Of a stretch of 64,000 nt of DNA, positions 1-64,000 are shown in pieces (position 1 is the first letter of the stretch; each line of letters opens with the position of its first letter). The translations under genes were made by a program, and so were the position numbers. The stretch spans positions 124,001 through 188,000 of the forward strand of contig MU058017.1 of assembly GCA_013265495.1 (NCBI GenBank), given 5' to 3'. The stretch is from Vicugna vicugna (taxonomy: Eukaryota). The notes under the pieces are model-generated. The model searched no databases. It had not been told where the DNA came from and worked only from the letters and a program-made list of their open reading frames with translations.

Positions 1-600
1 ACATTTCTCTTAAGCAACTGAAGGACTGTCATAATTATCCTTGAGTTAGACGAACACAGCTGTGTTTCTCTAAAACCTCAGCAAGCCTAGATCCTTCAGA
101 ATGATCTGGGTGATTAAATCAATCATCTGTGGTGCCTGGACACCAGAAATACTGGTTAAGCAAAGAGCTAGGCTGATTATAATTAAATAATATATAATTA
201 AATCATTAAATATCGTAGAAATTCTATAAACACATATTGATCATTGACTATAGGTAAAGTACAAGTCAAATGATGTCAGGAATACAAAGGTGCATAAAAT
301 GTGGCTATTTTTCTCCTTGAGCTTTGAGTCTACTGGACTGGGAAAGGCAGAGAGACTGGGAAACATCACAGATCTTTGGGTCACTAAGCACCAAGGCTCC
401 TTCTTGGACTGTCTCCTTCTCACTCCTGCTCAAAGTCTCAGAGACTCAGTCTGATTTTCTTTTCTCCTAGTAGCTGTTTCTGTCCACTCCATCCCCTCTC
501 CATAAATCCAGCTTCCCCATTTCTTACTGCCATAAAGAAAAGGAGTCAATCCCTTTTCATTTTTCATATTTAATCAGTACTAGGTTATTAACAGGAACCC

Positions 601-1205
601 ATAATAACAACCAATATTTACTGTGCACTTATTCTATGCCAGGTAGTGTGCTGAGTCCTTAAAATGCACTATTTATTTTAATCCATGTCAAGATCCTATG
701 ACCTGAGTAATTGTCCACAGATTATTAAATTTAGGCTAAGGGATGTCTAAAATTTGTCCAAGTTCAAACAGGAAGGAAGTAATGGAGCTATGTTATGAGT
801 CCATGTTGCTAGGGACTAAATTATGTGTCCCCAAATCCATATTAAAGATTTAATCCCCAATGTGACTCAATTTGGAGACAGGACCTTTAGGGAGATAATT
901 AAGGTTAAGTGAGGTCATAACAGTGGGCCCTAATGTGATAGAATTTGTGACATTAGAAAAAAAAGAAAAAGACACCAAGAGATGTCTCTCTCTCAGCAGG
1001 CAGAAAGGAAATGCAATGTGAGAACAACTGAGAAGGGGGCCATCAACAAGCCAGGAGGACAGGCCTCACCAGAAACCAACCCTGAAGCATCTTGATCTTA
1101 GAGTCTCTGTGTTTAAGCCACCTAGCCTGTGGCATTTTATTATGGCACCCTGAGCTGACTAATAGATGTCTCACTCCACAGCCTTTTCTTTAAACCACTC
1201 CTCTA
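601..1205 (-). mobile_element. MIR SINE, interrupted by an MLT1A-type LTR
   Basis: 601-805 resembles the reverse complement of the MIR 3' end and core (aatatttactgtgcactta...tgccaggtagtgtgct...ttgtccaagttcaaacag); MIR-like sequence resumes at ~1167-1205. Confidence 0.65.
807..1166 (+). mobile_element. ERVL-MaLR solo LTR (MLT1A-like)
   Basis: Starts tgctagggactaaattatgtgtcccc; typical core aattaaggttaagtgaggtcata...gggccctaat; ends tttaagccacctagcctgtggcattttattatggcaccctgagctgactaata. Confidence 0.85.
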
Positions 1206-1399
1206 TTCTACGCATTTTTATTCACTAAGTTTCTGCAGACATGCTGCTGTTCTGCAAAGAAAAGTCAAAGCACAAGAATATTAATTTCTTAGATGAAGAT
1301 GAGTTCCCACTTAAAACACTTTTCTCTATTTTATAATTGCATTAATCCCTTGCCCATTTTATGAAGCTATCTTATCAGTTCATGGGTGATTATTCAGTC

Positions 1400-1900
1400 T
1401 TGTAAGCTTAAGAAAAAGGTGCTGAAGAATCATAGGTAATGCTTTTGACAAATAACAACCTGGAAGAGTTAGTACAGTTTAAAGTTGATGAAAATAAAGG
1501 TAAGAATGGTACCAGAATTTATACTCTAAAAGGAAATGGTTTTGAATAACAAATTGAAAAGGCCATTGGGAAAACCTGATGAAGCTTCGTATTTCTTTGC
1601 AAAAACGACAATTTCATGTTCTATAAATGTCAAATGTAGAACTAAGGATGCCATAACATTCTAACAAATGGCTTTGCCTGATTTACCCACAAAAAAGAGA
1701 AATTGATTTACACTTTGTTTCTTCCTAATATTAGCACATGGTTGAAGAACATTTCATTTAATAACCTAATTATATTACTTGGTTTAATAAATATACTTTT
1801 ATAATTTTTAGGTTCATTTTTCAATAAAAACTTCAACAAATCTTTTATGCACTGTTCAATATGAAATTTTGGTCCCTATTGAAGTGAATTCACTTTGGTC
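1400..1900 (+). mobile_element. Degenerate TcMar-Tigger transposase remnant
   Basis: Decayed reading LEES.VMLLTNNNLEELVQ...IEKAIGK.DEA resembles the C-terminal part of old Tigger transposases; subfamily not determined. Confidence 0.4.
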
Positions 1901-2894
1901 TTTTAACAGAACTAAGTTATAAAGTTTATAAAACTTAAATAACAAAAGTTACTTCATTTCTAGTTTTCCATTTACTTCTTAGATAATAAAGGGAAGCTTC
2001 TTTGGTATGTTGCCTCTTATTTTTATTTCTAAGCATCAGAGTTAACAATCAATCTCCGTATCTCCTTTTCTGGTTTCTGTCACTACACTACAACAATGAT
2101 AACAGCCAACAAAAGATAATGTTTTGAGTTTTAGTCCTAAATTCAATTAGCAATTCTACAACTTTTATTTTGGTTGACTCCCTTGATGAAAATCCAGCTT
2201 CAAAGACATGCATGCTCTATGTTCTCCAATGGAACAGTTTGTTCAGGCTAAAATTGAGTCCAACAGGTAGAGAGAAAACAGCTGTACGAACGAGAGAGAA
2301 TGTTATTTGTGAGTAGCCAGTCATCATTATTAGAAAGTATCCTCTATATGTACATTTATGGAACAAATATATATTCATGATGACAAATAGGAGAATAAAA
2401 ATTAATGTCTTAGGAAAATGCTGTTTTGGCAAGGTTCCCAATTCAATTTAGTATCATGAGTTCTTGAAATATCACCTAAGACTCCTTAAGCCTACCTTTT
2501 CTGAGAAGGTATTGTCTTTCAACCAGCAGTCTGAAGCAAGATGTCTAAGAGCCTGAAATATCTTTTCCATTTTTAAAGCTTCAAACCTCTCCACGAGAAG
2601 GGATTTATGACTAAGTCTGATATATTCGATCATTTCCCCTGTATTTTTCCTGGCACTGTGTTGAAAGGGTGACTTAAACGTTAAAAGATTTATGTGTCAT
2701 ATAAAGTAAAGGCAGTCAGTTTGTCATCAGAGGTGTGATTTTGGCTGCCATCTGGCTGAAATAATGAGTTCTTTCCTGTTTAGTGACAGGGCAAAAAGAA
2801 AAAGGTGAAGAGGACCAGAGAATAGTATTATGGAATCAACTCTGAGCAACAGATTTGGAGAGCCATTCATGTACTTGTGTGACAGCAGAGAAGT

Positions 2895-3115
2895 AAGAAA
2901 GCTTTGGTTTTGGTGTCAGACAGACCTGAGTTCTGAATCTGAATCCCCTTAACACTGCATAAACTTTAACTGAATAAATAAGTACTCTGAATCTCAGCTT
3001 CCTCATCGGAAAAATGGGAACTAATAATAGGGTTGTTGTAAGATTAAATGTGGTAATATACACATAGTGGTAAGCAAGCACAGAGTTGACATGTGGCAGA
3101 TCAATCAATAAAACT
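2895..3115 (+). mobile_element. MIR SINE
   Basis: gtcagacagacctgagttc...ctctgaatctcagcttcctcatcggaaaaatggga...gggttgttgtaagattaaatg. Confidence 0.85.
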
Positions 3116-3334
3116 ATCATCAAGATATTTTATAAGAAATAGGTAAAAGTTATTTTTAAAAATCTCCTAACCTCTAAATTACTTTTTCTCAAAATGAGGC
3201 ATGAGGAAAATTTGCAGCAACATCACAGTATGGGATGCTCATTTCTGGCTCCCACACAGATCTCCGCAATTTTCCTAATGTATTTATTATTGAATTAAGC
3301 AGGTTGATAATATAGAACATAATCTAGGAAGGTC

Positions 3335-3585
3335 ACTTTAGACAAGGTGGGCTGGTAAAACCTGGTCAGAGGAGGTGACAGCTGAACTGAGACTTAAAGG
3401 AGGAAACTGAGACCAACACAGAAAGTTGGGGGGAAAGCATTTCAGGCAGAAAGAATGAAAAAAAAAAATTAATGGCCTGGCAGTCTGAAGACTTGGCATG
3501 CTGTTAAAAGAGACAAATGTAATTGGAATGTAGTGAGAGAGAAGAATGGCATGAAATGATACTGGAGGTGTTAGAGAAGAAAGAA
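3335..3585 (-). mobile_element. L2 3' fragment
   Basis: gaggaggtgacagctgaactgagactt...agcatttcaggcagaaaga: typical antisense L2 3' motifs. Confidence 0.7.
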
Positions 3586-3589
3586 ATTG

Positions 3590-5820
3590 TCCCCTCTTAG
3601 GCCACTCACATACATTTTCTTCCCACTGTAAATTCTTCCCATCTGGAAGCATCTTTTCCAGAATTAAAGTTGGTCTCTTTTTCTTGGGAACTATACAAGG
3701 GTTGGTTAATGGGATAAACTATGGGAACTACCATACTGCTGTCTCGCCAGCAACTGATATTCATCATCTCTCTCCTCTACCAACCATTCTAGATTCCCTT
3801 CAGTTAGCATTTCTGCTGGTCTAGGTGGCTTACTTGGTGGGTAGCCCACACCATTATTCATGATGAATCTAAGTCCCTGGTCACCATGACATTCTCAGGC
3901 CATTACTAATGTACTTTACCATTACTATCAAAATTGAGCAGACTTGCAGGGCCATGGCTAAAGATGGCCCACTGGACCGTCTGGTTGCCAAATATATTCT
4001 TCCCTGTTCCCACTACATAATAGCTGCTCTACTTCCCCCTAGTATTTAGGGTCAGTTATGCTTTCCCTCTAATCTCTTTGCATGAGGAGCCTATAGTAGC
4101 TGGAAGACAGCCATACCTTAAGTCACCTGGACATTTACTATATACCCTAATAAAAGCATTACACCCTGTAACCTCTAGCCTCAGAGCATAAAGCTCTTGG
4201 ATTGGAAAGTACATTATTTCCCCTATGTGGATCACTGAAAGTAATGATATGTGGGGCAGTTCTGATTTCCACACCTTGGTTCATGAACCAATTTATTAAA
4301 CCTACTGACATAACACTATATGAAGTCATTGATCTAGAGGTGGTGTCAATACATTTTTTTTCTGTAAAAGATTTAACAGTAAATATTTTAGGTGTTGCAG
4401 ATCATATGGTTTTGTCACAACTACTCAACTTTGCCACTACAGTGTGAAAGCTATCAAAGGCAATATGTAAATGAAAAAAAATGATTGTGTTCTAATTAAA
4501 CTTTATTAACAACAAAGGTGGCAGGCCAGATATGGTGCTTGGACTGCAGTTTGTTGGCCTCTGATTTGGAGTGTACAGTGCATCCTCGAAGATGACACCC
4601 ACTTCTTGCAGAGTCATATCCTAGCTGATGCAAGGGCTGCATAATCAAAAGATCGTTGGATCACCCTTTCAGGTTGGTAGCTTCTGGGCAGTGAGGTGGC
4701 ATGTGACAAGACCCACTACCACACCCTCTTTGTTGCAGGTGGGATTTGGGATCTGATTTGATGTTATGTGGGATATCTGATTATCTGGTCATCAGATTAA
4801 ATATTTTGTAGCCCTCAAATAGTGGTGCTGGCCAAGGATACATCAGCAGGAATGACAAAATAAAAGCCACTTTCTCCAGGGTAAAAGTGACCCAATGTAA
4901 CCAATTTATTATCAATTGTCTGGGTATCCTTTTCAAGCAATTAGGCCTCAGTATTAGTTTCTCTTGCTGACATGTTGGATATTTAGAAGGGATAGTAGCT
5001 AGGTAAGTTTTGATAAGTGGGAACAGATGAGTTGGGCCCAGGAAGAGCCTCTATTCTTGTCATCCTGGCTAATCCATTCATGAGCTCATTGTCCCAGCAT
5101 TGAGGTGGTAGATGACAGATGCTATCTGACATCAGCTGGCCCATAAGTTCAACATGGTAATTTTCCTCACTATAAAAGTCTCTAGTAACATAAGGTCTGC
5201 GGGGTCATATGGTCCATGTATTAGAGCTATTTGTATTACGGCCTGATCTTGCTACAGACCTCTTACCTACCTGCTTTGAGCCTCACTAAAAGCAGGTAGC
5301 ATTTATGCCACTTGATAAGTGGATCCAAGAAGTATTACCAAGTGTAAAATGTTGCCTCCCAATACCTAAGGAGGCATACAAAGTGCTGTGCTACCTTCCT
5401 AGTGGTGAGACGTATGAGGTGTAAAAGCTTTCTGATTATGGAGGTGATATACAGACATGCTCCTGACTACTGTGAAATTCAATTATGTGGCAGTTTATGA
5501 ATCTTCCTAATGCATATCCCCCACCTCTGGAGCATATGTCTTATCAAGGCACTCATATATCTCATCAAGGGCTGCAACATATTCATCACCCATTGCTTAG
5601 CTGTTCCAGTTAACAAGAGCTATCACTATAAAGGACCAATGTGATACACTATAGAGTATCCAAATGGCTGATGTCTCTTGGAACAATATTATGAGACAGC
5701 TGGAGAGTTTACATAGCCTGAATCAAGACTGTAATGTTCTGTATTTTCTATTCTATGTGAATGCAGTTTTAACCTCTCTTTTGACAGATGAAAAATATTA
5801 CATTTGTCAGATTAATGTCA
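3590..5820 (-). mobile_element. ERVL-class internal region (pol and 3' internal), decayed; LTR16-associated
   Basis: The minus strand gives frameshifted ERVL RT-like motifs (LIRHM.SRG, LLHL...TTRK.AQHFV.L...W.QH, IYQV-like); a purine tract (AAGAGGGGAC) marks the 3' end near 3590; interrupted by MER58A. Confidence 0.75.
4340..4563 (+). mobile_element. MER58A hAT-Charlie MITE
   Basis: ttttctgtaaaag...gtaaatattttagg...acaactactcaactttgccact...ggcaggccagat...tgcagtttg; candidate 8-bp TSD atctagag / atttggag. Confidence 0.85.
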
Positions 5821-5844
5821 AATGTTGACAATAATTAATAATTA

Positions 5845-6646
5845 AATATGAGCTCTGAAAGTCAAGGCCTTCCTGGTAGAACAAAAAGAGACTCTCAATT
5901 ACTGAAGGAAGAAAATAACTTTATAAATATAGTAGAGCTCTAGAAAAAGCTCACTTCTCAACTGTGGCAAATCTGATATACGAAGATCAGAAGTCTAATT
6001 TGGAAAGCACAGAATCCTGATTCTAGGGATGGAGCCATTTGGGTGAATGTATCAAAAATTTTGAATTCCTAGATCCTCCTGACCTCCCTGAGCCCACAGA
6101 AGTGGCCCAAACATCCCTGTTAAAGGCTGGTGCTTCCCCTTTCTGCTTTGTGATACAATATGCATTACTCTCAGGATATGTCTCTACTTCCTCTCCTGAC
6201 CACCAGACCAATATCTAGGGTCCATTTATAATATCACCCAACCAGGGAAGTGCTAGGTCTGATAAAGGAAAAGGAATATATGCCAAAGATCAGTTAAGAC
6301 CTGGTTAACACATATTAGTAAAGGTCAAGAGATTTGTTCCTGAGGTGCTGGATCAGGGGGAGAGAACACAAAGTTCGATAAGTGAGAGTTTATTTGCCAC
6401 TCTTCTGGGACATAGGAATTAACTTCCTGGCAAGACTTTAGGGGAAAAAAAAGAGTTAATATACTCCTAGGATGATCCGTGGAAGTTTGGGAAAAAATGA
6501 AAGCCTGTTCTAAGTGAAGTGGAAATTCTAGAACCACTGTGGCAAACAGCTGAGATAGTGATCAACAGGCAGAGAGAAGTGAACAGGCTAGAGGAGACAC
6601 ACTGTGTATGGCTGGAAAACCCTTCAGCTGACAATATTTTGTGGGA
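5845..6646 (+). mobile_element. ERVL gag remnant, inverted relative to the flanking pol and LTR
   Basis: Plus-strand gag-like motifs: DG.IWV, DPPD.PEPTEVA, EVLGL..EKEY.PK, LRVLDQG-like (ctgaggtgctggatcaggggg), ENPSADNILWE. Confidence 0.7.
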
Positions 6647-6990
6647 GGCAAAGTTGGGACAAGCTGAACTGCAAGGTAGTCCTCTAATAAAGGCCTCAGC
6701 CAGTCTTCTAGGAAGTTCTGGCACTAGGAATGGCCCTTCAGTATAGTCCCAAATGGAGGCAATGAGACTGGGCCTTTGTACCCTCCTCAGTAATAAGTTA
6801 TTGGATGCAAGCTGCTCAAGGAAGGGAGTACAACTTTGGGTGAGGCAGACTCCTTTAGCCAAGGCCAATGCCCAGAGAAAGTCTAAGCGAAGAGCTATTA
6901 GTAACCAATACTTTTACCAGGTACCAATACCTGGGGTAATGAGTGCTGTGGTTCTGGAAGGGTAGGACTGTGCTCTATAGCATTCTCTAT
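6647..6990 (-). mobile_element. LTR16C-like ERVL LTR (partial)
   Basis: ggcctcagcc...ggaatggcccttcag...gtcccaaatggaggcaa...gggcctttgtaccc...attggatgc...ttgggtgaggcag is the reverse complement of LTR16C as I recall it. Confidence 0.8.
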
Positions 6991-8419
6991 ACCATCATTA
7001 TTGAATCTACTCTTGAGTGAATACAGGCCTCTATTCATCTTTCAAAATTACTCAAGTGGCAAAGAAAATTGGAGCCAGGAGAATTCTTGGACATGTGATC
7101 AAGCAGACACTTTGAGAAAAAGGGATCTGCACAAGAAATGGCTCATCTCAAGTGTCCAAGAGTTTTACATTACCACAGCTGACTTCAGTGTAATTCACAA
7201 TTGTTTCTAAAGATCCAAGACAATTACTCATTTATTTCTTCCTAAGAAAATCTTTTCCAATTTTATAAGTGAGGAAGAAATGTCATAATATTTAGAATAG
7301 AAAGAGTTGGTATGCTTCCAGTAAAGCAAACCCTACAACTGAAGTTCTTTTTAAACTGATTCTCCCGTGGATGAATAAACTAGCACAGCCAAAGCCCTCC
7401 CACCATCTTTTGAGTTTGACCTATGAGCCTTTACAATATGACTTTTCAGGACAGGGATTTCTGCTAACCCTTTGTAATCAAGACATTATCCAGTCAACCA
7501 AAATGTTTGTTAAACTCCTGTGTGGCCATGACAAGAACTATAAGATATTGGGCTGCTGCAGTATCAGTGACTCCCAAAAATAAAGTATGTGATTTCTTTC
7601 ACCAACATTTAATGTGCTGGATGTGACTAATCTGATTTTTCATGATGCACCTTTTAGTCAGTAAGAACTCTTGTGTTAACCATTGATACATAAATTTCCT
7701 AGAACTAAAGAATTAACAAAGTTCAGAAGCTAATTCCTCGGTCTAACTTCAATATCTGAAATTCAGTTCAACTTAGATCCCAATCTCGGGTATCTGGAAT
7801 CCTCAAAGAGAACTAGTGAGTCCCTGATACCTAGAAGCACCATATTTTGCTCTTGCTGATTTCTGATACTTTTAGGACAGCTTTACCCATGGAGGGGAAG
7901 AAAGCATTCATGCATTGTTGTTCATCAGTAAACCTTGAGAACTGGTGAAGGACTGAGCAGAGAACTAAACTTTTTAGCTGTCAGCAATACTTAAATACTT
8001 TTTAGAATGCTAAATTTAAAGACTTAATCCAAACACTATCTAAATAAACCAATAAATATAAAACACACATAAAGAACTAAGGGTAAGAATGTGAGTTCAT
8101 GTTAACTTGTTTATAAATAATGAACAGCTCAGGGAGACTGATTTTATATACAGTGCATTCTTCCCTTGGTGCTTGCCATGTGTTTAGGAAAATGAAAATG
8201 TATTACAGCTGGAAAGTCAGTGAACTGCTTTATGCCAATGCTCCAGACTTTTCTTCTGGATCCTACGTTCAAGGAAACACTTGAGACTATGCAGAACCCT
8301 TCCTGGACAAAGCAACCTGGGGATGATCCTGCTTGGCTTCCTTCTGTATAGAAAAGGCAGTGAGAATTTTTTAGGCTCTAGAATCATGTTCCTCATCACT
8401 ATCCAAGCCATACTACCAC

Positions 8420-8580
8420 TTGTTAAAATCCTACGAGGGTGACACTATTATTCTCATTTCACAGATGACGAATCTGAGACACAAGAGATGTTAAATGTCC
8501 TGTCTGAAGTCACAAGGCTAGTAAAATCGGAGACATCATTCAATCTTCAGCAATTTGCTTGGAGAACTGTGGCTTTAATT
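8420..8580 (-). mobile_element. MIR SINE fragment
   Basis: ctattattctcatttcacagatgacgaatctgagacac...gtcacaaggctagtaa. Confidence 0.8.
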
Positions 8581-9419
8581 AATTGGTGTGCTGACTTCTG
8601 CTCTCATTATTTATTAACAATATTAATAAAACCAGGAGCATTTGAGAAGAATAATCAGGAATGATATAAAAATCATATAAATGAAGCTGATTACCCCATT
8701 TGATCCTATTTTTGCCTAGTCAGGTGTCTGCATTTGATTTGCAAATCTTCACAAGAATTATGACCCTCAATGGCCCACAAATGTTTCAGACACTTAAAAG
8801 GAACTGACTGAATAATTTTTCTGGTCATCTTGAAAATACTGTTACGAAGACCATTCCTCTCAAAGCTCTGAATTATCCAGGTGGCATATTTGCTTTGCCA
8901 GCTAATTAATCTACTAAATAAATTTAAATAAATTACTAATGCAATTCTATCAGATGTGATTTTTGGGCTTATTTTTCTCGGCTTTATTTTTCTAAGTAAA
9001 AGTATGAACCTACATTAGATTATCATATCTCAACTTTTTCTGATTTTAAAAGAAATATACACTTAATATATGAAATCTAATGAATAGTGAAAGTTGTACA
9101 GTTGAAAACAACATTTATTTATACTCCTACCTGACAAAGATACTAGTAACATTTTCATAGACTTTTCTCCTCCTCTTCTTCCTCCCTCTCTCTCCTCTTC
9201 CTCCTCCATTTAGTTTTTCTGTACCGCCACTATTAGGGTGCATTCTATAAGTATGGCTTTCCATTCTCCTTTATATCACTGCTTACTTGAATTAATCATT
9301 AAATATTCTTCAAAAGCAAAGAAGCAATTTTAGTGGCTGATTGAATAATATCATATTATATGAATGCAGCTTAATGAATATTTTGACATGTTTGTTTGAA
9401 AAATAAAACTGTAAGACTC

Positions 9420-9760
9420 TTCTGTTCATCTCATTGCCAAAATACTATCACCACTTTCAGATACCTGCACAAGTCTCTTCAGTGAGCTCCTGCAACTTCT
9501 AATCCCCACCAATCTAGTCTCCACCTGCAGTCAACACCATTGGCAAAACTATATGATTGCTTTTAGAATAAACACCAGATACTTTACTGCAACTATTAAT
9601 CCCTGGATGGTTTGGCTGCTGCCTCCATCACCAGTCTCTTCTTAAACAAACCCCCATTTTATTCCCTGGTCTCTCACCATAAGATCTTTGCTACGGTTGT
9701 TTCCTCTTCCTAGAATTCATGTTCTTCAATTATTTAACCTTTAATAATTCCTCAAGTTTC
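9420..9760 (+). mobile_element. L2 fragment
   Basis: aatctagtctccac...attgcttttagaataaa...tggctgctgcctcc...gttgtttcctcttcctagaat. Confidence 0.6.
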
Positions 9761-9764
9761 TTAG

Positions 9765-11560
9765 ATTTATTGATCTTTTATACTGCCTTTTGATCTCAGT
9801 TTTATTTATTTCCCTTCTGATCTTTATTATTTCATTCTTTCTGCTAACTTTGGGCCTTGTTCTTCTTTTTCTAATTCCTTTAGGTGGATGGTTAGATTAT
9901 TTGAGATTTTTCTTACTTCTTGAGGAAGGCCTATATCACTATAAATGTCCCTCTTAGAGCTACTTTGCTATATCCTATATATTTTGGGGTATGTTTCTAT
10001 TTTCAATTTTCTTGAGGTTTTCTGATTTACTTTTTGATTTTTTCATCAACCGATCAGTTTTTGGTAGTATGCTGTTCAGTCTTCATGTGTTTGTTTTTTT
10101 TCCCAATTTTCTTTCTGAAAATGATTTCTAATTTCATGCTGTTGTGGTCAGAAAAAAATGCTTAGTATACTTTCTATCCTCTTAAATTTGTTGAGACTTG
10201 TTTTGTGACCTAGCTTGTGATCTAACCTGGAGAATGATTCATGTGCACTTGAAAAAAATGTGTATTAAGGAATGTAATGTCATATATATATATATATAGT
10301 CCAATTGGTACACTGTGTCATTTAAGACCACTGTTGTTTCATTGATTTTTTTGGGGGGGGAGGGGGCCTAGATTTTCTATCTACTCATGTCAGCAGTGTT
10401 AAAGTCCCTACTATTAATGTGCAATTGTCAGTTTCTCCTTTTGTGTCAGTTAGTATTTGCTTTGTAAATTCAAGTGTTCCTGTACTGGGTGCATGTATGT
10501 TAATGAGTGTAGTATCTTCTTCTTGTATTGATCCCTTTATCATAAGTAATGCCTTTCTTTGTCTTTTGTTATAGCCTTTGTTTTAACATCTATTTTGTGT
10601 GATACGAGTATTGCTACTCTCACTTTTTTGTCATTTCCATGTGCATAAAATACCTTTTCCTATCTTCTTATTTTCAGTCTGTGTGTGTCTTCAGCTCTGA
10701 AGTGAGCCTCTTGTAGGCCAGCATATAGAAATGTCTTCTTTTTTAATCCAATCAGCCACCCTACGTCTTTTGATTGGAGCATTTAGTCCACTGACATTTA
10801 AAGTAATTATTGATTGGTATGTACTTCCTGCCATTTTATTACTTGTTTTCCATTTGTTTTTGTAGTTCTTTTTTGTTTGTTTCTTCTTTTTGTTTCTTCC
10901 CTTGTGGTTTGATAATTTTCTTTAGTATTATGTTTGTTTTCCTTTCTTTCTAGCTTTTGTGTATCTGTTGTTATGTTTTTGATTTGTGGTTACCATGGGG
11001 TTTACATACACTGAACTATATCTACTTGTTTTAAACTAGCTGCCATTTTTTTTAAACTCATAAAAGGCTTTTTACTGATTTTAACTCACTTCCTGGAAAG
11101 TTAATTTTTAAAACACGCTATGGGAGTTTGTCCATCCCTTGTAATACATTTTAAAATATCTACATTTTTTACTCCTCTATCCCATATTTTGGTTTTGATG
11201 TCATATTTTACATTTTCACGTTTATTCCTTAACTGTTTACTATACTTACAATAGCTTTTATAAATTTTCTTCTACTCTTCTTATTGGCTTATTTAAACGG
11301 TTGATCCTTAGTCCTAACTACATATTTGCCTGCCTTTCCTAGCAGATTTTCACTTTACTATATAATCTTATTTTTATCCCAGTTAAACAAGACCCTTTAA
11401 TTTTTATTTCAGGGGAGGCTTAGTATTGATGAAGTTTTAGTTTTTGCTTGCCTGAGAAGTTCTTTATCTTTCCTATTCTAAATTATAATCTTATGGAGTA
11501 GAGTACCTTAGGTTGCAAGTTTTTAGTTTTCAGCACTTTGAATATATTATGTCTCTCCTT
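9765..11560 (-). mobile_element. L1 fragment (ORF1 3' part, inter-ORF and ORF2 endonuclease region)
   Basis: ctgatctttattatttc...ctgctaactttgggc; gtgttaaagtcccctact-like EN motif; ctgaagtgagcctcttgtagg; cagcactttgaatatat (ORF1). Confidence 0.9.
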
Positions 11561-11789
11561 TATTATGTTTTACTAATTGTTACTTTTGGAATTAAAGTAA
11601 AGAGAACTTGATCAACCATCATCTTGGTTCATGACACATTATCACCCTTGGTCCATGTACAGCTTACTTGGATTCATTTATTTACTGTTAAATAATACAA
11701 TGAATCTTGGTTCCAATTACCAATCAAGAAATCGTCACAAAAATACACCACTTTGAATTGTATATTCATAATGTCTTGCTTTCTTAAAA

Positions 11790-12841
11790 TTTTTTTAATT
11801 ATGTATAATATATATCAGTATGTAAAATACATATTCACAAATACATGCATAGTTATATGCATATAAATGTCTATATAAGTATATACAAATGTATCTATAA
11901 ATATGTTTGTGTCTATATAAACATATGTATATGAATGTAAATGTAAGCATACATATATATTGCTTACTTTGAACTTTGTAAAAAAGGCATTTGGCTTTTG
12001 TAGTCTTCTGTCACTTTTTTTTTTTTCACTCAGCATTTTACCAAGTTTTATCCATCCTATTGTACATAGCTTTAATTCAATCATTTTACTGTTTCATAAT
12101 GTATTATAGGAATAAGCCAAAATTTATCAGTCCATTCTCTTGTCAATGAGAAGTTTGTTTACTTTGAATTTTCTATTGTTACAGTTTTCTATAAAGCTTC
12201 TTACATATGTATGCCTTCTGTATAGTTTAAAGAATTTCCCTTAAGTATATATACAAGTAATTTATTTGGGATTTCTAGGGTATACAATGTGTTCATTTAA
12301 AATTACAGGAAACATCATACATCTAGCCAAAACCATTGCCACAGTTTACATTCATCAGCAATGTAAAAGAGTTTCCACTGATCCACATTCTCTCCAACCC
12401 TCAGTACTATCACATTTTCTTAGATTCTGCCAAGTATATGCATATAAAATGGTATCTCATTTAGGTATCACTTTATCTCATTTTCTTGGTTTGCTTTCCC
12501 TGGGTAAGTCTGAATATCTCATGTGTGTTTCCTTCACTATAATATGTCTATTCAAATCTTTTAAGTATTTTTCTATTGGCCTTTGTCTTTTTCTTAATTT
12601 GTAAGCATTACTGATATGTTTTTGAGGGTAATTCTTTGTCCTTTATGTGTGTTACAAACATCTACTATCAGTTTATATTCTGCCCTTTTACTTTAAGAAA
12701 TCTTTTAATAAACATAAGTTGAAATCTTAATTCAATTTATTAGTCTTTTCTTTTATAATCAACATGTTATCTTCTCTAGAAAAGAAATATTTTGAAGTAT
12801 TTCTTTTCACATTTAATTCCCTAATCTACTTGAAGGTGATA

Positions 12842-12877
<36 letters not shown>

Positions 12878-13900
12878 CATGTGCACACGTGTATATGGTT
12901 TGAGACAGAAATCTAATTTCCTTTTTTGCCATATAGGTAACTGACTCTTCAATCTCCACTTACAAGGAAGTCTCTACTTTTGCCAGTGACTTGCCTTTCC
13001 ACTTTTGTCCTACATGAAAGTGCATATACGTGTGTTAATGGGCTCTGGATAATATTCTATTGGTTTATTTTTCTATTTCAGCACTAATATTTCACTGCCT
13101 TAGTTGCTACAGTTCTATAATAAGTATTGATATCTGGCTATTTCATATTCTTTACTTCTCTTATTGAAGTATGCAGGGTTACTCACTACTACTTATTTTT
13201 TTATGTAGATATGTATTGGTCATTTATTATTCCATATAAATTTTAGAATAGGCTTGTCATATTCCATAAAAACCTTGTTAGAACTGTGATTGGAATTATA
13301 TTGAATGGAGAATTGGGGGGAAATCAACACTCCAACAACACTGAATATTTCTATCCATGTATATAGGATAGATCTCAATTTATTTATATTTTTCCTATTA
13401 TTATTCAGTAAAATTTTATTAAATTCTGCCTATAAATCTTGCAAAATTTTATTGGGTTAATCCCTAAGTTCTTTATAGTTATTTTAGCTACTGTATATAT
13501 TGCCTCTTGAGTTTTCATTTTCTAAGTATTATTCCTAGGATACAGAAATGCAACTGACTTTTGAATACTGAATTTATATCCAGCAACCAAATTAAACTCT
13601 TATGATTTTTTATAAATTATATCTGATTCTACAACATTTTTATATAGACACTCATATCATTTGTAAATATCAATTTTATTTCCTCCTTTCAACTTCATGC
13701 TTTATTTGCTTATTGCACTACATAGTACTTCAAATACAATTTTTCATATAAGTAAGTATTTACTTACTTATACTATAAGTTACTATACAGTGCTTGGTTC
13801 CAAAGGAATGCCTCTTATACTTTCCAATTTTGGATTATGTTAATTTGTTTTTATGGATATGTTATCAGATTTAGGTAATACTCTTCCAATCTTACCTTTT
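11790..13900 (-). mobile_element. Old L1 (L1ME-like), 3' end through ORF2
   Basis: ttttcactcagcatt...tccattctcttgtcaatg...catcagcaatgtaaaagagtttcc...ttccatataaattttagaat...gaaatgcaactgacttttg; highly diverged. Confidence 0.8.
12846..12873. repeat. (TG)14 microsatellite
   Basis: Direct read. Confidence 0.95.
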
Positions 13901-14129
13901 TTTTTTTTGTTTAGTTGATTCCATTTTCACTTTATGTGTTCTTTAAGTTCAGAATTTTTTAGACCAAAGAATTAATATAGGGACATACTCTAGATATAAT
14001 CAATCTAAAAACTTCCATCATGGATTTTTTTTTCAGTCCTTTCTTTATCTATGGAATATTATAATGTATGTGTTTCACTAAACATTTTATTATATTTATA
14101 TGTAAAAGATTCATAAATAGCATCACAAA

Positions 14130-15140
14130 CTTAAAATGTCTATTCAGGTCTTCTGCCCATTTTTAAATCAGGGTTTTGGTGGGTTGTTTTTTTTTTGATG
14201 CTGAGTTGTATGACTACTTTGTATAATCTGGCTATTAATCATTATTAGCTGTATCATTTGCACATATCTTCTCCATTCAGTAGGCAGTCTTTTGGGTTTT
14301 TTTTTTTTTTGAGTTTCCTTCATTGTGCACAAACTTTTTAGTCTGATGTAGTCCATTAGTTTATTTTTGCTTTTGTTTCCCTTACTTGAGGAGATATATC
14401 CAAAAAATATTGCTAAGACCAATGTCAAAAAGTATATTGCCTATATTTTCTTCTAGAAGTTTCAAAGTTTCAGGCCTTATATTTTAGAATTTAATCCATT
14501 TTGAGTTTATTTTTGTATATGGTGTATACTGTCTGGTTTGATTCTTTTGCAGGTAAATGTCCAGTTTTCTGTATAACATATATTGAAGAGGCTGTCTTTT
14601 CCCCATTGTATGTTTTTGCCTCCTTTGTCATAATAGATTCACTGACCATGTAAGTGTGGGTTCATTTCTGGACTCTCTCTTCTTTTCCATTTTTCTATGT
14701 GTTCATTTTTATGTAAATACCATACTACTTTTGATTACTGATTACTGTAGCTTTGTAATATAGTTTGTGTATTATTTTTCATCAGTGTCTTAAAGTTTTC
14801 TGAAGTACAGGTCATTTACTTCCTTAGTTAGATTTATTCCTAGGTATTTTATTTTTTGATACAATTATAAGTCAGATTATTTTCTGAATTTTTCTTTCTG
14901 ATAGTTCATTGTTAATGTACAGAAATGCAATGGGTTTCTGCATATTAATTTTTTTATCCTGCAACTTTGCCGAATTCATTGATGAGTTCTAATAGTTTTT
15001 GGTGACATTGTTAGTTCTTGGCGACATCCTTAGGACTTTCTATGTATAGTATCATGTTATCTGTAAACAACAATAGTTTTACTTCTTCCTTTCCAATTTG
15101 GATTCTTTTTATTTATTTTTCTTATCTGACTGCTGTGGCT
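14130..15140 (-). mobile_element. L1 ORF2 fragment with an internal deletion
   Basis: aaatgtctattcaggtcttctgccc...gaagaggctgtctttt...agttttacttcttcctttccaatttgga; ORF 14168-14428 is L1 ORF2-like (YIRLKSLCT). Confidence 0.9.
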
Positions 15141-18100
15141 AAATTTAAGTATACAATACAGCATTGTTAGCTATAGACACTATGCTCTATAATGGATTTC
15201 CAGAACTTATATATCTTGTATACCTGAAGTTTATACCCTTTGAACATCACCTCCCCATTTCCCATTTCCTAGCCCTTGGCAATTATTATTCTACTCTCTG
15301 TTTTTATGAGTTTTACTATTTTAGATTCCATATATAAATGAGATCACATAGTATTTGTCTTTATGTATCTGGCTTATTTCACTTAGCATAACGTCCTCCA
15401 GGTTTATCATGGTGGCAGGATTTCCTTCTTTTTAAGGCTGAATAATATTCCATTGTATACACATACCACATTTTCTTTATCCATTTATCCATCAATGGAC
15501 ATTTAGGTTGTTTTGATTTATCTTCAATATTGTGAATAATGCTACAATAAACATGGGAGTGCAAATATCTTTTTGAGATCCTGATTTCAACTTTTTGGAG
15601 AAATACCCAGAAGTGGGCCTCCTGAATCATAAGGTAGCTCTAATTTTTTTGAGGGATACTGTTTTTCATAATGGCTTTACAACTGCAGTATACAAGAGTT
15701 CCTTCTTCTTCATATCCTTGCCAACAATTGCTATCTTTTTCTCTTTTAATAACTGCCATCCTCCTAGGTGTGAGGTATACCTTGTTGTGATTTTGATTGT
15801 AGTTCTTTGATGATTACTGATTTTGAGCCCTTTTTCACACACTTGTTAGCCATTTATATATCTTCTTTTGAGAAATGTCTGTTCAGGGCCTTTGCCCATA
15901 TTTTAATCAGATTGTTTTGTTTTGTTTTGATAGTGAGTAGTAGAAGTTGCTTATATATTTTGGATATTAATTCTTTATCAGATGTGTGACTTGCAAATAT
16001 TTTCTCTCTTTTCATAGGTTGCTTTTTCATTTTGCTGAATGTTTCCTTTGCTGTCCAGAAGCTTTTTTGTTAGATGCAATCTGACTTGAATATTTTGTTT
16101 TTGTTACTGGTGTTTTTAGGGTCATATCCGAAAATAACTTGCTAAAACCTATTTAAATGAGCTTTTCCTCTATGTTTTGTTTTAAGAGTTTTATAGTTTT
16201 ACGTATTACATTGAAGTCTTCAATCCACTTTGAGTTGATTCTGGTGTGAGATATGGGTCCAATTTCATTCTTTTGCATGTGGTTATCCAGTTTTCCCAAC
16301 ACCATCTACATAGGAAGAGACTATCTTTTCTCCACTTTGTATTCTTGGTGCTGTTGTCAAAGATTAGATGACTGTACATGAGTAGGTTTATTTCTGAGTT
16401 CTCTATTCTGTTCCATTAGCCTACATGTCTCTTCTTATGTCGGTACCATACTGTTTTATTTATTAGAGATTTTAATGATTTGGAATTATGAAATATGATG
16501 CTAGTTAGCATTTTTCTTTTTGGAAGGATTGTTTGGCTATTCACAGACTTTGGTGGTTCCATACAAATTTTACTTTTTTTTTTTTCTATTTGGGGGGAAA
16601 ATACTTACCCAATTTTGGTAAGGATGACACTGAGTGGGTATATCTTTTGGGGTAGCATGGAAATTTTAATATTAGTTCTTTTAATCCTTATCTAATCCAC
16701 ATGAGTTATTATTTATTGTGTTTTATTCCATTTCTTTCATCAATATTTTATGCTTTCACTGTATAGATTTTTCACCTGCTTGGTTAAATTTCTCCCTAAG
16801 GATTTTATTCTTTTTGGTTCTATTGTAAACGAGACTTTTAAAAGAACTTTTTCAGATATTATGTTGTTTGTGTATAGAAACACAATTGATTTTTGTACGC
16901 TGATTTTATTTACTGCAAATTTCTTGAATTTTTAAATTAATTCTAAGAGTTTTTTTGGTGGAGTGTTTATGTTTTCTGTATATAGGATTTTGTCATCTGC
17001 AAATAGAGACAATTTTCCTTCTTCCTTTCCAATTTGGACACTTTTAATTTCTTTTTCTTGTCTAACTGCTCTGGCTAAAACTTTTGGTGCAATATTGAAT
17101 AGAAGTAGTGACAGTGTGCATTCATGTCTTGTCTCTGATCTTAAAAAAAAGGCTTTCAGCTTTTCACCACTGACTATAATGTTAGTTATGGACTTGTTTT
17201 ATATGGCTTTCATTAATTTGAAATACAGTCCTTCTACACCTAATTTGTTGAAAGTTTATCATAAAAAGGTGTTGAATTTTGTCAAATGCTATTTCCACTG
17301 ATGATCACAGGATTTTTATCTTTCATTCTTTTATGGAATATATTACATTGATTGGTTTGAGTATTTTGAACAATCCTCACATCTCAGGGATGAATCCCAC
17401 TGATCAGTGTTGATCCTTTTAATGTGCTGTTGAATTTGTTAGCTAGTATTTTGTTGAGAATTTTTGCATCTATGTTTATCCGAGAGACTGATTTGTAGTT
17501 TTTGTTTCTTGTGGTGTAGTTGTTGAGCTTTGGTACCAGGGTAATCCTGGTCTCATAAAATTAGTTTGAAAGTGTTCCCTCTTCAATTTTTTGGAAGAAT
17601 TTGAGAAGGACTGGCATTAATTATTTTTTAAATAGTTTATATAATTCACCTGTGAAGCCATTTAGTCCTGGGCTTTTCCTTATTGGGAAGCTTTTGATTA
17701 TTAATTCAACCTGCTTACTCATTATTGGTCTGTTCAATTTTACTATTTATTCATGATTCAACCTTGATAGTTTGCATAGCTCTTCACATCCTTAAAGCCT
17801 TGTATTGCTGCCTTCACACTGGAAGAAGCAGTCACCTCATACAGTCTTAACTGAGTAACTTCAAGAGAGAAAGGCTTTTCACCACTCAGCCTGGATAGAG
17901 TCTAGTGGTCTTTAAAAACTTTTCTGATGGTACAACTGTTCTACTCCTCTTATTCCTCTGAGGAAAGATTTAATATTGTGTGCCTTCTCCCAATCCTGAA
18001 AAGCCAAGTTTAGTACAGAGAGCCTCTTGTTTATTTTCCCAGGGCAGGGAAGTGCCCAGAACAAGTTGTTTGCCATCTCCCAATCTAGCAGAGCTAAGCC

Positions 18101-18770
18101 AGCTGCTGATGCCTGCGTGGTATTTGTGGAAACTCCCAGAAGATCTGTGGAGGTCCTCATGTGCCATCTGATGATGTTCCTGTGTGCTCAGTATGCAGGA
18201 GAATGCAGGTTTCTGGCTACAGAGGGGCACATATACAGTGGTGGGTGTGCATATCAGCTCCCTATTAGGGCTACAGATGAGGGGTCCTACAAGGCTCTAG
18301 GTGGGGCTCTTGGTGGAGACCTTGAGCAGATTATAGGATCTGTGGCCTATTGTTAAGATCCACTGGATACTGTAAACCCTATCCTTTTCTCTTTTCCTAG
18401 CCATCCATAGATTTCTTAGCCATGCCAATCCCTTCTGGGTAGAGTTAGATATAAGTGAGTCTCATGGGCAACATCCTACAAGGCTGGAGAAGCTGGGTGC
18501 ACGTTTTGTTCTCACTATTCCCCCTGGGAGAAATAAAGGACTGAAGCATTCTCTCTTGGTCCTGAGCTGTGCTCCTTGGGAGTAGGGTGACACGAATAAA
18601 GTAAAATTGTTTCTCAATGCATCTATTTTCAGATTTTATAATCCGCAAAGGTGCTATACCCCCAGTTTCCCATAAAAGTGTTGTCATCTCAGAGTGGTTG
18701 TTAAAATTAATGTTTCTATGGGAGGTATGAGTGCTGGAAATTCCTATATCTCCATTTTGCTGGCATCACT
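15141..18770 (-). mobile_element. L1MA9-like element: 3' UTR and ORF2 (15141-~17780) joined to 5' UTR (~17780-18770); ORF1/EN region deleted
   Basis: 3' end tatacaatacagcattgttagctatag...ccagaacttat; ORF2 C-terminus KQPKCPLMDKWIKKMWYVYTMEYYSALK; 5' end reads agtgatgccagcaaaatggag on the minus strand. Confidence 0.8.
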
Positions 18771-18784
18771 ATTATTATAATGGA

Positions 18785-18950
18785 TTATAATTTTATTTTA
18801 AATGAGTTAACCTATTTTTTTTTAATTTTGTGTTTTAATTTATAGTATACACATATCAGTAGATATAAGCTACTTAACAAAATAACTTCAGGGTCTTCAA
18901 TAATTTTTAAAACTGTAAGAGATCCTGAAATCAAAAAGTTTGAGAGCAAG
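18785..18950 (+). mobile_element. hAT-Charlie (Charlie1-like) terminal fragment
   Basis: tagatataagc...gggtcttcaataatttttaa...tcctgaaatcaaaaagtttgaga. Confidence 0.65.
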
Positions 18951-19025
18951 TCATCTCATATAGAATACCCATCACTCAGGTAAAAACTAATAATAATCCC
19001 ATAATATCATTAAATATTCCAGTTA

Positions 19026-21040
19026 GAAATTAGAAGGGAAGAAGTAAAACTGTTACTATTTGCAGATGACATGATACTATATATAGAAAACCCTTAAGTC
19101 TCCACCAGAAAACTATGAGAACTAATAAATGAATTCAGCAAACTTGCAGGCTATAAGAGTAATATACAGAAATTTATAGCTTTTTAATACACTAATAATA
19201 AACTATCAGATAGAAAAAGCAAGCACACTTTTGTTTATACCTAGGAATAAACTTAAGCTAATCTAAAAACTATAAAATACTGATGAAGGAAACTGAAGAT
19301 GATATAAATAAATGTAAAGATATACCTTATGTTCACAGATTGGAAGAATTAATGTTGTTTAAATGTCCATACTATCCAAAGCAATCTACAGAGTTAATGT
19401 AATCCTCATCAAATATCAAGGACATTTTTCACCAAGCTATAACAGATAATCCTAAAATTTATATGGAAACTCAAAAGTCCACAAATTGCCAAAGCAATCT
19501 TGAGAAAAAAGAACAAAGATGGAGGTATCATATGCCCTGACTTCAGACTATACTACAAAGTAATCAAAACAGCTTGATACTGGCATGAAAACAGACACAC
19601 AGATCAATGGAACAGACTAGAGGACCTAGGAATAAACCAACACACTCATGGTCAATTAATATATGACAAATGAGGCAAGAATACACAATGAAAAAGACAG
19701 TCTCTTTAGTAACTGGTGCTATGAAAAGTGGATAGTTACATATAGAAGAATGAGATTAGAACATTTTATCACACCATATATAAAAATAACTCAAAATGGA
19801 TTAAAGACTTAAATGTAAGACCAGGAAGCATAAAACACCTAGAAGAAAACAAAGAGAGAACATTCTTTGACATAAATTGTAATAGTATGTTTTTCCATCT
19901 GTCTTCTAAGGCAAAGAGAAAAAAAGCAAAAAAAAAAAAAACAAATATAATCTAGTTAAACTTAAAAGCTTTTGTACAGCAAAGGAAACCACCAACAAAA
20001 CAAAAAGAGAACATACTGAATGGGAGAAAATATTCACAAATGATGACTGATAAGGAGTAAATATCCAAAATATATAAACAGCTTATAACTCAATATTGAA
20101 AAACAAACAACCTGACAAAAAAAAAAAAGGTAGAAGACTTGAACAGACATGTTTCCATAGAAAAGATACATATGGCCCAATGGAAACATGAAAACATGCT
20201 CAACATCACTAATCATCACAGAAATGTAAATCAGAACCACAATGAGATGTCACCTCACAGCTTTCTGGATGCCTATCATCATAAAGTCTACAAATTACAA
20301 GTATTGGTGAGGACGTAGAACAAAAGGAATCCTAGTACACTGCTGGTAGGAATGTAATTTGGGGCTGCCACTAAGGAAAAGAGTATGGAGGTTCCTCAGA
20401 AAGCTAAAAATAGAACCACTATATAATTCAACAATTCAACTCCTGGATATATATCTGAAAAAAACACATTAATTTGAAAAGATACATGCACCCCAATGTT
20501 CATAGCAGTATTATTTATGATAGCCAAGATATGGAAGCAACCTAAGTATCAATCAACAATGAATAGATAAAGAAGATATGGTATATACAATGGAATATTA
20601 ATCTTAAAAAAGATTGAAATTTTGTCATTCACACAATATGGATGGACCTGGAGGATATTATGCTTAGTGAAATAAGTCAGACAGAGAAAGACAAATACTG
20701 TACGATACCACTTATATATGGTATCTAAAAATACAGCAAACTATTGAACAGAACAAAAGAGGAAACAGATTCATAAATATTAGAGAACAAACTAGTGATT
20801 ACCAGTGGGGAGCAGGAAGGAGGAAAGGGGCATGGGCATGGTAAGGGCAGGGGATTAAGAGGTACAAACTAATATGTATAAAATAAGTAAGCTACAAGGA
20901 TATGTTGTACAGCACGGAGAATATAGCCAATATTTTATAATGACTTTAAATAGATTATAATCTATAAAAATATTTCATCACTATGTTGTACACCTGAAAT
21001 GAATACACTGTACATCAAGAATACTTCAATTATTAAAAAA
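19026..21040 (+). mobile_element. 5'-truncated L1 (cetartiodactyl type), RT domain to poly(A)
   Basis: Begins at EEVKLLLFADDMILY (tttgcagatgacatgata); 3' UTR ggatatgttgtacagcacggagaatatagcc...atacttcaattattaaaaaa. Confidence 0.92.
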
Positions 21041-21500
21041 ACACTCTAGACAGTATTCAAATTTCCCCAATTACTATTTTTCTGCTTAAATCAGAATCTA
21101 AATTAGGTCTAAATGTCACAATATAAGTTTCTTCAGATCTATAAATTTCCCAATTTTTTTTCAGTTTATTTTTTGAAAAGAGGTTTTTTTTTTGTACAGT
21201 TTTTGCAGTTTAGATTCAGTTAATTGCACCCCCATGGTATAATTTAACATGTTCCTCTACACCATATATTTTTTGTCTAATATTTAGTTGTAGAAGCATG
21301 AGTACATTCAAATTGAATTTTTTTGGCAAAACATCTCATAGGTATTGCAATGTAAAGTTTTTTTTATGATATTACTAGTCATTGGTGATCATTATCTAGA
21401 TCTGTTAATTTGCTAGAGGTTGCAAAATGGTGATATAAAAACTCTGTTATTCCTTCTTTGGTTAGTAAATGGAGCACTTCCACAAAAATAAAGTTTTCCT
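21041..21500 (-). mobile_element. L1MC4/5-like 3' UTR fragment (its other part is at ~18960-19025)
   Basis: gtattcaaatttcccca...aatcagaatc...tttaacatgttcctct...ggttgcaaaatggtgata. Confidence 0.6.
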
Positions 21501-22268
21501 CTTTATTTCCAAAAGGAATCCAGAATAATTGCAGGAAACTTGCTAATTCTATTTGGTCTCTCATAGGCCCTCTTTGATCCATGGCTAAAAGAGAACATTT
21601 GTGATAGAAGTGGAGGATAATTCTCACAGCTACAGTCAGTTAAAACCAGTGCTGATGAACTTAACTCTCCTCTTCAGTTCAGTGATAGCAAAGTTGACTC
21701 CTGCCTCTGTGGTGGAAGGTAAGACAGGCAGGAGACCACAGAAAGAAACATCCTCTCACCAAAACATATGTGAAATGTTTTAAACTTAACACACTCTCAG
21801 AAAATCTATAAATTAAAAATCATGGTTTATTTGTACTTATGATTTCATTTTGTTGAAAGCTCTCTTTGTCCCTTAGGCACACAACTGAAAATCTGACATT
21901 ACTTCTGTTGGTGTATATCATAATGAATTTTTTAAATTATTCTTTATAAAACCAGCAATTTCTCTGCCAGATCAGAAGAAGACTATTAACTTTTAAGAGA
22001 CTGTTTAGCCCAAAAGCAGCAGAGTAAAAGTGAAATATCCTCAGAGCAGTAGATGCTGTTGGGGTTTCCTGCAAGACACTGGCTCATGTGACCCACACTA
22101 TCAAGCTCTGTCTGGTTGCACATTGCCCACATACCAGTGTACATTCTTCACACAGATGAAGTGTATTTTTCTTTCACTCAGCATAAATTGTCAGCATAAA
22201 CCCAAGGCAGCAGTATATATGTTATCAAAATTCTTCATTTCTTGGGAATAAACAACCAAGTATGAAAC

Positions 22269-22272
<4 letters not shown>

Positions 22273-22299
<27 letters not shown>
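22273..22299. repeat. Poly(T)27
   Basis: Direct read. Confidence 0.95.
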
Positions 22300-22304
<5 letters not shown>

Positions 22305-22909
22305 TTCAAAGAAGCTTAGCGGATATGTGAACTGTCATGATTCAAGGGGCACAGCATGTCAGGTTTATTCAAAAGCTGGTTGAGAATATTTGGTGGATTG
22401 ATTCAGAAAAAGAGACTGAGGATGTATACTTCAGAGTAGATTGAGCATGCTTGTCACTAATTCATATCTGTGCATCTTTTTCTCCAATTCCAAAAAGGTG
22501 AACAAAACAATCCAAAGGGATAGCACAAAACATTAATTCAAAATGATAAACTTTAGCTCTTTAATTCTAAACATTCTGATTAGAAATGAAAGGATTTCAG
22601 ACTACAAAGAAAATGGCCCCCCCCCCAAAAAAACAAACAAAAAAAAGAAAATGGCCCATGTGGCTGAGACAGTCAAGACATTAACATTTGAAATATCGAC
22701 ACTCAAGTGTTTCATTTCATAAATTTCTGATGCTAAGAATGACTTAGGTTGTACTTTATAAGTTATAAATAATTTTTATACACATTTTCTTAGTGAAAAC
22801 TCACAAAATCCCCATGAACTTACTGTCGCCAAGGCCCATGCTCTTTCATTCAATCCCCACCAAGGTTCTATTTTTTGCTGTTGTTCTTTAAGTATTTTAA
22901 GTATATAAT

Positions 22910-23021
22910 CTCCTTGGTCTTGGATTTCCCAGACTTCAGAACTGTGAGAAATAAATATCTGTTGTTTGTAATCTACCCAGTCTGTGGCATCTTGTTATAG
23001 CAGCCTGAATAGACTAAGACA
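22910..23021 (+). mobile_element. MaLR LTR 3' fragment (MLT1A-like)
   Basis: cagaactgtgagaaataaa...cccagtctgtggcatcttgttatagcagcctgaatagactaagaca. Confidence 0.85.
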
Positions 23022-23169
23022 TTGGGTAATGAGAAAAATGGCATCGCCGACAGAAAAACAGATGTTAGACTAAGATTTTTTCCACATACAAAACTATACA
23101 TATTTTCATTTGAAGTCCTCTTCATTTAAAATTCAATTAATTAAAAATGATTCCTATAATCTAATCTTC

Positions 23170-24135
23170 ACTAAATCTCACATAGCCCAACTACATGATT
23201 GACATTCTTACCTGGATATCTTATAGGCATATCAATTTTATAATTCTGCTTAAGAGAGGCCTTAACTTCCACTCCCTGACAATTCTTCTTTTCTGAATCT
23301 TCTTCATCTCAGTAAATGGCATCCCTGTACCCAACTGCTCAGGTGAAAAATCTAGGGTCATTCTTGATTCTTCTATTTCCTTCACCCCACTACCATCACT
23401 ACTACCACCTAAATCCATCAACAAATACTTTTGGCTATAACTGAAAAATATATTCCATTTCTGTTTACTTCTTTTTGTTTATACTTGTTCAGCCTGATCT
23501 AAGTCAATGTTATTCCAACTTTCATGACTGCAAAAATCTCCCAGCTGGTTGTTTCTCTTCTACTCATGCTCCTCTATAATCCACACCAAAACTAGAGTAA
23601 AACTATCTTTAAAAACATGAAAGATTTTTTTTTTCAAACTCTCATATCAAACTCTTCAGTAGATTCGTATTGAATTTTTAATAAAATCTAAATGACCCAT
23701 TAGGTCTCAAATGGTCTGACACTGCCCTTATTTTTGACTTCTCCCTCTTTTACCCCCTCACTGTCTATGCTTGTAGCACATTACCCTACTAGAATGGGCC
23801 AAAATCTTTCCCTCCTTGGGGGCTTTGCTTCTAGATCTCTGCATATCTGGCCCCTTCAAGACTCAGTCTCAGCTCAAATGGCACCTCCCCAACTGACATT
23901 CACTTATAACTAGTCGTTTCCCCCCATCCTAGCCCATTACTTTCTATTACAACATTTTATTTCTATTTATTTCATAGCATGCATAACTAATTTAATGTGT
24001 TTGGTTATTTGTCTGTTTCTGCCTCCTTACCCCAATGTCATCCCATGAAGTAGGGGATCTAGTCTGGTTCACTCCTCTATGCCTTAAGTTGTGCCTATAA
24101 TACACTCAGTTCTCATTGAATGTTTGTTAAATGCG
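23170..24135 (+). mobile_element. L2a-like 3' region
   Basis: catctcagtaaatggca...ctgctcagg..aaaaatctagggtcattcttgattc...tctcagctcaaatg...tctggttcact...tgaatgtttgttaaatg. Confidence 0.85.
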
Positions 24136-24974
24136 TAAAAGAGCAAAATCTCTCTTGTTTGTGTATATCAATATAATTCTGGCTATACAGAATCCCCATT
24201 TTGTGCTAGGCATGAAGATGGGAAAATATGAGGGGAAATGTACATTTTTCTGTAAGGATTGCTAAAGATCCAGACTTGCATAATGGAAAACTTAATACCA
24301 CAAAGGAAAACAAAAAAGGGTGAATAAATAGTAAGAAATATTTGGAGATATTTGTGGAGAGTTATATCCTCATTTCACAGGCTCTGAGTGTATCCATTGT
24401 CAGAAGAAGCCCATGCCACAGCCTGGCTGCTGTGCTACTGCTTCCAACAGAACGAGGAGAAAACCGGGCTTGTGGTCTAATATAGCAGGACTGATGGTTT
24501 AAGAGGCAGTAGGATTAATGCTTCCCATTATGACAGGGCTTCTCACCCTCAGATCCCAGAGGGCAGAGACCAAGGACCACATAACCACCAAGGCCAATGC
24601 TCTGACTTCTGGAGAATATTCAGGCCCCAGAGCGAGTAATGAGTTAGGCCTGGCAGACTGCATGTTACCCTGAGATGAGATGAAGAGAAACAGAGCAGGG
24701 ATGGATCAGTGCCCATGGGAAAAGAAGAGTATCCGCTCTCACACAAACTATTGTGCCCTCCATAGCTGGGTTCAACAGAAACGTGGCAGCAAGGGAACTG
24801 AAGGAAACAAGAAAACAGCAGACAATCCCCTCCTCTCCCATTCTTTAACTTTCCAGTGAGGAAATAAAATGCTGCTACCAGATGTACCATGTAATGACAT
24901 TAATTATCTCGTTCTGCCATTATCAAGAGAGAATCAATTCATATTATTATTAGCATGAGACCGCTTAGGAAAAA

Positions 24975-25175
24975 GTAGCACATTGTAGTGATTATTAATT
25001 TAAACTCCAGATCCCATGCAAACCTGGACTCAAATGGTTTTATCATTTAGAGTCATGACACCTTTTATAATGGAGATACATTACTAACACTGTGTAAGAT
25101 TGTGTCAGGAAAACAGATGATTCAAGTGAAAAGTTTAATTCAGCCCCTGGAACATAGAACTTTCAATAAATAATA
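24975..25175 (+). mobile_element. MIR SINE (degenerate)
   Basis: gcacattgtagtgatta...ataatggagata...tgtgtaagatt...cctggaacatagaactttcaataaa. Confidence 0.55.
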
Positions 25176-25469
25176 AAATATAAATAAAATATGAAACTAC
25201 TATTATGCTATCTAATCTTTTTTCTCCCAATGGACAAAGCAAGCAGCCTAAATAACCATACACTTTCTCTACAAAGAGAGTCTATTGGGTATTTTGAATT
25301 TAAAAGAAACTGAGGAACTAGAAAAAGTAACTGTTCAGTATTTAAAATATGTGTAGGTCTAGAAATGCCCCCAACGTCAAGAATGAGCTGCAGAATTTAA
25401 TTACTAAGAACAATAACCAGTTATCAAATAAAGAATAAGTAATATAATTTTAGAATTAAAATAGAAACT

Positions 25470-25715
25470 TTTATCCTAATGCAATGTACTATTACTTTCC
25501 ACTCACCAGTTTGAAAAGGAATAAAATGTTGAATGTTGATGACATTTAGTAATAATAGTGTATAAAGAAACAGGTACCCTTGTACACTGCTGTTGAAAAC
25601 ATAAATAAATATAAATTCTCTGGAGGACAATTTCTCAATATGTGCCAAACACTTTAAAAATGTTTCCTCTTTGATCCAGTAATCCCATTTCTAGGAGTTT
25701 ATCTTAAGAAAGTAA
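25470..25715 (+). mobile_element. Old L1 (L1ME-like) ORF2 C-terminal fragment
   Basis: gtacactgctgttg...tggaggacaattt...tttgatccagtaatcccatttctaggagtttatc. Confidence 0.7.
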
Positions 25716-28700
25716 CAGAGATGGCAGAGTAGGAAGATATCTGGGTTCACCTCTTCCCATGGGCACATCAAAATTACAGCTATTTATAGAGCAACTATCA
25801 ATGAGAACAACCTAGCAGAAGACTAGCAGAAGAGATCTTCTACAACTGAAGATATAAAAAAGTATCACAATGAGATAAGTAGGCAGGGCAGAGACATGGT
25901 ATAGTCAAGACCCATACTCCCAGGTAGGCAACCCACAAACAGGAGAACAACCATTTACAGAAGTGCTTCCCTAGGAGTGAGGGCTCTGAGTCCCCACATC
26001 GGGCTCTCCAGTCTAGAGGACCTGCACCAAGAAGACGAAGCCCCAGAAGGTTTGGATTTGAATGCCAGTGGGACTTACTTTTCCAGGGGGCTGTGGGAAA
26101 TGTAGACTCCACTCTTAAAGGACTCACACAAACTCTCACATACTCTGAGACCCAGGGCAGAAGCAGTAATTCAAAAGGAGCCTGGCTCAGACATACTTGC
26201 TGATCTTTGAGAGCCTCTCTTAGAGGCAGAAGGAAACTGGGACTCACACAGGGAACATAAACGCTGGCAACAGCCATTTTGGGGAGCTCATCTTACCACA
26301 AGGACACTGATGCTTACAAATGCCATTCTGTAATACTCACTTCTAGTATATAAGCACTACGACCCAGCCCCACCCACCAGTCAGCACCTTGGGGGAGACC
26401 TAAGCAGTCACTTGGGTGGGGACACAGCCACACTCACCTGCAGGTGGCTGCCACAGGACTCTTTGAGCACCCTGTCACCCCAAGACCTGACCCTACCCAC
26501 CAGATGGACCAGTATCTGGCTCCATACACCAGTGGGATGGCACCAGCTTTGGGGTGCCCCAAATCCCTCAGCAAGCAATGCCAGGAACCAGTCCCACCAG
26601 TCAGCAGGTTGACATCAGCCTGAGGACGCTGTTACATCATGGCCCCACTAACCAGCAGGCCAACACTAACTCCAGAACTCCAGGCCCCATAACCTGTGCC
26701 ATGGGATTGTGCTTTGCCCACTAGAGGGTCAGCAAGAGCCCTGAGACTACCCAGGGCTCTGTATCCAGCCGACTCAGGACATGGCCCTGTCTACCAGGGC
26801 CCTGCACCAGGAATGGGATTCCTCTGGTCATACAGCCAGACATGCCAGGACCTGGTCCCATCCACCAGCTGAATCAGGGGCCAGCCACTCCTACCATAGC
26901 ATACACAAAGTCAGCTCACTACAACAGAAGGACCCATGCAGTCCACATAGAGGGCAACCTGAGAGCATATAACTCTGGTGACCAAAGGGAAGTGCACTTC
27001 TGGGCCCCATAGGCTGTCTCCTATATGTGGCCATATCTCCAAGATCAGGAAATGTAACCAGTCTACCTATACATAGAAACAAAAGTGAATAGGGCAAAGT
27101 GAGGCAACATAGGAGTATGTTCCAAATGATGGGACCAGATAAAACCCCAGAAGGACTAAGTTAAGTGGAGATAATCAATCTACCTGATAAAGAGTTCAAA
27201 GTACGGATCATAAAGATGCTCAAATAACTAAGGGGAAGAATGGATGAACACAGTGACTCTGTGAAGAGTTAGAAAATATAAAGAATCAAAGAGTGCTTAA
27301 AATTACAATAACTGAAATAAAAAATTTATAAGAAGTAATCAACAATAGATAAGGTGATACAAAGGAACAGATCAGTGTACTGGAAGACAGAGTAGTTCAC
27401 CTAAGCTGAACAGAAAAAAAGAAAAATTTTTTTAAATGAGGAACATTTAAGAGACCTCTGGGACAACATCAAGTGTACCAACATTCACACTAAAAGGGCT
27501 CAAAGGAAAAGAGAGAAATAAAAGGGGCAGAGAATATATTTGAAGACATAGTAGCCGAAAACTTCCCCAACTTGGGAAAGGAAACAGACATCCAGGTCCA
27601 GGAAACACAGAGAGTCCCAAACAGGATCAACTCGAAGAAGACCATAAGACACACTGTAAATAAAATTGGAAAAAAATAAAGAAAGAGAATGTTAGAAGCT
27701 GCAAGGGGAATGCAACAAGTTATGTACAAGAGAACCTTCCCATAAGACTCAGCTGACTTTTCAGCAGAAACTGTGCAAGCAAGAAAGTAGTGGTACAGTA
27801 TATTTAAAGTGATGAAAGAGAAAAACCTACAACCAAGAATACTCTACCCAGCAAGGTTATCACTCAGATTTGAAGGAGAAATCTAAAGTTTTACAGACAA
27901 ACAAGAGCTACAAGAGTTAAGCACCACTAAAGCAGCTTTACTAGAAATGTTAAAGCTTTTGAAAACTTCAACATCCATTTATAATATAATCACTTCACAA
28001 AGTGAGTATAGAGGGAACATACCTCAGCATAATAAAAGTCATATAAGACAAGCCCACAGCTAACATCATACTCAATGGTGAAAAGCTGGAAGCATTTCCT
28101 CTACAATCAGGAACTAGACAAGGATACTACCTCCTGTCACTTCTATTCAACATAGTTTTGGAAGTCCTAACCAAAGCAATCAGATAAGAAAAAGAAATAA
28201 AAGGAATACAAATTGGAAAGAAAGAAGTAAAACTGTTACTGTTTGTACATAACATTATATTACAAATAAAAAAAAAAACCTCAAGACACCACCAAAAAAA
28301 ATTCATTCTTAAATGAATTTGGTGAAGTTGCAGGATACAAAATTAATATACAGAAATCTGTTGCATTTCTATACACTAACAATGAAGTATCACAAAGAGA
28401 AATTAGGAAAACAACACCATTTATCATCACATCAAAAATAATAAAATACCTATGAATACATCTAACTAAGGAGGCAAAAGACCTGTACTCAGAAAACTGT
28501 AAAACACTGATGAAAGAAATTGAAGACTGCACAAACAGATGGAAAGATATGCCGTGTTCAAGGATTAGAAGAATGAATATTGTTAAGGTGACTGCACTAC
28601 ACAAGGCAATCTACAAATTCACTGCAGTCCTTACCAAAATATCAACAGCATTTTTCACAGAAGTAGAAAAAATAATCCTAAAATATTTATGAAAACCCAA

Positions 28701-30615
28701 AAGACATCAAATAGCCAAAATAGTCTTAAGAAAGAAAAACAAAACTCCCTTATCTGAAACTATACCATGAAGCTACAATAATCAAAACAATGTTGGACTG
28801 GCCCAAAAACAGACACAAAGATCAATGGAACAGAATATAGTGCTTAGCAATGAACCCACACTTACATGGTCAATTAATCTACGACAAAGGAGGAAAGAAC
28901 ATACAATCCAGTAAAGACAGACTCTTCAATAAATGATGTTGGGAAAACTGGGCAGCTACATGCAAAAAAAAAAATCAATCTACTTTCTCACATCATATAC
29001 AAAAATAAATTCAAAATGAGTTAAAGATTTGAATGTTAAGACCTGAAACCTTAAAACTTCTAGAAGAAAATATAGTCAGTATACACTTTAACATCTGTCT
29101 TCATAATATTTTTTTGGATATGCCTCTTCAGCAAGGGAAACAAAAGCAAAAAGAAACAAATGGGACTACACTGAATTAAACAGTTTTTGCACAGCAAAGG
29201 AAGCCAACAAAATGAAAAGACTACCTACTGAATGGGAGAAAATTATGTGCAAATGATATATCCAATAATGGATTAAAATCCAAAATATACAAAGAGCTCA
29301 TACAACTCACCAACAAGAAAACAAACAACCCAATTCAAAAATGAGAAGAGGATCTGAATAGACATATTTCCAAAGAAGACATACAGATGCCCAATGGCAA
29401 ACACATATAAAGATGCTTTCTAATTACTAATCATCAGGGGAATGCAAATAAAGTCACAGTGAGGTATCATCTCACATGTGTTGGAATGGCTATCATCAAA
29501 AAGGTAAGAAATGATAAGGGTTGATGTGTATATAGATAAAAGGGAATCCTCAGACACTGTTGGTAGGAATATAAAGTGATGCAGCCATACTGCAAAACAG
29601 TATGGAAATTCCTCAAAAATTAAAAAAATAGAACTGCTATATGATCCAGTAATTCCAATTCTGGGTATTTATTTGAAGAAAACAAAAACACTAATTCAAA
29701 AAGATACATACACCCCTATGTTCATTACAACATTATTTACAATAGCCAAGATAATGGAAGCAACCCAAGCACTCATCAATAGATGAATGGATAAAGATGT
29801 TTGTATATACATAAAACAAATGGACCACCTAGAGAATATTATGTTAAGTGAAATACATCAAAGACAAATATTGTATGATTTCACTTACATGTGGAATATA
29901 AAAAACAAATGAGCATATATAAATAAACAGTCATAGAAACAGACAGATGGTTGCCAGTGGGGAGAGGGTGGAGAGAGGAGAGAAGTAAATAAGGGAGATT
30001 AAGAGGTACAAACTTTTAGTTACAAAATAAATGAGTCATAGGTATAAAATGTACAGTGTAGGAAATATAGTCAATAATTACGTAATATCTTTGTATGGTG
30101 ACAGATGGTAACTAAACTTATAATGGTGATCATTTTGAAATGAATAGAAATATCAAATCACTGTGTTGTATAACAGGAACTAACACAGTGTTGTAGGTCA
30201 ATAATACTTACAAACAAACAAACAAACTCATAGAAAGAGATTAGATTTGTGGTTACCAGAGGTGGGGAGTGGAGGGAGGTGGAACTGGATGAAGGTAATC
30301 AAAAGGTACAAATTTCCACTTATAAAACAAATAAGTAGTAAGGATGTAATGTACAACATAAGAAATATAATTAACATTGTTTATGTTACACATGAAAGTT
30401 GTTAAGAGTAAATTCTAAGAGTTCTCATCACAAAGAAAAAAATTTTTTACATTAATTTTTTATCTATATGAGATGATAGATGTTCACTAAACTTATTCTG
30501 GTAATCATTTCATAATGTATCTAATTCAAATCACTATGCTGTACACTCTAAACTTATACAGTACTGATGTTAATTGTATCTCAATAAAAATGGGGAAAAA
30601 CAAAATAAAAATAAA
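25716..30615 (+). mobile_element. L1 with 5' UTR, decayed ORF1 (~27100-27955), internally deleted ORF2 and a tandem double 3' UTR
   Basis: 5' end gatggcagagtaggaagat; ORF1 motifs (cctacaaccaagaatactctacccagcaagg); ORF2 MKEIEDCTNRWKDMPCS; candidate TSD taagaaagtaa (25705-15) / taagaagtaa (30616-25). Confidence 0.9.
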
Positions 30616-30670
30616 TAAGAAGTAAAGAAGACATAAAAGGCATCATGATAACATTAAAATCAACATCCTA

Positions 30671-30789
30671 GTTGGGAAGGGTATAGCTAGCAGTAAGAGT
30701 GAGCACTTAGAATGCACAAGGTCCTGGGTTGAATCCCTAGTACTTTCATTAAAAAATAAATAAATCTAATTACTTCCCCCACCTCCCTC
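30671..30789 (+). mobile_element. tRNA-derived SINE, camelid Vic-1 type
   Basis: gggaagggtatagct (A box region)...ggtcctgggttgaatcc (B box)...aaataaataaatctaattacttcccc; perfect 15-bp TSD aaaatcaacatccta at 30656-30670 and 30790-30804, at a TT|AAAA site. Confidence 0.9.
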
Positions 30790-31999
30790 AAAATCAACAT
30801 CCTAAAAATGTCAGTGGTTTTTGGATATTCATTTACAGTACTATCAACAGTCATTTGCTTAACCTAGACCAGAACCAATTCTTCCCTTGTCTTATCAGCA
30901 TAATAATGGCATACTATTAGTTTCTTTTATCCATTATTACTTGACCAAAATATTAGCTTGACTAAAATAACACATTAGAGAATATGATGTTGCAGCACTA
31001 ACTGGGAATGATTCTTTGTGTCTTATTTTCAGTGTGTTTGTGAAGAAGTCACCTAGTCTTCTGAGACCATTTCTTCCCTTGCAAATGATAAAATGAGATA
31101 CCAATACACTGAAAGTATACAAGTAGAAAGCATGATGGTAGTAAGAGTATTTTGAAAACTTACCATTTTAACTACAAGATTTAATTTTAAACCAAAGTAG
31201 CAAGAAAAAAATAGGGCAACTAGTAAATGAACATTTTTAATACTTGATATTGAAAATTGAATTCTTTTTTCAAACCAACCAGCAGTTTAAAAAGTGCTGT
31301 ATTGTTTTCCACTATAATTCATGTCATCACTAACACCTAGAGCATAAAAGTCATCTGCCTCTTGCTTGCCTTGGGTTTTAGTGAGGTTGTGGCAGCCACT
31401 GAAAGAGAACTCAGAATTTGGCAATAAAAATCACTTTTCACTTGAGTTCTTTTCCTCCTTCAAGTCAATGTGTACTTAATGATTTTGATGCCATTTTGGA
31501 TCAAATAGAATAATCTTTGAGCCAAATGTGCAGCTTATTTCATAGTATGTTTAGAATCAGGTCTACACTGCCAAAGTGAGGGAGAAAGGTGGATAAATCT
31601 GAGTAGTATAGACAGCTCCTTTGGAAACTTCTAAGCATAAAAATGTGCCTCATCTGTCTGGAATTACCTGAAATACCAGAAAGTGTTCATCTGTACACAA
31701 AAATGGTTTCCTTCCTGACAAAGTCTTTGTGTTTCAGGAAATCAACTGAGTCTGCTTTCACTACCCACCATCCAGTTGGAATGTGTGGACCAAAATAACA
31801 CATTAGAGAATATGGTGACATATTGCAGAAGAGTCTTCACTACCCCAGATTATGTGAGTTCTGTATCTGTTGGAGGAAATGTCAAACAAGGTTTAAATAC
31901 ATTACAAGGCCATGCTTCAAACCACAGCATACTGGAAAATGTGCAAGATCTATTCAACAAGTATTTATTAATGTTTCTATATTAACTATACATACATCA

Positions 32000-32245
32000 T
32001 ATTAATAACAAGCTAATGTTTATTGTACACTTACGTCAAGCCTTGTGCTAAATGCTTTATTCCATTTACTCCTACACAGTCTGGTGAGAGAGATATCATT
32101 ATTATTTCTATGTTGAGTTGAGAAAACTTTGAGAAATGAAGAGACACACACGAGTCCATATTTTCTAATACATGATTGAGCCCAAATTGGAACCCATGCA
32201 AACTGACTTCAGAGCCTCAGTTTTAAGCATTACACTTAACTACCT
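32000..32245 (-). mobile_element. MIR SINE
   Basis: aataacaagctaatgtttattgtacacttac...tgtgctaaatgcttta...gaacccatgcaaactgacttcagagcc. Confidence 0.75.
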
Positions 32246-32501
32246 GTAGCAATAGTAGGTAATGAGTGATCCACAAAGAAGTAAAAGACACAGTCCCACC
32301 GCCATGGAATTTGCCTTTTGGAACAAAGAAACTGTTTAGGGAGAATAGGCTGATAAGAGCTGGTCCATTTTGGGAAGGATCCAAATTTTCCATATTTCCA
32401 CAGTCAGTTTGCTAATAAATAGAGGGGTCACACACTTGTTATTGTTTGATCCAAAAACTCCCAATGACTGCTACTTTATGCCTCATTTTGAAAGGAAGGA
32501 G

Positions 32502-33240
32502 GATGACTTCCAATTTCAGGAAGATGGAATAGATACACTCATCCTCATTCCTGTCACTAAGTACAACTAAAATCCCTGTACATTATATATAAAACAATAT
32601 AAAAAGACTCTGACAGGTGGAGAGAAGAAGGAAGATGACTAGAACTTCAGGACAGAAGGAGTAACACAGAAGTTACTGGATTCTCTTTCATCATATATAT
32701 CCTATACGTGGAACTAAAGATGCCAGAAACCTAGAAAACCTAGAAATGCTGGTGATTACAGAAGGGGAAAAAAAAGCTCCAATAAAAGTTCTCTCAGGCC
32801 AAAGGCCTGGGGAAGGAGCAAACAGCCAAGGCAAGAAGCTTTTAGACAATAACCACTCTATGCTAGATAAACACACAGAAAAACTCTGGCTTCACCCTCA
32901 TTATGACACAAAAGGCTAAGTGGGGAGCCTAGACTTCTACCCTTAACAGTAATTAGGAACCCCTTCCCCTACCTCTCAGGGTGGTTTCAGACAAGGCCTG
33001 GTGGAAAATCAGGACTTTCACCATCACCCAGAGGTAACAAGTCCACCCTACAGCTAAGTCAGTGGAGGCCATATGGAAAGGTGAACTCCCTATTCACCCA
33101 AGGGTAGTAAGTGATGTCCTCTCCCCCAAGTGTCAGTAAAACCCAAGTGGGGAACATAGACTTCAACCTCCACCTGGCACTAATGAAGAGGTGCAATCCT
33201 CCTTTCTTCTACCAAAGTGGTGTCCAAAAATCCTAGTTAA
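32502..33240 (+). mobile_element. L1MC-type 5' UTR
   Basis: acttcc...gaagatggaatagat...ctaagtacaactaaaatccctg.acattatatataaaaca...gactctga.aggtggagagaagaagg. Confidence 0.75.
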
Positions 33241-33320
33241 AGCAACATATATAATCAATCATTTATATCAATAAATGCCTACTTCAAGAAAAAAAATCTC
33301 AAATAAAAAACTTAACTTTC

Positions 33321-36300
33321 AACTCTTCCAGAAGATTTAAAAGGAGGGAGTACTCCCAAACTCATTCTATGAAGCCACCATCACCCTGATACCAAAACAA
33401 GGCAAAGATACCACCAAAAAAGAGAATTACAGACCAATACCACTAATGAACATAGATGCAAAAATCCTTACCAAAATATTAGCAAATAGAATCTAACAGC
33501 ACATAAAACAGATGATACACCATGATCAAGTGGGGTTCATCCCAGGAACACAAGGGTGGTTCAACATACACAAATCAATCAATGTAATACATCACATCAA
33601 CAAAAGAAAGGACAAAAACCACATGAACCTCTCAATAGATGTAGAAAAAGCATTTGATAAAATTCAACACCCATTCATGATAAAAACTCTCACCAAAGTG
33701 GGTGTAGAGGGAGCATATCTCAACATAATAAAAGCTATATATGACAAAACTACAGCCAGCATAGTACTCAATGGTGAAAAACTCAAAAGCTTCCCACTAA
33801 AATCTGGGACAACACAAGGATGCCCACTATCACCACTCCTATTTAACATAGTCTTGGAAGTCCTAGCTACAGCAATTAGGCAAGAGAGAGAAATAAAAGG
33901 AATCCAAACTGGAAAAGAAGAGGTAAAAGTGTCACTACATATATGCCTATGACATGTTACTATACACAGAAAACCCTAAAAGGTCCACACAAAAACTACT
34001 AGAGCTGATCAAAGAATTCAGCAAGGTAGCAGGTTACAAGATTAATGTTCAAAAATCAGTTGCATTTCTTTACACTAACGATAAATCAACAGAAAAAGAA
34101 AGTAAAGAAACAATCCCCTTTAAAATAGTACCCAAAGTAATAAAATATCTGGGAATAAATCTAACCAAGGAGGTGAAAGAATTATACACAGAAAACTATA
34201 AACCACTGATGAAGGAAATTAAAGAAGACTTTAAAAAATGGAAAGATATCCCATGCTCTTGGATTGGAAGAATCAATATTGTTAAAATGGTCATACTGCC
34301 CAAGGCAAGCTACAGATTTAATGCAATCCCTATCAAATCACCCAGACATATTTCACAGAACTAGAACAAATCATAATAAAATTTATATGGAACCACAAAA
34401 GACCTAGAATTGCCAAAATATTACTGAAGAAAAAGAAAGAGGCTGGAGGAATAACTCTCCCAGACTTCAGACAATACTACAGAGCTACAGTCATCAAGAC
34501 AGCATGGTATTGGTACAAAAACAGACATATAGACCAACGGAACAGAATAGAGAGCCCAGAAATGAACCCACAGACTTTTGGTCAACTCATCTTTGACAAA
34601 GGAGGCAAGAATATACAATGGAATAAAGACAGTTTCTTCAGCAAATGGTGTTGGGAAAATTGGACAGCAGCATGTAAATCAATGAAGCTAGAACACTCCC
34701 TTACACGATATACAAAAATAAACTCAAAATGCATCAAAGACTTAAACATAAGACAAGATATGATAAACCTCCTAGAAGAAAACATAGGCAAAACATCATC
34801 TGACATACATCTCAAAAATGTTCTCCTAGGGCAGTCTACCCAAGCAATAGAAATAAAAGCAAGAAGAAACAATTGGGACCTAATTAAACTTACAAGCTTC
34901 TGCAAACTTACAAGCAAAGAAAACCATAAGTAAAACAAAAAGCAACCTAAGGAATAGGAAAAAATTTTTGCAAATGAAACCGACAAAGGCTTGATCTCCA
35001 GAATATACAAGCAGCTCATAAGACTTAATAAGAAAAAAAACAAACAACCCAATCCAAAAATGGGAAAAAGACCTAAACAAGCAATTCTCCAAGAAAGAAA
35101 TACAAATAATCAATAAGCACATGAAAAAATGCTCAATATTACTAATTATTAGAGAAATGCAAATCAAAACTACAATGAGGTATCACCTCACACCAGTCAG
35201 AATGGCCGTCATTCAAAAATCCAAAGACAAGATATGATAAACCTCCTAGAAGAAAACATAGGCAAAACATCATCTGACATACATCTCAAAAATGTTCTCC
35301 TAGGGCAGTCTACCCAAGCAATAGAAATAAAAGCAAGAAGAAACAATTGGGACCTAATTAAACTTACAAGCTTCTGCAAACTTACAAGCAAAGAAAACCA
35401 TAAGTAAAACAAAAAGCAACCTAAGGAATAGGAAAAAATTTTTGCAAATGAAACCGACAAAGGCTTGATCTCCAGAATATACAAGCAGCTCATAAGACTT
35501 AATAAGAAAAAAAACAAACAACCCAATCCAAAAATGGGAAAAAGACCTAAACAAGCAATTCTCCAAGAAAGAAATACAAATAATCAATAAGCACATGAAA
35601 AAATGCTCAATATTACTAATTATTAGAGAAATGCAAATCAAAACTACAATGAGGTATCACCTCACACCAGTCAGAATGGCCGTCATTCAAAAGTCCACAA
35701 ATGACAAATGCTGGAGAGGCTGTGGAGAAAGGGGAACCCTCCTACACTGCTGGTGGGAATGCAGTTTGGTGCAGCCACTGTGGAAAACAGTATGGAAATT
35801 CCTCAAAAGACTAGGAATAGACTTACCATATGACCCAGGAATCCCACTCCTGGGCATATATCCAGAAGGAACCCTACTTCAACATGACACCTGCACCCCA
35901 GTGTTCATACCAGCACTATTTACAATAGCCAAGACATGGAAACCCTAAATGTCCATCAACAGAGAACTGGATAAAGAAGAGGTGGTATATTTATACAATG
36001 GAATACTATTCAGCCATAAAAACCAACAACATTAACGCCATTTGCAGCAACACAGATGTTCCTGGAGAATGTGAAGTAAGCCAGAAAGAGAAAGAAAAAT
36101 ACAATATGAGATCGCTCATATGTGGAATCTAAAAAAAAAAAAAAAACAAAAAACAAAACATAAATATAAAACAGAAACAGGCTCGTAGACATAGAATACA
36201 AACTTGTGGTTGCCAGGGGGGCAGAGGGTGGGAAGGGACAGACTGGGATTTCAAACTGTAGAACACATAAACAGGGTTATACTGCATAGCACGGGGAAAT

Positions 36301-36471
36301 ATATACAAGATCTTGTGGTAGCTCACAGCGAAAAAAAAAGTGACAATGAATACATGTATGTTCATGTATAACTGAAAATTGTGCTCTACACTGAAATTTG
36401 ACACAACATTGTAAAGTGATTACAACTCAATAAAAAATGTTTAAAAAAACAAAACAAAACAAAACAAAAAA
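33321..36471 (+). mobile_element. Young camelid-type L1, 5'-truncated; ORF2 pseudogene fragments
   Basis: ORFs 33512-33952 ([29 protein letters not shown]), 33954-34364, 34562-34933 and 35595-35948 are L1 ORF2; the YADD motif is disrupted at ~33935-33955; 7-bp TSD aactttc at 33314-20 and 36472-78; (AAAAC)n tail. Confidence 0.97.
34750..35697 (+). repeat. 474-bp direct tandem duplication (2 copies)
   Basis: 34750-35223 equals 35224-35697 except for one mismatch seen (35219 A vs 35693 G); the ORF track shows identical peptides offset by 474. Confidence 0.97.
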
Positions 36472-39400
36472 AACTTTCCACTACAAGGAGCTAGGGAAAA
36501 AAACCTAAGCCCAACATTAGCAGAAGGAAGGAAATTTCAAGATAAAAGCAGAAATCAATGAAATAGAGAGTAGAAAAATGATAGAAAAGACTGACAAAAC
36601 TAAGATTGGATTTTGAAAATAAAGACAAAATTGAAAAACCTTTAGCTAGAATCAATCAAAAAAATAAGATAGTACTCAAATAAGTAAAATTACAAATGAG
36701 AGAGAAGATACTACAACTGATACCACAGAAATATATTATATAGTACATAGTATATAGCATAGGACAATTATACACCAACAAATTGGCAACCTAGAAGAAA
36801 TGAATAAATTCCTAGAAACACAAAATCTACCAGGACTGAATGATGAATAAATAGAAGATGTGAACAGAATACTGAATAAGGCTATTTGGTCAATAACCAA
36901 AAATCTCCCAACAAGGAAAAGCCCATGACCAGATGGATTCACTAGTGAATTCAAGCAAACTTTAAAGAAGAATTAACGTCAATCCTTCTCAAACTATTCC
37001 AAAAAACTGAAGAGGAGGGAGTGCTTCCAAACTCATCCCATGAAGCTAGCATTACCCTGATAGCAGAGTCAGATAAGGATACCACAAGAAATGAAAATCA
37101 CAGGCTAAAATTCCTCATAAATATAAATGCAAAAATTCTCAACAAAACACTAGCAAACTAAATTCAACAGCACATTTGAATGGATCATACAGCATGACCA
37201 AGTGCAATTTATCCCTGAGATGCAAGGACATTTCAACATATGAAAATCAATCAACGTGATGCACTACATTAACTGAATAAAGGATAAAAATTACATAGTC
37301 ATCTCAGTAAATGCAGATAAAGATTTGGCAAAATTAACATTCTCTTATGATAAAAACTCAATAAATTAGGTAGAAGAAATGTACCTCAAAGTAATAAAAG
37401 CCATATACGACAAGCCCGCAGCTAACATCTGGTTCGATGAAAAGTTGAAAGCTTGTTCTCTAAGATCAGAAACAAAATAAGTGTGCTCACTCCTACCACC
37501 TCTATTCAACATAGTACTGAAAGTTTAGCCTGAGCAATTCAACAAGAAAGGAAACAAAAGGCATCAAAGTTAGAAAGAAAGAAGTAAAACTGTCTCTGTT
37601 TGCAGATGACAGGATCTTATACATATATAAAATCCTAAAGATTCTACCAAGACTCTAAGCACTAATAAATTCAGTAAAGTTGCAGGATACATAATCAACC
37701 TACAAAAATCAGTTCACTTCTATACACTACAATGAACTATCCAAAAAAGAATTTAAGAAAACAATTCCATTTACAATAGCACCAAAAAGAATAAAATACT
37801 TAGGAATAAACTTAACCAAGAAGGTGAAAAATGTGTACACTGAAAACTATAAAATATTGATAAAAGAAATTGAAGAAGACACAAATAAATGGGAAAATGT
37901 CCTGTACTTATAGTTTGGAAGAATGAGTATTATTAGAGTACACATAGTATGCAAAGTCATCTACAGATTTAATATAATCCTTGTTAAAATTCTAATGTTA
38001 TTTTTCACAGAAATAGAAAAAACAATCCTAAAATCCATATGAAACTACAAACGATCCCAAATAGTTAAAACAGTCTTGAATAAGAACTCTGAACAAACTT
38101 TTGAACAAGGTCATTGATGGAAGGTCACACTTCCTGATTTCAAAATATATTAGAAAGCTAAAGAAATCAAAACTGGCATAAAAAGAGTATAGGCTAACGG
38201 AAGAGAAAAGATAGCCTAGAAATAAATTCATATATTTGTGGCCAACTGATTTTCAACAATTGTGCCAAGAATAACACTCTTCAATAAATACTGTTGGGAA
38301 AACTGGGTATCTACATCCAGAGGAATGAAATTGAATCCATATTTCACACTATATACAAAAACAAATTCAAAATGGATTCCAGACTTAAATTTAAGACCTG
38401 ATAGTATAAAACTCTAGAATAAAACATAAGGAAAAAGCTTCTTGACATTGGTCTGTGCAATGATTATTTTTAGATATGCTCCCAAAAGCACAAACAACAG
38501 AAGTGAAAATAGACGAGTGGGATCACATCTAACTAAAACACTTTTGCATAGCAAAGGAAACAGTCAACAGAGTGAAAAGGCAACCTACAGAATGAGGTGG
38601 GGGGGATTGCAAATAACACGTCTGATAAGGAATTAATATCCAAAATATATAAGCAACTCCTACAACTCAATAGCAAAATATAAAATGAAAGATAACCTGA
38701 TGAAAATATGGGTAAAAGGCCTGAACAGACATTCCCCAAAAGAAAACATACAAATGGCCATCAAGTATAGAAAAAGGTGTTGAATATCACTAAGCATCAG
38801 GGAAATGCGAATAGAAACAACGAGATATTACTTCAAACCTGTCAAGATGGCAATTACTTAAAAACAAAAAAATAACAAGTGTTGGCAAGGACGTGGAGAA
38901 AAGGGAACTCTGGCACAGTGATGGAGGGAACGTAAATTGGTACAGCCATTATGGAAAACAGTAAGCAGGTTCTTCAAAACTTAAAAACAGACTACCTTAT
39001 AATTTAGCAATCCCACTCTGGGTATATATCTAAAAGAAGCAAATTCAGTATCTCAAAGAGTATCAGCACTCCCATGTTCATTGTAGCACAATAGCCAAGA
39101 TATGGAAATGACTTCAGTGTCTGTCAATGGATGAATGAATAGAGAAAATGTGATATAATAGAATATTATTTAGCCTTAAAAAAAAAGAAATTGTACTATC
39201 TGTGTCAATGTTAAGTGAAATAAGCCAGACACACAAAGACAAATACTGCATGGTATCTCTTATATGAACAATATAAAAAATTTAAACTCTTAAAAACAGA
39301 GGGTAGAATGATGATTGCCAAAGGTTAGGGGTATGGGGGAAACAGGATGTTGGTAAAGCAAAGGGTACAAAGTTTCAGTTTGAAAGATGATTAAGTTCTG

Positions 39401-39799
39401 GCAACCATTATAGCATGGTGACTAGTTAATACTATAGTGCATGCTTGAAATGTGCCAGAGTAGCGCTTAAGTGTTCTCACCACACCCACAAAAATGCTAA
39501 ATGTGAAGTTTATGGACATGTTAATAGAGTTTTTAGACGTGACACTAAAAGTACAATTCATAAAAGGAAAAAACTGAGAAATTGGATCTCATTAAAAAAA
39601 TTTTTCCTGTGAAAAGACCTTGTGATAAGGATGTAAAGACAAGTTACAGACTAGGAGAAAACATTTGCAAACCACATATACAACAAAGAACTAGTATCTT
39701 TGATATATAGAGAACATCAAAATCCAGCAGTAAGACAAACAAACAATCTAGTTAGAACATGGGTAAAGGAGGTAAAGACACATTCACTGAAAATGAAAG

Positions 39800-40240
39800 C
39801 CTCCGTCTCCAGGACGCCGGCACCACAGCGCGGCCTGGCTGACACAGGGCCTTTTTCTCCCCAGAATCTTGACGCCATCCCTCCCAGCCCAGCCGGGACC
39901 ATGTTCACGTGTACCTGTCGGTAAAGGAATGGCTGCTGCTCCTCAGCCCCCTCCTCCTCCTCCATCATCACAGCAAGCGGGCCCTGCGGCTGGAAGGCCC
40001 AGTAGGATTTTCCCGCCAGGGCACCGGGCCGCGCGGGAAAGTGGGAGACCGGTAGCCAAAGCGAGAAGCTGCCGGCTGCTTGGCGCATGCCCCCTGGCGG
40101 CGGCTGTGGGAAGGGTGCCTCGCGGCCAGCTGCTCCCGCCCCACCGCGGCGCCCTGGGTACTCCACACCCAGCTCAGTGCCCCGCGCAGTAGTTACCACA
40201 GTTCTTGGAAACGCGCGGGCGGGCGGGCGTGCGTGCGTGT
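39800..40240. promoter_or_regulatory. CpG island with promoter motifs (2x E2F, GC boxes, CTCF-like)
   Basis: ~38 CpG in ~440 bp by hand count; TTTCCCGCC 40009-17; GCGCGGGAAA 40031-40; CCGCCAGGGGGCA on - at 40088-40100; CCCGCCCC 40135-42; GGGCGGGCGGGCG ~40217-29. Confidence 0.75.
39915..39968 (-). pseudogene. CENPS: CENP-S (APITD1/MHF1) first coding exon copy followed by a splice donor
   Basis: (M)MEEEEGAEEQQPFLYRQ vs human N-terminus MEEEAETEEQQRFSYQQ as recalled (11/17, ungapped); followed by CAG|GTACAC instead of the exon 2 sequence RLKAAVHY; no further CENPS exons recognised in the window. Confidence 0.8.
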
Positions 40241-41324
40241 GTCTGTAAGGACAGCAGTACACAACTCTTTATTGTAAATTCCATGCTGCTGTAACCTGGG
40301 TAGGCCTTGCAAAATGCAATGTGGGTTTTTATAATTCTGTCACTGTACAGTCAAGAAGTTAGATGCGTAAATGCTTGATTTCTATCCCATTTAGTGAATA
40401 AACTGCTCACCCCATTAACACTGGGGAAAAAATGTACAGATGGCAAGTAAGCACAGGGAAAAAAATCAACATAATTAGTCAGTAGGTAAATGCAAATTAA
40501 AGCCACAAGAAGATATTACAATGGCTATTAGAATGGCTAAAATAAAAGAACAGTGACAACACCAAATGTTGCTAAGGATACAAAGAAATTGGACCACTCA
40601 TATATTGCTGGTAGGAATATAAAATGGTACAGCCACTATGGCAAACAGTTTGGCAGTTTCTTCTAAAACTTAAAACACATTCACCACACAACCCAGCAGT
40701 TGGACTTTTGGGCATTTATCCCAGAGAAATAAACACTTATGCTCACTTGAAATCTCTATCTGAATTTTTATAGATTTATTTGTATTAACCAAAAACTGTT
40801 AACAGCCTAGATGCCCTTAAATAGGTGAATAGTTAGACTGTGTTACAATCATACCATGAACTACTCAGGAGAAAAAAAAAACAACCCGTTGATACACATG
40901 ACAATCTCTCCAGAGGATTATGCTAAGTGAAAACGACTCTCCAGGGAAATCTGTTATATGAAAAGATTACATACTGTATGATTCCATTCATACAACATTC
41001 TTGAAATAACAAAACTACAGAAATTAAAAACAAATTGTTTGTCAGGGATGCAAGAAGGGCTGGGGATGAGAGAGAAGTGGGCATGGCTATAAAAGGGCAA
41101 CATGAAGAATCTTTGTCATGATGTACATGTTCTATATCTTATCATATCAATTTCAATTTTAATTTCCGGGCTATAATATCACACTATAGTTTTGTAAGAT
41201 GTTACCATTGGGGAAAACTGAATACACGGTACATGAGATCTCCCTGATAATTTTTACAATCACTTGTGAATCTATAATTATCACAAAAACAAAAAGTTTA
41301 GAAAACAATGTTTTTAAAGTAAGG

Positions 41325-41455
41325 AGCTCAGCATTGAATTCAGAAGACCTTGTTTTTGTTCAGTATCACTACTCAGGAGCCTATGACTTTGAGTAAGTCT
41401 CTTTGACTTTCAGAACCATGGTTTTCTAATATGTAAAATGTGTAGATAAGATAAA
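41325..41455 (+). mobile_element. MIR fragment
   Basis: cagaagacct...ctatgactttgagtaagtc...ttttctaatatgtaaaatg. Confidence 0.6.
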
Positions 41456-42396
41456 TTGACTTCTGAAATCAAGTTACAGTTGTATGATTCTTTGACAGGT
41501 TTTTATTTCCTAGTAAAGAATGTATGCATAAAATACACCATTTTCCATACAACTGAAATGGAGTAGATGGGGATTATCTCAGATCTGGGAAAACAGGCAC
41601 ACCCAACTGTGGAGATCTTGCACTTGGGAAAGACCATTTGCTTGCTTATTAATGGACAAATCTCTAAAGTGTCCTCAACCCAGCCCAAGATAGCATTTCC
41701 CCATGTTAGAGATGAGAAACTGGTTTAAGATACAATTAGAAACTCTACCTTCTCAGCCTACCAGAAGATCAAATAAATATTTCCATTACAGAATTTTTTT
41801 TTCACTTTTTCAGAAAGCCAAACTTTACCCAAATGCTGTTTCACAGGGAGAAGAGACAACCCCCATATGTATGGCAGGTCCTTTAATTCACTCTAGCTTC
41901 CATATTGAGTTTGGCTTAGTTATCAGAACTAACATGTTTACATGACATTTGGAGCATGCTTCTGCTGGTCTTCTGTCTGTCACCAGTTAATAGACTCCAA
42001 AACAGTCTGGGTATAAATCCACTGCTCTTGCTGAAAGCTAGTCTATAATATATTATATTAACACAGTGGTTTTTATCAAGTTATTTTCTCTATTAAAATC
42101 TACAAGGTCTTCAAGGAACTTTAAAGAAACAAAATTATGATTTAAAAAACACACGACTTTTAAATTCACAAAGGTTTTTCTTAAAACAGTTATACTATTA
42201 TCCTGAGTTCAAGTTGCATTGGTAGTGCTATATACACACAAAATAATAGAGTGACATAATTCTGTGTGTATAATTCACACCTTGTAATACACACAAGACA
42301 ATGGAATAATGAAAGTTTGGGAGTGTCCTCTTGTGATTCTAACTAATTAACTATGGAAATTATCTTAGATGCTTAAATATAAAGCTGGGGTCCCTA

Positions 42397-43440
42397 AACC
42401 CTCCTACACTGCTGGTGGGAATGCAGTTTGGTGCAGCCACTGTGGAAAACAGTATGGAAATTCCTCAAAAGACTAGGAATAGACTTACCATATGACCCAG
42501 GAATCCCACTCCTGGGCATATATCCAGAAGGAACCCTACTTCAACATGACACCTGCACCCCAGTGTTCATACCAGCACTATTTACAATAGCCAAGACATG
42601 GAAACAGTATAAATGTCCATCAACAGAGAACTGGATAAAGAAGAGGTGGTATATTTATACAATGGAATACTATTCATCCATAAAAACCAACAACATTAAC
42701 GCTATTTGCAGCAACACAGATGTTCCTGGAGAATGTCATTCTAAGTGAAGTAAGCCAGAAAGAGAAAGAAAAATACCATATGAGATCGCTCATATGTGGA
42801 ATCTAAAAAACAAAAACAAACAAACAAAAACAAAGCATAAATACAGGACAGAAATAGACTCATGAACAGAGAATACAGACATACAGACTTGTGGTTACCG
42901 GGGGGCGGGGGGCGGGGTAGAGGGTGGGAAGGGATAGACTGGGGTTTCAAAATTGTAGAATAGATAAACAAGATTACACTGTATAGCACAGGGAAATATA
43001 CACAAAATGTTATGATAAATCACAGAGAGAAAAATGTGACAATGAGTGGGTATATGTCCATGAATGACTGAAAAATTGTGCTGAACACTGGAATTTGACA
43101 CAACACTGTAAAATGATTATGAATCAATAAAAAATGTAAAAAAAAACATTAATACAAAACAGAAACAGGCTCATAGACATAGAATACAAACTTGTGGTTG
43201 ACAGGGGGGCAGGAGGTGGAAAGGGACAGACTGGGATTTCAAAATGTAGAATAGATCAACAGGGTTATACTGTATAGCACAGGGAAATATATACAAGATC
43301 TTTGTGGTAGCTCACAGGAAAAAAAAAGTGACAATGAATATATGTATGCTCATGTATAACTGAAAATTGTGCTCTACACTGAAATTTGACACAACATTGT
43401 AAAATGACTACAACTCAATAAAAAAATGTTAAAAAAATAA
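42397..43440 (+). mobile_element. Young camelid-type L1 3' fragment with two tandem 3' UTR modules
   Basis: ORF2 C-terminus [10 protein letters not shown]...MEYYS; TSD ataaagctggggtc(c/t)cta at 42379-96 and 43440-57; AATAAA at 43126 and 43417. Confidence 0.95.
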
Positions 43441-44379
43441 TAAAGCTGGGGTCTCTAGGCTGTTAAAAAAAATACAATAGGGTATGGGAGACATACGAAG
43501 ATCTTTGAAAGGTGTCATGCTTGAGTTCTCCTTGGGAGTTCAAAGAAAATGTGGAGTTAGAACTGGTTTGCATGCATTTTGGAAGTTATTAACTCACAAA
43601 TTTTTATTGGAACCCTATTATATCCCAAGTACTGTCTGGATGCTGGAAGATGGTTTATAGACAAATAGGCAAGGAACGTAAGTTCTATGATAGAGGTAAG
43701 AACTAAATGCTAGAGGAGGACATAGGGAATTTTCTAACCCAAATTGGGTTAATTTTTATATGCATGTTATTGCTTTTTAAATCCAGAACCCCATACGAAC
43801 AAGGACATCCACTGCCCCACACTGGGAATATCACATGGGCCCAAAGATTTCCAAATGGAAACTGCTCGTGTACCCAGAAATCATCTGTAAGTAACTGACA
43901 ATTCAAATCCAGAGTGATTGGTGCCAAACAGGCTCGCTCACTTGTCAAGGCTGCTCATGAGAGAGTAGAGGTGAGAATGGACCCATCACAAAATGGCTGA
44001 CAGGTATTACAGGCTCAGCAAAAATCTGGCCCTACAGGCCTCCTTGTGGAATGTTCTCCTACATAAATGAGCTCCTCCTTCTAGTGAGTCCGGCCTTGTG
44101 AGTTTCTTTTCTTCTCCAGTAAACCAGGCCACGTGTATTACAGAATTGATAATAAACTCTGTCACATGACATTGGAAACCCTACTGCACCTGCCTGCAAA
44201 ACAGACTTCCTGGGTGATGTTGAAAAGGAAATAATAAGAAAATACGTTAAGATTTTCTCCCAAACTTACATAACACAAGAGACCAACCTTGTTGGAGGGA
44301 AACCAAGTATCCTCATGGACAGAGTGACCTTAGTTTCCCCATATAAACCCAACTTTCCCCACTGCAGACTGCTGGACTG

Positions 44380-44520
44380 TGTTAGTGTCTGGTTTGTCTG
44401 ATTTGATTATGGGCCCCCTGGGCAAGAACTTTGTCTAATTCTATGTTCTCGACAGCACCTAGCCCATTTTTGGCACCACTAAATGCCAAAGAACACTCAA
44501 TCTCTGTTAATGAATAATAA
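44380..44520 (+). mobile_element. L2 3' end
   Basis: ggcaagaactttgtct...cagcacctagccca...cactcaatctctgttaatgaat. Confidence 0.55.
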
Positions 44521-45119
44521 GATTGACTTCCCAACTCAACTTGATGAGGTTTCTGTCATTTTTATGCCAGTGTTCTTTCTGATTTGTATTTCATATTTGT
44601 GTCTGGAGAGCAAGTTCATGTGTTACTGAATCACCTCTGGACTGATCTTCTTTTCAGGAAATGTAGGCATGAGGTTGAATGTTTTTCAACCTCAAGTTTT
44701 GGGAACACAGACTGCTGAAATATGCTAAGCTACATGAAGGGGAAATGTTTCTGAAAGAATCACTTTTTTTTTTTCAGCAGTCATGGGGATCTCTGTGAGC
44801 CAAGGATGCAGACTGGTTAGCAGATGTGACCATAAAACCAGCAGTTTCCTACAATGCAAATATTTTACTCTATTTTCTCTCTTCCTAAGGAAAATAGTCA
44901 GTTTTTTGGTCTCTTAATATCTTTTTAACTGTGCTTCTTTAATTGTACTTATTTGCTCTAGTGCCTAATTAGTAGTTAAGCTTCTGTTCATATTATGTTA
45001 CCACATTGATGTATACAGACACAAATCAGGTATTACATATGAGATTTCACAACACAAAAACAACAAAGGAATTTTCTAGGCAATCCCACCTTAACATAAC
45101 TCAAGGTCAAAAATTTATC

Positions 45120-46140
45120 TTTCTAAAGAGAGGGTACTTCCATTATATGATTTTTTTTCTTGCCATTTAGCATGGTTTGCTATTTTTTGTTAAAAGTTAG
45201 ACATGATGTATTGAGTAATAGGACCTGAAGTAAACAGATCTTGATTGTGAGGTTTTAAGTTTAATCTACCTAGAAGTTGGGCTGTGTTCAACATTTTGTG
45301 TAGCTGTACATACTATAGGCTTCAAGTACCACTATGCCCTTACTTTTGCCACCTCTATTGTCTTTGAACTTCCCTAAGAATTCCTCAGAGACAGTCTATG
45401 TTTTGCAGCCCTTTTAGCTGTAAACTGTTATTATTATACTGGATCCCTATTGGTGTCTATATGTGGGGAGGGGTGTAAGGTGTGGGGAAGGAAGAGCATT
45501 CCATAACCTTAAAATGAAATCTTGGTCTTTCAGTCCACTTGTGTCACTGGCCTGTGAACTTCACCAATATTTCTTAGCTTTACTCCCCACATTAGGTGCA
45601 ACAAGATGGCTAGAAAGACCCAGAGTTAGGTACATGCCCTTCCTCAGATGGGTTAAGGCTCTGGTACAGTCTTATACCCTAAAGAAAGGACTTTTGTTAT
45701 GGTTAATATTCTGAGTGAGCTTTTAATTATTACTTTTTGCCCTCCCCTGACAAAGGCACAGGGGATCTATCTTGACTCGTTACCAAGAGGATCTGATGGG
45801 ATTCTTGGAGTAAACACCATGAAAGCGTGAGGGCTCCCGTAAGACTGTATCCCCCAGGAGTTCCTCATTCTCATGCTAGTCCACAGTCAGCATCCAACGA
45901 TCCATTAAAATCACTGTTTAATTTTTGCTTTAAGTTTATCAAGGTTCTAATGACTTCTGCTCCAGGCAGATCCTGGTTGTGAAATTCTGAATTTGTTTTG
46001 GTTTGGGAGTAGAGTTTGACCTGAGACTTCAGTTTTCTGCTGTGACCAAGAAAGGTCATTGGTTTTCAGTATGCTCATCTTTTGTCTTGTGAAGATGAGA
46101 GTAACAGCTTTCAAGATCTTCACATGTTGAAGCTGAACCA
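45120..46140 (-). mobile_element. Old L1 5' region (L1MD/L1MC-type 5' UTR)
   Basis: tagacatgatgtattgagtaatagga...ctggcctgtgaacttcac...ttttgtcttgtgaagatgagagtaacagctttcaagatcttcacatgttg. Confidence 0.75.
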
Positions 46141-46334
46141 TTAGATGATTTTTTATAGGTAAAAATTAATGTGATAAGGGAGTTGAAGTATTGCTACAAA
46201 TAAGTGAGCTAAAATTATTTTGAGTCCTCTCCAAAGTTTATTTCGATTAATAAAGTTAGGTGAAAAAGACAATTGAAACGGGTAACAGTTTAGTGGAGCT
46301 TCCACAGATCCAATTTGGAATAATTGATGTGTTT

Positions 46335-47235
46335 TAATAAACAATGAGCAAAATAAATTATAATACATTAAATAAAAAAGAAACCCATTAGTTCATAAAG
46401 ATATCTCAAAATAATAATTTCAAGTGTTGGGGAGAGGGAGGATGAAACGCTCTTTACAGAAAAATGATAAATAATAAGTGTAGAAAATATAAAATTGGAA
46501 AATCACCATTTTGCTGACACTAAGGTAATGATTGATTCAAGCAATATGTATAAATGGATGCAAAAACTATTTGAAGAAGAATCATTGGACAACAAATATT
46601 TATACACTCTTACAATATTACCCCACAGAGTACTTATTAATCACAAAAGAGTACCTACAAAATGAAGAAATCTAAGAGACACCACCTTAACCAAGGGATC
46701 AAACTCAATTTCTCAAACTAGGATACACTGACATCATCTACTTCCTGATATAAAAATATTCTTTACCGGAATCTAATTATGAGAAAATACTTATTTTAGC
46801 AATATTGTGCAAAACAATCAAGTCTCTTGAAAAATTTTAATGTCATGAAAGATAAAAATAGCTGGGAATTGTTGTACATTAGAGGAGGATGAAGAGATTT
46901 AATAACTAAATGCTGTGCATGACTCTTCATTAGATCCTGGAAGGCAGAGAATGAATTGTTATAAAGGATTTTACTGGGGCAACTTTGGAAATACGAACAT
47001 GGACTGTGTTTAGATAAAAGCATCATATCAATGTTAAATTTTCTTACAACAGTTATATTGTGATTTGTGGGAGAATGTTCTTGTTTTAGGAGAGAATTGT
47101 TGAAGTACAGGGCTGAGTGTTATGATGTCTTAAATCAGCTCTCACATGGGTGAATGTTAGTAATGAGTCTGATTGAAGGGTCCTGTTTTGCAACTTTTCC
47201 ATAGGTTTTATATCTTTCAAAACAAAAAGTAAATA
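46335..47235 (+). mobile_element. L1MC4/5-like 3' UTR
   Basis: aaaatcaccattttgc...caccaccttaaccaagggatcaa...aatgtcatgaaaga...atcaatgttaaatttc...ttttgcaactttt...ttcaaaacaaaaagt. Confidence 0.8.
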
Positions 47236-48789
47236 AAATGAATGACAGTAGTAATTGATATAGAATTAAATGCTGTATCTTTGTGGGTGTCAGGCATCAT
47301 ACAGAGAAAAAATTAGACTTACCTTGGATCAGTAAATATATTGAAAATTTTTTTAGCATGCTATGTGTGAATTAATATTTTGCAAATGAGATCCAAGTTA
47401 TAGTAAAATAATCAGCCAAATACACAGAAACATAATACAGTAAGTAGTCCAAAAACTCGTGGGTGGAAAAACTCTTGCAAAAGACAGAAATTTACAAGGG
47501 CTTCAGCAAACAGTGGTAAGAAATTAAAAGTAAAAGTTTTGGATGCAATAAACTCACATATACTCTATTTATTACTGCTTAAACATAAAAAAGCCAATAA
47601 AATGCTAACATCAAATATAAACAATTATACTAACATGCCCTCCTACCTTAATTAAGAGCTTTGCACAAAACTTTTATTCAAAATGCTGTCATTTCACTGT
47701 ACTGGTTACTTTGACAACATGTGAGATAATGAAAGCGTACACTTAGTCTTGGCTCTTAAGCTTTCCTTAAATAGGGCACTTTCAAAGACACTGTCTCTCC
47801 TGCAAGTGATGGTAAAGTGATTAACATGATGGCAACATCCAACATAAAGGTCAGACTGAGTATTGCTAACAGCTAGAAACTTTCATAAAGTGTGTCTGAG
47901 TAATGATTTAACATTCCATCATCACCTCCTCTACTCGTGCAGTGTGCCAAGGCCCCAGGAAAAGTTAGTCAATGTGCTCAGAGACAGGGCAGGAGAGAAA
48001 CAAGGGGAGAGAGGGATTAAGTACCTCATCTATCTGGGGTAAAGCAGTGGATGCTCTAGAAAAAGAAAAATCCTCTGTGTTGAGACATGTTTTATAAGTA
48101 GCTTCATCCCAATTAGTGTCATTTATAAACTATCTTTGCCCTGAGGAATTTCAGGGGCTTGATTTAAAAAAAAAAAACCCTTCCTTAATAAGTAGCAAAT
48201 ACCACAGTCAGGACTGCAGTGTAGACATCCGTATAGGATATAATTAATGCACCTGACAATGAATTCTGGCCACATTTCTTCTCAAACTTCAAGAACAAGG
48301 AGTCTGTTTTTCAAGGGCTATGTCACAGCCAAAGAAAAGTATAATACATTTCAAGGTCAATTAGGGATACATAGAACAGAAAACAAAGTGGAGGGTAAAG
48401 AGCCCCTGTCTCCCCAAACCTTGCCCTCTCTCACACGATCTTTGATGCTGGGAACTAGGAAGTGAGTGAGAGGCTGGGGAAATAGACAGACTAGAGCAGG
48501 AGTCACTCTCTTGCCTCATTAAGACTTATTCTCCTTCCAACTCTCATTTTCTTCTTTTGAAACAGAAGTAGGATATTTGCATCTTAGAATCAGATGAGGG
48601 AAAAGAGAAGGGAAGGATGTGAGACTGGCTACAGGAAGAGCTAAAATTCCAGAATTTTTTTTCAATTCCTGCCCCAGCTAGAGAGGCTGCTACTCTGGGC
48701 TGCGTACAGAACCTGAAGACCAAACAGCATCAAGTTCTCCAGACATTTCTCTGATAGGAGTTACTGTGTCTCAAGACCCTAGGATAAAG

Positions 48790-48990
48790 CAATGACGTTG
48801 GAGTCTGACGGTGTGAGGGTAAACCTCAGCTTTACTGTTACTTTTTGCTTGCCTTGAAGTCATTTAACAAATCAGTCTCAGTATCTTCCATTAAGAAAAA
48901 CTGGTGGTCAAGGGAGAGACTGAGGGAGAGATACTATTGACTGCTCTTAAGCTGGTATGAGGACCAAATAAGATGAAGGATTAAGGGTTC
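48790..48990 (+). mobile_element. MIR SINE (degenerate)
   Basis: ttggagtctgac...ccttgaagtcatttaac...tctcagtatctt...gtatgaggaccaaataagat. Confidence 0.55.
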
Positions 48991-51900
48991 ATCATCATGT
49001 CTGACAGTTTTACGGGCTCAGGGAATGTTTTCAGTCACCAAGGAAGGGCAAGGATTAGTGTCTTCCTCTTGCAACTCTTCACAGAACCACAACATGGGTA
49101 ATGGAAGTAGTGACATCCAGTCTATTCTGACTTCCGTTAATGTTAACCTAGCCACACTATGAACACCAGGAAGAGACAAAGTTCCAAAGAAGATACCTGT
49201 CCTTAATATTCTTGTCCTGCTCCTTGCCAAATTAGCTTTCATTCCAGAACGCTTTTTCCACGCCTTCTTTCTAGTATGGAGGTTTCACGTGGCATGCCCC
49301 ACACAACCCTCTGAGTCTTCACTCCCTTGGCAAACCTGCCTTCTACTCTCCCCAGGTTCCCTGCGAAGATGTCACCTCTTACTCCTATAAATCATTCAGT
49401 GCTCTGAGGCTAAGTAAGTTCTGTTCTCTTTCCTTACTCTATTGACAAGATCTTTCAGTAACAAGGGATCACAGACTTGATGTTTAGAGAGCGGAGTTAT
49501 TTTGCCACCTTAGAATTTTATTGTCTCATGTATTTTTCAAAATAAGTACAACTTGGTAAATTTTTCATTATTGGAAATAATATATCAGTCTTTAAATACT
49601 GCTATATTCTTTGAAAGATATAATTGAAATTGTTCTAATTTAAGAAAAAAGAAAATACAGTAATTCAAGATTAAAAATGGGAAAAAAAATGAGCCTTGAC
49701 CTAATGTAACTTCCAGATTAACCATTTCCCTACCACCAATTCATTCTTCCTAATTGTACATGATGATATGATAGCTGATGCTATTCTTATTCTCTGAAGT
49801 CCTCAGATTAAAAAAAAAATTCTTTGGGTAAGCAGACTATCAGTCCTTGTCAAGAAACATGGTGACTTTATAGCTTTCTGAAAATATGTTTTAGTCATAC
49901 ATGTCTGGGCACACAGTTTGGAAAATTCAAATTAAATTTCCTAGTATTTAGTTCATTACAGCGTCCATGCTAATTGACCTAGGGAAATTGACTTTTCAGT
50001 ACCTTATCAAGGTGGTCACATTCTTACGCTATGAGTTTCTCTTCACTAAAATTCATTAGTTTTCTACAAGTGTAGGGTTTTACAATTAGTGAGATCATAG
50101 CATTTTCTTTTTATGTAGAGTTCCTTGGTCACAGTGGGCAATTTGAAGTGGATTTGGAAGACTCATTATTGCCTCTTTATTACCAGGTTTTAAATTTATC
50201 TCCATTTAATGCTTTTTTCTGATACAGTTACTCTGTCAAACCCCCAGGGATAAATCAGTTCATGATAATATCCTTCCTTTGCCCCACACTAAGACAGACA
50301 TCCCCCCAAAATTATTCAAACTTAAACCTGACACATTTTTGTTACCTATAGTTGAGTATAACCTCTTGAGTATCAAAATTTAAAACAAAAAGTCTCTGAC
50401 ACCTCTTACTATTTCCCATCTACTCCAGCAACAACAACAAAAATGCACAGTAATCTAACTTCTGAATAAAGAACTCAAAGTTCAGTTCAAATTGTTGCTG
50501 CTGTTTTAATGATATGCTAAGGCTCTCACAACATTATTTGCTGTCAAGGTGTCTTTGAAACTGCAATGAAACGTCTATTTTCAGAACAGTATATAAAATC
50601 TCTTTACAAGATCTTATAAGCTTATGACTTTCATCATTTACTCTGACTTTCCTCTTAAGACTGTGTATTAATGCAAAGAGGGGAAAAATGGAGCCTATTT
50701 TTTTTTTAATTTCCTGCCTACACACAGACTCAACGTTTTCAAAGCAAAATGTCATGCAAGAAATAAAAGAAACACAAGAAACGTTCCCCTTGGCAATACT
50801 TTTCAGAGGCAAAGACTAAATGAATAGTAGCAAAGGTAGAAATAGCATGCCAAATATTTTTACATTTGTTGGAAAGTCTAAATAAAAAGATGGTCCCACA
50901 GTGAGCTTTACCACATTGAAATTCTGGGAGAAATCAGCAGGGAGAACATTCCTGGGGCTGGCACCCCTGGAGAGGACTCCCTTAAATTCTTCACAGCTGG
51001 ACTCCAGGGACAAGCAGTTGCCCTGTGTGCCAAGGACATGAAGGGAGAGGGAACTACCAAGCTGATTTCTGCAGAAACTGGTTCCCAATCCAAGTATGAA
51101 AATTACAGCCAAGACCCTGATTATCTGTCACTTTTCCCCTGTAATTTTGAATCAGTAATCATATTCCTCTGAAGACAGATGTTCATAAAATTATTGCCAA
51201 CCACATTTTATTCAATCTTTAGTCATTAATTTGCTTAAATTTTCTAAACTGAGGGTATTTCAGTTATGTGGCTATTACACAGAAATTCAATAGCACTAAA
51301 AGCACTGATCAGTTTCCAAACTTTGGTCCTTTAGGAGGTGAATGATTACCTTCTTTCTTTAATTCTCCTGTAACTTTATCTTTAAGTCTTTTAGCTTGAA
51401 AATAGGGACCTTCTATTTTCAGGTGAGCTTTTTCTTTCTAATCAATATTTGCATGACCTCTAAATAAGCATTTGCATCCTCTATCTTCAACTCCCTTTAA
51501 TTACTATTCTATATGAGTGCATTTATGCTTATTACATATCTCTCATGACTTTATTACTTTTTAAATTCCTTAAGAATAGTGAGCATGTTCCTTACTATGA
51601 GCCGTAAGTGCCTAGGAATATGATATTTTTTGTAATTTACCCTAAGGTCTATTTGCTGCTTAAAAGCTATCTGTGAGAAAGACAAATCACCTTTTGTACT
51701 CACTGAATGATGAAAGATTTTAACTATTTTAATGAAAAACGGTATCTTTAGTTATTAGGAATACTAGTATCTGTAATACAAAAATTAAGTTTATTAGTCA
51801 CTACACCTTAATTTTAGGATAAGAATTGGTGGGTATTGTTTTGTCACCATCTGGTATTTTAATGTCTGTGAGCCACTTTTGGTTTTATGAATGCTCTCAT

Positions 51901-52429
51901 TTTAACATTTCCTCATCTGTGCTGGCTACTTTAGTAAACTAAATTTCTACAAGGCAACCACGTATCACCTACCAGCTAAATGGAAATACTATTTAGAATG
52001 ATATAGTTCCTGGGTACTACTAGAACATACACTCTACCTGATGTTTAAAGAGGAAATAAAAACATAGATACCTTTCACACTTTGCATGCTCTGCTGAGTT
52101 AAAGGAATTCCAGGATTGAGCTTCACTAACCTGCATGCTTTCCAGCAACATTGAGTATCCTCCTGTCTATCAGCCTCAGGAGCTAACATTCTGACACCTT
52201 CTCAGCAGAATTCAACTACAAATCCAATAAAAAAAAACCTAGCTAAGTAGGTCAGACTGCTGAGAGCCCTGGCATTAACTTTATTTCTGACTGGGCAAGG
52301 TTTCTCTACCGTGGAACAATGACAGCAACATAATAAATCTACCTTGTTGCTTATAAAGTGATTTGATGAGAAATTTGGAGTATTTTTGATAATATCAGTT
52401 ATTTTAACTTAAGCTCTGTAACTCTGTTT

Positions 52430-52472
52430 TCCTTCTCTCTCTCTGTCTCTCTCTCACATACACACACACACA
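52430..52472. repeat. (CT)n(CA)n compound microsatellite
   Basis: Direct read. Confidence 0.85.
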
Positions 52473-52634
52473 ATAATATTATTGAGAAATATGCCCATTC
52501 TTGATATGGCCTAAGAATGTTCGGAGTTTCAGTAATTCAGTGTCCTTTATTTTTTGACTAAAAGAGCAAAACTTATCACGTTAAACCTCATCTGAAAAGA
52601 CAATATTGAAAGAATAGATCAGATTAAAAAAAAT

Positions 52635-52720
52635 CTCCATCTGTATCCAGTATCTCTATATCTGTATCTAATATCTGTATCTAATATCTAATATCCCATC
52701 TGTATCTAATATCTCTATAT
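52635..52720. repeat. Degenerate (ATCTGTATCTAAT)n simple repeat
   Basis: atctgtatctaat recurs three times, with variants. Confidence 0.8.
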
Positions 52721-52724
52721 TACC

Positions 52725-53900
52725 AATTTAAATCTCAAACTTAACTATCTTTCTGCCTCTATTTTAGTTGTCAAGTTGCCACACTCAAAATTTTCAGAAA
52801 TGTTACCTCTTTCCATACAAATCCTATGAATTTCACTTTGAAGCTATAATTTTATTCCTTACCGCCTTTCCACTTACATCCCCTATTCCTCCCCAACGAA
52901 TTGATCAACCCATCTCTAACCTCCTTAGTGCCAATGTAGTTTTTATCCTGCAACCAGAGTTATGTTTGTAAAGCACAAACCTAATTAAGCTATTCTCTGT
53001 TCAAAAGCCTTCAATAGCTTCCCTCTACAGGCAGAACAGGTTTTTAAATTTTTTTAACATGAAATTAAGGGCTGGCTCATGATTAACTTCAGTTCATCTC
53101 CTTGTTATTTTAAATGATGTCCAATATCATAATGTGATTAGGAATGCAGCTTTTAAATTAAAAAAACCCTGGTTTTAAATTCCAACTCCAACATTTTCTC
53201 ATTCAGTTACCTTGGGAAATGGTTCTAAACCTTTCTCAATCTCACACAAAATGGAAAGAAAAATACCTACCTTGTATATTTGTTGTAAGAATTAAATTAG
53301 ATAACATATATGAATGCACAGAATGAATATACATGGTAGTCATCATTGCTTTTTACTTTTTCAACTTTATTAATATACTCACCTCTGCCATATATGCCTG
53401 AGGTGGCAAACAGATGGCATTACCCAAGCCAAACGTGAAAAAGTAGTTTCTCAAGCCCTAAGAAGGATTCTGATGCAAATCAAGCTCAGCAAGAAAGAAC
53501 GCTGAACTAGATTAGCCATGGTGGCCATAGGAGAGAGTGTCAGTGGCATTGATACTACACACTACATTCTTGCCATTTGGAATGGGTGTTGTCTCTGTAA
53601 CTCCTATCTTCATGAGTTTATCCTCTTTGTTTCCTCTGCCTAGAATGTTTGATGGTTCTTTTTCTCCTTCTACCTGTCAAAGTCTTAGTTATCATTTAAG
53701 ACCCCCCAAAAATGCATAACCTTTGTCATAATCCTGCCCTTCCCATGTACAGCCAATTACACTCTGCCTCTCTATTGCAGCCTCTTTTGAATTATAATTC
53801 ACTCATGCTTCTCAGGTTTCTGCACCTTGAAAGTAAAGACTATCACTCTTTTACCATCATTTGCCCTCCAGCACCTGGAGCAGTCCTTACAATAGGCCAA
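52725..53900 (+). mobile_element. L2 fragments interrupted by a MIR (~53130-53350) and MER102
   Basis: ctgttcaaaagccttcaatagcttccc; tgtttcctctgcctagaatg; ccagcacctggagcagtcct. Confidence 0.65.
53398..53580 (+). mobile_element. MER102-like hAT-Charlie element
   Basis: ggtggcaaa...agaaggattctga...gctcagcaagaaaga...gattagccatggtggccat...ttgccat. Confidence 0.7.
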
Positions 53901-53904
53901 TAGC

Positions 53905-54130
53905 AGCAACAACCAAAATTTATGGAGTCTTAACCATGTGCCAGACTTTGCTGTAAGTACTTTTTACATATGTTAACTCACTTACACACACATCCTAACA
54001 ATAACTCTGGGTAGCTACATTATTCCTATTTATAAAAAAGGACAATGAGTTATAGAAGGCAAAATGACTTGCCTAAGGTTGTAAAAGTAGTAGCAGTCTA
54101 TCTTCTTAACAACTGTGCTGTCCACCTTCT
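53905..54130 (-). mobile_element. MIR SINE
   Basis: accatgtgccagactttgctgtaagtactttt...tgacttgcctaaggt. Confidence 0.75.
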
Positions 54131-56687
54131 TAAAGTATATACTATGTTTACTGAATTGAATTATTAGGAACATTTTCTGTCTTGGAACATTTTCTGTCTT
54201 GAACCATTGGAAATACATTTTGATGTCATTTACCTCATTTGAATATTCAGTTTGTAGACACAATGCGTGGCCAGTCACATTTTAAACGTCCACTCTAAAG
54301 GAAAGCCATTTTGCATATACAGAGAAATTTTGCTTGTAAATTTTGCAGTAGGGGCTTTGCTTGCTGAAATTCCATATCATCTACATGACATGTACACTTG
54401 AGTTCTAGCTGTTAATAGAACTGCTAGTGATGTTTTATTTCATGTTGACATTTTTTTTTGTCAAATAAAAATTTTAAATCTCTGAAAAAATTTCACACGC
54501 ACAAAATTTAATGTTGAAATTTTCCACTGTGAGATCACTGGCACTTGGCCAGAGTAGCAATCACATTGAGATGAAAAACTGTGTTCACAAGTGACAAATT
54601 AAGCCAGGGGAAACCAGGGATGTTTTAATCCCTCTGTCAGGCATGCAGATCCACACATGGGAACCTGAGGGGAGGAAGGGTGTCACATTTAACTTGGACT
54701 TTGCAACAACTTTCCCTTTCCTAATATGGGTATTTTCTTCTACCTATCGTGGGCCAAGTCTCAATAAGAGATCATGCTTTTGCACTTTCCCCCCAGAATT
54801 GAATAACCAAAGAAGAAGGTCTAGGTGGGACGTTTGCCACTTTCCTCCGGTTCCCTTGAGTCAGGTATGATGGTCTACTGAAGACCTGTATAAAAACAGA
54901 ACCAGGGATACTCCTGAATAAAAGGACAGATGTGAGATCACGGACTTACCCTGGTAGGGGAATTCGGCCAGAGCTTCCTTTATTCTAGCAGACAAGACTT
55001 TTTTGCCTGCATGAGCCTTCAGGAGACTGAGACAACACAAACTGGAGGACACACTGGAGGACATACCTTAGTTTACCATTACAATCACATAATATTGTGA
55101 TGTCAGTTGTGTTTCTTCATGACGGATATGTGTCCTGTAATTCAATTTACCCTTTTTATTTAATAAATGTCTATGTTTCACTTTTTATAATGTCCTACAT
55201 TCGAAGGGCACCTGTAGTCCTAAAGATTCAACTAAAATAATCATGAACCTTAGGAAGGTAACCAAACAGACTTGTTTAAATGAATTTGTATCCATTTAAA
55301 TTGAGTCATATGTATTTTTCCTACACTTGAGATAAAACCAGTCACTCTTTAAGGCCTCCATGAGCAATGATCCTTGGAGCAGTACTGGCTTGTTATAGTG
55401 AGCCTTCTTCTCTCCCCTCCAGCCACACAATCTTGTATTTGACCTATTACAGAAGTATTGGACATCTTTGCCTTCTATAGTGCACTGACTCAGTAGGAAA
55501 AAACTGCACAAGCAAAATAAATTTGGCTTGATTTGAGAAGTGCTAGCTTGGTTTTTCCACCTTAAAAATATTTTATAACCACACTTTTGAGTTACTGTCT
55601 TACTTCCAGGCACTATCTTTCATCTAATTTCTTTTCATCTCAGCATGTTCTTACAAAGCACTTGAAAAAATCTTTTTTTTTTTTTTACTAGAAACTATGA
55701 AGAATTTTTACAGTTGGAGTGCTCTCTGCTTTGATGGCTACAGCTCTACATTTCCAGCTATTATCTCATTTGTCCACATGCCCTTTCCTGTTAGAAAAAG
55801 AGCAAGTGTATAAAAGAAATACAAGTGACATGGTGTCTCAGCATTTATGTTTACAGTTTCTGACCCTACTTAGTATATGGAATTGGTCTAGAACTTCAGG
55901 TAGCTGCTTCAAATATATATTAACTGGATGTAAGCCTGGTCATTCGGAAGCCCCACTCCTGTGAATCTTCAGCTGGTGACATTTAAAAAAAATGATTACA
56001 AATGTTAACTTAAGATGATTAAATTATTAAAATGATTTTAAAATCTTAATAGCTACATTAGAGTGTTCTTCCCCAAGTGAAAATTTTACTCCCTCTGAAA
56101 ATTGCCAACTTTTGGGGAAGAATTTGCTAATTTGAAGCAAGATTTTGATCTAATGATAACTGGGAGAGAGATCCTATTCACTTTTCTTTAACAGCAAAAA
56201 TGGATTTCATTAACTAGTACGGTAAAGAAGAAGTTGAATTAAGAGTTCTACTTTCTTTTCTTAGTAGCTATTTAGTCTGGAAAATATTCCAATTTCTATC
56301 TTGTAGGCAACAATAACTATTTTCTGATTCACTTGTTACACATATAAAGGAAGTCATTGATGGGGACAGAATTAAGAACTATAAGATTTATACAGTATTT
56401 TCCCATATCCATCAAATTTTGTTTAATCTCCACTGTGCCAAGTAGAAAACAAGTACTAAGTGAAAATAAAATACTTAGTATTTATTAAATAAATGGATGA
56501 ATTTACATATTTAGATTTTAGTACAATCTATGTACTTATATGAACCATGTTTATTCCTGATATATGTGGCTATTACTCAATCATAATTGATTCATTTAGT
56601 TGGAAAATGGCTGAAGTGACATTTCTAAATATTGTTTACATTGGTTTATATTGCCTGCCTATATTTGATTATTTTAGGCAGTTTTGT

Positions 56688-57045
56688 TGTAGAAGGTGGT
56701 AATTGTTCTCTTTAGTGTTTTCCCCAAATTATTCCCAGTAAATGCTTAGTAAGTTTGCGCTTTTCTGCTCCCTTAGAAATAGATGGGGTCATTAACTTGT
56801 TTGGCTAATGGAATATGAACAGAAGTGGCATACGTTAATTCCCAACTGAAGCTATAAGGGCTAGTATCTTATTTGCCATGCTCTTTCTTTTCCTTTGCTG
56901 TAACAATTGACCACATTCCAGATAATATATGCTTCATCAGCCTGTGTCCAACAGTGAGGACAAGGCAGATCAGAGCACTGTTTCAATCTGCTCTGGATAT
57001 AGAGGATGTTCTTTATTGTAGCATAAACTAACCCATTCTGAGACT
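56688..57045 (+). mobile_element. MaLR LTR (MLT1I/J-like)
   Basis: tttggctaatggaatatgaacagaagtg...ttgccatgctctttc...ttccagat...catcagcctg...gtagcataaactaaccc. Confidence 0.75.
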
Positions 57046-57049
57046 GTGT

Positions 57050-57430
57050 TATCATGAAAACCAAAGGAAGAGTGTTTCTGGAATAAAGTATTGATTGACA
57101 GTGCGAAGTGTTAAAGAGTGGTTAACTACTGTAACAGTTAAAGAATGTCCACTGTATTTGGCTACAGGAAAGCCATTTAAATTTTTTTTTTAATTTCAAT
57201 GAGAATAGTTTCTATAGAGTGATAAGTATGAAACCAGACTGCAATAGGTTCAGCAGTAAGGGAGAAGTGAGGAAATAGAAAGAGTAATTGTAGAAAACTC
57301 ACAAAATTTTTCTGTGAAGACAAGGAGAAAAGTGAGTTAGTAATTGGAGGGAAATGTGAAATTCAGAAAGGTGGTTTTCCTTCAAGACAGAGACTTACAG
57401 CATGTTAAAGTGTTGATATGATGGAGGCAA
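57050..57430 (-). mobile_element. L2 fragment
   Basis: aaccaaaggaagagtgtttc...gtccactgtatttggc...gaaaccagactgca...gagacttacagcatgtt. Confidence 0.7.
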
Positions 57431-58009
57431 TAGAGAGTGAAAGGAGGAAAAGAGGAAATAATAAAAAGGAGCAGGGCCCTGACAAAGCAGAAAATGATGA
57501 AATCCAGGCAGAGGCATGAGACCCAGATAGGAGAAAGGACCTTTCTTCACCATAATAAGAGAGGAGGAACAAAGATTTGGTGGCACAAAGTTGGAAGAAG
57601 TGGAGACTTTGGATGGCTGAGAAGTCCAAAGTGGCATCAACTACTGAGGATAAGTGAGGAGATGGCAAATCCAAAATTTTGAGAATAGAAGTTTATGAAG
57701 AAGACAGAACATTTGTGTATGACTAGTGAAATATGGAAGTTCTGTTATTAAGACTCAGTAAGACACCACTTTCAACATAAAATCAAAGAACAGAGAGAAG
57801 TATAATGCCAGGTCAAAAATCAAGACTCATGTTTGAATTTTCAGGACAATTTAAAAACATTAACTTATTGTTTTATTGCCAATTAAATGAGCTGGAAACA
57901 TTAAACTATCCTACTCTTAACTTCATATATTCTTTCTTCCAAATAGTTCTATTACATTCTTTTCAAAGTTATAAAATATTGCATTAAATTTCCAGTTTCC
58001 AGAAGGCAA

Positions 58010-59070
58010 AGTAGAGATCTTTACATTTTCTTCTGCTGCTTTTGAAAGTCATAACAAAACAACAAGAGTTAAAGAAACAGAACTATAAATCCTGTGCTTA
58101 ATCAAATTCAAAGATATCAACAATGCTAAGTTATGATTACTTAAAGAAAAAAGAGGAATTATGAAAATCTTAGCAGAGAGAGGAAAAGTCAAATTTAGAC
58201 ACTTGTGTGTGGTGGAGGAAATGGAGAAAACTGAAAAATGTTAACCAATTCACCCCAGAGAATTTCACAAAAGGCTTGCCAATTAGGGGCATGGGGAATT
58301 TTTAAAAAGTGGAGGTTAGGTAGAAATCTGATAATATGGCTCTGAATGGTTGTATACTGAGTTTTTATGCCTCAAGTGTCCACTCCAACCTGCAGCATCA
58401 GATGACTGCCTCCCTTCTACAACTCTAGGAGCCAGGGGAATTTGTTTCAAAGAAATTGAGTCAGTAAACTCCAGAAACTGAAATTTCAAGCACACAAGAG
58501 GGCAAGCATAAGATCCTGGACTGAAGGAGAAAAGACTAAGTCTAAGTCTGCATAGTAACTACTAAGACTCCAGCCTGTCAAACCTGCCTCCTGAGCATCA
58601 GCAGGAGGGCTCACAGCTCCGAGGCAGAGGGTTAGAGGTGCCAAAAATTGATATACAGACACAGAAGTTTGTAGCATCTGTAATGGAGATATCAGTTTTT
58701 CATCCAATTGTTTTAAAGGAAGCTCACCAGTTGGCATTCCACATCCATTCATGCAGAACTCCAATCAGCTATCACAGGTAAAACTTTTTTAAAGAGTTTA
58801 ATATATAGTAAAATAAGGTAAGAGAATTACTGAGAAAGTAGGATTAAAATGCAAATTAAAAAGATATGAAAATTAGAGGATCGGCATCCAATCAATAATA
58901 ATTGAGAGAAAAAAACGATGGAGAGTAAATTATCAAAGAAACAATAGAAGAAAATATCCAGAATTGAAGGGCACGAAACCACAGATTAAAGAATTTAAGT
59001 ACGCTGGAAACACTGAACATGGAAAGAACCACACCAAAAAAAAAAAAAAATTCAGAAAAATTCTAGTGTG
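58010..59070 (+). mobile_element. Very old L1 5'/ORF1 remnant (L1ME/L1M5-like)
   Basis: agatatgaaaattagaggatc...aaattatcaaagaaacaatagaagaaaatatccagaattgaagg (ORF1-like IIKETIEENIQN.). Confidence 0.55.
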
Positions 59071-61192
59071 CATATTTCCTCATTATGGTCTAGCTAATAA
59101 AAGTGTCAGTCTTGAGTATATACTAGTCAAAACTCTATTGTTCCCAACGAAGCCTCCTTTATCAGAAATAATTGTCTTCACTAATTATGATTCCTTCACC
59201 TACTCTAATGGTCAATAGTTTTTGCTCTTATTCCATAATAAAAAGTTGGCTGTATAAAACCTTTCCAGACTACACTGGTCTCCCTGTCCAATCTTCTGAA
59301 TCTCACACAAAACAAACTAAAATCTAATTCATTTATTTAGGTCTGGCATCAATAACTTACTCTAACACCAATTAGTTGTCAAATTTTAAAACATCATAAT
59401 TCTATGGTCACGTATTCAATCTAGAGAAGTTCTTCCATCTCTCAAACTAATTGACTTTGACTTCTGTAATCACTTACTTTTTTAAGAACTCTCATTTCTT
59501 GAGAAGGATATGAATCTTCTTTTTAGGTGAACTGCACATTAAAATTATATGTATTCAACCAGTTTCTTCAGCATCTTACTCAAAAAAGATGTGACGCTCC
59601 AAAAAAGGAACTGACTCCCCAATTTTTCTTATTTAGAAAAATTGGACTTTCACTGACATTTCCAATAACAGAGGCCCATTATCATTTGTAGAAAATACTT
59701 CTCCTCATATTTCTAAAATTATACTCTAAAATAGTGCATATCAAGCTTTGTCTGTTTCAAATTTAGCTACTTTCTATTAGTATCAGGTGAACATGAAAAC
59801 CCTACCCACCAAAGAACATGGGAGAAAAGATGTTATTCATCTGTTACTTACCTGAGGGAATTCTAGGATATTTAACATAGAGATTTAGTAAAAATTATTG
59901 CCCTCAAGTCATCCTTTACTGATTTGTCTGACTGAGTTTTAATACCTGTGTAAGGGCTAAAAATGCATCTGTTACATCATAAGGTAACTGCCTGACATGA
60001 AATCTAGCAAGAAATCCTGTGTCTGAGACTTGATCTGCTGCTATTTATTTGATGGTTAAAGATGTCAGGATAAATCCTGTGGTTTATAGCACGTCCTGAT
60101 TTTCAGTGACTAGAAATGAAATAACCTGGACTTTTTCTTTGATAATAATTAATTTGAAGAAAATTTCTAGAAATTCTCAAATGCCTGAATATCTGTTCCC
60201 CTTCTAAAAGAGATCTACTAAAATTAAAAGCATAAGTTTTGAAAACTAAGAAGCAGAGAGTCTACCATGTGACAGGATTTCAGTTTACTCTTGCATAATG
60301 AATGACTGAAAGAAAACACTGAATGAGTGGGTAAGTTAAATTACATGAAGGCACTGTCCATCTGTTGGTAGCTCCACAGAATTCAGAGGTGATAGATCTT
60401 TCACCTAATATTCAATGTTTAAAAAAAGGAGTAGAAATGGTTAGAGGAGGAGATTATTAAGTATAACCCAAAGAGCCACAGCTTCACCAGTTGTCGAGTA
60501 TAAATGATGTTTCTTTTACATAAGTGCCCAGCATTCTATTTTTCTTGGTAGACTCCAAATTTTGAAAGAATGACTTTAACCCCATCCCCACATAGGCCTC
60601 CTGAGATTTCAGACTGCTTCTATTTTCTTCCACTGTAGTCTCCTCACCCAGCTGCTTCAGTACTGCCTCTTCTTTCAGTTCCCTCTCTTCATCACAATGG
60701 TGCATAGAAATTTGCTGCTGGGGCTATACTAAGCCCCAGGTTTATCAGAGCTGTCCTGTGTTCTGTGACACAGTGATCAGGTTAGATATGAGGCAGATGT
60801 TGTGAAGAAAAAAACACGATTTCCCAAGAATATGTTGCATTTTCGTCTCCATGACTTCAAATGAAGATAAATTTATCTAAGCCCTACCCAGCTTTAGCCT
60901 GAAACTCCTTTTTTATGGGCTCAAGAATACTTGATCAGGACTAAGGATAGGTTAAGGACCAAGTTTATCCTTTCCCTCTGTATTTCTTTTATACTTACCT
61001 TTTCTCCTTCGTAGACATTCCTGTACACACACTATTTCACTACCTTTTACAAAAGCCCCTGTGTGTATCATATTCAAGCAAATTTTCTCAGGAGTTGATA
61101 GCCCAGACTTTTACAAACAGTATTCAGTCTGGATTGAGCTAAGACACTTTGAACTATACAAAAGGAGACAAGGGGTAGATTCTGTTATGTGG

Positions 61193-61583
61193 TATTATGA
61201 GCTGAATTGTGTCTCTCCAAAATTTACACATTGAAAACCTAACCCCTAGTACCTAAGAATATGACTGCACTTGCAAATAAGGTCTTTAAAGAGTTAATTA
61301 AGTTAAATGAGGTCACTAGGATGGGCTCTAATCCAGTATGACTGATGCATTTATAAAAAGAGGAAATTAGGACACAGAAATGTTTCAAGGAAAGACCATG
61401 TGAAGACATGGCGAGAAGATAGCCATTTACAAGCCAATGAGAGAGGTGTCAGAAAAAAACAATTCTGCCAACACCTTGATCTCAGACTTCTAAGCCTCCA
61501 CAACAGTGAGAAGATAAACTCTGATTGTTTAAGCCACTCAGTGTATGGTACTTTGTTATGGAAGCCCTAGGCAAACAAATCCA
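61193..61583 (+). mobile_element. MaLR solo LTR (MLT1B-like)
   Basis: gagctgaattgtgtctctccaaaattt...aattaagttaaatgaggtca...ctaatccagtatgactg...ggtactttgttatggaagccctag; 5-bp TSD tgtgg / tatgg. Confidence 0.9.
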
Positions 61584-61616
61584 TATGGTATAAACTTTAA
61601 AAAGAGAAGAAGGAAA

Positions 61617-62599
61617 TAAAAAAACAAATAAGCTATTCCAAAAATGGGCAGAAGAACTAAACAAGCAATTCTCCAAGGAAGACATACAAATGGCCAATAG
61701 GCACATGAAAAAAATGCTCAATATTGCTAATTATCAGAGAAATGCAAATGAAAACTACAATGAGGTATCCCTTCACACCAGTCAGAATGGCCATCATTCA
61801 AAAGCCCACAAGCAAATGCTGGAGAGGGTGTGGAGAAGAGGCAACCCTCCTACACTGCTGGTGGGAATGTAGTTTGGTATAGCCATTATGGAAAACAGGA
61901 TGGAGATGATTCCTCAAAAGACTAAAAATAGACTTACCATATGATCCAGCAATTTCACTTCTGTGCATATATCCAGAGGGAACCTTAATTCAAAAAGACA
62001 CATGCACCCCAATGTTCATAGCAGCACTATTTACAATAGCGAAGACATGGAAACAACCTAAATGTCCATCGACAGATGACTGAATAAAGAAGTTGTGGTA
62101 TATTTAAACAACAGAATACTACTCAGGCATAAAAAATAATAAAATAATGTCATTTGCAGCAACACAGATGGACCTGGAGATTATCATTCTAAGTGAAGTA
62201 AGCCAGAAAAAGAAAGAAAAATACCATATGATATCACTTATATGTATAATCTAAAAAATGGACAAACGAATTTACTTACAAAACAGAAAAAGACTCACAG
62301 ACATAGAAAACAAACTTATGATTACCAGTGGGGATAAGGGTGTGGGAAGGGATAAACTGGGAGTTTGAGATTTGCAGATACTAATATATATACAATAGAT
62401 AAACAAGTTCATACTATATAGCACAGGGAGCTATATTCAATGTCTTGTGGTAACCTATGGCGAAAAAGAATATGAAAATGAATATATGTATGTTCGTGTA
62501 TGACTGAAGCATTATGCTGTACACCAGAAACTGACACAACATTATAAACTGACTATACTTCAATTAAAAAATATATATACCATAAATAAATAAATAAAT
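61617..62599 (+). mobile_element. 5'-truncated L1 (older camelid-lineage type), single 3' UTR
   Basis: MANRHMKK... ORF2 C-terminus; 17-bp TSD aaaaga(g/a)aagaaggaaa at 61600-16 and 62600-16. Confidence 0.92.
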
Positions 62600-64000
62600 A
62601 AAAGAAAAGAAGGAAAGAGGTGATACAATATCTGACCCCTGGTAGACATATAAGGCAGAAAGAAGGAAGGTTAGTATAAACTTTATTCCTTTCTTAGGAA
62701 ATATTGTTATGCGTCTAAACATCTCAGTTTTAAGGGTATGGTTAGACAAAAATTCACAGAGCTGGAAAAGACAGGAGACTTTTTTTTCCTATTTGTTTTT
62801 TCAATTAATGAAATGGAGGCTCAGAAAAGTTAGGCTCCAAGTTCAGTCAGTGTAAAAGGAAGCCAAGTACCTAATTCTAGGAATGGAGTACAGTTAAAAA
62901 TTCAGAAAGAAATGCCTTACCATTTCCAGGAGTATGATAATTAGAAAGGGAGAGTATCTCAGAACATGTTGGCAGAATGGTATTAGCAAAAGAGCCTCAC
63001 AAGATGGGTGGCAGCCCCATTTCTTTGAAAGCTACAACTCAGCCAGCCACTCAAATGCTTCTAATATTTCCTTCTACTAGCCCCTTCCCTCCACTCACTT
63101 TCCCTTTACTCTAAACTTAAAAAGAAATATATATTCTATAAATGATATATATCTGAGAAAAGAAGAGTGACATGAGATGGCTTTGGGTTGCCAAGCTTGA
63201 AGGCAACCTGGTTACCCATTTTGATCTGTACTCATCCTTGTTGGCAGAGATCATAACAAGACAATGAATTGGCAGGAGCTGTTTTTAGCTAGAGTAAGAG
63301 TGGATGAAGATTCTCCTCTAAATTTCTATACCAAGGGACATATTAGGAAGGAAAATCAAAACATTTTTAACACCGAAAAACCTTTTCACGGACTCTCAAA
63401 GTTAAATACAGAAGTCACTGAATCAAGGTCACTTGTGTCTGCTCTGCCATTGTCTCAATTCTAGCTGCTTTGGGGCTTGATTCAAAAAGGAGGTTGTCAG
63501 ATTTGGGCTCAGAGAACGAAAAGTGCCTGTTTTCCAGGAATGTTAGGCTGAGGTAATACATCGCACTTACACAGCCCTCCCCAAGTGGGGGAAATGTCAG
63601 GGTTTTACTAAGAAATAATTGCTTCTGAAATGGTAAGAAGGGAAGTTACTCTTGCATAAGCATGGCTGTCCTGACTGACTATAATTTTTGTTTTTAGTTT
63701 GCTCTTTGTTTTTAGTATGCTCAGATAGCATAAATCATCATATTCGGACAGTTTAACTTTGTTCAGCTATAGTTTGATTTTCTGGTATACTAAATCTAAG
63801 TTAAGTGTTAAAATAAATTGGAGCCAAGCTTTACATTCAAGCAAAGTCATAAAACTCTACCATATTTAAAAATAAGGTAGTTGCTTACCAGCATAAAAAG
63901 ACTGAGTATTGGTTTCATTTTCTATTGTTTCCTATAGGGAAGCATTGATATTAATGCCAAATTCCAAGAAAAAAAGAAATAAAATGAGTTTAATAGGAAC

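Follow-up and report, generated by a model that had tools for sequence, protein, structure and literature searches.

A block of 633 bases (39796-40428; ~60% G+C, 39 CpG) splits an otherwise contiguous 3' fragment of L1 ORF2 and, judging from sequence comparisons, is very probably a copy that the L1 machinery made of an unspliced, polyadenylated RNA antisense to CENPS. The block sits inside an older L1, between 6-bp target-site duplications, and two further insertions elsewhere in the assembly derive from the same stretch of CENPS, on the same strand. Positions given without a contig are those of the window, the whole 64,000-nucleotide stretch of Vicugna vicugna DNA that was analysed.

An insertion inside an older L1

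The block is set apart from its surroundings by composition, with a G+C of 0.65-0.71 within 39800-40200 compared with 0.30-0.35 in the flanks, and 4-11 CpG per 100 nt compared with 0. On its left, the stop-to-stop ORFs 39564-39710 and 39655-39924 resemble L1 ORF2, the second starting with EKTFANHIYNKELVSLIY, which is similar to a protein stretch of a younger L1 at 35432; at the DNA level, this flank matches another L1 copy at 16006-15889 and aligns with the younger L1 at 35425-35720. The right flank matches the younger L1 at 35588-35660 and 35726-35863, and its ORF 40615-40773, which reads ...VQPLWQTVWQFL...GIYPRE, resembles the same element. The offsets to the younger L1 are 4223 on the 5' side (measured from the ORF starts) and 4860 and 4858 on the 3' side, and the difference of 637 or 635 bases corresponds to the insert plus the duplication. 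Direct alignment of both flanks to the younger L1 is continuous through the junction, and the host L1 becomes contiguous upon removal of the insert and one copy of AAAATG. An earlier note, made from the letters of the window, had described a ~630-bp non-L1 block interrupting contiguous L1 ORF2 with a candidate aaaatg duplication; composition and flank alignments agree with that description, and the boundaries it gave (39799-40432) were correct within a few bases. The features of the insertion are as follows.

39564-39795, plus strand: host L1 ORF2 3'-region fragment left of the insert, from ORFs, DNA match and alignment
39790-39795, plus strand: target-site duplication copy 1, AAAATG, seen in the sequence
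39796-39799, plus strand: AAAG, four bases absent from the parent (which has TGCG), from alignment to the parent
39800-39914, minus strand: 115 nt from the start of CENPS intron 1, matching parent L016 4175-4292 colinearly
39915-39968, minus strand: coding part of CENPS exon 1, MMEEEEGAEEQQPFLYRQ, within ORF 39717-40268; the parental equivalent is MMEEEEGAEEQQRFSYRQ
39969-40423, minus strand: 455 nt of CENPS 5'UTR, CpG-island promoter and DNA further upstream, matching parent L016 4347-4766 colinearly
40397-40402, plus strand: AATAAA, polyadenylation hexamer of the proposed antisense RNA, 21 nt before the homology ends
40424-40428, plus strand: GGGAA, read as the remnant of an A tail; the parent instead continues ACCAAGG
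40429-40434, plus strand: target-site duplication copy 2, AAAATG, seen in the sequence
40435-40900, plus strand: host L1 ORF2 3'-region fragment right of the insert, matching several L1 copies in the window

The bottom strand of the duplication reads CATTTT/C, a T-rich candidate nick site for the insertion and of the kind used by the L1 endonuclease. At the 5' junction, the AAAG is either filler or a sign that the alignment is uncertain there. The minus strand reads MMEEEEGAEEQQPFLYRQ (39968-39915) followed by GTAC, with the GT donor of exon 1 retained at 39914-39913 and 115 nt of intron 1 beyond it, as the earlier note had recognized. The motif TTTTCCCGCC at 40008-40017, which we take to be an E2F-type site, is also found in the parent and in one of the two sister insertions (C6437), and the other (C4688) has AATTTCCCGCC at that place. 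At the 3' end, 40423 is the last base shared with the parent and the tail before the duplication is only GGGAA; among the plus-strand polyadenylation features originally noticed, the AATAAA holds at its stated place but the A-run is short, only 6 A long, 4 of them being part of the duplication. A search of 39500-40700 against Rfam returned snoU85 as its sole match (13.8 bits versus a gathering threshold of 41 bits, E 0.35), which is taken as chance.

The parental CENPS locus and two sister insertions

Searching the whole assembly (2.03 Gb) with the block yielded five matches in four places, the block itself included. The other places are C4839:129175-129766, C4688:1890029-1890618 and C6437:12542483-12542936, and a search with the parental 3' part returned the same four. 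The C4839 locus is the true CENPS gene: exons matching the CENP-S family PF15630 at 125848-125973(-) and 121339-121407(-), which score 43.6 and 31.6 bits (cut-off 28), lie 3.3 and 7.9 kb downstream of the matched stretch, on the strand opposite to the antisense match, and exon 2, which reads RLKAAVHYTVGCLCEEV..., matches solved Centromere protein S chains (E 2.4e-21). Parental exon 1 reads MMEEEEGAEEQQRFSYRQ and then GT (L016 4346-4293, the numbering used below for parental positions). In antisense orientation, the block runs colinearly through 115 nt of intron 1, exon 1 and ~420 bp upstream of the parental ATG, which is the kind of match to the CENPS locus that the earlier note had anticipated.

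With 500 nt of flank added on each side, homology between window and parent is confined to 39799-40423 and passes neither junction. The homology beyond the A-run or the 5' junction that the earlier note had named as a sign of DNA-level duplication is thus missing, and its concern that this could be the only CENPS exon 1 in the assembly is answered by the others that exist. Its expectation of an end just after a genomic AATAAA holds in part, as the homology ends 21 nt past AATAAA in the copy but the parent today has AACAAA at this proximal site.

The window copy differs from a processed pseudogene in that it keeps part of intron 1 (115 nt) along with 455 nt that lie before the ATG, and lacks exon 2; its hexamer and tail also lie opposite to the coding strand, unlike those of a processed CENPS mRNA. 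Searching the assembly with the exon-2 peptide recovered the parental gene only (one match, one candidate), and no CENPS mRNA copy was found. Two other PF15630 matches above the cut-off, at C6437:4708951 and C5010:17925214, were considered as CENPS copies and rejected at the DNA level, because blastn aligned neither of them to the region of the CENPS gene. The intron-1 part (query 750-1200) gave many weak matches that reflect a dispersed repeat within intron 1, and no fifth copy emerged from the assembly searches with the parental 3' part and with the intron part.

The three copies correspond to parental positions 4175-4766 (window), 4143-4847 with an internal gap (C6437) and 3246-4847 (C4688), and carry ~115-117, 150 and 1047 nt of intron 1, respectively. 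Both sister copies end at GAAACTCAA, continue with AAAAAAA or AAATAAAAAAAAAAAGAAAAAG, and have clear A tails; their 3' end is one more distal parental site, located 17 nt past AGTAAA (4825-4830), a usable variant of the polyadenylation hexamer. Both spacings, 21 nt in the window copy and 17 nt in the sisters, lie in the 10-30 nt range expected between a hexamer and the end of a retrocopied RNA. Each is flanked by an 11-bp duplication beginning with an A run (AAAAAGAGGAG for C6437 and AAGAAAACAGA for C4688). Parental position 4143 is where the C6437 copy starts, just after a GCATGCGC palindrome (4135-4142); the step there (4142|4143) is C|A, and the copy has one extra G. The window copy starts 32 nt beyond this position, its first shared base being uncertain within ~2 nt. 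The proximal hexamer is AATAAA in the window and C6437 copies and AACAAA in the parent and the C4688 copy, a distribution that requires two changes on any tree. The flanks of the three insertions are unrelated to one another, and at E 1e-6 those of the sister copies did not match the window. The combination of a common 3' end with variable 5' ends points to one polyadenylated, unspliced antisense RNA that the L1 machinery retroposed at least three times.

The copies also differ in how their CpG sites have fared. A CpG island is defined, following Gardiner-Garden and Frommer, as a stretch >200 bp with G+C >0.5 and an observed/expected CpG ratio >0.6, and the window copy (633 nt, G+C 0.596, ratio 0.70) still has the composition of one; the corresponding G+C and ratio are 0.651 and 0.95 for C4688, 0.586 and 0.96 for C6437, and 0.588 and 0.99 for the parent. 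In the window copy, 18 of 53 ancestral CpG positions have changed compared with 25 of 301 other positions, a decay of about fourfold (Fisher p 3.5e-6), whereas neither C4688 (1/32 versus 38/359) nor C6437 (1/24 versus 13/288) has an excess of CpG change. The sister copies are therefore free of CpG decay despite 5-10% change elsewhere and still behave as CpG islands, while the L1-embedded window copy is eroding.

A proposed antisense template and competing explanations

We propose that RNA polymerase II would start within CENPS intron 1, using a downstream antisense start of the CpG island or one that lies deeper, and that transcription would run against CENPS across exon 1 and the core promoter. 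Upstream of CENPS, cleavage and polyadenylation of the RNA would follow at either of two sites, and the L1 ORF2 protein, acting in trans, would use the A tail to prime reverse transcription at a T-rich nick. At least three such insertions, spread over tens of millions of years, would have taken place in the germline or the early embryo. An antisense, unspliced template would explain why each copy carries features that are out of reach of an mRNA copy, namely the whole promoter island together with the start codon and the splice donor. The earlier note had likewise proposed a polyadenylated antisense template from intron 1, and the shared 3' end of the sister copies, their A tails and their duplications argue for it; the start it implied, ~115 nt into the intron, is not needed, as the C4688 copy carries 1047 nt. 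We place the start of the RNA within intron 1 provisionally, since the 5' end of the window copy may be a truncation, as may all the 5' ends.

Several observations count against this proposal. The window copy has almost no A tail and a duplication of just 6 bp, the hexamer proposed for it is absent from the present-day parent, and its identity to the parent is low, at 70% by BLAST with gaps. In addition, an RNA beginning at or before parental position 3246 must have ignored three hexamers on its way, AATAAA at 3378 and two ATTAAA, at 3327 and 3692. Five sequencing runs recorded as RNA contain the parental stretch, four of them from one study with 0.23-0.29 of its sampled words and the fifth from a different study with 0.12, and six runs of unstated kind contain 0.94-1.00, the kind of several runs being guessed; sense exon 1 could supply all the words in the RNA runs, so that these shares are no evidence either way.

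The closest competing explanation takes the template to be the 3' end of a longer gene, possibly a spliced one, or of a read-through transcript opposite CENPS, in which case all copies would be 5'-truncated and no start would lie near exon 1. This explanation differs from ours in the start of the RNA alone. It is helped by the 1047 nt of intron 1 in the C4688 copy and by 5' truncation being the rule for L1-mediated copies, but two of the three 5' ends fall within 32 nt of each other, one of them next to the GCATGCGC palindrome, with its C|A step and additional G, and an RNA from deeper in would cross the AATAAA/ATTAAA hexamers at 3327-3697. We consider it unlikely, though a serious contender. 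The block could also be a second-generation copy, made from the RNA of an earlier retrocopy, for which C4688 is the candidate, as it is a strong, potentially transcribed CpG island and its 1047 nt of intron 1 perhaps include the antisense start region. Over 394 ungapped four-way columns, private changes number 37 in the window copy, 32 in C4688, 19 in C6437 and 17 in the parent, and the 13 informative sites split 7:4:2, favouring (window, C4688 | parent, C6437). The seven sites uniting the window copy with C4688 are equally expected, however, from changes in the parent later than the departure of both old copies, and the window copy is no nearer to C4688 than to the parent (p 0.214 versus 0.204 over all sites, 0.157 versus 0.135 with CpG masked) and has AATAAA where C4688 has AACAAA. 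The distances among copies fit separate births from a changing parent, and a second-generation origin appears very improbable.

An origin without RNA, by capture of a CENPS promoter fragment in double-strand-break repair or by a small duplicative transposition, would explain the near absence of an A tail in the window copy, its 6-bp duplication and the retention of intron and promoter DNA, which a DNA copy would keep. The copy nevertheless ends 21 nt past an AATAAA, and the bottom strand of its target is T-rich, as is usual for L1 nicking; moreover, the two same-strand sisters end at one base and have long A tails, 11-bp duplications and differing 5' ends, none of which random capture predicts. 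We therefore find this origin hardly credible. Finally, a misassembly joining CENPS promoter reads into an L1, for which nothing in favour was found, has virtually no chance of being correct, because the 115 differences from the parent among 564 aligned sites argue against misplaced parental sequence, and the L1 resumes exactly with AAAATG duplicated.

Implications and relation to known systems

Retrocopies are normally thought to arrive promoterless, and in the exception known so far the carrier has to be a sense transcript that begins further upstream. Here, an antisense transcript would have carried an entire CpG-island promoter, the first coding exon and a splice donor, three times. Together, the copies would be the DNA fossil of a germline-expressed, polyadenylated promoter-antisense RNA, with its two 3' ends mapped to the base. 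The earlier note had put forward the idea that the L1 machinery can move a Pol II promoter: the promoter has physically moved and is at most a candidate promoter at its new place, and the window copy, with its CpG decay, is unlike its two sisters.

More generally, we tentatively suggest, while leaning somewhat against it ourselves, that antisense RNAs starting just inside a gene and ending just upstream of it may be a recurrent L1 vehicle for whole CpG-island promoters with start codon and donor, and that such retro-islands may by themselves escape methylation in the germline over tens of millions of years. If so, retro-islands could seed orphan CpG islands, new promoters or first exons, and the CENPS antisense RNA would be a better germline L1 substrate than CENPS mRNA, with three copies versus none. 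The case suggests a genome-wide search for retrocopies with an A tail upstream of, and antisense to, the parental first exon. It also amounts to a natural transplant experiment, with the same island at three foreign sites, two without CpG decay and one eroding, which is relevant to the idea, taken from PMC5001583 and PMC4381937, that a CpG island itself encodes its protection from methylation.

Full-text word searches of one literature collection showed, among the papers listed, nothing on a CENPS/APITD1 antisense RNA and no antisense-derived, promoter-bearing retrocopy. The nearest described counterparts are promoter-carrying retrocopies. Okamura and Nakai 2008 (PMC2386082) report that L1-type retroposition relocates the CpG-island core promoter of the parent and that CpG-island source genes are favoured, and the CENPS copies likewise represent a parental CpG-island promoter moved by L1-type retroposition. 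In their cases, the promoter rides a sense mRNA from an upstream start, only part of it is moved and no intron is included, and antisense is mentioned only as a possible harm of insertions; by contrast, the CENPS carrier would be antisense and unspliced, bringing the whole island with ATG, donor and intron DNA and placing the A tail upstream of the promoter. Carelli et al. 2016 (PMC4772013) put inheritance of the parental promoter at ~3% of expressed retrocopies, the promoter always having come with a sense transcript started at an alternative promoter upstream. Those retrocopies also contain parental promoter sequence, but they are expressed, whereas the CENPS copies are known from DNA alone. 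PMC7692494, on retrocopies of microRNA host genes, uses A tail, duplications and ends to deduce the exons and ends of non-coding parental RNAs, much as is done here; the parents there are spliced microRNA host genes, and here the parent would be a promoter-overlapping antisense RNA of a protein-coding gene.

The island and the RNA each have a counterpart as well. According to the account in PMC3839921, PPP1R26P1, a truncated retrocopy in RB1 intron 2, brings a persistent CpG island that acts as a promoter; that island comes from a truncated PPP1R26 retrocopy, whereas in the present case it is the parent's own promoter, delivered through an antisense RNA. Nascent or capped RNAs of human cell lines show, according to Lavender et al. 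2016 (PMC4972320), that 28% of human genes have antisense starts ≤2 kb downstream of the gene start (daTSS), which use pyrimidine-purine steps and sit close to the downstream edges of CpG islands. Two of the three 5' ends of the CENPS copies similarly fall 117-150 nt beyond the exon-1 donor and within the island; the proposed CENPS RNA differs from the daTSS transcripts in being known only from its DNA copies and in apparently reaching polyadenylation sites upstream of the gene.

A CENPS-derived insert in an L1 fragment and its parental gene

The insert at window positions 39796-40428 spans 633 bases with 60% G+C and 39 CpG, within DNA of 30-35% G+C and 0 CpG per 100 nt. In the ORF list, either flank reads on the + strand as L1 ORF2 (its 3' part), and a younger L1 at 35432-35948 carries the same part uninterrupted. 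The left-flank ORF starts at 39655 and its counterpart at 35432 (offset 4223), and the right flank yields offsets of 4860 and 4858; the difference of 637 or 635 bases corresponds to the insert plus its duplication. When both flanks were aligned directly to the younger L1, the alignment was continuous across the junction. The non-L1 block described in the earlier note is thereby placed to within a few bases by composition, flanking ORFs and alignment, and the + strand signal, AAAATG target duplication and - strand coding start with its donor proposed there were all located.

Features of the insert (window coordinates)
39790-39795 and 40429-40434: AAAATG duplication (6 bp)
40397-40402, + strand: AATAAA
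Within the insert, - strand: ATG ATG ... CAG/GTAC, translated as MMEEEEGAEEQQPFLYRQ, then splice donor

A second L1 ORF2 3'-region fragment (…IQMAIKYRKRC…) at 38430-39100 directly adjoins the host fragment upstream, and the region around the insert is thus a nest of L1 pieces. The 3' part of a young L1 also contains a stretch of at least 300 nt that is repeated exactly and in direct orientation (34750-35523, 474-nt spacing); the ORF list gives the same peptides twice, and either tandem duplication or an assembly artefact may lie behind it.

We searched the assembly containing the window (2.03 Gb) with the block as query, which returned three places besides the block itself, and with the Pfam CENP-S model (PF15630; cut-off 28 bits).

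Matches in the assembly
C4839 129175-129766: parent, block search
C4688 1890029-1890618: sister copy, block search
C6437 12542483-12542936: sister copy, block search
C4839 125848-125973, opposite strand: CENP-S exon, 43.6 bits, Pfam CENP-S model
C4839 121339-121407, opposite strand: CENP-S exon, 31.6 bits, Pfam CENP-S model

The exon at 125848-125973 reads RLKAAVHYTVGCLCEEVASDKEVQFSKQTIAAISEVTFRQC and is matched by solved Centromere protein S chains (E 2.4e-21). About 3.3 kb upstream of it, the parental sense strand reads MMEEEEGAEEQQRFSYRQ directly followed by GT (4346-4293 of L016, the stretch fetched around the parent). The CENP-S exons and this exon-1 reading identify C4839 as the true CENPS gene. 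The colinear antisense match anticipated by the earlier note lies at 129175-129766: the block follows CENPS through the first 115 nt of intron 1, through exon 1 and on to 420 bp upstream of the ATG, the gene running opposite to the hexamer and A-run. Homology running past the junctions would have meant DNA duplication; it still ends at 39799 and 40423 when the query is extended by 500 nt of flank at either end. Nor is the block the sole CENPS exon 1 of the assembly, since the parent has its own on C4839.

Two more PF15630 matches over the cut-off (C6437:4708951-4709043, 37.6 bits; C5010:17925214-17925354, 31.3 bits) gave no blastn match to the CENPS gene and are presumably other histone-fold genes. 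Clusters of identical sub-threshold matches (24 bits, 60 residues) at many places on C11148 and C7996 look like tandem arrays of such genes.

Three probable retrocopies of an antisense RNA

The 10-kb stretches around the three places (L016, parent; L017, C4688; L018, C6437) were fetched and compared.

Extents and ends of the copies (parental positions in L016)
Window copy: 4175-4766; 115 nt of intron 1; 5' end 117 nt beyond the donor; 3' end 21 nt after the proximal hexamer; duplication AAAATG (6 bp)
C6437 copy: 4143-4847, interrupted by a gap of 148 nt; 150 nt of intron 1; 3' end 17 nt after AGTAAA; duplication AAAAAGAGGAG (11 bp)
C4688 copy: 3246-4847 plus ~415 additional bases; 1047 nt of intron 1; 3' end 17 nt after AGTAAA; duplication AAGAAAACAGA (11 bp)

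Each of the three insertions sits in flanking DNA unrelated to that of the other two. The C6437 and C4688 copies share an end at the parental string GAAACTCAA (4839-4847), 17 nt after AGTAAA (4825-4830), followed by AAAAAAA in C6437 and AAATAAAAAAAAAAAGAAAAAG in C4688. In combination, copying of the same strand, 3' ends past polyadenylation hexamers, A tails, duplications that open with A runs and variable 5' ends characterize L1 target-primed reverse transcription. By what is established about L1, the sister copies decide the mechanism: their shared 3' end, A tails and duplications bear out the polyadenylated antisense template of the earlier note. Since every one of the copies keeps the parental order of intron 1, exon 1 and promoter, L1 would have acted on a polyadenylated, unspliced RNA antisense to CENPS to give three insertions. 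The block belongs with the L1-mediated retrocopies. We rejected a processed pseudogene of CENPS mRNA because the block fits one neither in orientation, nor in intron loss, nor in promoter absence. Misassembly joining CENPS sequence into an L1 is very unlikely, given that the window copy is 20% diverged from the parent and that the L1 resumes exactly past the insert. Queries with the parental 3' and intron parts detected no fifth copy in the assembly, and an exon-2 peptide search for mRNA retrocopies matched the parental gene only; by these matches, the antisense RNA appears to have left three copies and the mRNA none visible to this search.

The C6437 copy lacks L016 4487-4634 (148 nt) in the promoter/upstream part, with the gap at L018 4798-4804. 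The ~415 bases of the C4688 copy absent from the parental intron (L017 6285-6700; C4688:1891285-1891700) include a 17-nt string, GGCCTAACTCGTAAATC, present twice; they were either inserted later or lost from the parent by deletion. The 5' end of this copy (3246) lies inside a dispersed repeat of CENPS intron 1 (L016 ~3050-3500; >25 weak matches of 66-91% identity over 40-230 nt on many contigs).

Two putative polyadenylation sites lie upstream of CENPS. The distal one is preceded by AGTAAA in the parent and C6437; the window copy used the proximal one, whose hexamer is AATAAA in the window copy and C6437 and AACAAA in the parent and C4688. On the aligned sequences, this base would require two changes on any tree, or an old polymorphism. 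The expected match ending just after a genomic AATAAA is thus found in part: the window copy ends 21 nt past its hexamer, but the parent reads AACAAA, which counts against a simple story. Since today's parent lacks the canonical hexamer, the proximal site may now be out of use.

The C6437 copy starts at parental position 4143, immediately past a GCATGCGC palindrome (4135-4142) that we take to be the core of an NRF1 site, at a C/A step and with one extra G absent from the parent. Extra G's at the 5' ends of full-length retrocopies are typically cap-derived. The start of the window copy lies another 32 nt along, behind four bases (AAAG) that the parent does not share, and both starts fall within the parental CpG island. 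In human, according to PMC4972320, 28% of gene starts have an antisense start within 2 kb downstream; these occur at pyrimidine-purine steps and in many cases close to the downstream edge of the island. Set against these positions is the C4688 copy with its 1047 nt of intron 1, which calls for either a second, deeper start or truncation of all three copies. An RNA start near exon 1 has just short of an even chance.

Age of the copies and fate of the carried CpG island

Differences from the parent (four-way alignment, uncorrected)
Window copy: 115/564 (0.204), all sites; 0.135, CpG-containing columns masked
C4688: 117/678 (0.173), all sites; 0.134, CpG-containing columns masked
C6437: 68/543 (0.125), all sites; 0.085, CpG-containing columns masked

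In 394 gap-free columns, private changes number 37 (window), 32 (C4688), 19 (C6437) and 17 (parent), and 13 informative sites split 7:4:2 in favor of pairing window with C4688 and parent with C6437. These data fit two older births and one younger from an evolving parent. The window copy does not resemble C4688 more than it does the parent, and this argues against its derivation from C4688 as a copy of a copy. At mammalian substitution rates of 1-2 x 10^-9 per site and year, the private branches very roughly suggest ~45-95 and 25-50 million years, as orders of magnitude inflated by CpG sites.

Observed/expected CpG is 0.70 in the window copy, 0.95 in C4688, 0.96 in C6437 and 0.99 in the parent, and all copies still satisfy the usual CpG-island composition criteria. 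We scored changes as private to one lineage at positions identical in the remaining sequences; under the strict filter, columns with a gap within 3 columns were discarded, as were sites with ambiguous ancestral CpG context.

Private changes, strict filter (ancestral CpG; other; Fisher p)
Window: 18/53; 25/301; 3.5e-6
Parent: 3/36; 24/368; 0.723
C4688: 1/32; 38/359; 0.23
C6437: 1/24; 13/288; 1

A looser count gave the same picture (CpG versus other: window, 25/102 versus 32/345; parent, 11/99 versus 30/424; C4688, 7/88 versus 48/436; C6437, 5/77 versus 17/325). The window copy, inside its L1, has thus lost CpG at ~4x the background rate. Its ATG pair and GT donor are retained, as is TTTTCCCGCC (40008-40017), which we take to be an E2F-like string; the parent's second E2F-like string has been altered there. 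In the exon-1 part of C4688 (L017 5500-5560), the ATG pair now reads GTG ACG and the GT donor is intact. Under a fivefold CpG rate, ~43% CpG loss is expected in C4688 (P of the observed count 4e-7) and ~21% in C6437 (P 0.03). Showing no such excess, the sister copies would have behaved as germline-unmethylated islands since arrival. Their pattern would agree with the view, put forward in PMC5001583 and PMC4381937, that CpG-island protection is encoded in island DNA.

Comparison with known retrocopies

Retrocopies of non-coding RNAs have already served to record parental transcripts (PMC7692494). No paper listed in word searches of the literature, which do not show absence from print, describes a CENPS antisense RNA or a retrocopy from promoter-overlapping antisense RNA carrying the whole promoter. 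Promoter retroposition accounts for ~3% of expressed retrocopies (PMC4772013) and proceeds through sense transcripts starting upstream of the core promoter (PMC2386082). The carrier described there is sense; that of the CENPS copies would be antisense and unspliced.
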